Positions 1-64,000 of a stretch of 64,000 bases of DNA are shown here, in pieces. The stretch covers positions 62,001 to 126,000 of IMG/VR virus record IMGVR_UViG_3300042484_002457. One strand, given 5' to 3'. The notes under the pieces are model-generated. The model was given only the letters and a program-made list of their open reading frames with translations, was not told where the DNA came from and made no database searches. A program made the position numbers and the translations under genes. Numbering within the stretch: position 1 is the stretch's first letter; each line of letters begins with the position of its first letter.

Positions 1-1
1 A

Positions 2-964
2 AGCATATCCAGTGCTGTGAATACTGCGGTGGAAATGAATGACACCATTGTCACGGCTCGATCCCGAGCTGAACTGACTTTTGAAGATGCCACCAAAGTA
101 AAAATTACCGAGCAGTCAAAGCTGATAATTGATGACTTCGTATACGACCCCAAGCAAGGAACAGGCAAGTTGGCCATGAAAGTGGCCTTGGGCACAGCTA
201 GATATGCATCGGGCCAAATAGCCAAAAATAATCCTCAACAGGTATCAGTCAAAACCCCTACAGCGTCAATTACTGTCAGGGGCACAGACTTTTCAATGAC
301 AGTGGACGAGTTAGGTCGTAGCCTTGTTATGCTACTGCCCAGCTGCGATGACAAAACGTGTGTGACTGGGGCTATTGAAGTCAGTAACGAGGCTGGCAGC
401 ATTTTGATGACCCAGGCCTATCAAGCCACCTTGGTTTCATCAGCAGACACTCTGCCTACAAGACCAGTTGTGTTAACCATTGATCAAGCCAACATCAACA
501 ACATGTTGATCATTAGCCGACCTCGGGAAATCAGCGAAGACAACCGAGACAACAAACGCGATGTTCGAACAGCCTTGGACGTGAATTTTCTTGATCAAGA
601 CTTTTTAAAACCTGCAGACTTGGACAATCAGCTGGATGCGTTTAATCAACTGGATCGCAATGAACTAGAAGATGACCTGTTGCCCAACGCATTGGATGCT
701 GTAAATGCTGCTTTGTCAGCCACGCAAGAAGCCATGTCAACTACACTCAGCATGCTACCGGGCTATGACGCAGGCTCAGGGTTGAAATGGCGCACAACCG
801 ATTCAGAACAGCTGGTTTTGACTAGATACAGCACTCATATTTTTGAACTAACTGTGCCCCGAGAACAAGGGGCAATCTTGGATCTACAACAGGACGGTAT
901 TCCTGTGTATCAAAAAATCAACACAGGTGGAACCACCACCATCACAGTTATCCAGAGTCAATAA
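2..964 (+). CDS. FecR-domain protein, 5'-truncated by the window edge
   Basis: Frame is open from base 2. FecR-like motifs D.I.T...RAEL.F.D.T.VKI.EQS.L and VKTPTASITVRGTDF. Confidence 0.8.
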   Translation, partial: SISSAVNTAVEMNDTIVTARSRAELTFEDATKVKITEQSKLIIDDFVYDPKQGTGKLAMKVALGTARYASGQIAKNNPQQVSVKTPTASITVRGTDFSMTVDELGRSLVMLLPSCDDKTCVTGAIEVSNEAGSILMTQAYQATLVSSADTLPTRPVVLTIDQANINNMLIISRPREISEDNRDNKRDVRTALDVNFLDQDFLKPADLDNQLDAFNQLDRNELEDDLLPNALDAVNAALSATQEAMSTTLSMLPGYDAGSGLKWRTTDSEQLVLTRYSTHIFELTVPREQGAILDLQQDGIPVYQKINTGGTTTITVIQSQ

Positions 965-991
965 ATACTATTATAAAAACAAGGAGCCATT

Positions 992-1273
992 GTGGGTGAA
1001 TTTTTTAAATTGGTAGCCGAAGTAGGCTTCCCGATAGCAGCAGCTATAGGTGCAGGATATTTTGTATTCTTGACATTGAAATTTATTTTGGCTGGCGTAA
1101 CCAGCAGCGTAAATGGTATCAAAGGCATCATTGGAGCACTGGACAATCGAGTCAAAACCATGAATCACGACGTGATACGCATTGACACTATTGTGAGCAA
1201 TGCTCTTGGACTTAGGCCTGATGTGGACCGTATTGCACGAGCAGATGGCAAGAACGATGCTCGGAGAGACTGA
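992..1273 (+). CDS. Small membrane protein, YvrJ/holin-like
   Basis: GFPI motif, one TM helix, then coiled coil. AAGGAG RBS. Paralogous to 1455..1778. Confidence 0.5.
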   Translation: MGEFFKLVAEVGFPIAAAIGAGYFVFLTLKFILAGVTSSVNGIKGIIGALDNRVKTMNHDVIRIDTIVSNALGLRPDVDRIARADGKNDARRD

Positions 1274-1455
1274 TGTTGTACTTTGATTATCATTGGGACC
1301 TAGACAAAGATGTTATGATTCCGGATCCTGAGTTGAATACTGACCAATTAGATTGGAAACCCGGGGACTTGTTTCAGGTTCAAGAATTCAATGGGAAGAA
1401 ATTTCTTTGCAGAGTTGACCCTTTGGTTAAATTTATACGAGATGGGGTAAAATAA
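1273..1455 (+). CDS. Hypothetical protein
   Basis: Stop/start-coupled to both neighbours. Confidence 0.6.
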   Translation: MLYFDYHWDLDKDVMIPDPELNTDQLDWKPGDLFQVQEFNGKKFLCRVDPLVKFIRDGVK

Positions 1456-1778
1456 TGGACATAGCTGAACTCATAAACAAATATGGTTTCCCAATCGTGG
1501 CAGCTGGTGGCACCGGGTATATGATATACTATGTGTGGGAGTGGGCCACAAAAGAAATCAAGCCTGTGCTGAGCGAAGCCAACACTACTCTGATTGCCTT
1601 GATTGATCGCATTCGTATGCTGGACAATGACTTGATACGTTTGAATCAAAAAGTCAACACTGTGCTTCATTTGCGTGGCAAAATCATTGAAAGCGAACGT
1701 GTACTAGAAGCTCAAAAAGTAGACAATGAAGCTGAAAAGAAGTTTGAAGCTGCGGTCAAGACTGACACACAGAAATAA
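1455..1778 (+). CDS. Small membrane protein, YvrJ/holin-like
   Basis: INKYGFPIVAA plus TM helix and coiled coil; paralog of 992..1273. Confidence 0.5.
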   Translation: MDIAELINKYGFPIVAAGGTGYMIYYVWEWATKEIKPVLSEANTTLIALIDRIRMLDNDLIRLNQKVNTVLHLRGKIIESERVLEAQKVDNEAEKKFEAAVKTDTQK

Positions 1779-1781
1779 TCA

Positions 1782-2495
1782 ATGCTAGAAATCATCCTAA
1801 CTTTGGTAATGACCCACATTACCATTATATGTGTTACTCTGTATCTACATCGCGGACAAGCACATCGTGGCATTGAATTTGATCCTGTACTAGAGCATTT
1901 TATGCGTGCTTGGCTGTGGCTCACAACAGGCATGGTAACCAAACAGTGGGTGGCCATACATCGCAAACATCATAGATACTGTGAGCAATCCAACGATCCG
2001 CACAGTCCTCATGTGTACGGAATCTGGCGTGTGCTGTTTGGCGGTGCTGGGCTGTATCACACAGCTTCTCAAGATCAACTATTAGTTGACAGCTACGGTG
2101 TAGGCACTCCCAATGACTGGATTGAACAACACATTTATACACCACACAGCCGGTTGGGAATAATACTGTTACTGGTTGTGGAAGTTCTGTTGTTCAATGG
2201 TTGGGGAATTGTGATGTGGTTGGTGCAAATGGCCTGGATTCCGTTCTGGGCAGCAGGAGTCATCAACGGTGTTGGTCATTGGTGGGGTTATCGTAATGGC
2301 GAAACTAAAGATAACAGCAGGAACATTAGTCCTTGGGGTATTATTATTGGTGGCGAATGCCTTCATAATAACCATCATCTGGATCCTGCTAACCCTAAAC
2401 TAAGCCGTCGCTGGTTTGAATTTGATATTGGATGGGCGTATCTGCAAATATTGCGCGGTGCCAATTTGGCACGCCTTAGAACGAACGAGAAATAA
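1782..2495 (+). CDS. Membrane fatty-acid (delta-9 type) desaturase
   Basis: Three His boxes HRGQAH, HRKHH, HNNHH; C-terminal WFEFDIGW. Confidence 0.92.
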   Translation: MLEIILTLVMTHITIICVTLYLHRGQAHRGIEFDPVLEHFMRAWLWLTTGMVTKQWVAIHRKHHRYCEQSNDPHSPHVYGIWRVLFGGAGLYHTASQDQLLVDSYGVGTPNDWIEQHIYTPHSRLGIILLLVVEVLLFNGWGIVMWLVQMAWIPFWAAGVINGVGHWWGYRNGETKDNSRNISPWGIIIGGECLHNNHHLDPANPKLSRRWFEFDIGWAYLQILRGANLARLRTNEK

Positions 2496-3174
2496 ATTCA
2501 GCTTCGGGCACACGAGTATGTGTGTTTTTGCTTCCCAACAAAATAACAATTCGTTGTCCGACCACAGTGTCTAACATCATTACAATACATCCGCCAGCAG
2601 CTCGTATGTAACCAGTTTTGCTTATTGTATAAGTTTGATTCACTAGACGATTGGTGTTATAAATCATTGTTTTTCCAATGCGTAGCACTGCGGACTGACT
2701 GGATTCTACAATTTCTTTATAGTTTTTGGCGGCCAGTACCATGGCCACTAAGTCTCTACCAGTGCTTATATTCATTACGCCAAGCCCGGTAGAATCTACA
2801 AATTTTGTATGACGCATGTTTAATGTCCGTGCCTTGGCATTCATTGCCAGCAAGCAACTGTCTCGACCGCCAGGATAATTGCGACATAGTGTAGCTGCTG
2901 CATTATTATCACTTTTAATCAGTGCCAATTGCAGCAGCTGACGGCGTGTGTGCAGACCTATTTTTTTATCAAGATCTTGCTGTGCATCAAGAACCACCAT
3001 GGCAGTCATTAATTTAGTGATACTGGCAATGCTGCGTAGTTCGTGTGAATTTGATTCTTGTAGTATAGCCCCTGCTTGATCAGCAACCACCCAAGAATGT
3101 GCAGTGACTGTGACGGCTGATGCAGTAACTGCAAAAAACGACACCACTAACGCAAACACATAGTTCATGATCAC
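2476..3174 (-). CDS. D-alanyl-D-alanine endo/carboxypeptidase, peptidase S11 (PBP7-like)
   Basis: Signal peptide; SxxK (ASITK), SxN (SDN) and KTG motifs. Confidence 0.9.
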   Translation of the reverse strand: MIMNYVFALVVSFFAVTASAVTVTAHSWVVADQAGAILQESNSHELRSIASITKLMTAMVVLDAQQDLDKKIGLHTRRQLLQLALIKSDNNAAATLCRNYPGGRDSCLLAMNAKARTLNMRHTKFVDSTGLGVMNISTGRDLVAMVLAAKNYKEIVESSQSAVLRIGKTMIYNTNRLVNQTYTISKTGYIRAAGGCIVMMLDTVVGQRIVILLGSKNTHTRVPEAEFISRSF

Positions 3175-5222
3175 TTGCTGGTAGCTCGGTATATTCCGTC
3201 CCAGTCACTGGGCAAGCGTGCTGAACGTAGGTCTTGTATGCGTTCAATCATGGCATCATAATAGGCTTCGAACTCATGATCAAATTCTGTTTTAAGATGT
3301 TGAGCCAATTCTGCCGCCGCTGCCCACTTTTGTGCACGGTACAGTTGTAAGAATCGTGTATGATCTTGCTTGGCCTCAGCATGCGAGCCGCTGGGTGCGG
3401 CCAAAACTGTGTAGATGCGCACACCTTGTATTTTGCCTTTGACAGCAATTTCATCCAGTTCTAAAGTAAAGAAATTGGTCTGTACATGGCGTGCTGTTTG
3501 CTCACCTAGAACAATTTTGACACCATACGGCTTAGACTGGCCCTCGAGTCTTGACGCCAAATTAACACCGTCGCCAAGACAAGTGTAATCAAACCGCTGA
3601 CTGCTACCCATGTTACCCACAACAACGGTGGCACTATTAATGCCAAGACCCATACCAAAAGGTGGTACGCCTTCTCTTGTAATTTCTGCGTTGAATGCAT
3701 CTAAACTTCCTATCATTTCCAGTGCTGTTTCCACGGCGTGTCGTGCATGATCAGCATCGTCCAAGGGTGCGTTCCAAAATGCCATTTGTGCGTCACCAAT
3801 GTATTTGTCCAGGGTACCATTGTTTTCAATTATTTTGGCAGTCATAGCAGTCATGTAACGATTCATGATCCGAGTCAAGCCCTGAACGTCTTTACCGTAG
3901 TGTTCGCTTATTGTAGTAAATCCGCGAACGTCTGTAAACATAATTGACAACTCGCGTTCTTCTCCGCCTAATTGCAGCAGTTCAGGATTCTGTTGCAATT
4001 TCTCCACCATGGCCGGACTCAAGTATGTGCCAAACTGTTTCTTTATTTGTTGCTTTTGTAAGAACTCTGAAACGAACTTGACCCCGTAGGCATGCAGAGC
4101 GACCAGGATTGTGCCACTTGCAAAGGCAGTTGCGTCGAATAGCCATAAATGATTGCCAAATGCGTACCTACTACCAGCAATGCCAGCAGCACATAAAATA
4201 ATAACTGTCGCCAATCCAACATAAGTCCACCTTGTTAAAATTAATAATACAATACCTGCCACAGCAATGGCCAAGATTTCCGCACCATCTGCGTAGTCGG
4301 GACGCACAATGTTTGTGCCTGAGGCCAAGGTATCTAGTACAGCGGCCTGCAAGTGGTGCGGATATACTTCTCCTCTTGCAGTGCTGACTGGGTTGTTGAG
4401 CCCAGCTGCGGTGAGCCCAACAATGACGATTCCACCTTGGAAATCCTTTGGCAGATCAGCCAAGGAGTGCTCCTGTGGTCGGGATGCCCAATCCACCCAG
4501 ATTCTACCGTAGTTGTCTGTTGCAATTTTTCCAAATTGTGGAATTCTAACTGCTTCAATAACTCCTGCATTGACTCGAACCTGGAAGCTGGGGTCACCAG
4601 CGGCAACTCTAAGGGTTTCGAGACTGATTGAGGGGTAGAGCTGCCCGTTGACTGCAACAACCTGGGGGACTCGGCGTACGACGCCGTCCACTTCAGGCAA
4701 AGTGTTAACAATACCAATACCGCTTGCTGCTTCATTTAGGGACCTCACATTGGGTTGAATGTTTCTGTAGGGAATTCCAGGGTTGCCATCGCCTATTACA
4801 GAAACTCCTGGGCGATATGGTGGGTGCTGTGCCTTGACGGTGTTATTGGTGGCCACATGCGGAAGCACCACTGTGCTCTTTTGCAGCTGGCGAGACAAGG
4901 CAACATCTTGACCAAATCTATCAGCATCAGGCATAAAAATGTTAAACACAATTACACCAGCGTTGCGATTTTCTAGATCACGTATGATGTCGGCGTATTG
5001 ATTTCTGGGAAAAGGAAATTGACCACGTTGTTCAATTGCAGCATCGTCAATGTTGACCACGTGCACCAGTTTGCTGGTGTCTACTGGTTTGCTGGTGATT
5101 AGCGTGTCAAAATAACGCAGTCTCACGCTTTCCACAAATGCAGTGTCTGCAATACGTATGCCCAACACCAAGATCAAGGTGAAGATAGCAGTCCAAGGAG
5201 TTAGTAGTATTTTTTTCCACAT
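3171..5222 (-). CDS. CHASE2-domain class III adenylate cyclase
   Basis: Periplasmic CHASE2 (DGVVRRVP), three TM helices, FTDVRGFT, DKYIGDA, GDGVNLASRLE. Lys/Asp residues indicate ATP specificity. Confidence 0.93.
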   Translation of the reverse strand: MWKKILLTPWTAIFTLILVLGIRIADTAFVESVRLRYFDTLITSKPVDTSKLVHVVNIDDAAIEQRGQFPFPRNQYADIIRDLENRNAGVIVFNIFMPDADRFGQDVALSRQLQKSTVVLPHVATNNTVKAQHPPYRPGVSVIGDGNPGIPYRNIQPNVRSLNEAASGIGIVNTLPEVDGVVRRVPQVVAVNGQLYPSISLETLRVAAGDPSFQVRVNAGVIEAVRIPQFGKIATDNYGRIWVDWASRPQEHSLADLPKDFQGGIVIVGLTAAGLNNPVSTARGEVYPHHLQAAVLDTLASGTNIVRPDYADGAEILAIAVAGIVLLILTRWTYVGLATVIILCAAGIAGSRYAFGNHLWLFDATAFASGTILVALHAYGVKFVSEFLQKQQIKKQFGTYLSPAMVEKLQQNPELLQLGGEERELSIMFTDVRGFTTISEHYGKDVQGLTRIMNRYMTAMTAKIIENNGTLDKYIGDAQMAFWNAPLDDADHARHAVETALEMIGSLDAFNAEITREGVPPFGMGLGINSATVVVGNMGSSQRFDYTCLGDGVNLASRLEGQSKPYGVKIVLGEQTARHVQTNFFTLELDEIAVKGKIQGVRIYTVLAAPSGSHAEAKQDHTRFLQLYRAQKWAAAAELAQHLKTEFDHEFEAYYDAMIERIQDLRSARLPSDWDGIYRATSK

Positions 5223-5229
5223 CTAATAT

Positions 5230-5304
5230 TTATTGGGGCTGTGTTGGCACAGGCTCAGGCGGATGTGGTGGATGTCGTGGAGGGCGATGGCTAAACCAAC
5301 TCAT
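5230..5304 (-). CDS. 24-aa Pro/His/Arg-rich peptide MSWFSHRPPRHPPHPPEPVPTQPQ (not in ORF track)
   Basis: Translated by hand; AAGGA RBS upstream; fills the gap between two minus-strand genes. Confidence 0.55.
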   Translation of the reverse strand: MSWFSHRPPRHPPHPPEPVPTQPQ

Positions 5305-5323
5305 AATGATTCCTTTGTGTTAC

Positions 5324-6547
5324 TTAACTGCTGGAGTCAAAAGTTAATAACCCAGTTAAATTTTTTGTGTTATTTTCCACGTGGTGTATGGTCTTGACAT
5401 ACTCTTCAGGAGAACACAATGATTTAAAAATAAGTCTATTACTGTTAAAATATCTAGCAGAGTTGTGTTCAGCAGCTTGAGTTAGAGCCACTGATAGATT
5501 GGTTTTGTATTCTTGTAGAATTTGTTGAAAGAATTCTTGACTAAAAAACCTTTGTTTATTAAAATCGGCTATGTGATTGAGTTGTGCAAGTAACTTTAGT
5601 TGCAGTGTTGGAGGTAAATTAGATATTCTTTTCATTTCTGCTACCACAGCTTGCAGACGCTCAAGTGGGTCCTTGATGATGTTGTATGTTTCGTCAATAT
5701 ACGGGGAAAAAGTTTTAAACCCATAACTTTGCAAGTAGTCAAGACTGCCAGCACTTGCTGCCAACATAAAAGGTTGACCACACGCAATTGGTCTCAAGGA
5801 TTTTTCAGTAAGATGCCAGCGTTGGTCATCAAACAGTGTTTCAAGCACAACCTCAATATGTGTCCGGTTGTAATCTCTAGAATCATAATCGGCACTGGCT
5901 GCACTGCTGATTTGATTGATATAAAAATGATCTTCAAGATTGTGTTTTTCTATACAAAAATCAGCATTGCTGAATTTGTGTTCTCTGTAGTCCAGGTCCT
6001 GGTCCTGAGGATTAAACCCCATGTGGCATTGATTTGCAAGTTCTGCGTTGACCACTAATTCAGCAAATTTTAATCGATATTCTCTAGTGCCTGCCCAGGC
6101 TCGATTATAAATCAAGAATAGTCGGTCAACGTTCTTTTGACCCAACGCAGGATCATGCCCGGCAAATCGATACCAATCCTGTGCAATCAAGGCATGACTC
6201 CAGTAGTAGACTGGTATAGCTCCGGAACTTGTAAATTTTTCTAGTTCTGGACTCTGCTGCTCACTGTGCAGCAACAAAGCTCGATCATAAAAGTTAAACA
6301 TGTTGTAGACGTAGTATCTGAACACACCAATTTTGGATGCAATTGGTGGCCAATCTGAAAAATTCAAAGGTTCTTGGTCATGACAAATCAGCGGCAGCCT
6401 TGACATTTCTTCAAATCTTGTGCAGTGAAACAACGGTTTGCAATCTTCTGTTTTTTTTGAGCCATGTGGAAACCAGCGATAAATTATTACGTCCTGGTCG
6501 CAATGATCATGTAAAAAATTGTATAATCTATCTAAAGGAATGCTAAT
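5324..6547 (-). CDS. Hypothetical protein, possibly glycosyltransferase-like; probable ATT start
   Basis: C-terminal VLET...LTEKSLRPI...PFML motif shared with 11957..13063. GGAG lies 6 nt before ATT at 6547. Confidence 0.55.
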   Translation of the reverse strand: MSIPLDRLYNFLHDHCDQDVIIYRWFPHGSKKTEDCKPLFHCTRFEEMSRLPLICHDQEPLNFSDWPPIASKIGVFRYYVYNMFNFYDRALLLHSEQQSPELEKFTSSGAIPVYYWSHALIAQDWYRFAGHDPALGQKNVDRLFLIYNRAWAGTREYRLKFAELVVNAELANQCHMGFNPQDQDLDYREHKFSNADFCIEKHNLEDHFYINQISSAASADYDSRDYNRTHIEVVLETLFDDQRWHLTEKSLRPIACGQPFMLAASAGSLDYLQSYGFKTFSPYIDETYNIIKDPLERLQAVVAEMKRISNLPPTLQLKLLAQLNHIADFNKQRFFSQEFFQQILQEYKTNLSVALTQAAEHNSARYFNSNRLIFKSLCSPEEYVKTIHHVENNTKNLTGLLTFDSSS

Positions 6548-6595
6548 TTTCTTCTCCGTATAAATTGGTTTTATTGGTATTGGTATAAATATTGC

Positions 6596-7264
6596 ATGAC
6601 TAATTCCTACCAACCTTATACATACTTAATTGGCTGGGCCACCCAACATAAATTTTACTATGGTGTGCGATATGCAAAAAATTGTAGCCCAACAGATTTG
6701 TGGAGTAAGTATTTTACTTCATCAAAAGAAGTAGCAGCAATGAAAACAGTTTATGGAGATCCTGACATTATACAAGTTAGAAAAGTATTCTTAACTAAAG
6801 AGCATGCTAGACTCTGGGAAAACAAAGTGTTGCGAAGATTAAAAGTTGTGTCTCGAGAAGATTTCCTTAATAAAAACGATGCTCCTGCTCCTCCAATTAA
6901 TAATCGAGTAATGTCAGAAATTACTAAGACTAAAATTGGCACAGTGCATAAGGGAAAACCAAAATCTGAAGAGCACAAGCAAAAAATTAGAGAAGCACGG
7001 GCAAAGCAGGTCAATACCAGAAAAGGACAACGTGCAACAGAAGAAACAAAGCAAAAACTTAGAGAAGCAAATTTAGGAAAAACATATTCAGAAGATGTTA
7101 ATTCTAAAAAAGGTCAAAAAAAGGATTTGCATTGGACTTATGGAAAACCTCGAACAGAAGAAACAAAGCAAAAACTTAGAGAAGCAAATTTAGGAAAAGT
7201 TTTGTCAGAAGAAACAAAACAAAAAATGCGTGGACCAAGATTGAAATTAAAGGAAATTAAATGA
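6596..7264 (+). mobile_element. Free-standing GIY-YIG-like homing endonuclease with NUMOD3 repeats
   Basis: YTYLIGW...YYGVR N-terminus; repeated (S/T)EETKQK(L/I)REA motifs; more A-rich than flanks. Confidence 0.8.
7036..7198 (+). repeat. 46-bp perfect direct repeat (7036-7081 and 7153-7198)
   Basis: aacagaagaaacaaagcaaaaacttagagaagcaaatttaggaaaa occurs twice; encodes a duplicated NUMOD3 motif. Confidence 0.9.
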
Positions 7265-8505
7265 AAAAATGCAAGGTGGGATTCATCGGAATTGGGAAAT
7301 TAGGTTTAGATTGTGCTGAAGTCATGGCTGAGAAGCATGAAGTCAGAGGTTACGATATTTACCCACGCACCAGTGACTCAGTAAAAGTATGTGACATTGA
7401 TGAACTTGTGAACGAAAGCGAATGGATTTTTATTGCTGTGCCCACACCACATGCTGAAGGCTATGATGGCAGTGTGCCTAGCTCGCACATGGAGCCTCGA
7501 GACTTTGGACACGATGCTGTGATTGATGCTATCAAGAACATCAACCAGCATGCTCGCGGTCCCAAAAAGGTTGTGTTGATCAGCACAGTGTTGCCGGGCA
7601 CCACACGCCGCAAGTTTTATCCATTGTTAGACCAGCAACATCAGTTCTTGTACAACCCTTACCTGATTGCCATGGGTAGTGTGAAATGGGACATGGTCAA
7701 CCCTGAAATGGTCATGATTGGCACCGAAGATGGCAACCCCAATGCCTTGGCCGGTGAGCTGATTGACCTGTACAAAACAATCATGGAAAATGATCCACGC
7801 TACGAAATTGGCACCTGGGACGAATGTGAAGCCATCAAGATCTTCTACAACACTTTCATATCAGCCAAGGTGGGACTGGTGAACATGATTCAAGATTTTG
7901 CCATGCGAATCGGCAACATCAACGTGGACGTTGTAACAGATGCTCTGGCCCGATCAACCATGCGTATCATGGGGCCCAAGTACATGACTGCTGGCATGGG
8001 CGATGCAGGTGCATGCCACCCACGTGACAACATTGCGTTGCGTTGGTTGGCCAAAGAATACAACATTGGCTACGACTTGTTTGATACAGTGATGCATGCC
8101 CGGGAAATTCAAGCTCAGAATCTTGCACTGTTCCTTGTGGATATTTCAGTAACCAACAACATGCCCATTGTTATTCACGGCAAAGCCTACAAGCCCAATG
8201 TGCCTTACTGTATTGGCAGTTATAGTACTCTGGTGGGTCACTACATTGAGCAAGCAGGAAAAACCGTGGTGTATGTAGACCCATTAGCCGATGATCGCGC
8301 CAACTGTGTGGACAATGTTACAGAGCCTGCTGTTATTTTAATGGCACACAACCGTAACATCACGTTTGGCTACACTGGCGAACAAGCAGCCGACCCTGAC
8401 TATTTTGAATTCCGGCCAGGATCAATCGTGGTAGATCCTTTCCGCAAAGAAGCTGATCGTGCAGGCATCAAGGTTGTTCACTATGGCAACACACGGAGTT
8501 CTTAA
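7261..8505 (+). CDS. UDP-glucose/GDP-mannose dehydrogenase family
   Basis: GxGxxG (GIGKLG), FIAVPTP, catalytic Lys in KIFYNTF, GACHPRD. Confidence 0.9.
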   Translation: MKKCKVGFIGIGKLGLDCAEVMAEKHEVRGYDIYPRTSDSVKVCDIDELVNESEWIFIAVPTPHAEGYDGSVPSSHMEPRDFGHDAVIDAIKNINQHARGPKKVVLISTVLPGTTRRKFYPLLDQQHQFLYNPYLIAMGSVKWDMVNPEMVMIGTEDGNPNALAGELIDLYKTIMENDPRYEIGTWDECEAIKIFYNTFISAKVGLVNMIQDFAMRIGNINVDVVTDALARSTMRIMGPKYMTAGMGDAGACHPRDNIALRWLAKEYNIGYDLFDTVMHAREIQAQNLALFLVDISVTNNMPIVIHGKAYKPNVPYCIGSYSTLVGHYIEQAGKTVVYVDPLADDRANCVDNVTEPAVILMAHNRNITFGYTGEQAADPDYFEFRPGSIVVDPFRKEADRAGIKVVHYGNTRSS

Positions 8506-9001
8506 ATATCATATTCCAAAGTTTTGGGATGATGAGTTCAAGCAGCTCAACTACATCAACGAAACCTTTAATGATACAGAAAGTCTAAAGCGGTGGACAG
8601 CTCTAGGCTATGCCAACAAGTTCACCGGAGACATGTGCAACATGCGCAGTCCCCAACCCACTTGGAATCACCGGTTTATTAAAATCTATCAAGAAATGGG
8701 CTGGAAAGATATTGGTACCAGCTACTATAGAATGGCCACTGGAACCATACTGCCCACACACAGTGACTTGTATCTTCGTTATATTGAATTGTTCAAACTA
8801 CAAGGGCAAGAACAACGTATACGCAGAGCCATTGTGTTCTTGGAAGACTGGTGTCCAGGCCACTATTTTGAAAGTTGTGATGTGCCCAAGACACAGTGGC
8901 AGGCCGGCGATGTTGTAGAGTGGCAGTATGATGCATCGCACTTGGCAGCTAATCTCGGACTAGAACCAAGATACACACTTCAGATAACGGGATGGGTATG
9001 A
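8483..9001 (+). CDS. 2OG-Fe(II)/cupin-like oxygenase
   Basis: HxD (PTHSD) and distal His (SHLAAN) followed by RYTLQITG. Confidence 0.6.
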   Translation: MATHGVLKYHIPKFWDDEFKQLNYINETFNDTESLKRWTALGYANKFTGDMCNMRSPQPTWNHRFIKIYQEMGWKDIGTSYYRMATGTILPTHSDLYLRYIELFKLQGQEQRIRRAIVFLEDWCPGHYFESCDVPKTQWQAGDVVEWQYDASHLAANLGLEPRYTLQITGWV

Positions 9002-9909
9002 TCAAAAGTTATGATGAGTGGAGTCCACTCAAACGCATAGTGGTCGGAGATGCCACTCACGCCAATTGGCCAGTGCATGATCCTGTTTTCAAACTGGAAA
9101 GCAACAAAACAACCTGGAAAGAATCAGCAGTACCCCGGGGACCTGTGCCTCAAAACATAATTGACGAAGCCAACGAAGACTTGGATGGTCTTGCAACGAC
9201 CCTGATGAGCCTAGGTGTAGATGTAGTACGCCCGGATCCACTCAACTTTCAAGTTCACGACGGCATGTATAATTATTGTCCCCGGGACCGACTGCTGGTG
9301 TATGGTGATACCATTGTGAATCCCGCCATGATGTATCCTTGCAGAGACATGGAATTTCAATGTTATCACGACATTGTAGACGAGGCTGCTCATTATCATC
9401 TTATGCCCAGAAACAAAGGCATAATCCTAGACGCAGCCAATGTATGCAGACTTGGGGACAAAATGCTATTCTTGGAATCTGCGTCAGGCAATCGAGCAGC
9501 TTATGATTGGTTGTGCAGTGTGTTTCCCAATGTCAAAATTGAACTGTGCAACTTCTATACTGGGGTGCACATAGACTCAACCATTGTGCCCTTGAGAGAA
9601 GGCTTGGTCATGCTCAATGCCAGCCGAGTCAATAGTGAAAATGTGCCTGGAGTTTTTGAAAAATGGGAAAAGATCTGGGTTGAAGATGTTGTTGCCCAGG
9701 GCTTTTACCAATATCCCTATGCATCAAAATGGATTGCCATGAACATGTTGGTTGTGAATCCTACCACAGTGATCTGTGACCGACACCAAACTGACCTAAT
9801 AACCACCTTGCAAAAACATGGTTTTGAAGTGATTGTACATGAGCTGCGACACAGCCGAACTCTAGGTGGTGGATTTCACTGTGTGACCCTGGATCTTGAG
9901 CGCGGTTGA
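8998..9909 (+). CDS. Amidinotransferase (glycine/inosamine-phosphate type)
   Basis: SYDEWSPL, CPRD, DAAN, HIDST, GGGFHC catalytic motifs. Confidence 0.88.
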   Translation: MIKSYDEWSPLKRIVVGDATHANWPVHDPVFKLESNKTTWKESAVPRGPVPQNIIDEANEDLDGLATTLMSLGVDVVRPDPLNFQVHDGMYNYCPRDRLLVYGDTIVNPAMMYPCRDMEFQCYHDIVDEAAHYHLMPRNKGIILDAANVCRLGDKMLFLESASGNRAAYDWLCSVFPNVKIELCNFYTGVHIDSTIVPLREGLVMLNASRVNSENVPGVFEKWEKIWVEDVVAQGFYQYPYASKWIAMNMLVVNPTTVICDRHQTDLITTLQKHGFEVIVHELRHSRTLGGGFHCVTLDLERG

Positions 9910-9940
9910 CCATTATTGTGATTTGTCATATAATACATGT

Positions 9941-10969
9941 ATGACTACACCTCGAATTGGCTTTTGTTGCAAGTGGCTCAATGACCCCAGTGAATGTGGG
10001 GGCATGAAGGTCAATGCAAAAGATCGGGACCTTAACGGGCGTTCAACTACCATGCGCTGGCTTCGTGAGCACAAGAGCGAAGCCGAACAGCGCCAATGGG
10101 ATATCATGAACCACAATGCTCGTGCAGCAGTGCTCATGATTGAACGTGTGGCCACCTTGCTCCCAGGTCGCAGAATGGTACGACTGGGCAGTGAAATGCT
10201 GCAAGGTTATACTCATGAGGATTGGATTCCTTTTTGGAAACAAGCTGATGTACAAGATCACTGTGCAAAGATTTTTGCACCTGTAGGCGAAACTGCTCGT
10301 AGACTAGGTGTGCGACTCAGCTTTCACCCCGGGCAGTTCTGTGTGCTTGCTAGTGAAAGTGACGAGATTGTTGAACGAAGCATCCTGGAATTTGAGTACC
10401 ATGCCGACATGGCTCGTTGGATGGGCTATGGCGCCACTTGGCACGATCATGGCTTTAAAATTAACGTGCATTTGAGTGGCAAGGGTGGTGTCACAAAATT
10501 CCTGCGATCATTGGGTCGCCTCACTCCCGAGGCCAGGAACTTAATTACCATCGAAAATGACGAGATGACTAATGGGATCGATTCTACTTTACTTGTGGCT
10601 GAGCATGTGGCTCTCGTACTGGATGTACACCATCATTGGATCAACTCGGGCGAATATATCAAGCCTGATGATGTTCGCGTTGCAAGGGTTGTTAACTCTT
10701 GGCGTGGCGTTCGCCCTGCTCTTCACTATTCAGTTAGCCGTGAAGATATTCTGGTTGGGCATGATGGAGGAGTTCGCCCAGACCTTGCTGCCCTTCTTGA
10801 TGCAGGTTTTAAAAAGCAAAAGCTACGGGCTCACAGTGATATGATGTGGAACACTGCATGCAATGACTGGATCTTGGGATTCTCTCCGCAGTTTGATATA
10901 CAATGCGAAGCCAAGGGCAAAAACTTAGCCAGTGAAATGCTGTACAACCAATGGCAGGCCAATGTATAG
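9941..10969 (+). CDS. uvsE: UV-damage endonuclease
   Basis: RLSFHPGQF, IENDE, LDVHHH, RAHSD, EAKGKN. Promoter TTGACC...TATAAT near 9906-9934. Confidence 0.9.
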   Translation: MTTPRIGFCCKWLNDPSECGGMKVNAKDRDLNGRSTTMRWLREHKSEAEQRQWDIMNHNARAAVLMIERVATLLPGRRMVRLGSEMLQGYTHEDWIPFWKQADVQDHCAKIFAPVGETARRLGVRLSFHPGQFCVLASESDEIVERSILEFEYHADMARWMGYGATWHDHGFKINVHLSGKGGVTKFLRSLGRLTPEARNLITIENDEMTNGIDSTLLVAEHVALVLDVHHHWINSGEYIKPDDVRVARVVNSWRGVRPALHYSVSREDILVGHDGGVRPDLAALLDAGFKKQKLRAHSDMMWNTACNDWILGFSPQFDIQCEAKGKNLASEMLYNQWQANV

Positions 10970-11252
10970 CATACTAACAGGAATTTTTGATTGGATACAC
11001 AGCGATTACAAAACTAACCGAATTAGATTTTGTGTGGAGGTGCTGGCTTGGGGTATTAGTATTGGGTGCTCTATCACCATGGCTGCTACTGTTCCAACTC
11101 CACCTTTATTGGCTCTTTATCCTATTTGGATTATAGGATGTGCTATGTATGCTTGGGCTAGTTATACTCGTAGATCGTTTGGTATGCTAGCCAACTACAT
11201 CTTGCTTACCACAATAGATAGTGTTGGCCTAGCTCGGATGCTATTGAACTAA
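10962..11252 (+). CDS. Small 3-TM membrane protein
   Basis: Three hydrophobic segments; overlaps the uvsE stop. Confidence 0.6.
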   Translation: MYSILTGIFDWIHSDYKTNRIRFCVEVLAWGISIGCSITMAATVPTPPLLALYPIWIIGCAMYAWASYTRRSFGMLANYILLTTIDSVGLARMLLN

Positions 11253-11960
11253 TTTTTCTAATACAACATCATTTATCCAGAAACTGTGGGCGTCAGTGAC
11301 TGGATGATTGCTTACAATGTTGAATTTTCGATCCTTTGCAAAGCTCAAAAATCCACGGTCATTTTGATAAAACACAAATCTGTTCCAGTCAATACAATCA
11401 AAAATCCAACTAAAATTGCCACTGTTTTGTGTTTGATTGTATGACTGTTCTACCAGATTATCTCTATCATAGGCTGTGGTAAAATAATATGGTATGTTTT
11501 TAATTTTAAAAAAATTCTCTAGATTATAAACAGTGGTCCAGTAGTTCAACAACGCAGATGTTGTACTGTAATAATATTTGAACCAATGTCGTTTGTGTCC
11601 ACGTATTTCCCCTCCAGACAACGAATATCCTTCAACATGATTTGACTGACCATCCAGTGTTACCAATGAAGGACTATGTCCATTTTGCCAACTAGCAATA
11701 GATATGCCACTGGCTCTCAATGGATGGTGTTGATCTAAGTACCAATCAAATCTGTCCACACTGGGCAACATCACAACAATTAAATCAGTGTCATTGCGAC
11801 TACAGTGGTACATTATTCGTTTGCTAACAAAATCAATGCCAGCACCGCGAGCTCCAAGATTTGTTAGTTTGTAATCAAGATGTTGTGCCAAATAATCAGC
11901 CCAAGTTTTTTGATAGTTGTCCAAGGTAAAACTGCACCCAGCTGTGACTAAGTTTTTCAT
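11241..11960 (-). CDS. SGNH/GDSL-hydrolase-like protein
   Basis: AGCSFT, NLGARGAG and C-terminal NHP...H blocks. Confidence 0.6.
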   Translation of the reverse strand: MKNLVTAGCSFTLDNYQKTWADYLAQHLDYKLTNLGARGAGIDFVSKRIMYHCSRNDTDLIVVMLPSVDRFDWYLDQHHPLRASGISIASWQNGHSPSLVTLDGQSNHVEGYSLSGGEIRGHKRHWFKYYYSTTSALLNYWTTVYNLENFFKIKNIPYYFTTAYDRDNLVEQSYNQTQNSGNFSWIFDCIDWNRFVFYQNDRGFLSFAKDRKFNIVSNHPVTDAHSFWINDVVLEKLVQ

Positions 11961-13063
11961 GGAACCAACTCCAACTGAGAAACAAAAAATTTGTACAGAT
12001 TTTTACCCAGGGTCCATCGGGCTGACTCCAATTCAGGGTGTAGTTGTGCTTGTATATCTTTGGCATTTTTGATCAATTCATGATTGGTGTCAATCATGGT
12101 TGTTAATCTTTTTTTATCAAAGTCAAAACCAGAGTCAAAACTAGAGATGGAATCATAAGTTGTGTTGGCAAATTTTGTTATATCAATATCATAAAATCTT
12201 TGTATCCAGGCCATGGAACCTGGTCTGCCATAGATCAAAAACAATTTGCCCAACAACGCAGGCCAGATACTTTTTTCTGTACTTTTAAAATTTCCAGTAA
12301 CGGTTTCAGGATTTATGGCCAAGGGTATGTTGTGATATTTTTGATCTATGTACAAGTAATTTTCAACATTTTTAGACACCCATACACCATTGATGTTGAC
12401 CTGCCTTGCTATCATTGGGTAATCAGGATTTGTAGTAGGATCGTAAACAATTTCTTGGTTGACCTGACAAAATTCTAATAGATCTTCGGGAAAACTACAA
12501 TTTCTATTCACTGTGATCAACCCATAACTGCTCAACTGTTTTTTGTGTAACTCTCGAGCCAGATCAGCTTTGTGGCTAGCTGAAGTATTGCCAATCAAAC
12601 AAAAAAAGTTGTGATTGTTGTCATTTGGCACAAAGTCTGTGGCTGTGTCAGCCACACGATAATAAGTCAAACAGTCGTTTAACAACACCCATGGTAGCTC
12701 TAGTATTTTGATACGGAACTGATGTTTTTTTCTATAAGACTCTTGAGCCGCATAATCCAACATGGTGATATAATAAACTGGACTGTTTACATAATTGTTG
12801 AGGATCCTGGTTAATTGTGCATTTACTGTAAATATCACATGCTCATCTTCGGCAATGATCACAACAGATCTGCCTTGAGCAAGTCCTTGTTGTATTTTGA
12901 TATCTAACCAATTGTAATTGTCCGGACTGTCCCACGAACGATTTTTTAACTTTATATCAATGATAAAAAGGTCTGGTCGATGGTGTTGTATAAAGCCCAA
13001 TGTATAATACCCAAAAAGAGTTTCGTACTCATTTAGATTTATATTTTCATACACCGGGTACAT
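11957..13063 (-). CDS. Hypothetical protein, possibly glycosyltransferase-like
   Basis: Start moved to ATG 13063 because the longer ORF overlaps 13077..13430. ET...TEKSIWP motif resembles 5324..6547. Confidence 0.55.
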   Translation of the reverse strand: MYPVYENINLNEYETLFGYYTLGFIQHHRPDLFIIDIKLKNRSWDSPDNYNWLDIKIQQGLAQGRSVVIIAEDEHVIFTVNAQLTRILNNYVNSPVYYITMLDYAAQESYRKKHQFRIKILELPWVLLNDCLTYYRVADTATDFVPNDNNHNFFCLIGNTSASHKADLARELHKKQLSSYGLITVNRNCSFPEDLLEFCQVNQEIVYDPTTNPDYPMIARQVNINGVWVSKNVENYLYIDQKYHNIPLAINPETVTGNFKSTEKSIWPALLGKLFLIYGRPGSMAWIQRFYDIDITKFANTTYDSISSFDSGFDFDKKRLTTMIDTNHELIKNAKDIQAQLHPELESARWTLGKNLYKFFVSQLELVP

Positions 13064-13076
13064 TAAACAAATACTG

Positions 13077-13430
13077 TTAAACTGATTTCTTTTTAGCGGG
13101 CGCTTTTTTAGCAACCGGCTGTTTGACAGCAGGTTGTTTGGTAGCAACGGGCTTTTTGACAGCAGGCCTCTTGGGGGCTGTTGGCTTGGATTTGTTGTCA
13201 GGATGTGCGACCCACTCTTCAGCAGTGAGCTTGTGCAGACCCACACAGAATCCAGTTGTGCTGCGACCGCAGCCGCAGCGGGCTGGCTCGGGCTTGCTGG
13301 GTGCCACTTGGGTAATAATTGGTGCAACGTCTACAGACACTGTTGCCGGTGCAGGCAGTTCTACTTTGTAGGGCGCCTGGGGTTCCTGGGTGGTGTGCTT
13401 ACCAAAAAAACTTTTTAAAAATCGTAACAT
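13077..13430 (-). CDS. CDGSH-like Fe-S motif protein with Lys/Ala/Pro-rich tail
   Basis: CGCGRSTTGFCVGLH vs C-x-C-x2-S-x3-P-x-C-D-G-S-H; KKPVA repeats; GGAGA RBS; TAAATA at 13448-13453. Confidence 0.6.
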   Translation of the reverse strand: MLRFLKSFFGKHTTQEPQAPYKVELPAPATVSVDVAPIITQVAPSKPEPARCGCGRSTTGFCVGLHKLTAEEWVAHPDNKSKPTAPKRPAVKKPVATKQPAVKQPVAKKAPAKKKSV

Positions 13431-13509
13431 AGTGTTCTCCTATCAAGTATTTACTACCGTTTGCAAAATTTGAAAATAAAATTAGTGAGCGATCACTAAA
13501 GTGCTGAAA

Positions 13510-13530
13510 AAATGCTGCGACCGCACATTT
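13510..13530. promoter_or_regulatory. PhaR-like box AAATG-CTGCGACCGCA-CATTT
   Basis: TGC-N4-GCA core with inverted flanks, directly upstream of TAAATA and the phasin-like gene. Confidence 0.4.
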
Positions 13531-13615
13531 CCTCCATAAATATATGTTACAATAACACATAGGACGCTGGATAGGCCGGGTCCTATATAAACCTCGCTTA
13601 AATTAGGAGAAACAC

Positions 13616-13891
13616 ATGTTTACAGCAGACGCAATCATCGACACCGTTCAAACCAGTAAAAAGACTTTTGTCAAGACTTTTGTACAAAACGAAACAGCAG
13701 CCAAGGCCATGAATGAGTTCATTGACGCTCAAGCTGACTACACCAAGAAGGCAGCTCGAGTTGGAATGGACACATTTACTACACTCAGCACCGAAATGGT
13801 CAAAGCTGGTCAGAACGCTATGAAATTTGACTACACCAAATTTGGTGAAGGCATCATGAAAGCTTACACAGCTACCGCAGCCAAAAAGTAA
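13616..13891 (+). CDS. Phasin-like protein
   Basis: Small Ala/Thr/Lys-rich amphipathic helical protein; AGGAGA RBS; 5' hairpin ataggac...gtcctat at 13559-13586. Confidence 0.5.
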   Translation: MFTADAIIDTVQTSKKTFVKTFVQNETAAKAMNEFIDAQADYTKKAARVGMDTFTTLSTEMVKAGQNAMKFDYTKFGEGIMKAYTATAAKK

Positions 13892-13909
13892 TACTCAAGT
13901 GTTACATTT

Positions 13910-13937
13910 AGAGCCCCGCAAGGGGCTTTTCTTTTGG
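13910..13937 (+). terminator. Intrinsic terminator, copy 1 of a 28-bp direct repeat
   Basis: AGCCCC-GCAA-GGGGCT followed by a T-tract; identical to 15051-15078. Confidence 0.9.
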
Positions 13938-13953
13938 CAAAATTGTTGTGTGT

Positions 13954-13971
13954 TTGTAACAAAATTGTAAC
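13954..13971 (+). promoter_or_regulatory. Pho box
   Basis: TTGTAAC-AAAA-TTGTAAC, an 11-bp-period direct repeat resembling CTGTCAT-AAAA-CTGTCAT, upstream of pstS. Confidence 0.7.
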
Positions 13972-14017
13972 ACATTTTGACCTAAATACATGTGTCACTA
14001 ACACAAGGAGACTCACA

Positions 14018-15022
14018 GTGAAAAAACTATTTGCTATTCTCGTAGCCGCAGTAACAATTTCTGCACAGGCTGCAGACATCACAGGGGCAGGTGCCACCTT
14101 CCCTTATCCAATCTATGCCAAGTGGGCTGAAGGCTACAAAAAAGCCACAGGCACTGGTATGAACTATCAAAGTATCGGATCATCGGGCGGCATTCGTCAA
14201 ATCAACGCAAAGACTGTGGACTTTGGTGCCACAGATGCTCCAGTAAGCGGTGAAAATTTGGACAAGCAAGGGCAAGTACAGTTTCCTGCAATCATTGGCG
14301 GAACAGTTCCTGTTGTTAATCTAGATGGTTTTAAACCAGGTGAACTACGCATCACAGGACCAGTCATGGCCGAAGTGTTCTTGGGCACGATCAATCGGTG
14401 GAATGATCCCAAACTTGTAGCATTGAATCCAGGTAAGACATTGCCCAACACAGAAATCACCATTGTACATCGTGCTGATGGTTCAGGTACAACATTCAAC
14501 TGGACAGACTATCTTGCCACAGTAAGCCCAGAGTGGCTACAACGTGTGGGTCGTGGTGCCGCAGTCAAGTGGCCAGCAGCCACGTCAGTAGGTGGCAAAG
14601 GCAACGAAGGTGTGGCTGCCAACGTGAACCGCATCAAAGGTTCAATTGGTTATGTAGAGTATGCTTATGTCAAGAAAAACAACATGACATTCCTGCAACT
14701 ACAAAATCGATCAGGACGGTATGTTAGTCCAGATGATTCAACATTTGCCGCAGCCGCAGATGGTGCTGATTGGTTCTCAGTTCCTGGTATGGGATTGAGC
14801 ATTGTGGATCAACGTAATCCTGCGGCTTGGCCAGTGAGTTCAGCAAGTTTTATCATCATGTACAAGACCCCTGCCAACAAGGCCAACAGTGACGAAGTGT
14901 TAAAATTCTTTGACTGGGCATTTAAGAATGGCAAGAAAGATGCTGCTGACTTGGACTATGTGGCATTACCTGACACGTTGACACGTCAGATCCGTGAGCG
15001 TGTTTGGACACAGATCAAGTAA
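14018..15022 (+). CDS. pstS: Phosphate ABC transporter substrate-binding protein
   Basis: GTG start after AAGGAG; signal peptide; GAGATFP, YQSIGSSGG, RADGSGTT, IGYVE. Confidence 0.97.
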   Translation: MKKLFAILVAAVTISAQAADITGAGATFPYPIYAKWAEGYKKATGTGMNYQSIGSSGGIRQINAKTVDFGATDAPVSGENLDKQGQVQFPAIIGGTVPVVNLDGFKPGELRITGPVMAEVFLGTINRWNDPKLVALNPGKTLPNTEITIVHRADGSGTTFNWTDYLATVSPEWLQRVGRGAAVKWPAATSVGGKGNEGVAANVNRIKGSIGYVEYAYVKKNNMTFLQLQNRSGRYVSPDDSTFAAAADGADWFSVPGMGLSIVDQRNPAAWPVSSASFIIMYKTPANKANSDEVLKFFDWAFKNGKKDAADLDYVALPDTLTRQIRERVWTQIK

Positions 15023-15050
15023 CCAGCAAGTATACAAAAGTACTACAACA

Positions 15051-15078
15051 AGAGCCCCGCAAGGGGCTTTTCTTTTGG
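15051..15078 (+). terminator. Intrinsic terminator, copy 2
   Basis: Identical to 13910-13937. Confidence 0.9.
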
Positions 15079-15107
15079 TTGACTCAAAATGCCCAATTTG
15101 CTACAAT
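15079..15107 (+). promoter_or_regulatory. Sigma70 early promoter (cassette family)
   Basis: TTGACT-17-TACAAT with the conserved cccaatttg spacer. Confidence 0.8.
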
Positions 15108-15135
15108 AGTGGCTTAACAACACACAGGAGTCACT

Positions 15136-15336
15136 ATGTTTGAACCCGGACTTGTTGCACGATGCGCAGTACTAAAACGCAAACTTCAGCGCGAGTTTGA
15201 GGCTCGTCCGGCTGTGACACTGGAGCGTGAATGCCGCTGGCAAAAAATTGGTGTGTCACAAGTGTGCCGCCGGTTGGCCCAAAGGTATCGCTTGCCTGTG
15301 TACAAAGTTGTTCAATTGTGCCACCCTTGTTTGTGA
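15136..15336 (+). CDS. Hypothetical protein
   Basis: AGGAG RBS after the promoter. Confidence 0.6.
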   Translation: MFEPGLVARCAVLKRKLQREFEARPAVTLERECRWQKIGVSQVCRRLAQRYRLPVYKVVQLCHPCL

Positions 15337-15343
15337 AATGTTT

Positions 15344-15428
15344 GTAGTACTTGAGTACTACAAACATTTTGGTTGACTCGAAATGCCCAATTTGCTATAA
15401 TACATACATACACAGCAATAAACAGGAG
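15344..15428 (+). promoter_or_regulatory. Palindrome + sigma70 promoter + RBS cassette
   Basis: GTAGTACTTGAGTACTAC; TTGACT 15373; TATAAT 15396; AGGAG. Confidence 0.88.
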
Positions 15429-15431
15429 TAG

Positions 15432-15617
15432 ATGATGCGTAGAACAGCAGCAGATCGACAGGCAGAAGCCGCCCGTGCCCAGCAAATGACTGAACAGGCC
15501 CAACCGCGTGTCCAGGACCGCAAGACTGGTGAATACTACAACCCACAAGAAGCCTTTGACGCTATGATGAACAAGCCCGAGATCCTGGCAGTGTTCAAGC
15601 GTTTGGCCATTCGTTAA
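15432..15617 (+). CDS. Hypothetical protein
   Basis: Follows the cassette RBS. Confidence 0.65.
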   Translation: MMRRTAADRQAEAARAQQMTEQAQPRVQDRKTGEYYNPQEAFDAMMNKPEILAVFKRLAIR

Positions 15618-15626
15618 GGAGTTGAT

Positions 15627-15836
15627 ATGAACGAACGAATTAAGGAACTAGCCGATAAGGCAGGTGTACGAAGCATCTATTTCGAAGGCGAAAGTATTCA
15701 AAAACTTGCCGAGTTGATTGTGAAAGAATTTTCAAAGCAGGTTCAAATTGAAGGTCGCTTTGGGCTCGAACGAGACCAGACTTTGATTCGGCTTTGCTGT
15801 GAAAATGCCAAGAAACATTTCGGAGTTGAGGAATGA
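15627..15836 (+). CDS. MNERI/KFAELIV/HFGVEE microprotein 1
   Basis: Three conserved blocks shared with five other ORFs. Confidence 0.8.
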   Translation: MNERIKELADKAGVRSIYFEGESIQKLAELIVKEFSKQVQIEGRFGLERDQTLIRLCCENAKKHFGVEE

Positions 15837-16072
15837 ACGAACGAATTCGAGAACTTGCTGAACAGGCTGGATTTTATTTTTACGATATGCACGATATTGA
15901 CGGCCAAGACTTAGGTGAATCTATTGAAGCGGATAAGTGGTCTGTTGCCGAAAAGTTCGCCGAGTTGATTGTGAAAGAATGTCAAACGGTTGTTGAATGG
16001 GCAATCAGTGTAGATTCTACAATCGACCGAGTGCCTATGTTGATCCAAGAACATTTCGGAGTTGAAGAATGA
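15833..16072 (+). CDS. HFGVEE-family microprotein 2
   Basis: MNERIRELA...EKFAELIVKEC...HFGVEE. Confidence 0.8.
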   Translation: MNERIRELAEQAGFYFYDMHDIDGQDLGESIEADKWSVAEKFAELIVKECQTVVEWAISVDSTIDRVPMLIQEHFGVEE

Positions 16073-16224
16073 ACCTACGTGAAATGATGACTGAGCGAGT
16101 CCTGTTTGCAGTTGATGAGGATGCCCTGGCCACAGAGTTCAGCATCAGCCCGGACGAGATTGCCACACTCAGCGATCTGGACTTCCTGGAACTGTTTGAA
16201 CAGGTCACTGGATTTAATGGTTAA
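16069..16224 (+). CDS. 51-aa acidic hypothetical protein (not in ORF track)
   Basis: Starts in the junction ATGA; MNLREMMTERVLFAVDEDAL... Confidence 0.65.
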   Translation: MNLREMMTERVLFAVDEDALATEFSISPDEIATLSDLDFLELFEQVTGFNG

Positions 16225-16250
16225 CAGAGCGTCCAAAAAGGAGTATTGAC

Positions 16251-16496
16251 ATGGGATGGGTAGTTTACGAGGTTGAGTCTGGTCGCATGATCAAGTATTA
16301 CAAAACGCCCAGCCCAGCCAAGTCTGAAGTAACACGACAGAAAAATTTTACCCGTGAAATGCAGGCTCAGTACCGTAACCATCGTGTTCGTGAGTACGCA
16401 GCCTGCTCATATCGTGACTATGAAGGTCAGTTGATGGGCCTGCGTGGTGCAGACTTTAAATTTTGGCAATTTTGCAACGCACAACCCAACACTTGA
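16251..16496 (+). CDS. Hypothetical protein
   Basis: AAGGAG RBS. Confidence 0.65.
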   Translation: MGWVVYEVESGRMIKYYKTPSPAKSEVTRQKNFTREMQAQYRNHRVREYAACSYRDYEGQLMGLRGADFKFWQFCNAQPNT

Positions 16497-16521
16497 CCAA
16501 TAATGCTTGTTTTGCTATAAT
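16493..16521 (+). promoter_or_regulatory. Sigma70 promoter
   Basis: TTGACC-17-TATAAT with extended TG; ATG 9 nt downstream. Confidence 0.8.
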
Positions 16522-16530
16522 TACACTGTT

Positions 16531-16680
16531 ATGAAGCCCATATCTTTTGTACTGCAACCACCACGTCAGCGTCGACATCAAGCACTGTTTGATTCGGACT
16601 TGCCGTTTCGTGGCCGTGCGGAACAGCCCAAAACAGTGTACAAACGCCAACCCAAACACCGAAAGACTGAACAGGAATAA
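16531..16680 (+). CDS. 49-aa ArfA-like protein (not in ORF track)
   Basis: ALFDSDLPFRGRAEQPKTVYKRQPKH resembles the ArfA core ALLHDPLFRQRVE...YMRKGKH. Confidence 0.55.
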   Translation: MKPISFVLQPPRQRRHQALFDSDLPFRGRAEQPKTVYKRQPKHRKTEQE

Positions 16681-16681
16681 C

Positions 16682-16909
16682 ATGACTGTACCAAACGAAC
16701 GCACCCGAGCAGTGATACATACCGAGCGGTTCTTGAGTGATCTCCTGGACCCAAAAAAGACGCCGCGAGTACCTCGTGCCATTCGACAACGTGCCAGTTC
16801 ATTGTTGAGACATTACCCCGGTGAGTTCCACATGAACACAATTGCGGATCGCGAAGATGCTGCTGATCACAGTTTGTCAATCAAGGTTTTTGGAAAGAGC
16901 TGGTCATGA
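16682..16909 (+). CDS. BPSL0761-like hypothetical protein
   Basis: MT.P.ERTRAV...FL..L...VP..IR..A..LLRHYP. Confidence 0.6.
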   Translation: MTVPNERTRAVIHTERFLSDLLDPKKTPRVPRAIRQRASSLLRHYPGEFHMNTIADREDAADHSLSIKVFGKSWS

Positions 16910-17145
16910 ACAAACGAATTCGAGAACTTCATATACAGGCGCAACAAGAGGCATGGAATGAACCAATCGATATTGAAAATTGTGCAGTAGAAGATATAAA
17001 AGGATTCAGTCAACAAGTTTACGAAAAGTTCGCTGAGTTGATTGTTCTCGATACAATTAAAAATTGTCGTGATATGTTTATGGTGAATAGTGTTAGTTGG
17101 AATCTCTTAAATGAGAAACTAGAACATTTCGGAGTTGAAGAATGA
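16906..17145 (+). CDS. HFGVEE-family microprotein 3
   Basis: MNKRIREL...EKFAELIV...HFGVEE. Confidence 0.8.
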   Translation: MNKRIRELHIQAQQEAWNEPIDIENCAVEDIKGFSQQVYEKFAELIVLDTIKNCRDMFMVNSVSWNLLNEKLEHFGVEE

Positions 17146-17372
17146 ACCAAGTTTTAGTAAACCTGCTGTCTAATCGAGCAGTAAGATTGGGTGAGCACTC
17201 TTGGCAATGGGCCGAGAAAAAGACTGGCAATCCTTCCTTGAAAAATTCTGTGACTTCTCGTATGTTTCGGTCCGATCTTGTAGAAGTGGTCGGTGCAGAA
17301 ATGAAACTTACTGCTATGGGTCGTATACAAGCAGAACAACATTTCGGAGTTGAGGAATGTTTAAGAAGCTAA
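17142..17372 (+). CDS. Unrelated ORF carrying the HFGVEE tail
   Basis: Bounded by two junction repeats; reads through HFGVEE into CLRS. Confidence 0.65.
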   Translation: MNQVLVNLLSNRAVRLGEHSWQWAEKKTGNPSLKNSVTSRMFRSDLVEVVGAEMKLTAMGRIQAEQHFGVEECLRS

Positions 17373-17587
17373 TTGACATATTCAAAGAGCCCGAGCATGG
17401 CATAGTGAAGTTGAGTTTTATTGCCCTGGACGAGAATGGAGAACCCTATGAGGATATTGCAACAATGCCATATCATACACAATACATTCAAAGTGATGTG
17501 GAAGCAAAGTTTGTGGCATTCATGAGTTTACGGAATCACCGAGTTGTTGAAATCACAATACTAGAAGTAATTAAAACAAGTGGATAA
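17357..17587 (+). CDS. Hypothetical protein, paralog of 25856..26119
   Basis: G.VKL.FIA.D...EPYED.AT.PY shared. Confidence 0.7.
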   Translation: MFKKLIDIFKEPEHGIVKLSFIALDENGEPYEDIATMPYHTQYIQSDVEAKFVAFMSLRNHRVVEITILEVIKTSG

Positions 17588-17591
17588 TATA

Positions 17592-17801
17592 ATGAACGAA
17601 CGAATTCAAAAACTTGCTAGAGAGGCTGCTTTGGCCGAAAGCTGGGGACCCGGAGTTTGGCAAACCACATTTACTGAAAAGTTCGCCGAGTTGATTGTGA
17701 AGGAAACCATGCAGGTTGTTGCTAACCAATTGCCTAGCAATCAGTATCTTGATGTAGCCCATGCAGTAATTGAGCATTATAAGGATGACGATGTTACTTG
17801 A
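17592..17801 (+). CDS. HFGVEE-family microprotein 4, tail replaced
   Basis: MNERIQKLA...EKFAELIVKE; ends EHYKDDDVT. Confidence 0.75.
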   Translation: MNERIQKLAREAALAESWGPGVWQTTFTEKFAELIVKETMQVVANQLPSNQYLDVAHAVIEHYKDDDVT

Positions 17802-17901
17802 AATTTTACTGTTTGTTATTGGAGTAATTGGTTTGATTTTGCTCTTTCGTTGGGTAGACAAGGTTAGAACCGATCCTTTAGACTACCCTCAGGATTATTA
17901 A
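17791..17901 (+). CDS. 36-aa single-TM protein (not in ORF track)
   Basis: MLLEILLFVIGVIGLILLFRWVDK...; AAGGA RBS. Confidence 0.5.
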   Translation: MLLEILLFVIGVIGLILLFRWVDKVRTDPLDYPQDY

Positions 17902-17922
17902 GAAACATTTCGGAGTTGAAGA

Positions 17923-18090
17923 ATGAAAATAACCATGACAGGTGAGCACGAAGGTAAATCTGTAACGATTGCCGTTTGGGAATATTCTCCCGAGATTGTT
18001 AAAGGCAATCCTATCGAAGTAGAAGAAAAATTATGGCTTGCTATCAAACAGCAAATGACCCACTACATTAAGAAGGTGATTGAAGAATGA
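17923..18090 (+). CDS. 55-aa hypothetical protein (not in ORF track)
   Basis: Starts in the junction repeat at 17904; ends ...IEE with ATGA overlap. Confidence 0.6.
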   Translation: MKITMTGEHEGKSVTIAVWEYSPEIVKGNPIEVEEKLWLAIKQQMTHYIKKVIEE

Positions 18091-18365
18091 ACAAACAACT
18101 GATTAGAGATTTAGCCATCACAGGTGGCATTTATGATTGTATTTGTGATCCTTACGACAAGTTAAAGAACGGTGATTACTACAGTAGTGTAATGGTTGAT
18201 TTGGAGCGTTTCGCTGAGAAGATTGTGAAAGAATGTACTGAACAAATCAAGACACAGGGTATCAGCGCCTCTAGTGAAGATTATGGCGATTATGAAATAG
18301 GATTTAACGCAGGGTTATTTCATGCTCTCTACACAATCAAACAACATTTCGGAGTTGAAGAATGA
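18087..18365 (+). CDS. HFGVEE-family microprotein 5
   Basis: ERFAEKIVKEC...HFGVEE. Confidence 0.8.
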   Translation: MNKQLIRDLAITGGIYDCICDPYDKLKNGDYYSSVMVDLERFAEKIVKECTEQIKTQGISASSEDYGDYEIGFNAGLFHALYTIKQHFGVEE

Positions 18366-18592
18366 ACGAACGAATTAAACAAATCACAGGACAGGTACTA
18401 GATGAAATAGTGCCCGAGACTTGGGTAGCGTTGGGCTACGACAAAATCAAAGAGATTCAAAACCGCACAGCCGAGTTGATTGTTCGGGAATGTGCCAAGT
18501 TTCTAGATGAGAATTCTGGCTATGATGAATGCAACAATTCTTGGCATCCTGAACCAGAAGATTTATTACAACATTTCGGAGTTGAACTATGA
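18362..18592 (+). CDS. HFGVEE-family microprotein 6
   Basis: MNERIK...AELIVREC...HFGVEL. Confidence 0.8.
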   Translation: MNERIKQITGQVLDEIVPETWVALGYDKIKEIQNRTAELIVRECAKFLDENSGYDECNNSWHPEPEDLLQHFGVEL

Positions 18593-18804
18593 ACCATCAT
18601 GTGACAAACACAGACAATCCCGTGGACTTTCCACCAGCACCTGGCCGTGCCACAGTGGAGGTTGAACTTGATGACCACGAGTGGTACGAACTCATGAAAC
18701 TGGCACATGAACATGACATCACCTTGAACCAGTTGGTGGAACAGATCTTGCGTGACTTTGTCCAGGAGCATCATGATGGCACGTTGCCTGAATGGACCCT
18801 ATAA
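18589..18804 (+). CDS. Ribbon-helix-helix-like protein
   Basis: Strand VEVEL, helix, then LAHEHDITLNQLVEQILRDF (Arc/CopG-like pattern). Confidence 0.5.
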   Translation: MNHHVTNTDNPVDFPPAPGRATVEVELDDHEWYELMKLAHEHDITLNQLVEQILRDFVQEHHDGTLPEWTL

Positions 18805-18867
18805 GCCTAGCAATCCACGTTCGGTACGTGGCGTAGTAATATTTGAGTTAAAGTGGGGCTAAATATC

Positions 18868-19458
18868 ATGCAGGAATCAAAAATGACCACAGAAACAGAT
18901 GTTACCACAAGCCATGGGCAAGAGCTTGCAGATGCAGGTCTCATGGTACTCATGGGTGAGGTTGAAAACGATTCTATTAAACCTGTGATTGAATGGATCC
19001 TGTATGAAAATCATGTGAGCAAGAAAAAGCGACAAGAGCTATTGCTCATGATCTGTAGTGAAGGCGGAGATTTAAGTGCCGCCTTTGCCTTGATTGACGT
19101 GATGCGTAGCAGTCGTTTGCCTGTCAAAACAGTGGGACTGGGCCAAATTGGATCTGCTGGCTTGTTGATTTTTCTTGCTGGCACACCTGGTCGACGTGTG
19201 CTAACTCCCAACACCAGTATTCTAAGTCATCAGTTCAGCTGGGGCAGTGATGGCAAAGTACATGAACTGTTTGCTACCATGAAAGAGTTTGAGCTTACAC
19301 AAAAGCGCATGGTACAGCACTACAAAGAATGTACCGGGCTTGGTGAAGAAGAAATTCGCACAGCCTTGTTGCCACCCCATGATGTGTGGCTCACAGCAGA
19401 AGAAGCTCTTGCACTAAATGTGTGCGATGTAATCAGTCCAGCAATGCGTCAGGCTTGA
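18868..19458 (+). CDS. Divergent ClpP-like protease (peptidase S14)
   Basis: CSEGG, GQIGSAG (Ser), SHQ (His), HDVWLTAEEA (Asp). Alternative start at 18883. Confidence 0.85.
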   Translation: MQESKMTTETDVTTSHGQELADAGLMVLMGEVENDSIKPVIEWILYENHVSKKKRQELLLMICSEGGDLSAAFALIDVMRSSRLPVKTVGLGQIGSAGLLIFLAGTPGRRVLTPNTSILSHQFSWGSDGKVHELFATMKEFELTQKRMVQHYKECTGLGEEEIRTALLPPHDVWLTAEEALALNVCDVISPAMRQA

Positions 19459-20093
19459 CTTACAGGTTTCCCACCAATGGTTACCTGGATCACATCATTT
19501 GGATAACGCTGAGAAACTTGCTGTTTCACCTTGTCAATTGATTGTTTAATTTTTGATTGAAGTTCGCCAGGAGCAATATGTCGTTGGTCAAACTCTATTG
19601 ACCCATGCACGCCATATTGATTGTTTGGATCAACTGATTTTATCACCACAATGTTGTTTTTATAATCCTGCATCCCAGCGTCTTCTTGAGATTGTGCTGC
19701 TTGGCTTGCTGCTTGCCCGGCAGCAGAGTTATTGTAACGCTCAACATCTTTTTTGTATTCGTCACGGATATCGTTATCAACGTTGAAACCTTGATCAGCA
19801 AGGAATGAATCCATTTCTTCTTGAACTGCATCATCAATCATCATGTACGCTTCTCTACCAGCTTCCATGCCTTTTGTTAGAAAAGCCTCGGCACACTCAT
19901 CAATTTCATAAGCATCACTTTCGTTTTGACTTGCGGAGGTTGATCCTGAAATATCAAAATTAAAATGACCTTCGGCATACAACTTTGCCATTTCTTTCAG
20001 AGCCATGCCATATGCAAACGGGCCGTTATCTTCGCTGCCACCAGGTGCGAACTCAGACAAGTAACTCTCTGTGATAATATCCTGTATTTTCAT
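19449..20093 (-). CDS. Acidic hypothetical protein, probably late/virion
   Basis: TAAATA 6 nt upstream; MKIQDIITE leader. Confidence 0.65.
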   Translation of the reverse strand: MKIQDIITESYLSEFAPGGSEDNGPFAYGMALKEMAKLYAEGHFNFDISGSTSASQNESDAYEIDECAEAFLTKGMEAGREAYMMIDDAVQEEMDSFLADQGFNVDNDIRDEYKKDVERYNNSAAGQAASQAAQSQEDAGMQDYKNNIVVIKSVDPNNQYGVHGSIEFDQRHIAPGELQSKIKQSIDKVKQQVSQRYPNDVIQVTIGGKPVSQA

Positions 20094-20098
20094 AAAAC

Positions 20099-21691
20099 TT
20101 ATTTACCTCTAAGTTCGCGACCCAATGTGGCCACATCGGTCTTGGGCGCACTAGTATTACGGGCTGCTTGAACTCCGGGTCCCTTGAGGCGGGGTTCTTG
20201 CGTCACAGCGTTTAGATCAGCGGTGCTGAGTTTTGCTTTTTCGTTGCCGCCTCCGCTTTGGCTACCAATTTCAACATTGGCTTTTTCTTTGCCAGGGCTG
20301 ATTTCTACACTGAGCTTGCCTTTCTTGGGATCAGATGCCGATCCTTTTGTTTTGAGTTTTACCTCACCTTTGAGTTTGGCGGGCCAGAATGCTTCAGTTA
20401 CTAACTTGCCATTTTTTACATTGGTATAAAGTTGCACAAAGTTATAACCAAGACTTTCGATCAATGCTTCGCGCAGGTTGGGCACAGCCGAACCTTTGTT
20501 CACAGCGTTGATAATATCAGTGGTCACAGCATACCAAGCCTTGCCACCATCACTGTTGTCTGAGTTCTCAACTTTGTCACTTAGGCGTTTGTTAAACACT
20601 TGCATGATGTTTTTTGGCACAGGTTTGTTGGTCTTAACTGTGGACTCTAAGCCGGCAATCAATTCGTTACTAAATGGCATGAGGGGTACATATTCTGCAG
20701 GAACATTGTTGGGATTGATCTCATACATAGAGTTCAGCATTTCAAATGGTTGCGCAAACGTGCTCACACTGGGGTTTTGGGCACTGTCAAGAAATTCAGC
20801 AGCTTCGGGATATTTTTTTCGCACATCTGCGGGCAGCTTGATTGATGTCAAGCTTGGTGGTGCACCTTTGCCAGCAGCCTTGCTAGAAATCTTGATACTG
20901 TGACCAGTTGCATCGTTGGTAACGCTAAAACTATCAGCTAGTGGGTTGCTAACGCTTTTAGGGAAATACATAATCATTGAACCAAGATCTGTTCCAATGA
21001 AGTTGTCAAAATCTTCTCTGTTACCTTGCTTGAATGGCACAGTTCCCGCAACCAGGCCCAACACACCCAGGTATTCAGAAGCATATAACTCAATTGCTTT
21101 GACTTCTTGTGCTGATAAGCCTGCGGGAATTTCAGGAATTTGACCTTGTGTGATTTGCTTGGCCATGGCAACAACTGCTTGACCAACTTTGCCTAATTGA
21201 GCAATTTGCGGACTATTTGCAATTGCATCATACATGTCGATTGCTGGGAAACCGCCAGCTGACAAAATATTTTCAATTGGGTTGTTCATATCAGCAATGT
21301 CGGTATCCTCTGAACCAAACACATCTGATCCTTTGATCTTGATTCCTTCTGCTTCTTTGCTGCCAAATTCTACTGTTTTTAATAATTCATTATTTTTTAT
21401 GGTGTCCCCATCAGTGGTGGTCAGCACGATAGGTTTTGTCATGCCCTGCGATAACCAAGTTTTAACATTAGGTGCTTCGGCAGGATTAATAGTCACTTCG
21501 CCACCACCGGCTTTTTCAGTTGCAGTGAACGGGCTTGAATTAATGACCTTCCAAAGAAAAAGTTCTTGTCTAGTCATTAATTGCCCTGTTGTGGGATTTT
21601 TGACCGCAGACATTTTTTTTGCAGGTATTTCGGCAGCGCCTAATGCAGCTTCTGCTAGTACGTTATCGAGTAAATTGAGTAGGTCTCTCAT
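20099..21691 (-). CDS. Hypothetical late protein with possible PD-(D/E)xK-like core
   Basis: MRDLLNLLDNVLAE leader; E...NPLAD...IKISSK. Confidence 0.55.
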   Translation of the reverse strand: MRDLLNLLDNVLAEAALGAAEIPAKKMSAVKNPTTGQLMTRQELFLWKVINSSPFTATEKAGGGEVTINPAEAPNVKTWLSQGMTKPIVLTTTDGDTIKNNELLKTVEFGSKEAEGIKIKGSDVFGSEDTDIADMNNPIENILSAGGFPAIDMYDAIANSPQIAQLGKVGQAVVAMAKQITQGQIPEIPAGLSAQEVKAIELYASEYLGVLGLVAGTVPFKQGNREDFDNFIGTDLGSMIMYFPKSVSNPLADSFSVTNDATGHSIKISSKAAGKGAPPSLTSIKLPADVRKKYPEAAEFLDSAQNPSVSTFAQPFEMLNSMYEINPNNVPAEYVPLMPFSNELIAGLESTVKTNKPVPKNIMQVFNKRLSDKVENSDNSDGGKAWYAVTTDIINAVNKGSAVPNLREALIESLGYNFVQLYTNVKNGKLVTEAFWPAKLKGEVKLKTKGSASDPKKGKLSVEISPGKEKANVEIGSQSGGGNEKAKLSTADLNAVTQEPRLKGPGVQAARNTSAPKTDVATLGRELRGK

Positions 21692-21752
21692 TGTGTTTCC
21701 ATGAAAATTATAGTATACTTATCCTAGTGCATTACTTAATACAGGAGAATTT

Positions 21753-22346
21753 ATGCCCAGTTTGATCCCCATGGTTGTTGAACAAACCTCAAAAGGCGAG
21801 CGCAGTTACGATATCTACAGTCGCTTGCTGAAAGATCGTGTGATCATGCTAGACACAGACGTTAACGAGCACACAGCCAGTTTGTTGGTTGCTCAGTTGT
21901 TGTTTCTTGAAAGCGAAAATCCTGACAAGGACATCAGTTTGTATATCAACAGCCCGGGTGGCAGTGTAACAGCAGGTATGGCCATTTATGATACCATGCA
22001 GTTTATCAAATGCGATGTGCAAACCATTGTGATGGGGCAAGCTGCCAGCATGGGTAGTCTGCTAAGTACAGCAGGAGCCCCAGGCAAACGCATGATGCTG
22101 CCCAATGCACGTCACATGATTCATCAACCATCAGGTGGCGCACGTGGCATGCAAAGTGACATTGAAATCAGCTACAACGAAATCACTTACTTGAAACGTC
22201 GACTAACTGAAATTTACGTCCGGCACAACACTGCTGGCAAAACCTATGATGACTTTGTGCGGGACATGGACCGTGACAAATTCATGAGCGCAGAACAAGC
22301 ACTTGAATACGGCTTGATTGATAAAATTATTGACCAACGTGGCTAA
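21753..22346 (+). CDS. clpP: ATP-dependent Clp protease proteolytic subunit
   Basis: [46 protein letters not shown]. Confidence 0.96.
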
Positions 22347-23628
22347 TTCTGAGATCTTCTGTAACACACCGTGGTACGAGCTACACATCTATTGGGATGG
22401 CAGCTTGGGTATCTGCTGCCAGGAAGATCACAAACTCTACGCTGGCACAGACTACAACATTGCCACCATGACCATTGCTGAGTGGTTCAACTCTGCTCCA
22501 GTGCAGCAATTTAGGCAAGCAATATTGGGCAATACTCCAGTGAGTGCATGCAGAAGATGTTATGTTGAAGAATCTCATGCCGGAAAAAGTCGCCGCTTGA
22601 AAAGCAATCAAAAAAGTGTGATTTTCATCCAGGCATTTCAAGAAAGCTTTGAACAAAGCCCATGGCGAAAGCACTTTGATTCGTCGGGACTGACTGCCAC
22701 ACAGCCTATTGACATACACGTGGACCTGGGCAACTACTGCAACTTGGCCTGCAAAATGTGCAACGCTCGGGCCAGTTCGCAAATTGCTGCCCAGGAAGTC
22801 AAGTGGGGTATTGAATCTAGTAGACCTTACCTGGGGCAAGACTGGACCAAAAATGCTGATACTTGGGCCAGCTTCAAGCAGCAATTGTTAAATATACCGG
22901 GCCTGAACAATATTCACTTCATGGGCGGTGAAACATTGTTGACTGATCGGTTTGAAGACTTGGTAGACTGCATGATTGAACATGGTCGGTTTGATCTGTG
23001 TTTTAGTTTTGTCACCAACGGCACAATTTTTCAACCTAAACTGATGGCCAAGCTGTCAAAGTTTCGTCGTGTGGGCATTGAAGTTAGCATAGAGACTGTG
23101 AGCGAACACAATGCCTATCAGCGACAGGGCACAGACACTGCCCAGGTGCTGGCCAACATTGAAAAATATCAAGAGTGGGACAACGGCTCCAACATCACCA
23201 TTACTCTTCGTCCAGCAATCAGTGCACTAACAATTGGTCACTATCACACTCTACTGGCGTATGCATTGGCCAATAAATTCATAATCAAAAGTTTGTTGGT
23301 AAACCGACCTGAATATCTAGATGTAAAGATTCTACCTGAATCAGCAAAAAGCACATATATTCAATACTATGAAAATATTTTGCAAGAACTTGAATATGTG
23401 TCAGTTAAACTAGACTATAACGAAAGTGATCCAAATAACTTTCGAGAAATAATAAAGCAACAAGCTCGGATGTGTATAAACATGCTGGGTCAAAACCAAC
23501 CAGGCAACATTGACCAGTTACAGAAACAGTTTGTTGAACATTGCAAAAAGTGGGATCAGGTCTACGGATACAATGCTGTAAAGCTTTATCCTGAACTTGC
23601 TGAGGTATTTGATCGATATGGCTACTAA
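22339..23628 (+). CDS. Radical SAM protein with N-terminal SPASM/twitch-like domain
   Basis: CNLACKMC and GGE; N-terminal C.PW...CC...CRRC. Confidence 0.88.
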
Positions 23629-24034
23629 AGTAAGTCTTTCAGTTACTTTGACACCGGTTGATCGGCCCTGGGTTCGAATATCTGTTGGTGACTACAAAAA
23701 ACACATCAACCTAACTGATACAACCCGGTTTGATATTGACTTTGAAACTGAATCCTTGGCTCAAGTACTGTTGATTGAACATGTTGAAAAACACCATAAT
23801 GATCCCACAACCGCAGTGATTGTGGACAGTATTGGATTTTTTGCAATAACAGATCCCAAGTTTGTTTGGGCTGGGGTATACTATCCTGAGTATCCTGGCC
23901 ATTATCCTGATAAAACGTCGCCGCTGCTGGGACACAATTATCTCAGTTGGAACGGCACTTACCGGTTAGACTTTGATGTTCCAGTGTTTACTTGGATGCA
24001 CAAAATACTAGATTTTGGTCGGATTTATCAGTAG
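23618..24034 (+). CDS. Hypothetical protein
   Basis: Overlaps the radical SAM stop. Confidence 0.65.
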   Translation: MATKVSLSVTLTPVDRPWVRISVGDYKKHINLTDTTRFDIDFETESLAQVLLIEHVEKHHNDPTTAVIVDSIGFFAITDPKFVWAGVYYPEYPGHYPDKTSPLLGHNYLSWNGTYRLDFDVPVFTWMHKILDFGRIYQ

Positions 24035-24117
24035 TGGTTTCGGGTAAACCTGGTGCTCTTGCGATACTGATACAGTATCTCAGCCCAGCTCACCAAAAAG
24101 TCATACATAGTTTTCAT
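24028..24117 (-). CDS. 29-aa peptide MKTMYDFLVSWAEILYQYRK... (not in ORF track)
   Basis: ATGA-coupled to 24114..24284. Confidence 0.4.
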   Translation of the reverse strand: MKTMYDFLVSWAEILYQYRKSTRFTRNHY

Positions 24118-24284
24118 AAAAAACCTTGTGTTTGTTTGCGATAAAACTCGCGTTCGTAGTGCTCAACATCACCCACGTTGGATGGTTTACGACTTGTGAT
24201 ATACTGTTCCAAACAACGTTGATAGTCTTGTTTTGGGAACATTTCGGCTAGCTTTTCAAGCATTCTTTCAATTTTTGCTGTCAT
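24114..24284 (-). CDS. 56-aa DUF3563-like protein (not in ORF track)
   Basis: AAGGA RBS; TAAATA at 24301-24306; LEQYITSRKPSNVGDVEHYEREF. Confidence 0.5.
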   Translation of the reverse strand: MTAKIERMLEKLAEMFPKQDYQRCLEQYITSRKPSNVGDVEHYEREFYRKQTQGFL

Positions 24285-24316
24285 GATATTTCCTTCTCAG
24301 TATTTACCATGAGTCG

Positions 24317-24333
24317 TTATTGCAGTGCAGCAA
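24317..24333 (-). promoter_or_regulatory. PhaR-like box TTGCTGCACTGCAATAA
   Basis: TGC-N3-GCA palindrome directly upstream of the late promoter. Confidence 0.45.
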
Positions 24334-24382
24334 ATACTTGATTTTCTTGACAATCCCAGTTGTTTGCGTGTATAATATCAGT

Positions 24383-24829
24383 ATGCGTTTATTTTTAGAT
24401 ACCGAATTCAACGGCTTCGGCGGCCGACTTATATCCATGGCCCTGGTGCCCGAAAACTCCAAAACTCGGGAGTTTTATAAAGAAATTGAAATTCGAGACC
24501 AGTTAGAACCCTGGGTGCGAGATAATGTGGTTCCGCATTTGATTTTGATTCCCTGTTCGCATTGGGATTTTCAACAGGCTCTAGCACAGTACTTGTGGGA
24601 AGTAGGTGAATGTACCATTGTAGCAGACTGGCCTGATGATATCCGGTACTTTTGCGAGTCGTTAATTACTGGCCCAGGCATGATGATCAATATGTTACAC
24701 AATATTAAATTTGAACTGGATTGCAGTATCGAATACCAATCAGTAGTACCGCATAATGCTTTGCATGACGCCAGGGCCATACGCGACTGGTACCTACAGC
24801 GTGAACAGCGCCTGGCTCAACAAAAGTAG
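24383..24829 (+). CDS. DEDDh 3'-5' exoribonuclease (Rv2179c-like)
   Basis: FLDTEF...HNALHDA; promoter TTGACA...TATAAT upstream. Confidence 0.8.
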   Translation: MRLFLDTEFNGFGGRLISMALVPENSKTREFYKEIEIRDQLEPWVRDNVVPHLILIPCSHWDFQQALAQYLWEVGECTIVADWPDDIRYFCESLITGPGMMINMLHNIKFELDCSIEYQSVVPHNALHDARAIRDWYLQREQRLAQQK

Positions 24830-24908
24830 TACTCAAGTACTACAAAATTTCTGGTTGACCAAAATTGCCCAATTTGCTATAATATACACATAGCAAAGCA
24901 AAAAGGAG
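24826..24908 (+). promoter_or_regulatory. Palindrome + promoter + RBS cassette
   Basis: GTAGTACTCAAGTACTAC (contains the upstream TAG); TTGACC 24855; TATAAT 24878. Confidence 0.88.
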
Positions 24909-24914
24909 CCTGAA

Positions 24915-25202
24915 ATGACCAAGCAAGATCACACAGTGTACATCTACAAAACAGATCGTCGCACCAAGAGTGGTGAGCGTCTTGTCAGCACCACTGTTTG
25001 GCGCAACCGTGATGCAGCAGAAATGAAACGTGAAGTGCGTGAACTGCAATACGAACTTTGGCCTGTGAGCCGAGGCTTCCGTATTGAGTTCTTTCCCACA
25101 ATGGTCACTGTCAAAAACTTGATAACTGGCCAGGACATTGAAATTGACCGTGACACTCCCTGGTCGTGCAACCCTGCGTCAGAATCTTATTGGTCGAGGT
25201 AA
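24915..25202 (+). CDS. Hypothetical protein
   Basis: Bracketed by two cassettes; VKNL.TG..IEI..DTPW.C.PASE.YW. Confidence 0.75.
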   Translation: MTKQDHTVYIYKTDRRTKSGERLVSTTVWRNRDAAEMKREVRELQYELWPVSRGFRIEFFPTMVTVKNLITGQDIEIDRDTPWSCNPASESYWSR

Positions 25203-25280
25203 CACTTGAGTATTACAAATTTTGGTTGACCAGAATTTCCCAATTTGCTATAATATAGACATACAGTAACAAAACAGGAG
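25199..25280 (+). promoter_or_regulatory. Palindrome + promoter + RBS cassette
   Basis: GTAACACTTGAGTATTAC (contains the upstream TAA); TTGACC 25226; TATAAT 25249. Confidence 0.88.
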
Positions 25281-25286
25281 TCAACT

Positions 25287-25538
25287 ATGAAAGTTCAGCG
25301 TTTCAAACAAGCCCAGCGTTTTCGTGTTATTGTTGGTCCCGCATGTTTTTATGCCACCGCAAAGCAAATTCGCAATGGGGTTGGTGACTTTGTAAACTGC
25401 AATGCCGCAACCCAAAAGGCCCTGGAGACACTGGAATTTCAACGTAGCGGCGGCTATAAGAATGCTGGGGTGCTGGAGTTTTCAACCGGGCTTGCAGGTA
25501 CCTGGGAAGGTTTGCAAGTTCAACTCAACGTGGCTTAA
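25287..25538 (+). CDS. Hypothetical protein
   Basis: Cassette RBS. Confidence 0.7.
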   Translation: MKVQRFKQAQRFRVIVGPACFYATAKQIRNGVGDFVNCNAATQKALETLEFQRSGGYKNAGVLEFSTGLAGTWEGLQVQLNVA

Positions 25539-25548
25539 GGAGTAAATT

Positions 25549-25863
25549 ATGCCCTGCATGAGTTATGATGATCGTCCTGACTACAGTGAACGAGATTGGA
25601 AAAACAAAACAGACCGCCTGGCCCGTATTGCCTGCAAGGCACTGCAAGCCCTTGAAGACGCAGGCAAGGAAGATTTTCTTTTGCTCCAAGACGATGAAGT
25701 GCGTGAATGGTGGGCCGCACATAAAGAAGCAGATCGCAAAGCTCAAGCGGCCAAGGCAGAAAAAGCCCGTGTGGCACAAATTCGCCGAGCTGCCTTGGCC
25801 AAACTCAGTGATGAAGAGCGCCGAGCGCTGGGCATCAAACAAATAAAGAGCACAAATGTTTGA
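25549..25863 (+). CDS. Hypothetical protein
   Basis: TAAGGAG RBS; WW..HK.AD...ALAKLS.EER.ALG. Confidence 0.75.
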   Translation: MPCMSYDDRPDYSERDWKNKTDRLARIACKALQALEDAGKEDFLLLQDDEVREWWAAHKEADRKAQAAKAEKARVAQIRRAALAKLSDEERRALGIKQIKSTNV

Positions 25864-26119
25864 GTGGGTCAAAGAAATATACACCAAAGGCACAGTAAAG
25901 CTGAAGTTCATTGCCTACGATGACGCCAAACAGGGCGATGAAATTGAGCCTTACGAAGACGTGGCCACAATCCCATACGAAGGCAAATACCAAGAGTTTG
26001 TGATCAAAAGCAAGCTCAGGAATTTTATTCGTGCTACTCGGGATCACTTGGTTGTGGAAATGACCGTGATTGAACACGTTGAGAATGGCAAGGTGATTTA
26101 TGAAGCTGATCAAAACTGA
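25856..26119 (+). CDS. Hypothetical protein, paralog of 17357..17587
   Basis: Shared motif. Confidence 0.7.
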   Translation: MFEWVKEIYTKGTVKLKFIAYDDAKQGDEIEPYEDVATIPYEGKYQEFVIKSKLRNFIRATRDHLVVEMTVIEHVENGKVIYEADQN

Positions 26120-26128
26120 TAGCCAAAA

Positions 26129-26212
26129 GTAATACTTTATAGTACTACTTTTTCTGGTTGACCAAAATTTCCCAATTTGCTATAATATACACATAGCAAA
26201 GCAAAACAGGAG
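26129..26212 (+). promoter_or_regulatory. Palindrome + promoter + RBS cassette
   Basis: GTAATACTTTATAGTACTAC; TTGACC 26158; TATAAT 26181. Confidence 0.88.
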
Positions 26213-26218
26213 TCGAAG

Positions 26219-26629
26219 ATGGCATATGTGAGTCAAGAAATGAAAGCAAAGTTGGCCCCTACTATCCGGGCAATTTGCAAAAAGTACGGCGTCAAAGGCA
26301 GCATTGCAGTGCGCCACCACTCAACTCTGGTCTTGAACATCCGCCAAGGCAACATTGACTTCATTGGCAACTTTAACCGAACTGTGTCTGAACGCCCAGG
26401 TGGCTTCCGCAATGGTAATCCTGCCAAGGACCACATTGACGTGAACACTTCTTGGTACCAAGAACACTTTGATGGTCGTGCTCGAGCATTCCTGGCTGAA
26501 GTGATCCCTGCAATGGAAGGTCCGGACTACTTTGACCACAGCGATATCCAAAGCGACTACTTCCATCGCTCACACTACATCGACATCAACATTGGCTCAT
26601 GGAACAAGCCCTACGCCCTGGAGAAATAA
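26219..26629 (+). CDS. Hypothetical protein, possibly LPD29-like
   Basis: C-terminal D.SDIQSDYF motif. Confidence 0.55.
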   Translation: MAYVSQEMKAKLAPTIRAICKKYGVKGSIAVRHHSTLVLNIRQGNIDFIGNFNRTVSERPGGFRNGNPAKDHIDVNTSWYQEHFDGRARAFLAEVIPAMEGPDYFDHSDIQSDYFHRSHYIDINIGSWNKPYALEK

Positions 26630-26630
26630 A

Positions 26631-26738
26631 ATGAAATTGTACTCTGTGCGCTGGACTCAAACTTATACTGGTTGGGCTGAGCCCGAACTGGATCTAGCTC
26701 AGGCTCAAGAACTGTTAGCAAGGATCATGGCAAAATGA
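26631..26738 (+). CDS. 35-aa hypothetical protein
   Basis: GGAGA RBS; ATGA-coupled downstream. Confidence 0.5.
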   Translation: MKLYSVRWTQTYTGWAEPELDLAQAQELLARIMAK

Positions 26739-27022
26739 ACAGCAACCTAGTTCACTGTTATATTACCGGATTCAAGTTTAAAAACATATTCGGCGGAGAG
26801 ACCGACGACTTTTCCCGCAGTATTACACATATGACTTATCTGGATCCGGTAACTGCACGAAAGTTTCCAATGATTAGAAATATGTGGAGCCTGCGCGACC
26901 ACGCACACTCATATGGATACTTTGATACTCTTGAAGAAGCGCAAGCAGAAGCACAGCGTATTTGGCCCGGCTGCGGATTTAAGACTCCGGCAGAGTTTAG
27001 AGCAGAGGAGTGTGAATCGTGA
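26735..27022 (+). CDS. Hypothetical protein
   Basis: Coupled ORF. Confidence 0.6.
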   Translation: MNSNLVHCYITGFKFKNIFGGETDDFSRSITHMTYLDPVTARKFPMIRNMWSLRDHAHSYGYFDTLEEAQAEAQRIWPGCGFKTPAEFRAEECES

Positions 27023-27375
27023 AATGGTTTGCCGAAACAACTGACTACAAGGACAAGGTTCCCAACGGCATCTACTTGCTGGATGACAGCAAGACCAAAA
27101 TGTATGCGTTCAAGCCCCGTGGCACAGACGACATCAAAACGTTCAAAAACTTTATCCGCATTGACACCCGTGGTCGCAAGTTTGTTGTGAACCCTGTGCA
27201 GTTCGAAACCAAGGTCAAAGAGCCAGAGCCCGAAGGTCGCTCATGGACAGTGAAAGGTAGCAAAGGCGATGAATACACAATCACAGAACTCAACGGTAAT
27301 CTCTCTTGCACCTGTTCAGGATTTAAGTTTAGAGGAAAATGCAAGCACGCCGAAAGTGTATCAGTGGCAGTATAA
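27019..27375 (+). CDS. SWIM zinc-finger protein
   Basis: CTC-x7-CKH. Confidence 0.8.
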   Translation: MKWFAETTDYKDKVPNGIYLLDDSKTKMYAFKPRGTDDIKTFKNFIRIDTRGRKFVVNPVQFETKVKEPEPEGRSWTVKGSKGDEYTITELNGNLSCTCSGFKFRGKCKHAESVSVAV

Positions 27376-27529
27376 CGGCCGAGCACCTTGGTCAGAGATT
27401 GTGCATTGGTGCTACAAGAATCTTTACCACGGCGGACACTATGAACCCAACTGGCGCACCAACGGTTATGAAACCATTTGGTTCACAGACCCCAAAGAGT
27501 ATACTGCATTCCTGTTGAGGTGGTCATGA
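27356..27529 (+). CDS. F.D...F.L.W family microprotein
   Basis: Ends WFTDPKEYTAFLLRWS; GTG start inferred. Confidence 0.6.
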   Translation: MYQWQYNGRAPWSEIVHWCYKNLYHGGHYEPNWRTNGYETIWFTDPKEYTAFLLRWS

Positions 27530-27702
27530 CGGAAACTGAATTGATTGAAATAACAGTGGGTGCCTGGGGCAACAATCTCAAAGAAATAGTGGATTGGGCA
27601 CTAGAGAGATTCAGCGATCGCGTTGAGCCACACGATACTTTGCCAATTTTGTATTTCCGTGACCAAGCAGATGCTACATTTTTCGTGATGCGATGGTCGT
27701 GA
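27526..27702 (+). CDS. F.D...F.L.W family microprotein
   Basis: Ends YFRDQADATFFVMRWS. Confidence 0.6.
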   Translation: MTETELIEITVGAWGNNLKEIVDWALERFSDRVEPHDTLPILYFRDQADATFFVMRWS

Positions 27703-27727
27703 AAAAGCCCCTTGCGGGGCCTTTTTT
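27702..27727. terminator. Bidirectional terminator, inverted copy of the GCCCC-GCAA-GGGGC hairpin
   Basis: aaaaagccccttgcggggccttttt between convergent genes. Confidence 0.88.
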
Positions 27728-28026
27728 CAAATGTCTTCAATTTCTACACTTATGATATTCAAATCGTACAATTCGGATGAGCTAAAAAGGAAATCGCGCC
27801 ATTCTTCAGCAGCGGCCTGATCTACCCAATGCCGGGTGGCAGTAAAAAGCACGTACTCGTTGCTAACTCCGCCCCACTCAAAGTTATAAAGCACTTTACC
27901 TTTTCCGTCAGTTTTTCCAGCCGCAAATAGATCGCTTATTTCTCCATCCGCTGCAATCCGATATGGGGTCATGCTCATCGCCATAGTGGGGTATGTTGCA
28001 ACAGTCTTCTTGGTCATTGTGGTCAT
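27727..28026 (-). CDS. Hypothetical late protein
   Basis: AAGGA RBS; TATAAATA at 28045-28052. Confidence 0.65.
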   Translation of the reverse strand: MTTMTKKTVATYPTMAMSMTPYRIAADGEISDLFAAGKTDGKGKVLYNFEWGGVSNEYVLFTATRHWVDQAAAEEWRDFLFSSSELYDLNIISVEIEDI

Positions 28027-28054
28027 GATAAAATTCCTTTGTTGTATTTATATC

Positions 28055-28486
28055 TTACTTGTAGATATAGTTAATGGTGTCGTTGTTTTCTCGATAAACA
28101 CCGGCACCATTCTTGAGATGGAAGCGTCGAGCCATGTCAGTCTTGGGACTCAAGGTCACATAGGTCTGAATACCAGGAAACTCAGCCTCAATTGACTTTT
28201 GGGCTTCTTGAATCAGTTCGCGTCCTGCCCCTGCTGTATAACTCCAAATAGTATAAAATACCGCAGTTGTGGCACTCTCAACCAGGTCCACCAAGTCATC
28301 CACAGCAGCAGGAATTGAGCTCAAAAACTTAACACAGGTCACTGCCTGTGTTTTGTCCCCGTCCTTGAGCATGTAAATTCGGCTGTTAGAGTTGACTCGT
28401 TGAGCTACAGGAATTTCGGGACGAACAGGGTCGTCCCGAATAATAGTTTCTAATTCGTCAGTGATGGTAGTGATGGTCTGCAACAT
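28055..28486 (-). CDS. GNAT-fold-like protein
   Basis: AVFYTIWSY...GAGRELI...ARRFHLKNGA; GGAGAG RBS; TATAAATA at 28510-28517. Confidence 0.5.
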   Translation of the reverse strand: MLQTITTITDELETIIRDDPVRPEIPVAQRVNSNSRIYMLKDGDKTQAVTCVKFLSSIPAAVDDLVDLVESATTAVFYTIWSYTAGAGRELIQEAQKSIEAEFPGIQTYVTLSPKTDMARRFHLKNGAGVYRENNDTINYIYK

Positions 28487-28656
28487 GTTACGCTCTCCAA
28501 TTGCAACCTTATTTATATCTGTGTATATTAAAATTTTGTGACAATAGGCAAACTTTGTCAAAATACTTGACCAATAAGTGTTGCAACAACAATCAATAAC
28601 CAGTACAATAGTCACATGCTGTAGACAACAGCATCTTTTTAACTTAGGAGATTATT

Positions 28657-28923
28657 ATGCGTTTCAATGAAGATACCAAAACTTTCAAACTGTTCACAGC
28701 CTTGCGCACTGGCGAAGCTATCACTCCCGCTACTGCTGCCAAGCGGTTTGGCATCAAGAACATGAGTGCTGAAGTTAGCCGTGTTCGTGCTGGCGGTTTT
28801 GCAGTTTATAGTAACACCCGTGTGGCTGGCAACGGCGTGCGTGTGACCGAGTACCAAATGGGCAAGCCATCGCGAAAAATTATCGCTGCTGGTTATCGCG
28901 CTATGGCACTTGGTCTTGCTTGA
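28657..28923 (+). CDS. Winged-HTH-like protein
   Basis: L.TG..IT...A.KRFGI.N.SA.VS.VR..GF; AGGAGA RBS. Confidence 0.6.
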   Translation: MRFNEDTKTFKLFTALRTGEAITPATAAKRFGIKNMSAEVSRVRAGGFAVYSNTRVAGNGVRVTEYQMGKPSRKIIAAGYRAMALGLA

Positions 28924-28941
28924 TAAGTAGTTAGTACTACA

Positions 28942-28968
28942 AAGAAGCCCGCCATTGGCGGGCTTCTT
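28942..28968 (+). terminator. Stem-loop terminator followed by a sigma70 promoter
   Basis: aagaagcccgcc-att-ggcgggcttctt, then TTGACC...TATAAT. Confidence 0.8.
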
Positions 28969-29017
28969 CTTGACCATTTATACAAGACACTGTATAATAC
29001 ACATGTAAAGGAAAACC

Positions 29018-29470
29018 ATGTTGTTAAAACTGCTGGAAAAAATGGGTCGAAAACGCATTGTTTATGATCGCGTGGACAACGAGCCCTACCTGGAACGCTA
29101 TTACTTGTTTCTCAAGGAGCGAGAGCGTTTCCCATTCAACGTGTTCTTGCACAAGTTTTTGAAATCTGACCCTGATGATGTGCATGACCATCCTTGGCCT
29201 TTTGCTACCTTGATTCTACGAGGTGGCTACTGGGAGTGGCGTCCTCAGTTCAATTCACAAGGTGAAAAAATTGGTGAAGTTGCCAAATGGTGCGGCCCCG
29301 GTAGCTTTAGAACTGCTCGAGCCACCACATACCACCGCATTGAACTGGACCCTGCTGTGACTTGCTGGACCTTGTTTATGCCTGGGCCCAAACAACGAGA
29401 CTGGGGCTTCTTGGTTCGCAACGTGTGGATACAGTGGGAACAGTATTTGAAACAAAGGAAAGCAACATGA
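29018..29470 (+). CDS. Cupin-like protein
   Basis: LHKF...HDHPW...GGY.E...HRIEL. Confidence 0.7.
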   Translation: MLLKLLEKMGRKRIVYDRVDNEPYLERYYLFLKERERFPFNVFLHKFLKSDPDDVHDHPWPFATLILRGGYWEWRPQFNSQGEKIGEVAKWCGPGSFRTARATTYHRIELDPAVTCWTLFMPGPKQRDWGFLVRNVWIQWEQYLKQRKAT

Positions 29471-29763
29471 ATTGGCTAAAACTAAAACTTCGAGACTGGA
29501 TCAACAGTGCTCATGATATTGATGCGCCCGAGCAGGTCTATGCCACTAGCCCAAGCAATCGATTGATAGCTCGCAGTGACATAGACAGCGAAGACGGGCT
29601 AAGTATCACTGTGCGATCAGCTGTGGGTGGGCGCATTGTGACATTCCGACATTATGACCGTAAAACAGACCGCACCAATCATCGCCTGTACATTGTGCCT
29701 GAAGACCAGGACTTTGAACGCGAACTGGGCAAAATGATCACATTGGAAAGCATGCGAGGTTGA
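29467..29763 (+). CDS. Hypothetical protein
   Basis: ATGA-coupled. Confidence 0.7.
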   Translation: MNWLKLKLRDWINSAHDIDAPEQVYATSPSNRLIARSDIDSEDGLSITVRSAVGGRIVTFRHYDRKTDRTNHRLYIVPEDQDFERELGKMITLESMRG

Positions 29764-29765
29764 AC

Positions 29766-30152
29766 ATGGAACTTGTTGTTGAGTTTGTGCTTTGGATAAT
29801 GCAGATTGCATTTTGGTACATGATATTCACGGCGGTGTTCAACTTGATCAGGCTCAAATTCTATCAGCCCCGTGATCAAGAGCTTGTTCGCATCATCAAC
29901 GATTTGGAATCTGAACAGCTGATTCCCTTGCTGGTTGAGCTTGACCAAAATACCTATTTCTGTTATAATTGCTTGACTGAAGAGTTTGTTTGCCAGGGAC
30001 AAGACGCCAAAGAAATTCTTACCAGATTCAAACAGCGGTTTCCCGGAAGATATTGCTCATTGAGTCAGGGCCCGGCCGAAGTACTGGACGTACTCAAACA
30101 GCAACTAAAGGAATTTAATGAAAGTAGCAGTAGCATCAGATCTCCATCTTGA
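29766..30152 (+). CDS. Membrane-anchored hypothetical protein
   Basis: N-terminal TM helix. Confidence 0.6.
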   Translation: MELVVEFVLWIMQIAFWYMIFTAVFNLIRLKFYQPRDQELVRIINDLESEQLIPLLVELDQNTYFCYNCLTEEFVCQGQDAKEILTRFKQRFPGRYCSLSQGPAEVLDVLKQQLKEFNESSSSIRSPS

Positions 30153-31041
30153 ATTTGGAGACTTGGATTTTGACAACACTGACCACGCTGACGTTTTAAT
30201 ACTCAGCGGTGATATCTTTGTGGCTCGTGATCTTGCACAGCGAGATCCGTACGGTGTCATGGGCCTTGAATATCGCAGCAATCGATATCATGATTTCATG
30301 CAGCGATGTTCCGAACGTTTCCCACATGTGATCTTGATTGCCGGCAACCACGAACACTACAATGGCGACTTTGCCAAAACAGTGGCACACATCAAAGACG
30401 TGCTGGGGTATTTGAAGAATGTGCATGTGCTGGAGAAAGAAAGTGTTGAGATTAACGGTGTGACCTTTGTGGGCGCTACACTGTGGACCGACATGAACCG
30501 TGAGGATCCTGAAACCCTGGGTCGAATCAAACAGTACATGAACGACTACCGTATCATTGAAAACAGTGCTGACCCTGTGAGCTTTCGCAAAACTCTGCCA
30601 CGTGACAAGCCAGTGGGCATGACCGATGATGAGTGGTTGAGCTTGCCTGCAGAGGATCGCACACGAGTTGAGTTTGGTACTCGTACTGGAAAGTTTAGCC
30701 CTTTGGCCAGTGTGGCCGATCACAAGGCCGCACTGGCATTTATTCAACAAACTGTGGACGCAGATCCTGCCAAGCCGTTTGTTGTTGTAGGGCATCACTC
30801 GCCTAGCCGCCGCAGTACCAAGCCACAGTATGCCAAAGATGTGCATGTGAACGGTGCCTACAGTTCAGACCTTGAGGACTTTATTCAAGCAAGACCTCAA
30901 ATTCGACTGTGGACACACGGGCACACACACCATGGTTTTGATTACCTGGTAGGAGAGACTCGCGTGGTTTGTAACCCACGCGGATATATTGGACACGAAC
31001 CTGAGGCAAGTGAATGGCAACTACAAACAGTAACAGTTTAA
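30118..31041 (+). CDS. Calcineurin-like metallophosphoesterase
   Basis: DLH, GD, GNHE, HH, HGHTH, NPRGY. Confidence 0.92.
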   Translation: MKVAVASDLHLEFGDLDFDNTDHADVLILSGDIFVARDLAQRDPYGVMGLEYRSNRYHDFMQRCSERFPHVILIAGNHEHYNGDFAKTVAHIKDVLGYLKNVHVLEKESVEINGVTFVGATLWTDMNREDPETLGRIKQYMNDYRIIENSADPVSFRKTLPRDKPVGMTDDEWLSLPAEDRTRVEFGTRTGKFSPLASVADHKAALAFIQQTVDADPAKPFVVVGHHSPSRRSTKPQYAKDVHVNGAYSSDLEDFIQARPQIRLWTHGHTHHGFDYLVGETRVVCNPRGYIGHEPEASEWQLQTVTV

Positions 31042-31265
31042 CGCATTCTGAAAACCCAGCAATCGGTGTCCGCGGATTCCTAATTCGCGGACTTGGAGAT
31101 ACATTTTGGTTTAGAGTTTATCACCCTGACAAAGAATTCACTGACTATGATATCACACATCATGATTGTGAGATTGTGATCATTGACCCTAGTGCAGCAT
31201 TGATCAGTAATGATGCTGGGGACTTTTTGGATTACACTACAGAGAGCATGCAAATTGTCAAGTGA
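31014..31265 (+). CDS. Hypothetical protein
   Basis: FRVY...FTDYDI.H.D. Confidence 0.6.
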   Translation: MATTNSNSLTHSENPAIGVRGFLIRGLGDTFWFRVYHPDKEFTDYDITHHDCEIVIIDPSAALISNDAGDFLDYTTESMQIVK

Positions 31266-31458
31266 TCGCAATTACCAAAAGATCACACTGAGCCGCCATC
31301 AGATTGAGCGTCTTGCAGTGTTTCTGGCCTTGCAACAAAATGTAAAAAGTGTTACAATAGAAGAAACAAACGAATCAGGCATTGGTGCAAGCCACGCCGC
31401 GATTTATCATGGGCATGATGACCTTGTGGATGACATAACAGACGTAGGAAATTGGTAA
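31255..31458 (+). CDS. Hypothetical protein, start uncertain
   Basis: SGIG...DITDV..W; fills the operon gap. Confidence 0.55.
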   Translation: MSSDRNYQKITLSRHQIERLAVFLALQQNVKSVTIEETNESGIGASHAAIYHGHDDLVDDITDVGNW

Positions 31459-32204
31459 TGAAAATATATCTCAGCAAACCTCGTGATCATTGGATCTCAC
31501 CATACACCATGTTGGACTACATGTTCTGGTGGACCGACTGGAGCAAATGCAGTCGAGACAAGAGCCTGCAACGCACTCTAGACGACATTGAAGCAGTCAA
31601 AGCCGGTGGCAAAAGTTCCTATGTAGAGCGCCCCGAGTGGGTAGAAAAAGCCAGCGACTATCTTGTGCCCGTTAGCCAAGCTATTGCCTGGGTATGGGAT
31701 CGAGTGCATCCTGAAATCAAGATCGTCAAGATTGATCGTTGGGATACCTGGAGCATGGACCATACCTTGGCGCACATTATTTTGCCCATGCTGAAACAAC
31801 TGAAAGAAAAACAACACGGCGCTGGCTTTGTGGATGATAAAGATGTGCCCGAAGGCCTTGGTCTACGCAGCACCGAAGCAGCCCCCAAAGAAAACGAGTG
31901 GGACACTGACAGCAACCATTTTGCTCGTTGGGAGTGGGTCATAAATGAAATGATCTTTGCATTTGAATGCAAGGTAGATGACTCATGGCAAGATGTTTTC
32001 CGTGAAGGCGAACATGACATTGTTTGGATTCCTGTAGACAAAAACGGTAATGAAGTGCCCAAGGGCGAGCACAAGTACTACCAAATGGACCGTGGTCCCA
32101 AAGACACTTACAAGTGCGATTATGATGGTATGAAAATGGTAGAAGAGCGTATTCAAAACGGCTTCCGACTATTTGGCCGATATTATCAAAATCTCTGGGA
32201 TTGA
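31458..32204 (+). CDS. Phage hypothetical protein
   Basis: DRWDTWSMDHTLA.II.PMLKQL...GFRLFGRYY.NLWD. Confidence 0.75.
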   Translation: MKIYLSKPRDHWISPYTMLDYMFWWTDWSKCSRDKSLQRTLDDIEAVKAGGKSSYVERPEWVEKASDYLVPVSQAIAWVWDRVHPEIKIVKIDRWDTWSMDHTLAHIILPMLKQLKEKQHGAGFVDDKDVPEGLGLRSTEAAPKENEWDTDSNHFARWEWVINEMIFAFECKVDDSWQDVFREGEHDIVWIPVDKNGNEVPKGEHKYYQMDRGPKDTYKCDYDGMKMVEERIQNGFRLFGRYYQNLWD

Positions 32205-32234
32205 CCATTAACTCAACTGGTGTTACAATAGCCT

Positions 32235-32927
32235 ATGACTACTCAAGACTTGACAATAGACTGGGACGACTTCAAAGCTGTGTTCAAATCCACAGACCCT
32301 GAACCGGACATGACGTTTGCTGATGACCCGGTGGCCCTGGCCTGGGCTGCTTATCGTGTGTACTTGACAACCCCAGCACTGCGATGGATTGACTTTGCGG
32401 ATGTCGAAGTTACTGAGCAAGATCGTGTGCAGGCCCAGGAGATTCGCAGTTACTACACTGGTCGCATCTTGATGGATGCTATGAAGTCCAAAAACCCCAT
32501 GAGTGAGTTTAGAAAAAAACTGTATGGCTTGTTGATCGGTGGGACTGGACTCAAGAAAAAAGACATTGGCTTGCTGTATCGACTGCCGTATTTTTATGTG
32601 GAAGACACTGACCTGGACCAAGTGATTGCACAAACCCAGTCAGCATCTGTAATGTTTGGTACTGCGATAGCAGGCACATTTACCTTGATCAAGCGAATCT
32701 TGGTGAGTCGACGCTCTGGGGACTATGTGCATTTTTGGCTACGACACCACAAGCGATCTGAGCCGTTCTTGATCGTGGTCAAGACAGACAATCCCTTGTT
32801 GAGTTTGCTGACCGGCATCTTGGAAAAACCAGTACAGTTGAGCGCAACAGCGCACCTCAAACGTCACCGCGGATATCACCGCAACAGATATTTTCACCAG
32901 CTGGGCAACGTTGAGCTGGTAAATTAA
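32235..32927 (+). CDS. Hypothetical protein
   Basis: Promoter TTGACC...TACAAT just upstream; near-leaderless. Confidence 0.7.
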   Translation: MTTQDLTIDWDDFKAVFKSTDPEPDMTFADDPVALAWAAYRVYLTTPALRWIDFADVEVTEQDRVQAQEIRSYYTGRILMDAMKSKNPMSEFRKKLYGLLIGGTGLKKKDIGLLYRLPYFYVEDTDLDQVIAQTQSASVMFGTAIAGTFTLIKRILVSRRSGDYVHFWLRHHKRSEPFLIVVKTDNPLLSLLTGILEKPVQLSATAHLKRHRGYHRNRYFHQLGNVELVN

Positions 32928-32943
32928 TTTAAAGAAGGAAACC

Positions 32944-34050
32944 ATGAGCTATCTATTTACGTCAGAATCTGTGAGTGAAGGACATCCGGACAAAGTGGCT
33001 GATGCCATTAGCGATGCCATTCTTGACATTGTGATGAGCAAGCAAGATACTGCATTGCGATGCGCATGCGAGACATTGGTCACAACCAATCGAGTGGTTG
33101 TAGCAGGAGAATACAAGGGTATCTTGCACCAAGCCGAAGTAGACAGTGCTGTGCGCCGAGTTGTACGAGATATTGGTTATGAACAGGCTGGGTTTGATTG
33201 GCGCACACTAGAAATCACAAACTTGCTACACGGTCAAAGCGCAGACATTGCCATGGGCACTGACACGTTTGGCGCAGGTGACCAAGGTTTGATGTTTGGG
33301 TATGCCTGCAACGAGACTGACAACTACATGCCCAGCGCAATTTATTGGAGTCATCGCATTGTTGAACATCTTACGCAACTGAGAAAAGCAGGCCAAGGTG
33401 CACATATTGGTCTGGGACCTGACGCCAAGAGTCAAGTAACTTTTGAATACAACAATGACGGCACACCCCAGCGCATTGCCAAAGTTGTTTGCAGTACCCA
33501 GCATGGTGACACCGCAGATATTGCAACTGTACGTCAAGAAGTTGAGCAATTTATTCGAGACATTTTGCCCAAAGAATATGTGGATAATACTACTGAGTTT
33601 TTCATCAATCCTACTGGTCGCTTTGTTATTGGTGGACCTGATGGCGACACTGGACTCACCGGAAGAAAGATTATCGTTGATACTTACGGTGGTTATAGCC
33701 CTCATGGTGGCGGCGCTTTTAGTGGTAAAGATCCTACCAAAGTAGATCGTAGTGCCGCTTACATGATGCGCTACATTGCCAAGAACATTGTGGCATCTGG
33801 TCGAGCGCCCTGGGCAACCTGTCAGATCAGTTACGCAATTGGCATGAAAGACCCCATGAGTTTCTATGTTGAATGTGAGGACCGAGAACTGGCAAGGGCA
33901 TTGACTGCAACCATACCCACCATGGTTGATCTAACGCCAATGGGAATTATCAAACATTTTGATTTGTTCCGTCCAATCTACAGTACCACCACCAACTACG
34001 GACACTTTGGTAAATCCAACCTGCCTTGGGAAAAAATTGATTTATTTTAA
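32944..34050 (+). CDS. metK: S-adenosylmethionine synthetase
   Basis: FTSESVSEGHPDK, GAGDQG, GGGAFSGKDPTKVDRS. Confidence 0.98.
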   Translation: MSYLFTSESVSEGHPDKVADAISDAILDIVMSKQDTALRCACETLVTTNRVVVAGEYKGILHQAEVDSAVRRVVRDIGYEQAGFDWRTLEITNLLHGQSADIAMGTDTFGAGDQGLMFGYACNETDNYMPSAIYWSHRIVEHLTQLRKAGQGAHIGLGPDAKSQVTFEYNNDGTPQRIAKVVCSTQHGDTADIATVRQEVEQFIRDILPKEYVDNTTEFFINPTGRFVIGGPDGDTGLTGRKIIVDTYGGYSPHGGGAFSGKDPTKVDRSAAYMMRYIAKNIVASGRAPWATCQISYAIGMKDPMSFYVECEDRELARALTATIPTMVDLTPMGIIKHFDLFRPIYSTTTNYGHFGKSNLPWEKIDLF

Positions 34051-34066
34051 TACCGGCGGCGGCATT

Positions 34067-34300
34067 GTGAGTGTGTTGACTGCACTTGGTTCCACCAAGT
34101 TGCATCGCCTAAGTCGCATTACACAATCCGAGTATCAGCAGTGGCGCCGAGAGTTCTGTTTTGACGCATTAAAAAATATGCGTTATGGGCAGAGCTTTTG
34201 CAATCACTTCAACATCACCGATCATAGAATTTTTTATGACAGCGATGTTGAACGTTGCGATCAGTTGATTGTGCGTGACTGGGTCAATGCGGCAAATTAA
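34067..34300 (+). CDS. Hypothetical protein
   Basis: RYGQSFCNHF; GTG start inferred. Confidence 0.55.
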   Translation: MSVLTALGSTKLHRLSRITQSEYQQWRREFCFDALKNMRYGQSFCNHFNITDHRIFYDSDVERCDQLIVRDWVNAAN

Positions 34301-34523
34301 TTTGCCGCACCTGACTCCTGATGATGGCATCAGACTCAAGAATCAACTGATTGCTGCAGGGCTCAAACAGGGTGAAGATTTTGTTTGGGCATATCGACAG
34401 GCCAACTACAACAACGATGGTTATGAAGCGGTAACGCCAAGAACAGTGACATTTGAATTTGCAGATCACAAACTGGCAACCTTTTACAAACTCAAATGGT
34501 CCAACAGCACAGCATCAAATTGA
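34287..34523 (+). CDS. F.D...F.L.W family microprotein
   Basis: FEFADHKLATFYKLKWS. Confidence 0.65.
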   Translation: MRQINLPHLTPDDGIRLKNQLIAAGLKQGEDFVWAYRQANYNNDGYEAVTPRTVTFEFADHKLATFYKLKWSNSTASN

Positions 34524-34558
34524 TTTGGTGCACACGAGAAAACTGATAATTACAGTTG

Positions 34559-34798
34559 ATGAACCTAGCCACCATACCAGACTACCTGATTCGTAGCAAG
34601 GAAAGCTTTTCCTATGCCAAGGAAATTTCTAGACCTTTTGGCGGCATTGATGCAGTAATTGCCTGGTGCAAATCTGAACTGCTGTCTGAGTGGCGCTGGC
34701 AAATGGTTGAAATGAGCTCAGACATACGCCCTGGTCGTTATATATTTTATTTTGATTCTGAGCGAGATTGTGTTGCTTTTTTGCTACACTGGCAATAA
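34559..34798 (+). CDS. F.D...F.L.W family microprotein
   Basis: AWC...FYFDSERDCVAFLLHWQ. Confidence 0.65.
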   Translation: MNLATIPDYLIRSKESFSYAKEISRPFGGIDAVIAWCKSELLSEWRWQMVEMSSDIRPGRYIFYFDSERDCVAFLLHWQ

Positions 34799-34856
34799 GA
34801 CTTGACAAAAAATCACAGTTGTTATAAAATTACTCTATAAATTTACTGGAGTTGTA

Positions 34857-35081
34857 ATGTCCTTGCAGATTACCAATCTTACGCAGCATCAGGTCGACCT
34901 ACTCAATGCCATGTGGGATATCAAAGAAGAATCTGAATATTTTGACTGGTACAAGAGTCTTGATCACGATACCCAACTTGAAGTAGAAAGTTTGCAAGCA
35001 CTAATAATCTTGGAATCGGTAGATCAGATGTTGAGTGACTTGAGCGTGGCTCGCAAAGTACTGAAAAAATTCATGCTATGA
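34857..35081 (+). CDS. Hypothetical protein
   Basis: GGAG RBS; promoter upstream. Confidence 0.7.
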   Translation: MSLQITNLTQHQVDLLNAMWDIKEESEYFDWYKSLDHDTQLEVESLQALIILESVDQMLSDLSVARKVLKKFML

Positions 35082-35428
35082 ACGAAATGGACCAAGAAGA
35101 TAGCCGCTTGGGCATATTTGCCATCATGTGGGACTACTACGGACTTGAAGCTGTGGCACGGATTCCTGATCCCGCAGACACCACCTTTGCACTGCTAAAA
35201 GGCGTTGAGCCACCAAAAGGGCCTAATATCAACCACTGGTCGCTGAGGGCACGATTCAACCCCCAGCGCAACTACGAAATCTACATCATCACTGCCACAC
35301 CAGGTATTAGCGAACATGACATTCGCGAGATGTTTGAAAACAACCCACAAAGTGCTGCCGACACAATTCGACGCATTGGGCAAAAGTACCACAGTGATCG
35401 AGACACGAAAGAAAGAGCAATTCGGTAA
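35078..35428 (+). CDS. Hypothetical protein
   Basis: MWD.YGLEA...LRARFNPQR.YEIY. Confidence 0.7.
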   Translation: MNEMDQEDSRLGIFAIMWDYYGLEAVARIPDPADTTFALLKGVEPPKGPNINHWSLRARFNPQRNYEIYIITATPGISEHDIREMFENNPQSAADTIRRIGQKYHSDRDTKERAIR

Positions 35429-35532
35429 AATAGAGGTTGATCAATAAATCTCTATTTGCTATACTTTGTTCTGTGTTAGCAATTAACACATTTTTAACTT
35501 AACAGAGACGCTAGACGTCGAAAGGAAAAATT

Positions 35533-35787
35533 ATGCATTCAATTGCACTTGCTGTCAACCACGACACAAAAGAGTTCGCGATCACTATCCGTCATTTGGA
35601 GGCTTCTCACTTCAAAAAAGTTGGACCAAACTCCTGGGTTGATTCAGCATACCCAAACAAGGAGTTTTTTGTGGTTCTACAAGCCGAGCGTTCACGTGCC
35701 GAATTTGTTGCACACTCTCAAAGTTTCCTGCTACAATCAAATGGTTACACATCTGTAACTGTGAAAGGAAACTTCAATGATGAATAA
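35533..35787 (+). CDS. Hypothetical protein
   Basis: AAGGA RBS; promoter near 35438-35466. Confidence 0.6.
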   Translation: MHSIALAVNHDTKEFAITIRHLEASHFKKVGPNSWVDSAYPNKEFFVVLQAERSRAEFVAHSQSFLLQSNGYTSVTVKGNFNDE

Positions 35788-36547
35788 TCATCAACACCGC
35801 GCTCTTGACGTAGAGCTACAACGACAACGCTATGGCGAGAACTCTGAGCTACTGAAAGGCTTGGGGTACAACACCGACGTCATGAACATCCGTCGCATGT
35901 CCAAGGACATTGCTACAGGTGATACTTGGCGTTACATGGAATCCAAAGATCTAGAAGACCTTAAGGATTGTGTAACTGACTACGACTTGTATGAGTGGAC
36001 AGTCAACTCACAACTTGACTCTGCCTTGCTTGAAATAGGACAGATACTTGAGTTTGGTACCGCAACTGGCCGTACACTGAACCAATTTGCATACTGGTTA
36101 CCAAACAAAACTATCTATGGCTTTGACAGTTGGCAAGGATTGCCTGAGAAGTTCAACGACTTGCCTGCAGGACATTTTGCACAACCACTGCCTGAGATAG
36201 CAACAAACTGCCGACTGGTACAAGGCTGGTTTGGTTCAAGACCTGCACAAGACCAATCAGGTATTGCAGAATTCACAACGCAGACATTTGCAGCCGCACA
36301 CCCGGAACCCATTGCACTTTTGCACTTGGATGCTGACCTGTACTCCAGCACAAAAACAGTGTTGAATGCGTTTGCCAAACACATTGTCTCTGGCACAGTG
36401 ATCTTGTTCAACGAGTATTGGAACCATCCAACTTGGAAGAAACACGAGTTCAAGGCCTGGCAAGAGCATTGTGCTACACACAATATCAGGTATGAATACA
36501 TTGGTTATGCTAGCGACCATCAAGAAGTCGCTGTAAGAGTGTTGTAA
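35777..36547 (+). CDS. Class I SAM-dependent methyltransferase, TylF/MycF-like
   Basis: LEFGTATG, GFDSWQGLP, LHLDADLYSST. Confidence 0.85.
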   Translation: MMNNHQHRALDVELQRQRYGENSELLKGLGYNTDVMNIRRMSKDIATGDTWRYMESKDLEDLKDCVTDYDLYEWTVNSQLDSALLEIGQILEFGTATGRTLNQFAYWLPNKTIYGFDSWQGLPEKFNDLPAGHFAQPLPEIATNCRLVQGWFGSRPAQDQSGIAEFTTQTFAAAHPEPIALLHLDADLYSSTKTVLNAFAKHIVSGTVILFNEYWNHPTWKKHEFKAWQEHCATHNIRYEYIGYASDHQEVAVRVL

Positions 36548-36681
36548 AAATACAACAACAAAAGACTTGACCAATAAACCAATCTCTAGTATACTAGAGA
36601 CTGTTTAGCAATAATGCTAGACAAAACCCAGTATGCCACAAATTTGAAATTGTGGCAACTTACAATTTAAGGAAAAATCTT

Positions 36682-37896
36682 ATGTCAACATCGGTACAAA
36701 GTTACGCAACTCGCGTCAACGCAAAATACTCAAATACAGCCAGTCATTACCAGGACCTAAAAACTCGATGGAATGCTACGCTTTCTCTTTACAATCCAAA
36801 TACTGTCAATACCATTAACTCTTCGTTGAAGCGGCAGATTGCAGGCTGGATCAAACTTCATCCCAAAGTTAAAACATTCAAGGACATGCCCTTGTGCCGA
36901 GCACAGACATGCCGCCTAAGTGACATTTTGATTGACGAAACAATGCAACGTCAACTCAACATCTCCTGGGTGCTCGAAATCATTGAGGACTGGCGTGCCT
37001 GGCAAGCAATGCCTGTGCAAGTGTACACTGTTGGTGCCAATGCAAGTCCGGAGTTGGCATATCTTGGTGAAGATAAACTGTATGCAAGCTGGGATGGTCA
37101 ACATACTGCCATGGCATTTTACATAATCGCTGTGTTTATTCTAGGTCTTGATCCCAAAGACGTTGAAATTCCTGTGGTGATCTATGACGTAAGCACCAAA
37201 GCAGAAATCCGCAACAACTTTATTGAAAGCAACAGCGAAAGCGGCAAAAAGCTACTGGACAAGATTGACATTTTCCAGCAAATGGTTTATGGCGTTCGTG
37301 TTGACGGTGCAACATATCCTGATTGGTTAGAGGTGGAGAAAAAACAACAGTACCTTGAAGCCGCTGACTTGTTCCTTACTGACGAAAAGTTTGGCGATGC
37401 AACACAAGTTGGTGCGATCAGTCGAGTTGAAGACATTGTGACTCGCAAGGTGAGTCCAGAAATTGTGCGCCAATTCTGTGTGTATGCAAAAACTGTGTTG
37501 GGCTTTACACCACGTGCTATTAACACCAAGGAAGCACCTATCATTCTGGGTTTCTTGAAGATGGCCAGTGTTGATGACGTGCAATATAGCGATGCAGAAA
37601 TTGAGAGCTTGGCTATGCTGTGCAATCAATTGTTTAGCGCAGACTTTGATGCTAGAGGTCCTTACTGGGCTCAGGTTGAAACTGCATACTTAAACTGGTG
37701 GGAGTCATTCTATGACGGCGTCGACGAAAGCGTTCGACCTGAACGCCCACGTATGAACAAGGACTGGACGCAAGGTGGTACGTTTTTCTGGCACCTGCTG
37801 AAAAAGAACTGGAAGGACGAGGCTGGTATGCCAATGGCAATGCCCCGTTTAAACATTCAAACACCATTCATCCCTAACCGTAAGGACTTGTTCTAA
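36682..37896 (+). CDS. ParB/Srx-fold DGQH-motif protein
   Basis: ID..MQR.L...WDGQHT; AAGGA RBS; promoter near 36568-36595. Confidence 0.6.
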   Translation: MSTSVQSYATRVNAKYSNTASHYQDLKTRWNATLSLYNPNTVNTINSSLKRQIAGWIKLHPKVKTFKDMPLCRAQTCRLSDILIDETMQRQLNISWVLEIIEDWRAWQAMPVQVYTVGANASPELAYLGEDKLYASWDGQHTAMAFYIIAVFILGLDPKDVEIPVVIYDVSTKAEIRNNFIESNSESGKKLLDKIDIFQQMVYGVRVDGATYPDWLEVEKKQQYLEAADLFLTDEKFGDATQVGAISRVEDIVTRKVSPEIVRQFCVYAKTVLGFTPRAINTKEAPIILGFLKMASVDDVQYSDAEIESLAMLCNQLFSADFDARGPYWAQVETAYLNWWESFYDGVDESVRPERPRMNKDWTQGGTFFWHLLKKNWKDEAGMPMAMPRLNIQTPFIPNRKDLF

Positions 37897-37897
37897 A

Positions 37898-38455
37898 ATG
37901 GACTTGAATCTACTTGAATCAAATGTCAAGGGATTCGTACACCCCGACTACGGTCGGGTTGTGCGAGATGGTCAAGCCTACGTGGCAACTGAAAAGTTTG
38001 TACGCCGTGGTTTGAAAATTTGCTTGGCACTGTATCGTAAACTTGAACGTCTGGATCAAACAGCTCGTTTGCTACGTGATGCAATTGACTTCTTGCTACG
38101 CCGATATCATGGTTATGCAATCAAAGAACGCATCAAAGCACACTATCGTGATGCTGGTCTCAAGCCTACAGACAAGACTGACTTTGAACATGTGATCCCG
38201 GCTGCACTGTTGGCAGCATTGTTGATCCAAGGCAAAATCTCAGTAGAGCTGGCAATGAATCCACCAACATGCTTGCTGAAGAAAAAGCATCATGCTTTGC
38301 TCAAGAAGCAAGGGCTTGGTAACAAGACCCCGGATGTGTGGAATTTTTGGAAACGATATGAGATGCTGGGTATCAAGTTGGAAACACACACTGGCGACGA
38401 AGTGGACGTGACTACTTGGAATCTGGGCACACACGTAACTTACTTCAAGGTCTAA
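37898..38455 (+). CDS. Hypothetical protein with EHxxP (HNH-like) motif
   Basis: DFEHVIP...CLLKKKHH; starts 1 nt after the previous stop. Confidence 0.5.
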   Translation: MDLNLLESNVKGFVHPDYGRVVRDGQAYVATEKFVRRGLKICLALYRKLERLDQTARLLRDAIDFLLRRYHGYAIKERIKAHYRDAGLKPTDKTDFEHVIPAALLAALLIQGKISVELAMNPPTCLLKKKHHALLKKQGLGNKTPDVWNFWKRYEMLGIKLETHTGDEVDVTTWNLGTHVTYFKV

Positions 38456-38456
38456 T

Positions 38457-38678
38457 ATGAGCCAACTTGAACTGCATGGACGTCCCTGGACAGTGTTTGA
38501 TCCTGCCAATCAACAACACAGGGCTTGGTATCACGATTTTGTAAAAACTGGCACCTGGGGGCGGTGCCCAGTGCGGTTCGTAGTACCCGAAGATCATGGC
38601 AACTTGGTTACCATGATCCAACGCAACCTAGTGGCATACTATGTCACACAAGAATTTAAACGAACACGGAGAAAATAA
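38457..38678 (+). CDS. Hypothetical protein
   Basis: FDP.N.QHR.W...F.KT..WG.CP.RF. Confidence 0.7.
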   Translation: MSQLELHGRPWTVFDPANQQHRAWYHDFVKTGTWGRCPVRFVVPEDHGNLVTMIQRNLVAYYVTQEFKRTRRK

Positions 38679-39100
38679 TGTTAATGTTTGCATACGGTAT
38701 GAACACCAATCCCAAAGAGATGGCTCGACGTTGTCCGCAGGCTCGGAGCCTGGGTCATGCTCGACTTGTAAACCACAGCTTCCGGTTTGCGCAATATGCA
38801 GATGTGGAACCACAGTCGGGCAGTTTTGTAGAAGGGGTGTTGTGGGAGATCACTGAAGAATGCCTTCGTGCTCTGGACCAGTTAGAAGGTTACCCTGTTT
38901 ATTACAATCGTGTGGTGAGTTCTGTGGTGCATGAATCTAGAACCTATCATGCTCTAGTGTACCGCATGCAGCCAGGGCGCCGGGACTATGGGCCTACTCG
39001 TGACTACTATCGTTTGGTCACAGAAGGCTATCAAGCACATCGTGTGCCCACTGACCAGCTGGAAAATAGTGTAAACTATAGTACTACAAATTTTGGTTGA
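38678..39100 (+). CDS. Gamma-glutamylcyclotransferase (AIG2-like)
   Basis: FAYG.N, V.GVLWEI, LD.LEG.P..Y.R. Confidence 0.85.
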   Translation: MLMFAYGMNTNPKEMARRCPQARSLGHARLVNHSFRFAQYADVEPQSGSFVEGVLWEITEECLRALDQLEGYPVYYNRVVSSVVHESRTYHALVYRMQPGRRDYGPTRDYYRLVTEGYQAHRVPTDQLENSVNYSTTNFG

Positions 39101-39152
39101 CCAAAAACTCCCAATTTGCTATAATATACACATATACAGCAACAAACAGGAG
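39071..39152 (+). promoter_or_regulatory. Cassette with degenerate palindrome + promoter + RBS
   Basis: Right arm AGTACTAC; TTGACC 39097; TATAAT 39120. Confidence 0.85.
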
Positions 39153-39158
39153 TAAATT

Positions 39159-39608
39159 ATGGGAACCAGAAGTCGAGTGGGAATCATGCATGGTGACAAG
39201 TGCAAATCAATTTACATTCAGTGGGATGGTTATCTTGACGGCGTTGGCAAGATACTGCTTGAACACTATGACAGTGCCAAGGCCAATCACTTGGTGGCCC
39301 TAGGCGATGTGTCGAGCCTGCGTCAAAACGTTGAGATTCCCGAAGGTGTTGAGCACACATTTGATCAGGCTGCTGACGGCATCACTATTTTCTACGGTCG
39401 CGATCATAAGGAAAATGGTTGCGAGTTTTCAGTGGATCACACATTCAAAGACTTCATGACACGTGTGGGCGACAGCGGTGCCGAATACTACTACATCATG
39501 CGAGATGGTGTGTGGTATGTGGGCTCTGTATATGACGTTAATGGTTTGGTAGCCGGTGATCTTGTGTGTTTGAGCAAAGCACTGGTCTGGGAGGCAATTG
39601 CGCAATGA
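39159..39608 (+). CDS. Phage hypothetical protein
   Basis: MGTRSR.GI...SIY..WDGY..GVG..LL.HY. Confidence 0.75.
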   Translation: MGTRSRVGIMHGDKCKSIYIQWDGYLDGVGKILLEHYDSAKANHLVALGDVSSLRQNVEIPEGVEHTFDQAADGITIFYGRDHKENGCEFSVDHTFKDFMTRVGDSGAEYYYIMRDGVWYVGSVYDVNGLVAGDLVCLSKALVWEAIAQ

Positions 39609-39997
39609 GCGGATATCAAACAATTTTGCGTATTCGACGCATTGAAGAAACTGTCGCCAAACTTGGATTCATGTTGGCCAATTCCCGGCATGGATGGGAC
39701 AACAGCAACCCTGACATGGTGGCCCTCAAGCCCCGTGACGATGATGCAGTGCCGGGCTACAGCCGAGATGCTGAAGTGTTTCGTGGTACCTTGGAAGAAC
39801 TGGAAGTTTGGTTGCGTGGTGTGGAGTGGGCACGAAGCTACGACCGTGTGCTTCGAATCAGCGACGACAAAAAGAGAGCCAAGTACGAGGATCGAGAGCG
39901 CCTGAGAATTGCAGAAATGCGCAAACGAGAAGAACAGAAAATGCTACTGGCTGTGCTAAAGGCGCCCGATCACGAAAACAGCCGGGTAAAAAAGTAA
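39605..39997 (+). CDS. Hypothetical protein
   Basis: ATGA-coupled; stop lies inside the palindrome. Confidence 0.7.
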   Translation: MSGYQTILRIRRIEETVAKLGFMLANSRHGWDNSNPDMVALKPRDDDAVPGYSRDAEVFRGTLEELEVWLRGVEWARSYDRVLRISDDKKRAKYEDRERLRIAEMRKREEQKMLLAVLKAPDHENSRVKK

Positions 39998-40076
39998 TAC
40001 TTTATAGTACTACTTTTCTGGTTGACTCAAAATGCCCAATTTGTTATAATATACACATAGCAAAGCAAAACAGGAG
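39994..40076 (+). promoter_or_regulatory. Palindrome + promoter + RBS cassette
   Basis: GTAATACTTTATAGTACTAC; TTGACT 40022; TATAAT 40045; near-identical to the 26129 copy. Confidence 0.9.
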
Positions 40077-40082
40077 CCAGAG

Positions 40083-40307
40083 ATGACCAAGCAATTCGTA
40101 CAAGTTAGTGCCAGCAAAGACAGTAACAATTTCATGCACTGTAGCAACCTGAGCCTGATGGCATATGATGGCATGACTGCCGATCAAGCCCTGTGTGAAT
40201 TGCTGGACATGGCTGATGAGTACACCTTGAAAGGTTACACCATCCAGTGGACTTTTCAAGATTTTGACGCAATCGATGAAGAAATGTACGGCGAATTATT
40301 TGCCTAA
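40083..40307 (+). CDS. Hypothetical protein
   Basis: Cassette RBS. Confidence 0.7.
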   Translation: MTKQFVQVSASKDSNNFMHCSNLSLMAYDGMTADQALCELLDMADEYTLKGYTIQWTFQDFDAIDEEMYGELFA

Positions 40308-40313
40308 GTTTAG

Positions 40314-40368
40314 TTGACCAAAATTTCCCAATTTGTTATAATATACACATAGCAAAGCAAAACAGGAG
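40314..40368 (+). promoter_or_regulatory. Cassette promoter + RBS without palindrome
   Basis: TTGACC-17-TATAAT-atacacatagcaaagcaaaacaggag. Confidence 0.88.
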
Positions 40369-40373
40369 TTGAT

Positions 40374-40580
40374 ATGGGTTTCGAAACAGTGGTGTTGGAC
40401 AAGGTTGCAACAGTTCTTAAATCGGACAACCTTGCTGGATTTTATTGTGGTACGCTGAGTGTGGTCTGCACGGCTGCAGAAGCCAACCGAATTGCAAAAA
40501 AGCTCTCCAAAGAATTAGACACAAAAATCCAGATCAGCCCCGACGGCTCTTATGGTTACTTGTTTGATTTTGTGGCCTAA
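40374..40580 (+). CDS. Hypothetical protein
   Basis: Cassette RBS. Confidence 0.7.
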   Translation: MGFETVVLDKVATVLKSDNLAGFYCGTLSVVCTAAEANRIAKKLSKELDTKIQISPDGSYGYLFDFVA

Positions 40581-40586
40581 GGAACT

Positions 40587-40844
40587 GTGATGAACATCGA
40601 AATTGAATACGACCTGTCCGGCAACGCGGCACCCGACTATGGCATGTACTCTGACATTGGCAATGCCGCGGTGCATGCCATTGTATTGGCTGCCCAATCT
40701 AACAAGATGACATGGGTCCAAACATTGCGAGCTCTGCGAGCTCTGGCAGAACAAGAACAGTTTGGCGAAGCCATGGACACCATGGTGCGTGAAATGGTGT
40801 ACAGTGCCCTGGGCATCAAAGACGAGTCGTTTTACGTGTTGTAA
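40587..40844 (+). CDS. Hypothetical protein
   Basis: YGMYSD.GN.AV...EA.DT.VRE; stop lies inside the palindrome. Confidence 0.7.
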   Translation: MMNIEIEYDLSGNAAPDYGMYSDIGNAAVHAIVLAAQSNKMTWVQTLRALRALAEQEQFGEAMDTMVREMVYSALGIKDESFYVL

Positions 40845-40921
40845 TACTTGAGTATTACTTTTTTTTGGTTGACCAGAATTTCCCAATTTGCTATAATAGA
40901 AGTATAGTAAGAAACAAGGAG
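40841..40921 (+). promoter_or_regulatory. Palindrome + promoter + RBS cassette
   Basis: GTAATACTTGAGTATTAC; TTGACC 40869; TATAAT 40892. Confidence 0.9.
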
Positions 40922-40927
40922 TTAAAG

Positions 40928-41710
40928 ATGTCAGGTTTTGTTGATGTGTCGGGTATGAGTTATCAAGATGTCAAGCGCATGAGTCAGCAAGATGATGTAG
41001 ATTATCAACCTCGTCATCCCATTGGATCTGCTCCTGCTCGTCGCAACACTGTGCTTCAAACTGGCCATAGCGTCAGCGATGTGTGGGCCGCAGCCTGTGC
41101 CGCTCAACGTGTGAATGGTGGTTACTACAAAGAATCCACCTACCTGTGGGACGAAAGTACTCATGTCAACAAACTTGACAAGCGCCGCAACCGCGACATC
41201 ATGATGGAGTTCCTGTACAACCCCGACCGACTCTTGGTTGAGGACGTTGAAGCAGGTGAACAGGCACATGACTTTCTGCAAAACGATCTTACCTTCCGTG
41301 CGCTCAAAGGCAAGCTCACTGAGTTTGACAGTGCCACCAGCAAGTGCCTGGCAGTGACAGATCAGTTTTACACTGTGCAACACCGCTACGAACTGGCTGT
41401 GGTTGCGGCTCTGCCTGCCAGCGCGGCTCGTAGTCAAGCACAACAAAATCAAGTTGAACGAGTGCGGTTTTCCAAAGGCGGCCTTATTGCTCAGCCCGGC
41501 GACAAAGTGTCGGCTCAAGTAGAAGTGCTGACTTCAGTTTACAGCAAGAATTACGGTGTGTACTGGATCAAGGGCATCACTGATCAAGACCAGCCAGTGT
41601 TCTTTAGTGCCAAAAAAGCACACAACACTGGCACTTGGCTCAGTGTAACAGGCACCGTTAAAGCACATCGCGATGATGTCACTCAACTCACTCGCGTCAA
41701 GGTGTTGTGA
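40928..41710 (+). CDS. Hypothetical protein with C-terminal OB-fold-like domain
   Basis: ...VTGTVKAH...TQLTRVK. Confidence 0.65.
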   Translation: MSGFVDVSGMSYQDVKRMSQQDDVDYQPRHPIGSAPARRNTVLQTGHSVSDVWAAACAAQRVNGGYYKESTYLWDESTHVNKLDKRRNRDIMMEFLYNPDRLLVEDVEAGEQAHDFLQNDLTFRALKGKLTEFDSATSKCLAVTDQFYTVQHRYELAVVAALPASAARSQAQQNQVERVRFSKGGLIAQPGDKVSAQVEVLTSVYSKNYGVYWIKGITDQDQPVFFSAKKAHNTGTWLSVTGTVKAHRDDVTQLTRVKVL

Positions 41711-41838
41711 TGTTCAAACTTTTGATTGGTATTGTTATTGGTGTGGTGGTGGCAACTATTGGTTTTAGCGGCATTGCTCAACTGCTGGACCGAGGAGTCC
41801 AAACCATCCAGGAACAAAGCAAAGAATTGGCCCGCTAA
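41710..41838 (+). CDS. 42-aa single-TM protein (not in ORF track)
   Basis: MFKLLIGIVIGVVVATIGFSGIAQLLD...; TGATG overlap. Confidence 0.55.
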   Translation: MFKLLIGIVIGVVVATIGFSGIAQLLDRGVQTIQEQSKELAR

Positions 41839-41965
41839 ATTGGGCAAACTGAGTCCAAATTGTATCAAGAAACGGTTGACCAATCAGCTGTTTTTTGCTA
41901 TAATTAGACATGCTGCAAACACAGCATATTTTTAAATCTGTAAGGCAACTTTGAAAGGCAACTTT

Positions 41966-42325
41966 ATGACAAACGAAAAGACTTTTACCGTGGCTGGTAC
42001 TGCCAAGAACCCCAACGGTACTGTCAAGGCCCGTTTTGCTAACGACTTGGTGGCTCGCATCAAGATTCTCAACAAAGCAGGATGCACTGACATCAACTTG
42101 GCTGAACTGCCCCGCGCAATGACCAAACTGGAATGTCTCCAGTATCTCACCGAGCAAGGTATTACTGAAGGCGATGCTGGATTTGTTGTGGCAAACAAGC
42201 TGGCAGAAAAAGCCAAGGTGGCCAAGAAAGGCGAAGTCAAGGTGCAAGCCAGTACTGGCGCCAAGGCCAAGAGCACCAAAAAGGACGTTACTGCTGAACA
42301 ACTGATTGCCGAAGCCAAGGCCTAA
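41966..42325 (+). CDS. Hypothetical Lys/Ala-rich protein
   Basis: Own promoter (41876-41904) and terminator. Confidence 0.75.
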   Translation: MTNEKTFTVAGTAKNPNGTVKARFANDLVARIKILNKAGCTDINLAELPRAMTKLECLQYLTEQGITEGDAGFVVANKLAEKAKVAKKGEVKVQASTGAKAKSTKKDVTAEQLIAEAKA

Positions 42326-42343
42326 GCAACTGTTTGACAGCAC

Positions 42344-42370
42344 AATGCGGCCTTTGGGCCGCATTTCTTT
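42344..42370 (+). terminator. Intrinsic terminator
   Basis: aatgcggcc-tttg-ggccgcatt followed by tcttt. Confidence 0.75.
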
Positions 42371-42426
42371 GTGTTTTGGAAACAAAGAGATAATTACTGG
42401 ATGCGGGCCAAACACAACAACCAATA

Positions 42427-42675
42427 ATGACTATAGCATCTTACCGTGCGGTAGAACCACTGTACATTGTAACCTTACGCAACTCCACTCAAGCCGAAGC
42501 ACTGTTAAAAAACTGGATACGAGAACATCGTGTCGAGCATGCATCGGTGTCAGGCAATCGAATGATGTTGCATGACCAAAGAGGTTTTGAACAATTTAGG
42601 TTGACTTGGTCTCACAGCATCACCGGTATCACTATCTGGGATACCTGGGTCAAACGGCACATATATCTAGATTAA
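42427..42675 (+). CDS. Hypothetical protein, F.L.W family-like
   Basis: LHDQRGFEQFRLTWS. Confidence 0.6.
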   Translation: MTIASYRAVEPLYIVTLRNSTQAEALLKNWIREHRVEHASVSGNRMMLHDQRGFEQFRLTWSHSITGITIWDTWVKRHIYLD

Positions 42676-42755
42676 CTAGAGTGCCAAAAAAACAAAAAAA
42701 TCGTTGACAATGCTATCACAGCATTGTATAATTGTTCTACATACAAGGAGTTACT

Positions 42756-42941
42756 ATGACACAACACGAACAACTGGTTTCCGCTTACGAAACTTACATT
42801 GCCGAAAACGAAAAATTCACCACCAAGGGCGTCAAGGCTTCAGCAGCCCGGGCTCGCAAGGCGCTACAAGAGATGAGCAAATGCATCAAAGAACGCCGCA
42901 AAGAAATCACTGCTGAGAAAGAAGCCTTGGCAGCAAAATGA
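42756..42941 (+). CDS. Hc1-like histone-like protein
   Basis: EKF..KG.KASA.RARKAL.E...IKE.RK; TTGACA-17-TATAAT and AAGGAG upstream. Confidence 0.7.
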   Translation: MTQHEQLVSAYETYIAENEKFTTKGVKASAARARKALQEMSKCIKERRKEITAEKEALAAK

Positions 42942-43132
42942 ATGTAGAAACTATGCATCTAAAGCAAGGATATTGGCCGGAAACGCTAACGCCCGAACTT
43001 AGACAACAACTTTTGCTGGACAAAATAGCTCGAGTTCAGCAGGCGGCCGAACAGCGCAAAAAGTATCCGAATTCAATTCGTGACGAGCTAAACATTGTCT
43101 GTTGCAATGAGCAAGAATGCGAACACCATTAA
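42938..43132 (+). CDS. Hypothetical protein
   Basis: ATGA-coupled. Confidence 0.45.
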   Translation: MNVETMHLKQGYWPETLTPELRQQLLLDKIARVQQAAEQRKKYPNSIRDELNIVCCNEQECEHH

Positions 43133-43565
43133 CATCTATTCTGACAACGATGTGATATCTGACACTGGTGAAAGCCTTTACATCAGTACTGGTGCTACTG
43201 GTGCTATTGGCGCTGCCGACTCAAATGCTTATTCATGGAATGCCAACAGTTCTATAGATTGGAACAATATCACTATTGGATCTTCCAATATTGCTGGCAC
43301 CAATGGTACCATGATTCGTCCGTCTGGACGTTTGGAACTTCAAGGTGAAGATGCTGACATAAAAATCAATGGTCGAAGTTTGATGGATGCTATTGATGCC
43401 CTTGAGCAGCGCCTTAACATTCTAGTACCTAATCCTGAGCTGGAAGCAGAATGGGATGAATTACGAGAGCTGGGCGAACGTTATAGAGCGTTGGAAAAAC
43501 AATGTACCGAGAAAGGCAACATGTGGAAAAAACTAAAGTCAATGCCACCACCAACCAAACCATGA
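43107..43565 (+). CDS. Hypothetical protein
   Basis: Low-complexity N-terminus, coiled-coil C-terminus. Confidence 0.7.
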   Translation: MSKNANTINIYSDNDVISDTGESLYISTGATGAIGAADSNAYSWNANSSIDWNNITIGSSNIAGTNGTMIRPSGRLELQGEDADIKINGRSLMDAIDALEQRLNILVPNPELEAEWDELRELGERYRALEKQCTEKGNMWKKLKSMPPPTKP

Positions 43566-44386
43566 AACCAAAACAACGTATCAATCACATTGTAAAGTGG
43601 TTGAAGCAGTATGCCAAGAGTGCCAAAATTGACACTTTTGTAGTGGGCATTTCTGGTGGGATCGACAGCTCAGTTGTGAGTGCCTTGTGTGCTCAAACTG
43701 GCTTAAAAACCATTGTGGTGCAGATGCCTATTCGTCAAAACAAACAGTTGGATAATCGCAGTAGCTTGCATGCAGGCTGGTTGTTGGAACGTTTCCCCCA
43801 AACAGTTACTCACATGAGCATGGATCTAACTCCAGTGTTCTCTGCGTTTGAAAAGAAGGTTGATCCTTTTTGCAGGATTGACGATGACACCTATGACACG
43901 TACAAATTGGCCAGTGCCAACTCTCGCAGTCGCCTGCGCATGATGACGCTGTATCAAATTGCACAATGTCATGGTGCCTTGGTTGTAGGAACCGGCAACC
44001 GGGTAGAAGACTTTGGTGTGGGCTTTTTTACCAAGTACGGCGATGGCGGAGTTGACCTCAGCCCCATTGGCGACTGTCTCAAAACACAAGTATGGGACAT
44101 GGGTCGCGAACTTGGTGTAGCACCAGAGATCATTGATGCTGCTCCTACTGATGGACTTTGGGCAGATGGTCGTACAGATGAAGATCAGATTGGCATGACT
44201 TACCCTGATCTAGAACGCATGATGGCCTTGGACTTCTTAAAACGTGCCAAGGCAGTGGACTCTGACATGCCCGGTAGCTCCAAGTTGTCAGCAGACGATC
44301 GCAAAAAGCTAACACGTTATCAAGAGCTTCGTGCTAGAAACATGCACAAAATGCAACCAATCCCGGTTTGCAAGTTTGACCAATAA
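43562..44386 (+). CDS. nadE: NH3-dependent NAD+ synthetase
   Basis: GISGGIDS, N.RSR.RM, GTGN, FFTKYGDGG, PT.GLW...DE. Confidence 0.93.
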   Translation: MKPKQRINHIVKWLKQYAKSAKIDTFVVGISGGIDSSVVSALCAQTGLKTIVVQMPIRQNKQLDNRSSLHAGWLLERFPQTVTHMSMDLTPVFSAFEKKVDPFCRIDDDTYDTYKLASANSRSRLRMMTLYQIAQCHGALVVGTGNRVEDFGVGFFTKYGDGGVDLSPIGDCLKTQVWDMGRELGVAPEIIDAAPTDGLWADGRTDEDQIGMTYPDLERMMALDFLKRAKAVDSDMPGSSKLSADDRKKLTRYQELRARNMHKMQPIPVCKFDQ

Positions 44387-44498
44387 GTCAAACTGTGCTA
44401 TAATGATATTGTGGGATAACTACCCACTTATTGGCCAAAACGTACCATTTTGTGGGGCTATGCTTCACAATATGGTACCACTTACTAAGTAACAGCCT

Positions 44499-45068
44499 AT
44501 GAACGCAAATGTAACCTCAACAACTTTGCAAGTTGCAACCTGGAGCTCACGCCTACTAAAAGTCTTTGGACTATGGGTAGTGTTGGCTGCTGTGTTTGTG
44601 ACCAGTACTGCAAAACTCGACTACCTACGACAAGCAAACAACAACATGTCTGACAATTATGTGTCAGCAGCTCAAAGAACCAAAGAGCTAGAATGTTTGA
44701 CACGCAACATTTACTGGGAGGCGGCCAGTGAGCCGTTTGAAGGCAAAGTTGGTGTGGCGCAGGTTACCCTGAATCGAATGGAGTCTGGAAAATTTCCCAA
44801 TTCTGTTTGCGGGGTAGTGTACCAGAAAAACGTATTCTACGAAAAAGTAGTTTGTCAGTTTAGCTGGTACTGCGAAGGCAACCATACCACTCGTGCAATC
44901 CACAAACCCTTGTGGAATGAGTCAGAGATTGTGGCCAAAAAAGTGTTGTTGGAAGGATTTAGATTGCCTGGTCTAGAAGATGCACTTTTTTACCACGCAA
45001 CATACATATCGCCGGGCTGGAAGCGAGAAAAGATCCAAACTATTGGACAACACATTTTTTACAGATAG
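44499..45068 (+). CDS. Cell-wall hydrolase, SleB/Hydrolase_2 family
   Basis: CL..NIYWEA..E...G...VAQVT.NR, CQFSW, IGQHIFY; N-terminal TM helix. Confidence 0.9.
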   Translation: MNANVTSTTLQVATWSSRLLKVFGLWVVLAAVFVTSTAKLDYLRQANNNMSDNYVSAAQRTKELECLTRNIYWEAASEPFEGKVGVAQVTLNRMESGKFPNSVCGVVYQKNVFYEKVVCQFSWYCEGNHTTRAIHKPLWNESEIVAKKVLLEGFRLPGLEDALFYHATYISPGWKREKIQTIGQHIFYR

Positions 45069-45078
45069 TCCTACTTAC

Positions 45079-45099
45079 GGAAATCAGATTCTGATTTCC
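45079..45099. repeat. 21-bp perfect palindrome GGAAATCAGA-T-TCTGATTTCC
   Basis: Read directly; intergenic. Confidence 0.85.
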
Positions 45100-45169
45100 T
45101 CCGTTTTACATCTTCAGAATCTTTGCGTCGATACCCTGCTTCAGATAACTTTTTTTACGGAGACCGCTC

Positions 45170-45478
45170 ATGAACATCAACAACATTGTACCCACAGTTC
45201 GAAACTTTTTTGCTGAACACTTTGGAAAAATCTCAGCAGAGACCCTGGGCTGGTTGGCAGTGATTGTGATCCACGCTGCCACCATTCCCACCTTGTTGGC
45301 CTTGATGTCTGGACTCAGCGACCGTGCCCCACAGCTGGACATGGTATTGTTTATGTGGGCAGGCCTGGTCTTGATGTTTTTACGTGCCGTGGTGCTGAAA
45401 GACATGCTGAACATCATCACAATTGGTCTGGGCTTTATTGTGCAAGCCGTGCTCATGGCCTTGCTACTGTTTCGGTAA
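45170..45478 (+). CDS. 3-TM membrane protein, SemiSWEET/PQ-loop-like
   Basis: LGWLA...IP; three hydrophobic helices. Confidence 0.45.
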   Translation: MNINNIVPTVRNFFAEHFGKISAETLGWLAVIVIHAATIPTLLALMSGLSDRAPQLDMVLFMWAGLVLMFLRAVVLKDMLNIITIGLGFIVQAVLMALLLFR

Positions 45479-45521
45479 TACTCTAGTAGTACTTGACCAA
45501 TAATCCTGGATATGCTATAAT
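45475..45521 (+). promoter_or_regulatory. Degenerate palindrome + sigma70 promoter
   Basis: GTAATACTCTAGTAGTAC (contains the upstream TAA); TTGACC 45493; TATAAT 45516. Confidence 0.8.
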
Positions 45522-45527
45522 ATACAC

Positions 45528-45752
45528 ATGTTTAAAGCAAACAGATCACATGTGACATTGCGTCCGGGGCATGAGGACTTTGTGTTCAGCCCCGACGGTG
45601 TCACTGTTGTGCCTCGTGCCAGCATTGAAATCAGTCAACGATGCCCAGAAAATTATCGAAGTCTGATTGCAGAATGTTTTAATCAAGGTTGGATCAAGCC
45701 TATAGCAAACATGCGCAAAACTGAATACACCATGGAGTTACTGAAAAAATGA
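45528..45752 (+). CDS. Hypothetical protein, leaderless
   Basis: ATG lies 6 nt after the -10 element. Confidence 0.7.
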   Translation: MFKANRSHVTLRPGHEDFVFSPDGVTVVPRASIEISQRCPENYRSLIAECFNQGWIKPIANMRKTEYTMELLKK

Positions 45753-46144
45753 CAATGCATCTGTGTGGTCCTGCCCTGAGTCTTATTGGTAAGAAAAAAG
45801 GCAAAGTCAAGTTTCGCAACGCTGCTGAAGCTGCTCGTGCACGTGAGCTTGATACCTCGTGGAAAGAACTGCTGAAGTCGCAGGGCATAGCAGCTGAAGA
45901 AAAGCGGCGTGTTCGAGCCATGAAGGCTGAGCCTTTGACTTATAACTTGAGCGCTCCTGTGGGCCGAAGCACCAGCAATCATATCCCCAGTCGTTCCACT
46001 TCAGGTGGTTCTACTGCGCCTGTAGCTCACAAAGAATACACCGGTACCAAGATGCTGGGTATTGGTCAGTTGCACAAGAGCAATGCAGTGCCTGTTTTTT
46101 GCAATCAGGACGCTGTAGATATCTCTAAAATGCGCCGCGGATGA
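45749..46144 (+). CDS. Phage hypothetical protein
   Basis: YTGTK.LGIG.LHKSNAVPVF...A.DIS.MRR. Confidence 0.75.
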   Translation: MTMHLCGPALSLIGKKKGKVKFRNAAEAARARELDTSWKELLKSQGIAAEEKRRVRAMKAEPLTYNLSAPVGRSTSNHIPSRSTSGGSTAPVAHKEYTGTKMLGIGQLHKSNAVPVFCNQDAVDISKMRRG

Positions 46145-46323
46145 CCAACTCTGTGTTTGTTCCTGTTGCCCGGCTACTTGAGGCACTGACGTGGGCCAAA
46201 TGTCATTGTACCACATACATCACCAATGATTATTTGCAGGACACAGATTCAATTGAGTTTTTCTTTTGCCCAACTGAACAAGGGCAAAGAGAAATGTTGA
46301 TGTTTACTTTGAAATTTTTATAA
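46141..46323 (+). CDS. F.L.W family-like microprotein
   Basis: ALTWAK.HC...FFF...MLMFTLKFL. Confidence 0.55.
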   Translation: MTNSVFVPVARLLEALTWAKCHCTTYITNDYLQDTDSIEFFFCPTEQGQREMLMFTLKFL

Positions 46324-46337
46324 CACTTGGAGACAAA

Positions 46338-46733
46338 ATGATAGACGCAGATATGTGGCAAAAACAAGAAGTGGTACGACTGCTCAAGGGCGCACCGGGC
46401 ACGGCCTATCAAGAGGCCGATGACGCCAACCGCACAATCATGCGTGATTGGGTGCGTAGCCTGCTACAAAAGGGTCCTATCACAGTAACGTTTACCAAAG
46501 CAGACGGAACTGTGCGTGACATGAAATGCACATTGGATTGGACATTTATCCCCACATACAAACAGCCCAAAGGTCCTGACACAACCTCAGTGGACGGAAT
46601 GGTGAAAGAATCCCGACAACGCAAAGATCCTGATGTGCATAGCCTCCGGGTGTTTGACGTGGACAAACTAGAATGGCGTAGTTTCCGCTTTGACCGACTT
46701 CAAAAGATCACAGCTGAGCTGAATTTTGAATAA
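46338..46733 (+). CDS. WYL-like SH3 beta-barrel protein
   Basis: [14 protein letters not shown]...VFDVDK.EWRSFR.D. Confidence 0.75.
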
Positions 46734-46744
46734 GTAATAGCCAA

Positions 46745-46966
46745 ATGGCTAAAAAAGAAGATACTATTACAGTGGAAGGTGTTGTTGAGGAAATCATGCC
46801 CGCAGCAATGTTCAGAATCCGACTTCACAATATTGAAAAAACAGTACTTGGTTACTTGTCGGGTCGCATGAGAAAAAACAATATCAAAGTTTTGTTGGGT
46901 GATCGAATCGAAATGGAGTTTAGTCCATATGATCTGACTCGCGGTCGTATTACCCGACGCAAATAA
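46745..46966 (+). CDS. infA: Translation initiation factor IF-1
   Basis: MAK.ED.I.VEG.V.E...SG.MRKN.I..L.GD....[12 protein letters not shown]. Confidence 0.95.
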
Positions 46967-46976
46967 ATACTGTACT

Positions 46977-47525
46977 ATGAAACTTCGTGATACAATTAGC
47001 CTAGTAGAAGCTAGCACTCGACCAGCCAAGCTGGAAACCACTCCCTTGCCCTATGGTGAGAAAGACCTTGAGCCAGTATTGAGTAAAGAAAGTTTAGAAT
47101 ACCATTATGGACATTTGGCCCGGGGCTATGCCAAGCGTTACAATGCAGGAGAAGGCAATGCGGATTTTAATCGTGCTGGCAGTTTTCTGCACAATAAATT
47201 TTTCCCTCAGCTCAGGGCTCCCAAGGGCGCCAATCGACCACGTGGGGCAGTACTTGCGCTGATTGAAGAAAAGTTCAAGACCTATGAAGACTTCAAGGAG
47301 GAAATGAAAAAAGTTTTTATGTCTATCCAGGGAAGTGGTTGGTGTTATCTCTCAACATCCGGCGACATAAAAACTATTGCAAACCATGCTGTTAGAACTG
47401 ATATTGCTCTTCTGATAGACGCATGGGAACACGCATGGAGCTTGGACCACCAGTGGGACAAAGAGGCTTACTTTGATAACATCTGGAAAATCATCAACTG
47501 GGACGTTGTTAACGAACGTCTATGA
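46977..47525 (+). CDS. Fe/Mn superoxide dismutase, compact
   Basis: LPY...LEP, EYH, FLH, GSGW, DAWEHA; all four metal ligands present. Confidence 0.88.
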   Translation: MKLRDTISLVEASTRPAKLETTPLPYGEKDLEPVLSKESLEYHYGHLARGYAKRYNAGEGNADFNRAGSFLHNKFFPQLRAPKGANRPRGAVLALIEEKFKTYEDFKEEMKKVFMSIQGSGWCYLSTSGDIKTIANHAVRTDIALLIDAWEHAWSLDHQWDKEAYFDNIWKIINWDVVNERL

Positions 47526-48178
47526 GTATATATCTTCTAGTTAAAACACATGCTAAAACAGGGTTAAAATACCTTTGTAAAACTAATAGAAAAGACTATC
47601 AAAAATACCTAGGCTCTGGTCTATACTGGAAAGATCATTTGCGGGTTCACGGCAAAGAGCACACTACAGAGTTAATAAAAGAATGTTCATGCAATGCCGA
47701 AATCAAAAAATGGGGGTTATATTATAGTAACCTCTGGGATGTAGTAAATGCTAAAAATACCGAAGGTAAAAAACTCTGGGCAAATCTAGTGCCAGAAGAA
47801 GGCCAAGGTATTTCTAGTGAGGTCGGAAAAGTAATACAAAATCGTCCTGAAGTAAAAGCAAAGAACGTTGCAGGAGTTAAAGCATTTTATGCTAACAACC
47901 CAGATATACGAGAAGAGCACCGAAAAACTGCGTTAGATAATAACCCTATGCATAAGCCTGGGATTAAAGAAAAACACAAACTAGCAGTAGAAATCTCTAA
48001 TACTGGTGAAAAAAATAATAGTTGTGATTTAAGATTGCATAAGTTTCAACATGAAACTGGGCCACAGGAATATTGTACTCAAAATTTCCTAAAGAAAAAA
48101 TATAATCTTAAAAAAACTGGTATTAGCCAGTTAGTAAATGGGCATAAGCAAATTGCGTACGGATGGAAAATATTATGA
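47522..48178 (+). mobile_element. Free-standing GIY-YIG/Seg-like homing endonuclease
   Basis: IYLLVKTH..TGLKYL.KT...Y.GSG..W..H; A-rich relative to flanks. Confidence 0.7.
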
Positions 48179-48495
48179 TTACACTAACTGAATCTGCTGT
48201 GACAAAACTCCGAGACCTGTTTGCCGAAGAAAACAATCCGGCGCTGGTGCTACGAGTATTTGTGCAAGGTGGAGGCTGCTCGGGATTTCAATACGGGTTT
48301 ACATTTGACGAAAATCGTAACGAGGATGATTTTGAAGTTCCAGCTGAAGTGCCTGTTGTGGTGGATGCCATGAGCATGCAGTACCTACAGGGTTCTGCTG
48401 TGGATTATCACGAGGACGTTATGGGTGCCAGCTTTGTGATCAACAATCCGCAAGCAGTGTCCACTTGCGGCTGCGGATCAAGCTTTGGTATCTGA
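48175..48495 (+). CDS. erpA: A-type Fe-S carrier (ErpA/IscA, HesB family)
   Basis: [29 protein letters not shown]. Confidence 0.88.
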
Positions 48496-49833
48496 TTAAA
48501 CAAACGGTCTTGGGTTAGCGCCAAATTGATTGGCTGCGTTTGAGAATGTTGGTGACACCGAACCATACACTGGATTCCAGGTTCCCCCATCCTTGACATA
48601 AACTGAGTTAACACTCTGCCAAACATTATTGACTTTTACCCATGTATTTCTAACTGGTGCAAAAGATCCAAGATAGTGCACTGATACACCGCTGACATTG
48701 AAGTCAAACATTGCATATCCACTAGAGCCTTGAATGGCAGTATTTCCGCCCAGTGCAATTCCACTGCCAGGGTAATACGTAGAATTGGTACCACCAGGTG
48801 TTTTACCACTTGGATTTTGATATGTTCCTGAACTTAACCCAAACGCCCCAGCATAGGCACCTACGTCGCCGCCAGGAGTGATGCCACCATTACCGCCGCC
48901 CCAGCCACCACCTCCACCTCCACCACCACCACCGTCACCACTGTTGGCCTGTCCATTTTGACCAGCATTGATTCCCACGGCTGCCTGTCCGCTATCACCT
49001 GGAGCATTTTGTCCGTTTTTTGCACCAACGTTACCTGCACCGCCACCCCCACCGCCACCCCCAGCAGCTCCAAGTGGAGTTCCGTTAAGAATGACAACCG
49101 TGGCGCCACCACCACCGCCACCAGCACCTGAACTTCCAGCTGGTCCAGCTGCACCACCAACACCACCGCTGAAAGATGTTCCTGAATTTATAATTAGTGC
49201 AACTGCGCCCGGACCACCAGTATTGACACCAACAATACGTACTGTATGAGTTCCTGCAGATAAAAATATTCTAGATTCAAAAGTGGTTGTGTAATCTGGG
49301 GCACTCAACACTATTGATCCGTCAACATATACATCTGCATAGTTGTCAGCCGATCCAATAAATTGGTATTCTGTGCTAGAAGGAAAAGTTACAGTGTATG
49401 TTTTATCAAAATTGGTAGTAGAGCTAGGATTGACCCATACTCCGTTGGAATTTAGAAATGTGCAGTACCTAGTATTGAATTGCGAAAATACAGGACCGCC
49501 AAGACCACTTGATGGCACGGCTGTGATGGTATTAAAAATTTGACTTTGTGTGTAACTAAAACCAGGAGATCCACCAGCTGCACTACTTTGCCCGCTCTGT
49601 CCACCGCCGCCTGGTCCACCAACGGCTACTTGCAAGACATCTCCAGCACTGATGTTAAAGTTAACAACTGAGTATGCACCGCCACCACCTGCACCGCCTG
49701 TGCCTGAATCGTTGCCTCCACCGCCACCTCCACCACCCCAAAGGTATGCAGCCACAGGCACGTTGTTTCCAAATTGCCAAGTTAATTGCTGTAGGCTACC
49801 GGTGTATCCTACTGGACGTAATACTGTTGCCAT
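48496..49833 (-). CDS. Glycine-rich tail/receptor-binding-like protein
   Basis: Poly-Gly tracts; ADN...YVDG beta-sandwich segment; C-terminal VKV..VWQ...YVK.GGTW. Confidence 0.7.
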   Translation of the reverse strand: MATVLRPVGYTGSLQQLTWQFGNNVPVAAYLWGGGGGGGGNDSGTGGAGGGGAYSVVNFNISAGDVLQVAVGGPGGGGQSGQSSAAGGSPGFSYTQSQIFNTITAVPSSGLGGPVFSQFNTRYCTFLNSNGVWVNPSSTTNFDKTYTVTFPSSTEYQFIGSADNYADVYVDGSIVLSAPDYTTTFESRIFLSAGTHTVRIVGVNTGGPGAVALIINSGTSFSGGVGGAAGPAGSSGAGGGGGGATVVILNGTPLGAAGGGGGGGGAGNVGAKNGQNAPGDSGQAAVGINAGQNGQANSGDGGGGGGGGGGWGGGNGGITPGGDVGAYAGAFGLSSGTYQNPSGKTPGGTNSTYYPGSGIALGGNTAIQGSSGYAMFDFNVSGVSVHYLGSFAPVRNTWVKVNNVWQSVNSVYVKDGGTWNPVYGSVSPTFSNAANQFGANPRPFV

Positions 49834-49836
49834 GTG

Positions 49837-51507
49837 TTAAATTTGATACCAAATATCACCGTTGTTGCCACCGGTGGGCGCACTGGTACTTACATATCTT
49901 GTGCCAAAGCCGTTTGAATTTGTTGCAATGGACAACGTAATATCGGCAATTAATGACCCGCCACCGGTTAGTCCTGTGCCGGCAATGATGTTTGTGCTGC
50001 TGTGTGCTGCACCTAGATTGGTTCTAGCATCTGTGGGATTACTTGCACCAGTGCCTCCATCAGCAACGGTTAAATCTGTTATTCCAGAGATTGTACCACT
50101 TGAAATTGCAACATTACTAGCTGAAAACAATGTTAGGCCAGATATTGTGCCACCTGTAATTCCAACCGAGTTTGCTGCCTGTGTAGCAATAGATCCAAGT
50201 CCAAGATTGGTTCTTGCAGCAGATGCTGTGGTTGCATTTGTGCCACCACTACTAATTTCCAAAGGCGAAGTCAATCCAGATATTGTACCACCTGTGATAG
50301 ACACTGATGATGCATTTTGTGTAGCAAGATTGCCAAGGCCAAGGTTGGTTCTTGCTGCACCAGCAGTATTTGCTCCAGTTCCGCCACTTAGCACAGCCAA
50401 CGGTGCATTTAGTCCAGAAATATTACCGCCAGTGATAACAATGTTGTCTATGGTACCAGCAGTGAATGCAATGTTGCTGGTATTCATGGTGGCAATGTTG
50501 CCAAGTTGCAGTCCGCTTCTTGCTTGCGCAGCGGTGCTACCTCCAGTGCCACCGTCGGCCACAGCAAGCGGTGTGATACCTGTAATAGTACCGCCACTGA
50601 TAGCAACAGCATTGGAATTTTGCTGACTCATGGTAGGCAGGGCATTGGTCCAGTCTGTGACAAATCGAGTTGTTGCAATCTGAGTGTTACTTGTGCCCAG
50701 TGATGCAGTAGGCGACGTAGGCACACCAGTAAATGCAGGGCTTGCTTTTTCTCCCTGAACAAATGCTGTGGTAGCAATTTGTGTTGAATTTGTTCCTGCT
50801 GGGGCAGTGGGCGCAACCGGAGTTCCAGTGAATACAGGACTAGCTTTTTGTGCTTGTACAAAAGCAGTTGTGGCCAATTTGTTGCTGCTGTCAACAGTAC
50901 TGGCTGTGGGCGCAGTTGGTATGTTAGCAAACTCAGGACCTGATGTAACAAACGCTGTGGTAGCAAGTTGAGTGGTATTTGTGCCAGTACTAGCAGTAGC
51001 AGCAGTTGGAGTTCCAGTGAAAATTGGACTATTAGTGACAAATGCTGTGGTAGCAATTTGTGTGGTTGCAGTACCTGCTGTGGCAGTAGGAGCTGTGGGC
51101 ACACCAGCCAGTGCTGGACTGTTTGTTACAAATGCTGTGGTAGCAATTTGCGTATTTGCTGTTGCTGAGGGTGCAGTGGGTGCAGTAGGTACCCCAGTAA
51201 ATGCCGGGCTAATTTTTTGAGCTTGCACATAATCTTGACTGGCCAGCACTGCCCAGGTGTTAGCACTAGAATAGGCCGAAATTGCGTCAGTGGCACTGTT
51301 GTACCACAACTGCCCCAAGATTGGTTGCAAGGGTGCTGTGGAATTTGCAAAATTCTCCAGCAAATATACATAGTTTTCGTTTTCGTAAGTACCGTAGTCT
51401 GTTAGTCCTCGTCCCACCAAGGACAAGTCTGTAGCCGTGGTGTTTACTGTGCCGTCTGCAATAACGGCAATAACGTTTCCGCGAGAATTGTTGATAATAT
51501 AGCTCAT
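49837..51507 (-). CDS. Repeat-rich tail fibre protein
   Basis: About six PTAPT...TQIATTAFV and four GGTGA..A..AR.NLG repeats. Confidence 0.8.
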   Translation of the reverse strand: MSYIINNSRGNVIAVIADGTVNTTATDLSLVGRGLTDYGTYENENYVYLLENFANSTAPLQPILGQLWYNSATDAISAYSSANTWAVLASQDYVQAQKISPAFTGVPTAPTAPSATANTQIATTAFVTNSPALAGVPTAPTATAGTATTQIATTAFVTNSPIFTGTPTAATASTGTNTTQLATTAFVTSGPEFANIPTAPTASTVDSSNKLATTAFVQAQKASPVFTGTPVAPTAPAGTNSTQIATTAFVQGEKASPAFTGVPTSPTASLGTSNTQIATTRFVTDWTNALPTMSQQNSNAVAISGGTITGITPLAVADGGTGGSTAAQARSGLQLGNIATMNTSNIAFTAGTIDNIVITGGNISGLNAPLAVLSGGTGANTAGAARTNLGLGNLATQNASSVSITGGTISGLTSPLEISSGGTNATTASAARTNLGLGSIATQAANSVGITGGTISGLTLFSASNVAISSGTISGITDLTVADGGTGASNPTDARTNLGAAHSSTNIIAGTGLTGGGSLIADITLSIATNSNGFGTRYVSTSAPTGGNNGDIWYQI

Positions 51508-51596
51508 TGACCACTCCGAATCAGTGTATTTAGCGGCAACTCATAGTGTGTGCTACCTACAAAATCTTTGGTAAATAACACAATAGGACTGCAAAC

Positions 51597-53921
51597 ATGA
51601 CACAACAAATCATTGACGTTGGCAACGTAGCAAATGACGGGCAAGGCGATCCCTTACGAACTGCTTTTATAAAGATCAACGAAAATTTTACTGAAGTTTA
51701 CAATACCGGGGGGTTAACTGGTATTACAAACGGCAGCTCAAACATCAAAATCGTACAAGATTCCAACATCAATTTCAGCTCAGCCAACGTAGCTAACGTT
51801 TTTGCTGTGTCTGGAACTGGTACCAGTACCACGGGAACCAGTGCAGTGACTGGGAATGTTAGTGCCACTGGTAATGTATCTGCTGGGGGATTTTTTGTAG
51901 GTAACGGAAGTTTACTTACAGGGGTTGTTTCCAGCGCACCTGCTGCACTACTCACTGGCACCACATTGAGTGCAAACGTGGTTAATTCAAGCCTGACCAG
52001 TGTGGGCACGCTCAGTAGCTTGGCAGTAACTGCTAATATTACAGGCGGCAATCTAACAACTGCAGGAAGAGTCAGTGCTACTGGAAATGTGCTAGCGCAA
52101 AACTTCACCACAGGCGGTACAATCAGTGCCACTGGTAATATTAATGGTGCCAACATTTTTGCCACAGGCGCTTTAAGTGCTGGTGGAACAATCAACGCTG
52201 TGGGAAATATCACTGGCAATTACTTCATTGGTAACGGAAGTTTGCTCACTGGATTTTCAGTAAGCTCAAATGCAGCACTTTTAACAGGTTCTACCCTCAG
52301 CGCAAACGTAACTGTAAGTAGTCTACAAACTGTTGGAACACTAAACAGCTTGACCGTGAGTAATGCTCTGGGCGGCAACGGCAACGTGCAATCCAACAAT
52401 GTCAGTGCAGGATCCACAGTTTCTGCTGTGGGCAATATCACTGGCGGAAATCTAATCAGTATTGGGGCAGTCAGTGCAGTTACTGGTGTATTCGCTGGAG
52501 ACATTACTGGTGCAAACATCACTGGAAATCTTGTGGGCGGAAACATTGCAGCTGGTAACCTCAACGCCACAAACACTGTGACAGGAACTACTATATCAGC
52601 TAGCGGAAACGTAACTGGGGGCAACATCAATTTTGGCTCAGGCGTTGTGAGTGGATCTGGCAACATTGTTGGTGGCAACATCTCTGGTACACTTACTACT
52701 GCGGCTCAAACAAATATCACAAGTGTGGGTACCTTGACCACGCTGGTAGTTTCTGGCAACGTCAGCGGTGGAAATATCTCAACAGGAGCAATGACTGCAA
52801 CTGGAAACGTATCTGGTAGCAATGTGATTACATCTGGATATGTTACAGCGGCAGGCAATATCACTGGTGGCAATATATCTTCAGGCAATATCACTGGTGG
52901 TAATCTTATAACAGCTGGCCAGTTAACTGCTACTGGAAACGTAACTGGTGGTAACTTAAACACTGGCGGATCTCTAAGTGTTGCTGGCAGTACTATTATT
53001 GCTGGCAATCTAACAGTCAACGGAACAACAGAGTATACCAATGTCAGTACTCTAGCAATTGCTGATCCAATAATTGGAATTGGTCGTGGTGCAAACAATG
53101 CCACACTCAGCAGCAATGATGGTAAAGATCGCGGCGAACAACTGTTTTATTACACCACTCAAGAACGTTCTGCTTTTATCGGCTATCAAAACAGCACTGG
53201 TAAACTAGTAGCAGCTACTCAAGCAACTGTCACAAACGAACTTGTGACCATTGACACAGCTGGAAGTTTTGTTGTTGGACAGTTGGAAGGTGTCACAATC
53301 AGTGTTAGCGGAACAGTAACTGTTGGCAATGTGTCTACAGGGGGAACTATCAGTGCTGCTGGCACTATCACTGGCGGCAACTTGACCACTATTGGTTCTG
53401 TGGGTGCAACTGGAGGCATAACTGGTGGAAATTTATTAACTGGTGGACTAGTAAGCGCCGCTGGCACTGTAACAGGTAGTGCTGTTAACACTGCTGGAGC
53501 TGTTAGTGCAGCTGGAAACGTCACTGGTGGCAATCTAATAACTGCAGGCGCAGTGTCAGGATCAGGCCTTGTGATCTCAGGCAACACTGCTACGGTGACC
53601 AGTGCTGGTTACACTATTGGTTACAGAGACATTCCGCAGTTGACATCATTTGGTACCCTGGCCATCACTGACGGTGGCAAACACTACTACGGGTCAGGGA
53701 CTCTTACCATTCCCACCAACGGCAGTGTAGCACTACCAATTGGTACCAGCATTCTTGTCATAGCAAGTAGTAGCACTACTATAGCCAATGCTACTGGGGT
53801 TACACTGACCTGGGCTGGTCCCGGTACTGGTGGCTCAAGGACTCTTGCACAGTATGGCATGGCCACAGTGATCAAGGTTGCATCTGACACCTGGTATGTG
53901 AATGGAACAGGACTAAGTTAA
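51597..53921 (+). CDS. Tail fibre/baseplate-attached protein
   Basis: N-terminal ANDG.GDPLRTAF.KIN.NF.E.Y; many GNITGGN repeats; TAAATA at 51572. Confidence 0.8.
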   Translation: MTQQIIDVGNVANDGQGDPLRTAFIKINENFTEVYNTGGLTGITNGSSNIKIVQDSNINFSSANVANVFAVSGTGTSTTGTSAVTGNVSATGNVSAGGFFVGNGSLLTGVVSSAPAALLTGTTLSANVVNSSLTSVGTLSSLAVTANITGGNLTTAGRVSATGNVLAQNFTTGGTISATGNINGANIFATGALSAGGTINAVGNITGNYFIGNGSLLTGFSVSSNAALLTGSTLSANVTVSSLQTVGTLNSLTVSNALGGNGNVQSNNVSAGSTVSAVGNITGGNLISIGAVSAVTGVFAGDITGANITGNLVGGNIAAGNLNATNTVTGTTISASGNVTGGNINFGSGVVSGSGNIVGGNISGTLTTAAQTNITSVGTLTTLVVSGNVSGGNISTGAMTATGNVSGSNVITSGYVTAAGNITGGNISSGNITGGNLITAGQLTATGNVTGGNLNTGGSLSVAGSTIIAGNLTVNGTTEYTNVSTLAIADPIIGIGRGANNATLSSNDGKDRGEQLFYYTTQERSAFIGYQNSTGKLVAATQATVTNELVTIDTAGSFVVGQLEGVTISVSGTVTVGNVSTGGTISAAGTITGGNLTTIGSVGATGGITGGNLLTGGLVSAAGTVTGSAVNTAGAVSAAGNVTGGNLITAGAVSGSGLVISGNTATVTSAGYTIGYRDIPQLTSFGTLAITDGGKHYYGSGTLTIPTNGSVALPIGTSILVIASSSTTIANATGVTLTWAGPGTGGSRTLAQYGMATVIKVASDTWYVNGTGLS

Positions 53922-54406
53922 TGACAGGTATAATGTCTGCCATTGCTGGCAACGCACAAAACATTGTGTATGCATCTGGCTTGTATGGGCCAACTGGTGT
54001 TGACCAAGCTCCTATTAATGGCAGCGACTTAAACAACTCAGTGGTTCAGTCCAAGACCTGGATTGGGTATTTTAGGCCAACTGCTGGTGGTTCAAATTCG
54101 TTTGGTATATCTGCTGCCTGGACCAGTGATGACACAGGCGAAGGCCAGTATTCAAGAGCTTATGTCTGGGTAGGTGCCTTGGCACTCTCTGGTTACACCA
54201 CAGGCAATGCTTTGGCCGCAGCTGACAACAGCTCGGGCTCAGGTTCTGCTACTTTGGTGGCCGGACAATACTATCCCATAAGAGTGCAATGGAATTATTA
54301 TTTCCCGTTTGACGGTGGTTTCTTTGGATTTGACACATCTGGAAGTTTTTCATTGACGCCGCCCAGCGGCACCTATTGGTACAACACCAAGAGCAATGGA
54401 TTCTAA
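53921..54406 (+). CDS. PA14-like small fibre-associated protein
   Basis: W.GYFRP...L.AGQYYPIR.Q. Confidence 0.55.
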   Translation: MTGIMSAIAGNAQNIVYASGLYGPTGVDQAPINGSDLNNSVVQSKTWIGYFRPTAGGSNSFGISAAWTSDDTGEGQYSRAYVWVGALALSGYTTGNALAAADNSSGSGSATLVAGQYYPIRVQWNYYFPFDGGFFGFDTSGSFSLTPPSGTYWYNTKSNGF

Positions 54407-54438
54407 GCCACGGTAAATATGAAAAAGGGCAAAGAATA

Positions 54439-57400
54439 ATGGCACAACCTGTATGGATCACACCAGCTGGTAGTTTGGGAGTTATACCCGAAGGAGTTTT
54501 CTACCAACTATCAATGTTGGCAGAAGATCCTGATGGCGGCGAAATTTATTATGCTGTAATAGCAGGATCATTGCCCCCTGGTATTCAATGTTTAGCCAAT
54601 GGCTTAATAGTAGGTGTACCCAGGGCCATTGCCAGTCTTCAAGGTGTCCCATTTGACGTCAGTAGAGATGTTACCAGTAAGTTTACCATAAGAATTTACA
54701 CAGAAGAAAATCCACTACTTATAAGAGACAGAACATTCACCCTTACAGTGACCGGCAATGATGTACCAGAATTTACAACTCCTGCAGGTCCCTTGGCTAC
54801 TTATAATTCAATAACCGGCCAATGGGAAGTTAATGATACCTATTATGATGGTGGTGAAATCAATTATCAAATACAATACACTAATCAAGATCCTGATGAC
54901 ACTGTGATTGTGAAATTAGTAGGCGGCGAATTGCCTGGCGGTGTTACTATCACCCCAGGGGGTTTGATCACTGGTTATATACAGCCAGCGGCAAACGTCA
55001 ACGAAACACCTGGTTATGATTTCACGCCAATTTATACCGAGCCTTACGATTTTATAATCAGCTCAGTCAGTAGAAATTACCAATTCACACTGGAAGTCAC
55101 TGACGGCAAGAGTTCAAATTTGAGAACATTTGAGTTCTTTGTATACGATCGGTCAAGTCTAACCGCAGACAACACCACAATAACTGCTGACACCACCGCA
55201 GTTACTGCTGACGAAGGACTTGAACGTGCACCGTTCTTGCTGAATGCTGTGCCAAGCGACCTTGGTATCGTTCGCAGTGACAACTATTATGCCTATCAGT
55301 TTATTGGTAGAGATTATGATACTCCAGATATAAGATATGCTATTGGAGTCAACCAAGGCGCTGGCTTGCCGCCTGGACTAGAACTAGATACAGTCACAGG
55401 ATGGTACTATGGTTACTTGCCTGATCAAGGTGTAACTTCAGTAGAATACAGTTTTAATATTGTTACCTATCAAACAGACTTTGTTGGCTCGCCTATCACT
55501 TGTACAGCAACCACATTTGGTACCAATAGAATAACCTGTAACAGCACTGAACAACTGGGAACAGGCCAGCCTATTATATTCACCGGCACTGCATTTGGCG
55601 GTGTGTCTGCTTCTGCAATACAAGTTTACTATGTGTTGAGTGTAGTAAATGCCACACAGTTTACCATTACAAATAATTTAAGCTCTACCACTCCAGTATC
55701 GCTTAGTACATCAGCAGGATCAATGATTGCAAATCTGGTTGTGGCCAGCAAGCCATATCCGTTTACTATTACGTTGTCTGGTGCAGTTGACGCTGAAGTT
55801 ACATGGTTGACTGACAGCAATCTTGGTTCCATTGTCAATGGCGAAGTCAGCTTGTTTCAGGTTGAAGCTGTTAATCGCGGCGGAAGAAATTTGTTTTATC
55901 GACTCAAAGACGGTGCATTTAATGAATTGCCGCAGGGCCTACAACTGTTGCCAACAGGAGAAATATCAGGTCGCGCCAGCTTTAACACTTTTGCAATTGA
56001 TCTTGGTTCTACCACAATTGACAATAATTCTACTACGTGGGATAGCTCATTTACATTCACAGTAAATGCCTATGCTGAAGACACACAACAAATTGTTTAT
56101 GATGTAGAAAGCATTACAGTTGTAGATGGCGGATCTGGATACAGTGCAGTTACTACACCAGTAATAGAGTTCTCTACGCCAGTTGGTGCCACCGCGGTAC
56201 AGGCCCTGGCAGGCAACGTCACGGTAAGTGGTGGCGCAATTACATTTGTTAGTGTTGCAGATCCTGGCGCTGGATATACTGGTGCAACCGGACAGTCAGG
56301 TTCGGCCACAGTTGAAGTAATTGCCGGTTTTGGCGGTTCGGGCGCCGAATTGCAAGCTGTGATGCGACCAACTGGGGTTAGAGATGTTGTTTCAGTTTTT
56401 AAAACTTTTACAATCAGACTGATTCGTGAATACAATGCACCATATCAAAATCTAGTAGTGCAAGCAATGCCACCGCTAAACGACAGATTGTTAATTGACA
56501 GTTTGTTGACCAACAACAATATTTTTGTACCTGACTACATTTTTAGACCAACAGATCCTTATTTTGGAAAATCTACACGAGTCAATTATGATCATGCATA
56601 CGGTCTAGCGCCAGACATTCTGGATCGCTATGTTGAGAGCCTGTACGAAAATCACTATTGGAAGAATTTGGTGCTAGGTGAAATTGCCACTGCACAAGCT
56701 ACTGATGCCAACGGAAATGTAATATATGAAGTTGTTTATAGCAAAGTGATTGACAACTTGGTAAACAGTGCCGGGGAAAGTGTAAGCAAAATTGTAAATC
56801 TTGCGTATCCCATAATTGATCCCAACGACGGATCAACAGTTCTTACACAGGTCTATCCCAATAGCTTGATCGATATGCGAAATCAAGTTATTGATGTTGT
56901 GGGACAAATATCGTCAAGCTTGCCACTGTGGATGACTTCAAAGCAGTCAGACGGACGTGTTTTGGGCTTTACTCCTGCCTGGGTACTTTGCTACGCCAAG
57001 CCTGGCCGCAGCAGACAAATTGCTTATTACATTCAAAGTCAATTTGGCGAACAACTCAACAAGGTTGATTTCAAAGTTGATCGATATATTCTAGATCGAG
57101 AACTCAGCAGAAACTGGGACACAGTTACTCAAGACTGGACCCCAGAAGCAAACCTTACAACATTTGATAGATTTGATACTGCGGGCTACAATTTTATTGG
57201 TACTGTGAGTATTGGAACTGATCTAGCGTTTGCTGACGTCAACAATCGTACACTGGAATACATCAATGCTCTTGGCGGCCTAGACGGCGTGATCTCCAAT
57301 ATCAACAACAATACCTTGATATTTGTCAAACAGGAAGACTACAGTGGGCCGCCAGGCAGCAACTATGCAACCATAAATGATGCCTGGTCTGATTATTTGA

Positions 57401-57798
57401 TCTTATACGATTCTGCGCCATATGATCAGACTGGTACAGAATTTGATGAATCTGTGGTGATCCCAACTACCCCGGTAAACGAGCGCATGGCTGTTTGGCG
57501 TATTGCAGTGGACCCTATTACCACAATAGTCACATTGTCCATTGAAGAAAATACCGCAGCAAATGATTATGTACAAGTTGAGCGCGGAAACTTCTACAGA
57601 AGTGCTCAACTGTATCGCCCAAGCACTCCAGGAACCGGACTTACACAAGTAAGTTGGTTGCCATTGACCACAGTTGTGACCGAAGAAACAATATTTGACA
57701 TGGGAAGTGTGGCGTTTGAAGAGCCAGTAGATATGTACGATCCAACGGATCAGTATGATAAATATCTGGTATTCCCCAAAGCAAATATTTTGGTGTAA
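54439..57798 (+). CDS. Large baseplate-associated protein with Ig-like repeats
   Basis: Repeated G.LPPG..L...G.I.G modules; TAAATA at 54414. Confidence 0.75.
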   Translation: MAQPVWITPAGSLGVIPEGVFYQLSMLAEDPDGGEIYYAVIAGSLPPGIQCLANGLIVGVPRAIASLQGVPFDVSRDVTSKFTIRIYTEENPLLIRDRTFTLTVTGNDVPEFTTPAGPLATYNSITGQWEVNDTYYDGGEINYQIQYTNQDPDDTVIVKLVGGELPGGVTITPGGLITGYIQPAANVNETPGYDFTPIYTEPYDFIISSVSRNYQFTLEVTDGKSSNLRTFEFFVYDRSSLTADNTTITADTTAVTADEGLERAPFLLNAVPSDLGIVRSDNYYAYQFIGRDYDTPDIRYAIGVNQGAGLPPGLELDTVTGWYYGYLPDQGVTSVEYSFNIVTYQTDFVGSPITCTATTFGTNRITCNSTEQLGTGQPIIFTGTAFGGVSASAIQVYYVLSVVNATQFTITNNLSSTTPVSLSTSAGSMIANLVVASKPYPFTITLSGAVDAEVTWLTDSNLGSIVNGEVSLFQVEAVNRGGRNLFYRLKDGAFNELPQGLQLLPTGEISGRASFNTFAIDLGSTTIDNNSTTWDSSFTFTVNAYAEDTQQIVYDVESITVVDGGSGYSAVTTPVIEFSTPVGATAVQALAGNVTVSGGAITFVSVADPGAGYTGATGQSGSATVEVIAGFGGSGAELQAVMRPTGVRDVVSVFKTFTIRLIREYNAPYQNLVVQAMPPLNDRLLIDSLLTNNNIFVPDYIFRPTDPYFGKSTRVNYDHAYGLAPDILDRYVESLYENHYWKNLVLGEIATAQATDANGNVIYEVVYSKVIDNLVNSAGESVSKIVNLAYPIIDPNDGSTVLTQVYPNSLIDMRNQVIDVVGQISSSLPLWMTSKQSDGRVLGFTPAWVLCYAKPGRSRQIAYYIQSQFGEQLNKVDFKVDRYILDRELSRNWDTVTQDWTPEANLTTFDRFDTAGYNFIGTVSIGTDLAFADVNNRTLEYINALGGLDGVISNINNNTLIFVKQEDYSGPPGSNYATINDAWSDYLILYDSAPYDQTGTEFDESVVIPTTPVNERMAVWRIAVDPITTIVTLSIEENTAANDYVQVERGNFYRSAQLYRPSTPGTGLTQVSWLPLTTVVTEETIFDMGSVAFEEPVDMYDPTDQYDKYLVFPKANILV

Positions 57799-57810
57799 CC
57801 AGGACACACA

Positions 57811-58710
57811 ATGACCAGTCAAATCAACCCTAACAACATAAACACAGCATACCCTGTAGCTGGCCAGGACAACAGTACTCAAGGATTTCGTGACAACTTT
57901 ACGAATATCAAATTGAATTTTCAGTTCGCAGCCGGAGAAATCTCTGCACTACAAGCCAATGCTGTGGTTGGAGGGGCTAATACAATCAACGATTTGCAAG
58001 GTGCAGTACTTTACAATTCCACCTTGCAAAATGTACGATACGCTCAAATAAACATTGGCGATGCTGCACCAAGCACTACAATCAACTATGCTGCGGCCAG
58101 TTATCAAACTGTAACAGCCAATGCAAATACTGTACTGAATTTTTCAAATCTTCCAGCAGCAGGAAATACTGCTGTAATCACCTTGGCCATAAACGCCGAA
58201 GCTGCAAACGTCACTGCTGCACCTTACACTGTGACCATTGCCAATGCTCAAATAAGCAATAACAACGTTACCTTGACTGGCTTGAACGGCAATGTGCTGA
58301 GTTTTCCAAATGCTTATAATACCGATGCCGGACTGCACACCTATCAATTGATAACAGATGATCAAGGGGCATCTTGGACCATTACTTCTTTAAACAGTTC
58401 AGCCCAGCCACTCAACGCCAGCGCAGAAGATGTAGCAGCCGGTGCCGCAGTAAAATTAAGCATAAGCGACAGCTACTTCAGCACCGCAGCGCCTGAGACA
58501 GCAACACTGGGCGCTGGAGTAAACGGACAAGTAAAAGTTTTGGCCATGTATGCTGATTTGGGAGACATGGTAATCACAGTGACAAATGCTGGTTGGAAAA
58601 CTTCAGGCACAGGTACTATTACATTTGACACCATTGGTGATGCATGCACACTCAAATACATCAATTCAAAATGGTTTGTAATTGGCAACAACGGATGCAC
58701 TTTTGCCTAA
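57811..58710 (+). CDS. Virion structural protein, paralog A
   Basis: MTSQINPNNI...YPVAGQDN..QGFRDNF. Confidence 0.75.
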   Translation: MTSQINPNNINTAYPVAGQDNSTQGFRDNFTNIKLNFQFAAGEISALQANAVVGGANTINDLQGAVLYNSTLQNVRYAQINIGDAAPSTTINYAAASYQTVTANANTVLNFSNLPAAGNTAVITLAINAEAANVTAAPYTVTIANAQISNNNVTLTGLNGNVLSFPNAYNTDAGLHTYQLITDDQGASWTITSLNSSAQPLNASAEDVAAGAAVKLSISDSYFSTAAPETATLGAGVNGQVKVLAMYADLGDMVITVTNAGWKTSGTGTITFDTIGDACTLKYINSKWFVIGNNGCTFA

Positions 58711-58723
58711 TCAAGGATAAACA

Positions 58724-60223
58724 ATGACCAGTCAAATCAACCCAAACAACATCGATGGATCATATCCAGTAGCTGGACAAGACAACAACAGCCAAGGATT
58801 TCGCGACAACTTTACCAACATCAAAGTCAACTTTCAAGACGCTGCTGCTGAAATAACTGATTTACAAAACAAGGTAGTTCTCAAGGCTGCACTAACTGGC
58901 ATCCCACTGGACAACAACATGAATGATGCACTGTTGTTGGCAGCAAAGATTCAAGATTTTAGTGCCACCAAGGTCACAGTAGAAAACACCAGCGGCGCCA
59001 TTGCTATCAATTACACCAGTGGACACTATCAAAGCATTGCCACTTCTGGACCTATTTCGTTGAGCTTTATCAACTGGCCCGGCACTGGCAGCTACGGTTA
59101 TATCAAACTGCAAATAAACATTCAAAACGTCAGTAACACTGTGACATTGCCTGGTGCAGTCAGTTTGGGTACAACAGGTCTACAAGGCTACAGTGCTGGA
59201 ACAATAACATTTAGTGCAACTGGCATTTATGAATTTGGATTTGGCACATACGATGGCGGCACAACAATAACCATTTTTGACTTGAACCGTGGCCTAACAA
59301 ACTTTGCTGGCGCTGACATTCAATTTGACGATATCACTGCCACTGGCAATATCAGTGCAGGCAACATTGCCAATCCAAGATTTATATCAGCATCTGGAAA
59401 CGTGTTGGCTGCACAAAACATTGTGGCAGTGGGCAACGTAACTGGTGGCAACATCAATGCCAGCGGCGCAGTCTCGGCAACTGGTAATGTGTCTGGTGCT
59501 AACATTGTCACAGCAGGAACTGTCAGTGCAGTTGGCAACATAGCTGGTACCAACTTGGTAGGCCTTGTGAGGCCGCCAGCTGGGTCAGCAAGTCAAGCAC
59601 CCTTGGTGCTCACTTCAGGTTCAAATTTAAGTGTACCAGCAGCTGGTGCATTTGAGTATGACGGGGTAGTATTTTATTCAACTCCGCAGGCCACAGCACA
59701 ACGTGGTGTTGTGCCCACAGTGTATGTGCTGGCGCTGAGTACAGATTACCTGGCAAACGATTCTAGCTCTGCACAAAAGGTGTTTGATGTAGGCACCAGT
59801 TCAGCTGGAACAGTTACCTTGGCTGGCTCAACCACATACATGTTTGAAGGCACCTACTACATTACTCGTGCTCTGGGCACAACCAGTCACACCACTAGTT
59901 TGTTGTTTGCATTAAGTAATGCCTTGACCAGCATCACTTATCATATTGACAGTACCACGTCAACTGGTGCTGCGCTCACAGCCGTGAACAGAATTTATGC
60001 TACGTCAGTCAACGCCACAACAGCAACCGGTGCATCAACATCGGCTACTGAAAATCTAGTGTTTACAGTAAAAGGTATACTGCGCACCAATTCAAGCACC
60101 ACATTGCAACCACAATTCCAGTACAGTACTGCACCCGGTGGCTCGCCTACTGTGTTAAAGAACAGTTACATTAAATTTGTACCAATTGGCACAAGTTCGG
60201 TTACCACAGTGGGCAATTGGTAA
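58724..60223 (+). CDS. Virion structural/fibre protein, paralog B
   Basis: Same N-terminus as paralog A; GNV.GGN repeats. Confidence 0.75.
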   Translation: MTSQINPNNIDGSYPVAGQDNNSQGFRDNFTNIKVNFQDAAAEITDLQNKVVLKAALTGIPLDNNMNDALLLAAKIQDFSATKVTVENTSGAIAINYTSGHYQSIATSGPISLSFINWPGTGSYGYIKLQINIQNVSNTVTLPGAVSLGTTGLQGYSAGTITFSATGIYEFGFGTYDGGTTITIFDLNRGLTNFAGADIQFDDITATGNISAGNIANPRFISASGNVLAAQNIVAVGNVTGGNINASGAVSATGNVSGANIVTAGTVSAVGNIAGTNLVGLVRPPAGSASQAPLVLTSGSNLSVPAAGAFEYDGVVFYSTPQATAQRGVVPTVYVLALSTDYLANDSSSAQKVFDVGTSSAGTVTLAGSTTYMFEGTYYITRALGTTSHTTSLLFALSNALTSITYHIDSTTSTGAALTAVNRIYATSVNATTATGASTSATENLVFTVKGILRTNSSTTLQPQFQYSTAPGGSPTVLKNSYIKFVPIGTSSVTTVGNW

Positions 60224-60265
60224 CAAACCGTTTGACTTTACAAACAGTTCCAACTATAATAAGGT

Positions 60266-60505
60266 ATGGAACATCCACTACTTGGCGATCTAGATGAGTA
60301 CTCAATTGATGAGCTCAACTCTAAGATATCCGAACTCAACAAAAAACTAAACATTGCCATGTCAACTGGCAATGCACATCTCTGTAATCAACTGCGCATG
60401 GCCATTGAAAGCTTTAGAAACAAGTATCATGAAAAAGTGCGCAATGACTATGAGAAGAAATTAGCCGACGCAAAAATTGATTCTAGCAAGATTGATATCC
60501 AATGA
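60266..60505 (+). CDS. Coiled-coil hypothetical protein
   Basis: Sigma70 promoter near 60232-60260. Confidence 0.7.
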   Translation: MEHPLLGDLDEYSIDELNSKISELNKKLNIAMSTGNAHLCNQLRMAIESFRNKYHEKVRNDYEKKLADAKIDSSKIDIQ

Positions 60506-61107
60506 ACATAAGATTACAATACGATTTAGAATTCCTGGGCGGGATTTACTACGACAATGCTCTGAGACTCAACAGTTATTCAATCAATCTGCAGATTCTA
60601 ACAAGAACTGCTGACCCTGTTGAACTCAACATTGCCTGGGAAAGACTAAAAGCATTTGTGTATGGCGAACTAGACAACACTGTGTTCATCAATCAAAAGC
60701 TTGAGGATCAAGCGGAACTGTTGGCCATGATGGGTGTTAATATTACAACATTGCCAGAAGATCCAGTTGATCAAGTGATTGGGTTGATGTTGATGTGCAA
60801 GCTCAATGCTATCTTCGAGGGTCGACTACATATTGTACAATTGGATATATCCAGCTCAATTGGAGACAATGTTTGGTATCTCATTGACGAAGAAGAAGGT
60901 GTAGGTGTGTTTGCTCAAGATGGTTGGTGGAACGAGCCCACAGTAAAACATTCAACAGTGAACATTGACAAAGACAACAGCAAAGTAGTCAAGGTGTCTC
61001 CCAGTGCCTGGATTGAGTACGGACTTACTTGGCCTGACTTGGTTGACAAACAGTCAAAAAAGCCGCATACTGTGTTATACGCAAAATTTCCCAAGAATGA
61101 AAATTGA
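60502..61107 (+). CDS. Hypothetical protein
   Basis: ATGA-coupled. Confidence 0.7.
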   Translation: MNIRLQYDLEFLGGIYYDNALRLNSYSINLQILTRTADPVELNIAWERLKAFVYGELDNTVFINQKLEDQAELLAMMGVNITTLPEDPVDQVIGLMLMCKLNAIFEGRLHIVQLDISSSIGDNVWYLIDEEEGVGVFAQDGWWNEPTVKHSTVNIDKDNSKVVKVSPSAWIEYGLTWPDLVDKQSKKPHTVLYAKFPKNEN

Positions 61108-61615
61108 CAAATTTGGACAGATGATTTTCAGTCAAGACGATGTTGTAAACTTGTATTTGCAAGGACACAACATCAATGTACTAGAACATCTCTTGGTTGA
61201 CAACACCATTGATCTAGAAACTGCTGCACACATACTGGAAAATGTGCCGGCATTTGTGCGCTATGATGAACTGGCACAACAACAAACACTAGAAGAATGG
61301 GATCATCGATGTCAAGCCAACTGGTACATGCCTGAAAAATACAAGCAATTGGACATCGCTGAACATGTATTGAGCCTGTGCACAACAGATGTTGAACTTC
61401 AACGCTGCGGCCAAGAACTCATGTTGTTTCAAGAACGAAATCTTTTTGACCTACTGCGCTATCTAGTTTATCTAGTGGATGTCATGCGTGAAAATCGTTT
61501 GATCTGGGGAGTGGGACGAGGAAGCAGTGTGGCCAGTTATGTGCTGTACAAATTGGGTGTACACAAAATCAACAGCCTGTACTATGAATTAGATCCTGCT
61601 GAATTCTTGCGTTAA
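61097..61615 (+). CDS. DNA polymerase III alpha (DnaE) fragment as a stand-alone gene
   Basis: R...EL...YL..LVD.MR...WGVGRGSSVASYVLY.LGVH.I. Confidence 0.82.
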   Translation: MKIDKFGQMIFSQDDVVNLYLQGHNINVLEHLLVDNTIDLETAAHILENVPAFVRYDELAQQQTLEEWDHRCQANWYMPEKYKQLDIAEHVLSLCTTDVELQRCGQELMLFQERNLFDLLRYLVYLVDVMRENRLIWGVGRGSSVASYVLYKLGVHKINSLYYELDPAEFLR

Positions 61616-61636
61616 ATATAATTTTAGGAGATAGCT

Positions 61637-61858
61637 ATGACCAAACAAATACATAGATCAGCCAATGGCAAGCCCGTTGACATGGGCGCACTGCGTTTGA
61701 AAAACGAAAAAGTTCGAGCAGTTGGCAACATGAAAGTCAACGCTCGGGGAGATCAAGTAGACGACATGAATCGTGTGATTGCCACCAAGCCTGAACAAGT
61801 AAACAAACAGTATCGAAAACAAGTAGTTACTGGAAAAAACAATATAGGACCAGTATGA
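61637..61858 (+). CDS. Hypothetical late protein
   Basis: TAAATA plus AGGAG. Confidence 0.7.
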   Translation: MTKQIHRSANGKPVDMGALRLKNEKVRAVGNMKVNARGDQVDDMNRVIATKPEQVNKQYRKQVVTGKNNIGPV

Positions 61859-62256
61859 CCAAAGCAGCGTATTCTGCACACAAAATCAACCGACATCAGT
61901 TGCAACCCATCAAGGATGCAGTGATTGTGAGCGACATGGTTTTTGATGAACGACTCAGCACTGGTGGTATTGTGCTGTTAAACGACAATGGTAAAAGCAG
62001 TGGTATTCGGCCCCGCTGGGGCCGTGTGTATGCAGTGGGCCCTGACCAGTCTGGAGTGCGTGTAGGCGAATGGGTTTGTATAGAACATGGTCGTTGGACT
62101 CGAGGTCTTGAAGTTGAAGACGAAGCTGGCAAACATACACTGCGCAGAGTTGATCCCAAGGATATCTTGATGAGTGCAGATGAGCGGCCAGATGATGTGA
62201 CTTTCTCATCAGCCATTCACGTAGAAGCCAAACCCAGCCACATGCAGCACAACTGA
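61855..62256 (+). CDS. GroES-like co-chaperonin
   Basis: LQPI.D.VIV...STGGIVL...G.V.AVGP...V.VGE.V. Confidence 0.8.
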   Translation: MTKAAYSAHKINRHQLQPIKDAVIVSDMVFDERLSTGGIVLLNDNGKSSGIRPRWGRVYAVGPDQSGVRVGEWVCIEHGRWTRGLEVEDEAGKHTLRRVDPKDILMSADERPDDVTFSSAIHVEAKPSHMQHN

Positions 62257-62257
62257 T

Positions 62258-62518
62258 ATGATAATCAACTGGGACGTAAACAAAGTTATTAGCGACTGCC
62301 AGAAGATGTATTATGGGGCAAATGACCCATATGTGACCGGTTGGAACAACTGGCCTTGCAAACAAGACTTATATCGTGTAAAATTTGCTGTAGACGAAAT
62401 GCTCAAGAACACTAGCAAATTTGCTGGTGAACAAGAGTGGTTGGAAGAACATGATAAAGAACAAGTTTGGAAAAAACTCAATGAAGTGCAACACTTGTCG
62501 AAAAGACATAGATTCTAA
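62258..62518 (+). CDS. Hypothetical protein
   Basis: Operonic position. Confidence 0.65.
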   Translation: MIINWDVNKVISDCQKMYYGANDPYVTGWNNWPCKQDLYRVKFAVDEMLKNTSKFAGEQEWLEEHDKEQVWKKLNEVQHLSKRHRF

Positions 62519-62612
62519 TTGCGACTGGCACCAAGGCCGATGTCCGCATCGTCCCAGCACCTGGGACGTTTTTATTACATGGTGGAGAAATAGAAATGAG
62601 CAAAGGAAGTAG
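62481..62612 (+). CDS. Small Cys-rich protein
   Basis: CxxC...C...CPH. Confidence 0.45.
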   Translation: MKCNTCRKDIDSNCDWHQGRCPHRPSTWDVFITWWRNRNEQRK

Positions 62613-62790
62613 ACCTCGTCCTTTAAGTATTCCAATTGTGGAATTGAACAATAGACTAGATACAATCTTTGGTGAAAAGCCAAAGAAACAGCGTTGGATA
62701 CCACCAGCATTGCCCGAAGACATGCAAGGTATCAAAAGCTCGTTTGAGCAGCAACTGGGTGTGAATAAACTTCCACCTGGGCGCACATGA
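62596..62790 (+). CDS. Hypothetical protein
   Basis: MSKGSRPRP...D.IFG; GGAGA RBS. Confidence 0.6.
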   Translation: MSKGSRPRPLSIPIVELNNRLDTIFGEKPKKQRWIPPALPEDMQGIKSSFEQQLGVNKLPPGRT

Positions 62791-63005
62791 AATTATTCAA
62801 CCAGGTATATCTAGGAATGAATCCCACAATACAACAACTGATGCAACAGGCAGGCACTGACACCAGCGGCAAATGGATGAGTATAGACAATGCCGAAAAG
62901 TTTGCTCAGTTGGTAATTGCAGCGTATAATAAAGAACTTGACGAGTCTTGTCAGGAAAGCAAAAGCAAACTTGGCTACAGCCGAATTGGATTGGAAAACG
63001 TATGA
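62787..63005 (+). CDS. Distant member of the MNERI/KFAELIV family
   Basis: MNPTIQQL.QQAG...EKFAQLVI. Confidence 0.55.
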   Translation: MKLFNQVYLGMNPTIQQLMQQAGTDTSGKWMSIDNAEKFAQLVIAAYNKELDESCQESKSKLGYSRIGLENV

Positions 63006-63925
63006 AAGAATTATGGGTAGAAAAATATCGTCCCAACACTGTGGATGGTTATGTGTTTGTTGACACTGCGCAACGTGAGCAGGTAACACAGTGGATCCGA
63101 GACGGAAGTATTCCTCACTTGATGTTGAGTGGTAGTGCTGGTACAGGTAAAACAACCCTGGCCAAACTGTTGATCAATGAACTAGGCGTAGACGAATATG
63201 ACGTGATGTACGCCAACGGTTCAAAGGAAGCTCGCAAGGTTGAGTGGGTGGACAAGCTGATCAGCTTTTGTCAAACCATGCCATTTGGTGCATTCAAAGT
63301 GGTGTTGATTGACGAAGCAGACTACATGAATCCCAACTCGGTACAGCCCGCACTACGCAACTTGATGGAAGACTACAGCCAAACTGTGCGGTTTATTCTT
63401 ACTTGTAACTATCCCAACAAGATTATCCCGGCCTTGCACTCACGTTGCCAAGGCTTTCACATCACCAAAACAGATCATACAGAGTTCACTGCTAGAGTGG
63501 CCACTGTGCTGGTGTCAGAAAATGTAGAATTTGATCTGGACACCTTGGATACTTATGTCAAGGCCACTTATCCAGATCTACGCAAGTGTTTGAACTTGGT
63601 ACAACCCAATTCAGTAACTGGAAAACTTGCACCCCCGGGCGAAAGCGATCGTGCTGTTCGAGACTGGAAGCTGGACTGTGTGGATCTGTTCAAACAAGGC
63701 AAGATTCGTGCAGCTCGTACTTTGCTGTGTCAAAGTGCCAGTGCCGAAGAATCAGATGAGATTTTTCGCTGGATGTACGACAACCTTGAACTGTTTGGTA
63801 AAACAGCTGAGCAGCAGGATCAAGCCATTGTGATTATTCGCAACGGCATTGCCAACATTCCCTTGGTCACAGATCAAGAAATCAACCTGAGTGCTACTTT
63901 AATTGAACTTGGCAACATCGCTTGA
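63002..63925 (+). CDS. Clamp loader AAA+ subunit (RFC small subunit/T4 gp44-like)
   Basis: LWVEKYRP, GSAGTGKTT, IDEAD, SRC, DLR. Confidence 0.93.
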   Translation: MKELWVEKYRPNTVDGYVFVDTAQREQVTQWIRDGSIPHLMLSGSAGTGKTTLAKLLINELGVDEYDVMYANGSKEARKVEWVDKLISFCQTMPFGAFKVVLIDEADYMNPNSVQPALRNLMEDYSQTVRFILTCNYPNKIIPALHSRCQGFHITKTDHTEFTARVATVLVSENVEFDLDTLDTYVKATYPDLRKCLNLVQPNSVTGKLAPPGESDRAVRDWKLDCVDLFKQGKIRAARTLLCQSASAEESDEIFRWMYDNLELFGKTAEQQDQAIVIIRNGIANIPLVTDQEINLSATLIELGNIA

Positions 63926-64000
63926 GCCTGTGATTGATCCCAACAACAGGATCACATTCCTGTTGGATTGGGAACTCACAATGAAATGCAATCTGGATTG
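63909..64000 (+). CDS. Radical SAM protein, truncated by the window edge
   Basis: ...DWELTMKCNLD followed by an incomplete TG codon, consistent with the start of CxxxCxxC. Confidence 0.6.
   Translation, partial: MATSLEPVIDPNNRITFLLDWELTMKCNLD

What the first reader, a model, noticed from the sequence alone, without database searches (positions are those of the whole stretch)
16493..16680. Unannotated ArfA-like ORF on its own near-leaderless promoter
Seen: 49-aa ORF MKPISFVLQPPRQRRHQALFDSDLPFRGRAEQPKTVYKRQPKHRKTEQE, 9 nt after a consensus -10, missed by the ORF track. Known: the ArfA core is AL...F+.R.E...Y.R..KH; ArfA recruits RF2 to non-stop ribosomes, and E. coli arfA is controlled through a hydrophobic tail and RNase III cleavage. 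This ORF stops right after the basic core and lacks the KGKG segment. Inference: an unregulated phage rescue factor or antagonist, possibly countering mRNA-cleaving defences; IF-1 in the same window fits translation control.
Basis: partly seen in the sequence, partly recalled or inferred. Interest (0 to 1): 0.62.

Follow-up and report, generated by a model that had tools for sequence, protein, structure and literature searches.

The report
Phage-encoded tail-less ArfA ribosome-rescue homolog
A 49-residue gene in an uncultured 210-kb phage is a real, conserved, divergent relative of the bacterial ribosome-rescue factor ArfA; it lacks the parts that normally keep ArfA switched off, so the phage probably makes an always-on rescue factor early in infection.

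Summary
Window 16531-16680 (+) is a 49-codon ORF. It starts 9 nt after a TTGACC-17-TGnTATAAT promoter (16493-16521) and has no Shine-Dalgarno sequence.

It is a real gene:
- It is the only frame open in all 10 distinct related phage loci.
- pN/pS is about 0.25 in this frame, and the ratio is reversed in the shifted frames.
- The promoter and its spacing are conserved in 12 of 13 loci.

It is an ArfA homolog, shown by profile methods only:
- It fails the Pfam and NCBIfam ArfA models.
- The family profile hits only ArfA chains in the PDB (E 0.004).
- hhalign against 30 diverse bacterial ArfAs gives probability 93.6%, E 2e-7. The best of 200 column shuffles scored 20.7, against 37.3 for the real alignment.
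- The family HMM ranks 21 ArfAs above all 4,796 other (decoy) frames of the phage genome.
- It matches a GenBank-annotated phage ArfA (Pseudoalteromonas phage J2-1) at E 2.5e-10.

A18, F25, the R-x-R-x-E stretch, Y-x-R and K-H are conserved. The KGKGS loop, the hydrophobic tail and the regulatory hairpin are absent.

Six of seven other phage ArfAs examined are tail-less too, so this is a new variant of a known kind, not a new class. RF2 recruitment and rescue activity are inferred, not tested.

The parts
16493..16498 (+). -35 hexamer TTGACC. It overlaps the TGA stop codon (16494-16496) of the upstream 81-aa ORF.
   Evidence: It is invariant in 12 of 13 related loci.
16513..16521 (+). Extended -10 element TGC-TATAAT, 17 nt after the -35 hexamer.
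   Evidence: It is conserved in relatives. It is one of 42 strict promoters in the genome, all on the + strand.
16522..16530 (+). Nine-nucleotide stretch TACACTGTT between the -10 and the ATG, with no Shine-Dalgarno sequence. The transcription start is inferred at about 16528 (G, 7 nt after the -10), which would give a leader of about 3 nt.
   Evidence: The sequence is. The spacing is 7-9 nt in relatives.
16531..16680 (+). ArfA-like coding sequence, 49 aa plus TAA (protein P0001).
   Evidence: translation. (purifying selection, and the only frame open in all relatives). (ArfA homology).
16579..16623 (+). Residues 17-31 (QALFDSDLPFRGRAE). They align to E. coli ArfA residues 17-30, the RF2-contacting helix and strand: A18=A18, L19=L19, F26=F25, R27=R26, R29=R28, E31=E30.
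   Evidence: The hhalign alignment is and the invariant columns. The roles of ArfA residues 15-31, F25 and A18 are from PMC6299226 and PMC8012679.
16624..16659 (+). Residues 32-43 (QPKTVYKRQPKH), the basic segment. It aligns to the ArfA tail that enters the mRNA channel: Y37=Y39, R39=R41, K42-H43=K44-H45. There is a 3-residue deletion where bacterial ArfAs have KGKGS.
   Evidence: KGKGS (once KGRGS) is present in the 30 bacterial ArfAs. The K-H pocket is described in PMC8012679.
16660..16677 (+). Short polar C-terminus (RKTEQE) followed by a true stop codon. There is no hydrophobic tail and no LAA-type ending.
   Evidence: tail comparison. (no RNA hairpin, z = +0.86).
16682..16909 (+). Downstream gene, starting 1 nt after the stop codon: a BPSL0761-family protein of 75 aa, probably on the same transcript. 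This pairing is not conserved in more distant relatives.
   Evidence: NF041728, E 1.3e-18. (the nearest protein-atlas clusters are mostly viral). (different downstream genes in L003-L013).

Best explanation
The ORF encodes a phage version of ArfA that is built directly in the mature, active form.

Shown:
- It is a conserved protein-coding gene.
- It is homologous to ArfA.
- It keeps the ArfA residues known to contact and activate RF2 (A18, F25 equivalent, R-x-R-x-E) and to sit in the empty mRNA channel (Y-x-R, K-H).
- It ends at a normal stop codon 10 residues after Y-x-R. This is about where E. coli ArfA ends after its mRNA is truncated.
- It has no hydrophobic tail and no hairpin.
- It sits behind a conserved consensus sigma-70 promoter with an extended -10 and a leader of at most a few nucleotides.

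Inferred:
- Host RNA polymerase transcribes it early in infection.
- The mRNA is translated without a Shine-Dalgarno sequence, in leaderless mode or close to it.
- Because the mRNA has a stop codon, the product escapes the tmRNA tagging that keeps bacterial ArfA off.
- The protein inserts its basic C-terminal part into the vacant mRNA channel of ribosomes stalled at mRNA 3' ends.
- It then recruits and activates host RF2 by adding a beta-strand to RF2, so the peptide is released untagged and the ribosome is recycled.
- The benefit to the phage would be to keep ribosomes available when infection, or a host RNase-type response, floods the cell with truncated mRNAs.
For: Gene reality:
- Variable sites by codon position are 16/16/38. 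Mean pS is 0.58 against pN 0.14 in this frame, and the ratio is reversed in the shifted frames.
- It is the only frame open in all 10 distinct loci.
- One relative (L010) has a GGAG Shine-Dalgarno sequence before the same ATG instead of the promoter.
- JGI calls the same 49-aa product in many samples.

Homology:
- A profile of the 13 closest proteins hits six PDB sequences, all ArfA (E 0.0037-0.07).
- hhalign of the 20-sequence family against 30 ArfAs that pass the Pfam cut-off gives probability 93.6%, E 2.1e-7, score 37.3. The 200 column shuffles gave mean 9.8, sd 2.5 and a maximum of 20.7.
- The family HMM ranks the J2-1 phage ArfA (35.3 bits) and 20 bacterial ArfAs above every one of 4,796 other frames of the phage genome, used as decoys.
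- Across 301 Pseudomonadota genomes, the four best hits of the family profile are the arfA genes themselves.
- The J2-1 ArfA passes PF03889 at 41 bits, also lacks KGKGS, and matches the family at hhalign probability 96.8%, E 2.5e-10.

Functional residues:
- The invariant columns are A18, L19, F20, D21, L24, P25, F26, R27, R29, E31, Y37, R39, K42 and H43.
- They map onto ArfA A18, F25, R26, R28, E30, Y39, R41, K44 and H45.
- The roles of these ArfA residues are described in PMC6299226 and PMC8012679.

Loss of regulation:
- The 30 bacterial ArfAs have 13-46 residues after Y-x-R. These tails are hydrophobic or end in ...AA.
- This family has 10-13 polar residues after Y-x-R (scored in 19 of its 20 sequences), and 6 of 7 other phage ArfAs have 7-10.
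- No RNA structure is predicted in the transcript.

Promoter.
Against: - The protein itself fails Pfam PF03889 and NCBIfam, with no hit even at E 10.
- Relatives reach only about 12 bits against PF03889.
- An HMM of bacterial ArfAs scores the ORF at 7.9 bits, which is not significant within its own genome.
- The KGKGS loop, conserved (once as KGRGS) in the 30 bacterial ArfAs sampled, is deleted.
- Residues 1-16 do not align with the ArfA N-terminus, which becomes ordered together with the RF2 switch loop on activation.
- The host is unknown, so it is not known that it has a compatible RF2.
- ArfA-RF2 pairs are species-specific (PMC8012679).
- No expression, transcription-start or activity data could be obtained.
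Confidence: 0.6

Rival explanations
1. A dominant-negative ArfA mimic. [quoted passage not shown] It would thereby block host rescue (tmRNA-SmpB, ArfA, ArfB) or sequester RF2 to the phage's advantage.
For: - The KGKGS loop is deleted, and the N-terminal 16 residues do not align with the ArfA N-terminus.
- Ordering of that N-terminus accompanies RF2 activation.
- ArfA(A18T) shows that binding and RF2 recruitment can be separated from activation.
Against: - A18, the position whose mutation separates recruitment from activation, is invariant.
- F26 and the R-x-R-x-E stretch, which contact RF2, are the most conserved part of the protein. A pure channel blocker would not need them.
- N-termini also differ widely among bona fide bacterial ArfAs.
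- Blocking ribosome rescue would also trap the ribosomes the phage needs.
Confidence: 0.12
2. An ArfA-derived small basic protein that has moved to another ribosome- or RNA-linked job. For example, it could occupy the mRNA channel of free 30S or 70S particles to favour leaderless phage mRNAs, without using RF2.
For: - The phage has about ten promoters with an ATG 5-6 nt after the -10, which are likely leaderless genes, and it has its own IF-1.
- The protein fails the curated ArfA models.
- KGKGS is missing.
Against: - The RF2-contact positions are conserved.
- The same tail-less design is seen in phage ArfAs that do pass the Pfam model. This argues for the ordinary ArfA activity.
- There is no direct evidence for any other role.
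Confidence: 0.12
3. Chance resemblance: an unrelated, lysine- and arginine-rich small phage protein whose motif only looks like ArfA.
For: - The protein is short and basic, so low-complexity matches are easy.
- Single-sequence scores against ArfA models are not significant.
Against: - Column-shuffled controls never exceed a score of 20.7, against 37.3 for the real alignment.
- Only ArfA is hit in the PDB.
- ArfAs outrank 4,796 decoy frames.
- The arfA genes are the top hits in 301 genomes.
- The J2-1 ArfA bridges the two groups.
Confidence: 0.04
4. Not a protein gene. The promoter serves the downstream BPSL0761-family gene, and the 49 codons are an untranslated leader or a regulatory leader peptide.
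For: - There is no Shine-Dalgarno sequence.
- The next gene starts 1 nt after the stop codon and has an AGGA 6 nt upstream of its own start.
Against: - There is strong purifying selection on the amino-acid sequence.
- The ORF is kept in loci where the downstream gene is different.
- In L010 a Shine-Dalgarno sequence precedes the same ATG.
Confidence: 0.02

Closest known systems
Bacterial ArfA (E. coli YhdL, Pfam PF03889)
   Same: - Small basic protein.
- Aligned core A-L-x-x-D-x-L-F-R-x-R-x-E ... Y-x-R-x-x-K-H.
- Keeps A18, the F25 equivalent and the K-H motif.
- Its length matches the mature, active 52-55-aa form.
   Different: - Below the Pfam cut-off.
- A 3-residue deletion removes the KGKGS loop.
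- One extra residue (P25) before the Phe.
- An unrelated N-terminal 16 residues.
- A true stop codon, no hydrophobic tail, no hairpin or RNase III site, so no control by tmRNA.
- A short-leader promoter.
- Encoded by a phage.
Phage-encoded ArfAs in public phage records: Pseudoalteromonas phage J2-1, Pseudomonas phage pf16, Salmonella phage Arash, Erythrobacter phage XM05, Roseobacter phage CRP-212, Ralstonia phage RsoM2USA, Citromicrobium phage RXM, and pelagiphage HTVC027P gp30
   Same: - Phage-borne and 40-74 aa long.
- Of the seven whose sequences were read, six end 7-10 residues after Y-x-R at a real stop codon.
- The J2-1 protein also lacks KGKGS and is the closest match (hhalign E 2.5e-10).
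   Different: - The seven sequences read here all pass PF03889, and HTVC027P gp30 is reported to carry a PF03889 domain. This family does not.
- Most of them keep KGKGS and the canonical N-terminus.
- None is close in sequence. tblastn of P0001 against 50,697 phage records found nothing significant.
- HTVC027P gp30 was taken from the paper only, not compared here.
Pfam DUF7230 (PF23876)
   Same: - Six of the 13 close relatives first aligned (A1) give weak hits (best E 1.4e-4, 22.3 bits).
- The J2-1 ArfA passes both DUF7230 and ArfA, so the two Pfam families overlap.
- The one bacterial DUF7230 member seen also lacks KGKGS.
   Different: - All scores for this family are below the 27-bit cut-off, and P0001 itself gives no hit.
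- The bacterial DUF7230 member (L133) has a long hydrophobic tail and does not match the family profile (hhalign E 0.16).
ArfT (Francisella) and BrfA (Bacillus), the other release-factor-dependent rescue factors
   Same: - Small proteins with a basic C-terminal part that enters the mRNA channel.
- ArfT (40 aa) is not regulated the way ArfA is.
- BrfA shares the K-H motif.
   Different: - These are described as independent inventions with low similarity to ArfA.
- ArfT lacks the F25-type hydrophobic residue and works with RF1 or RF2.
- The present protein keeps the ArfA-specific RF2 contacts.
- No sequence comparison with ArfT or BrfA was run here.

Membership tests
ArfA (PF03889) | Score at or above the curated Pfam cut-off (25.5 bits), or a match to an NCBIfam ArfA model. 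| tested here: not met
   - No hit for P0001 at E up to 10.
- No candidate in the whole phage genome.
- Relatives reach about 12 bits.
- My own HMM of bacterial ArfAs gives 7.9 bits.
ArfA (PF03889) | Common descent detectable by profile-profile comparison or through bridging sequences. | tested here: met
   - hhalign probability 93.6%, E 2e-7, with shuffle controls.
- PDB hits are ArfA only.
- ArfAs rank above 4,796 decoy frames.
- The arfA genes are the top hits in 301 genomes.
- Bridge through the J2-1 ArfA.
ArfA (PF03889) | RF2-contacting segment with A18 and the F25 hydrophobic anchor (ArfA residues 15-31). | tested here: met
   By alignment only. A18, L19, F26 (=F25), R27, R29 and E31 are invariant in 20 sequences.
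ArfA (PF03889) | Conserved KGKGS loop in the part that enters the mRNA channel. | tested here: not met
   The motif is replaced by P-K-T-V, a 3-residue deletion, in all 20 family members. It is present (once as KGRGS) in the 30 bacterial ArfAs. According to PMC6299226, the individual residues are not essential in E. coli.
ArfA (PF03889) | Basic C-terminal segment with Y-x-R and the K-H motif. | tested here: met
   Y37, R39, K42 and H43 are invariant and align to Y39, R41, K44 and H45.
ArfA (PF03889) | Synthesis from a truncated, non-stop mRNA (hairpin or RNase III site plus a hydrophobic or degron tail), so that tmRNA represses it. | tested here: not met
   - A TAA stop codon lies 6 codons after K-H.
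- The tail is polar.
- No significant RNA structure is predicted (z +0.86).
ArfA (PF03889) | RF2-dependent peptidyl-tRNA hydrolysis on non-stop ribosomes, and synthetic lethality with ssrA. | not testable with these tools
   This needs biochemistry and genetics. The one complex prediction with E. coli RF2 gave no verdict and counts neither for nor against.
DUF7230 (PF23876) | Score at or above the Pfam cut-off (27 bits). | tested here: not met
   The best relative scores 22.3 bits, and P0001 gives no hit.
Leaderless mRNA genes | The transcript 5' end lies at, or within a few nucleotides of, the start codon. | tested here: inconclusive
   - The 9-nt distance from the -10 to the ATG implies a leader of about 1-3 nt if the start site is in the usual place.
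- About ten other promoters in the genome have an ATG 5-6 nt after the -10.
- No read data were available.

The most novel reading that the evidence does not exclude
Phage ArfAs, and this KGKGS-less family in particular, may not be simple housekeeping copies. They could be a counter-defence or takeover device. In this reading, an always-on rescue factor has an altered mRNA-channel probe (the 3-residue loop deletion) that relaxes the strict 'no more than 3 nt of mRNA past the P site' rule of bacterial ArfA. Such a factor could free ribosomes stalled by host RNase-type abortive-infection systems, or by phage-induced host mRNA decay, and it would release phage peptides untagged instead of tmRNA-tagged.
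Probability: 0.15. Interest if true: 0.75.

Novelty: new variant of a known kind. Interest (0 to 1): 0.45.

Why it matters
ArfA is usually described as a back-up that bacteria keep silent through an unusual non-stop-mRNA circuit. Here a phage lineage carries ArfA with that circuit stripped away. The protein ends where the active bacterial fragment ends, and it is driven by a strong early-type promoter.

The comparison made here shows the same 'pre-truncated' design in six of seven other phage ArfAs. This suggests that phages repeatedly take ribosome rescue into their own hands.

The family also gives a natural experiment on which ArfA parts are dispensable (the KGKGS loop and the canonical N-terminus) and which are not (A18, F25, R-x-R-x-E, Y-x-R, K-H).

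It shows that curated ArfA models miss a divergent phage branch. It also shows that small phage genes of this kind are sometimes mis-annotated, for example as 'ribosomal protein L2' or hidden under an opposite-strand ORF.

No functional study of any phage ArfA was found in the paper library searched.

Tried and rejected
- Pfam, NCBIfam and PHROGs scans of P0001 gave nothing usable. The best was phrog_6310 at E 0.11.
- phmmer of P0001 against PDB sequences found nothing.
- BLASTP against E. coli ArfA gave E 0.026 over 21 residues, which is only suggestive.
- blastn of the region against 50,697 phage records found no match. tblastn of P0001 gave only chance-level hits.
- A pattern scan of one genome per bacterial species for the family found no relative. 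A profile search of 301 Pseudomonadota genomes found no family member, only weak hits to true arfA genes.
- An HMM of bacterial ArfAs against all frames of the phage genome scored the ORF at 7.9 bits, rank 2, which is not significant.
- hhalign against the single bacterial DUF7230 member gave E 0.16.
- No release-factor domain was found in the phage genome.
- Complex prediction of E. coli RF2 with the family alignment scored 0.13 against a mark of 0.32. That is no verdict, and it is not evidence either way.
- Host inference failed. The closest PstS relatives are unnamed metagenome proteins. Two large phage proteins match only uncultured viruses from a freshwater spring.
- My first promoter pattern had a spacer one base too short and matched nothing. 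It was redone in a script.
- The opposite-strand ORFs over the locus (108, 86 and 100 aa) were rejected because they are interrupted in relatives.
- The alternative TTG start at 16507 was rejected. It lies inside the promoter spacer, and the sequence upstream of the ATG is not conserved as protein.

Full report
**What is there.** The window is bases 62001-126000 of a 209.5-kb IMG/VR virus record. The record has 44.6% G+C and eight tRNA genes.
- Upstream lie TTGACC (16493-16498), a 17-nt spacer, TG (16513-16514) and TATAAT (16516-16521). Nine nucleotides then precede the ATG, with no Shine-Dalgarno sequence.
- The upstream 81-aa ORF ends inside the -35 hexamer.
- A 75-aa BPSL0761-family gene starts 1 nt after the stop codon.

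**Is it a gene?** The exact protein and 11 clusters of relatives (71-98% identical to it) are present in the large protein collection. Thirteen viral contigs of up to 300 kb carry a copy.
- Across 11 distinct coding sequences, variable sites fall 16/16/38 by codon position.
- Mean pS is 0.58 against pN 0.14 in this frame. In the two shifted frames pS is below pN.
- It is the only one of the six frames open in all ten distinct loci. The longer opposite-strand ORFs seen in the window are broken in relatives.
- In locus L010 the promoter is replaced by a GGAG Shine-Dalgarno sequence in front of the same ATG. This fixes the start codon.
- The gene keeps its place between a conserved 91-aa gene and a ClpP-like gene, while its immediate neighbours change. 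It is therefore not a leader for one particular downstream gene.

**The promoter.**
- The strict pattern TTGAC[ACT]-N16-18-TAnAAT occurs 42 times on the + strand of the genome and never on the - strand.
- About 15 copies share a long cassette that ends in an AGGAG Shine-Dalgarno sequence roughly 30 nt after the -10.
- About ten others have an ATG 5-6 nt after the -10 that opens an ORF of 52-342 aa. These are probably true leaderless genes.
- The ArfA-like gene is of the second type but with 9 nt between the -10 and the ATG (7-9 nt in relatives). With a start site at the usual distance, this gives a leader of 1-3 nt.
- In 12 of 13 loci the -35, the TG, the -10 and the 17-nt spacing are invariant while the middle of the spacer drifts.
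- The start site itself is inferred.

**Is it ArfA?** Simple tests say no.
- There is no Pfam or NCBIfam hit at E up to 10 and no PF03889 candidate in the genome.
- Relatives score only about 12 bits.
- An HMM I built from 30 bacterial ArfAs scores the ORF at 7.9 bits, no better than a random frame of the same genome.

Profile-level tests say yes.
- A profile of the family hits six PDB sequences, and all six are ArfA (E 0.0037-0.07).
- I collected 30 ArfAs that pass the Pfam cut-off from 301 evenly sampled Pseudomonadota genomes.
- hhalign of the 20-sequence phage family (A2) against them gives probability 93.6%, E 2.1e-7, score 37.3.
- Two hundred column shuffles of the phage alignment gave mean 9.8, sd 2.5 and a maximum of 20.7. 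The reversed alignment scored 8.9.
- The family HMM was searched against the 30 ArfAs, eight other sequences and 4,797 stop-to-stop frames of the phage genome. It puts the J2-1 phage ArfA and 20 bacterial ArfAs above the first decoy.
- In the six-frame translation of the same 301 genomes, the four best hits of the family profile are the arfA genes. No genome holds a true family member; the best score is 20.7 bits (one search compared).
- JGI's pipeline already names several relatives ArfA.

**The bridge.** tblastn of E. coli ArfA against the phage collection found ArfA-like ORFs in several cultured phages.
- Seven of them pass PF03889: Arash, RsoM2USA, XM05, pf16, J2-1, CRP-212 and RXM.
- The ArfA of Pseudoalteromonas phage J2-1 is annotated as such in GenBank. 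It has a canonical ArfA N-terminus but the same KGKGS-less C-terminal half as the present family.
- It matches the family profile at probability 96.8%, E 2.5e-10, without a gap.
- It also passes Pfam DUF7230, to which six of the 13 close relatives first aligned give sub-threshold hits. DUF7230 and ArfA therefore overlap.

**Anatomy against the known mechanism.** In the hhalign alignment the phage residues map onto E. coli ArfA as follows:

| Phage residue | E. coli ArfA residue |
|---|---|
| A18 | A18 |
| L19 | L19 |
| F26 | F25 |
| R27 | R26 |
| R29 | R28 |
| E31 | E30 |
| Y37 | Y39 |
| R39 | R41 |
| K42-H43 | K44-H45 |

These are precisely the invariant columns of the phage family. The literature read here (PMC6299226 and PMC8012679) says:
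- ArfA residues 15-31 contact RF2 by adding a beta-strand to it.
- F25 sits in the RF2 pocket formed by V198 and F217.
- A18T still recruits RF2 but cannot activate it.
- The basic C-terminal part, with the K-H motif, fills the empty mRNA channel.
- The KGKGS residues are not individually essential.
- A 40-aa truncation is inactive.
- The mature, active protein is 52-55 aa.

The phage protein differs in four ways:
- A 3-residue deletion removes the KGKGS loop.
- There is one extra residue (P25).
- The N-terminal 16 residues are conserved within the family but cannot be aligned to the ArfA N-terminus, which varies among bacterial ArfAs too.
- The C-terminus is short.

**Regulation.** The 30 bacterial ArfAs continue for 13-46 residues after Y-x-R. 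These tails are hydrophobic or end in ...AA.
- In the 19 of the 20 family sequences that could be scored, the protein stops after 10-13 mostly polar residues.
- Six of the seven other phage ArfAs stop after 7-10 residues.
- The transcript from 16528 to 16720 has no structure beyond that of shuffled sequence (z +0.86), so there is no equivalent of the arfA hairpin or RNase III site.
- The gene therefore encodes directly what E. coli obtains only by truncating its mRNA. Because it has a stop codon, its product should not be tagged by tmRNA.
- That is sequence-based inference.

**Function.** I take the most likely function to be RF2-dependent rescue of non-stop ribosomes, made early from a host-type promoter (confidence about 0.6).
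- The main rival is a dominant-negative mimic, given the altered N-terminus and loop. The conservation of A18 and of the RF2-contact residues argues against it.
- A repurposed ribosome-binding role is a second rival.
- Chance resemblance and 'not a gene' are nearly excluded.
- A complex prediction with E. coli RF2 gave no verdict and is not used.
- The host could not be identified. The phage has no release-factor gene. It does have an IF-1 homolog at window 46766-46960.

**Novelty.**
- Phage ArfA genes exist in public records.
- One paper reports that pelagiphage HTVC027P gp30, an ArfA-domain gene, is highly transcribed (PMC12753301). Another paper lists ArfA in phage RXM (PMC8953757).
- I found no functional study of a phage ArfA in the library.
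- The present family is a divergent, KGKGS-less, tail-less branch. It was seen only on viral contigs and is missed by the curated models.
- It is a new variant of a known kind, of moderate interest.

**Limits.**
- No reads tool could be used.
- The large representative-library search was not run, because kinship was already settled.

Noticed in passing
Whole genome (G000). Window examples at 15079, 15373, 24855, 25226, 26158, 39097, 40022, 40314, 40869.: All 42 strict sigma-70-type promoters lie on the + strand and none on the - strand. About 15 share a near-identical cassette: TTGACC, an A/T-rich spacer ending in TTTGC, TATAAT, ATACACATAGCAAAGCAAAACAGGAG, then the ATG. This looks like a repeated early-promoter and leader module.
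   Followed up: partly
Promoters starting at window 9906, 24347, 32201, 45493 and 60232. Outside the window, at genome positions 18017, 127099, 128148 and 194202.: About ten consensus promoters have an ATG 5-6 nt after the -10 that opens an ORF of 52-342 aa. This phage probably uses true leaderless mRNAs widely. It also carries an IF-1 homolog (window 46766-46960).
   Followed up: partly
Window 15627-15836, 15833-16072, 16906-17145, 17142-17372, 18087-18365, 18362-18592.: A family of six small paralogous genes (69-92 aa) flanks the ArfA-like gene. All end in ...HFGVEE or a close variant. Copies are also found in related loci L002 and L010. Function is unknown.
   Followed up: no
Window 3171-5222 (-).: A 683-aa phage gene with a CHASE2 sensor domain and an adenylate/guanylate cyclase domain. 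This is an unusual signalling gene for a phage.
   Followed up: no
Window 13934-15022 (+) and 18853-19458 (+).: A PstS-like phosphate-binding protein, with thousands of close metagenomic relatives, and a ClpP-family protease bracket the small-gene region.
   Followed up: partly
L126 (Salmonella phage Arash, gp99c), L129 (Pseudomonas phage pf16), L127 (Ralstonia phage RsoM2USA).: ORFs that pass the Pfam ArfA cut-off are mis-annotated or unannotated in public records. In Arash the ORF is labelled 'ribosomal protein L2'. In pf16 and RsoM2USA only an opposite-strand hypothetical protein is annotated over the site.
   Followed up: partly
L109, L110, L116, L117, L119, L122-L125 (bacterial arfA loci).: Many short bacterial ArfAs end in ...LAA...MAA...KAA or ...QAA, which resembles the end of the ssrA tag. 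This may be a genetically encoded degron used in place of the non-stop-mRNA trick.
   Followed up: no
L130 (phage J2-1 ArfA) and L133 (bacterial DUF7230 member).: Pfam ArfA (PF03889) and DUF7230 (PF23876) overlap, because one protein passes both cut-offs. DUF7230 was found in only 1 of 301 Pseudomonadota genomes sampled, in a genome with no PF03889 hit.
   Followed up: partly
Window 16682-16909.: The BPSL0761-family protein (NF041728) lies immediately downstream. The nearest protein-atlas clusters are about 90% viral, so this 'bacterial' family seems to be largely phage-borne.
   Followed up: no
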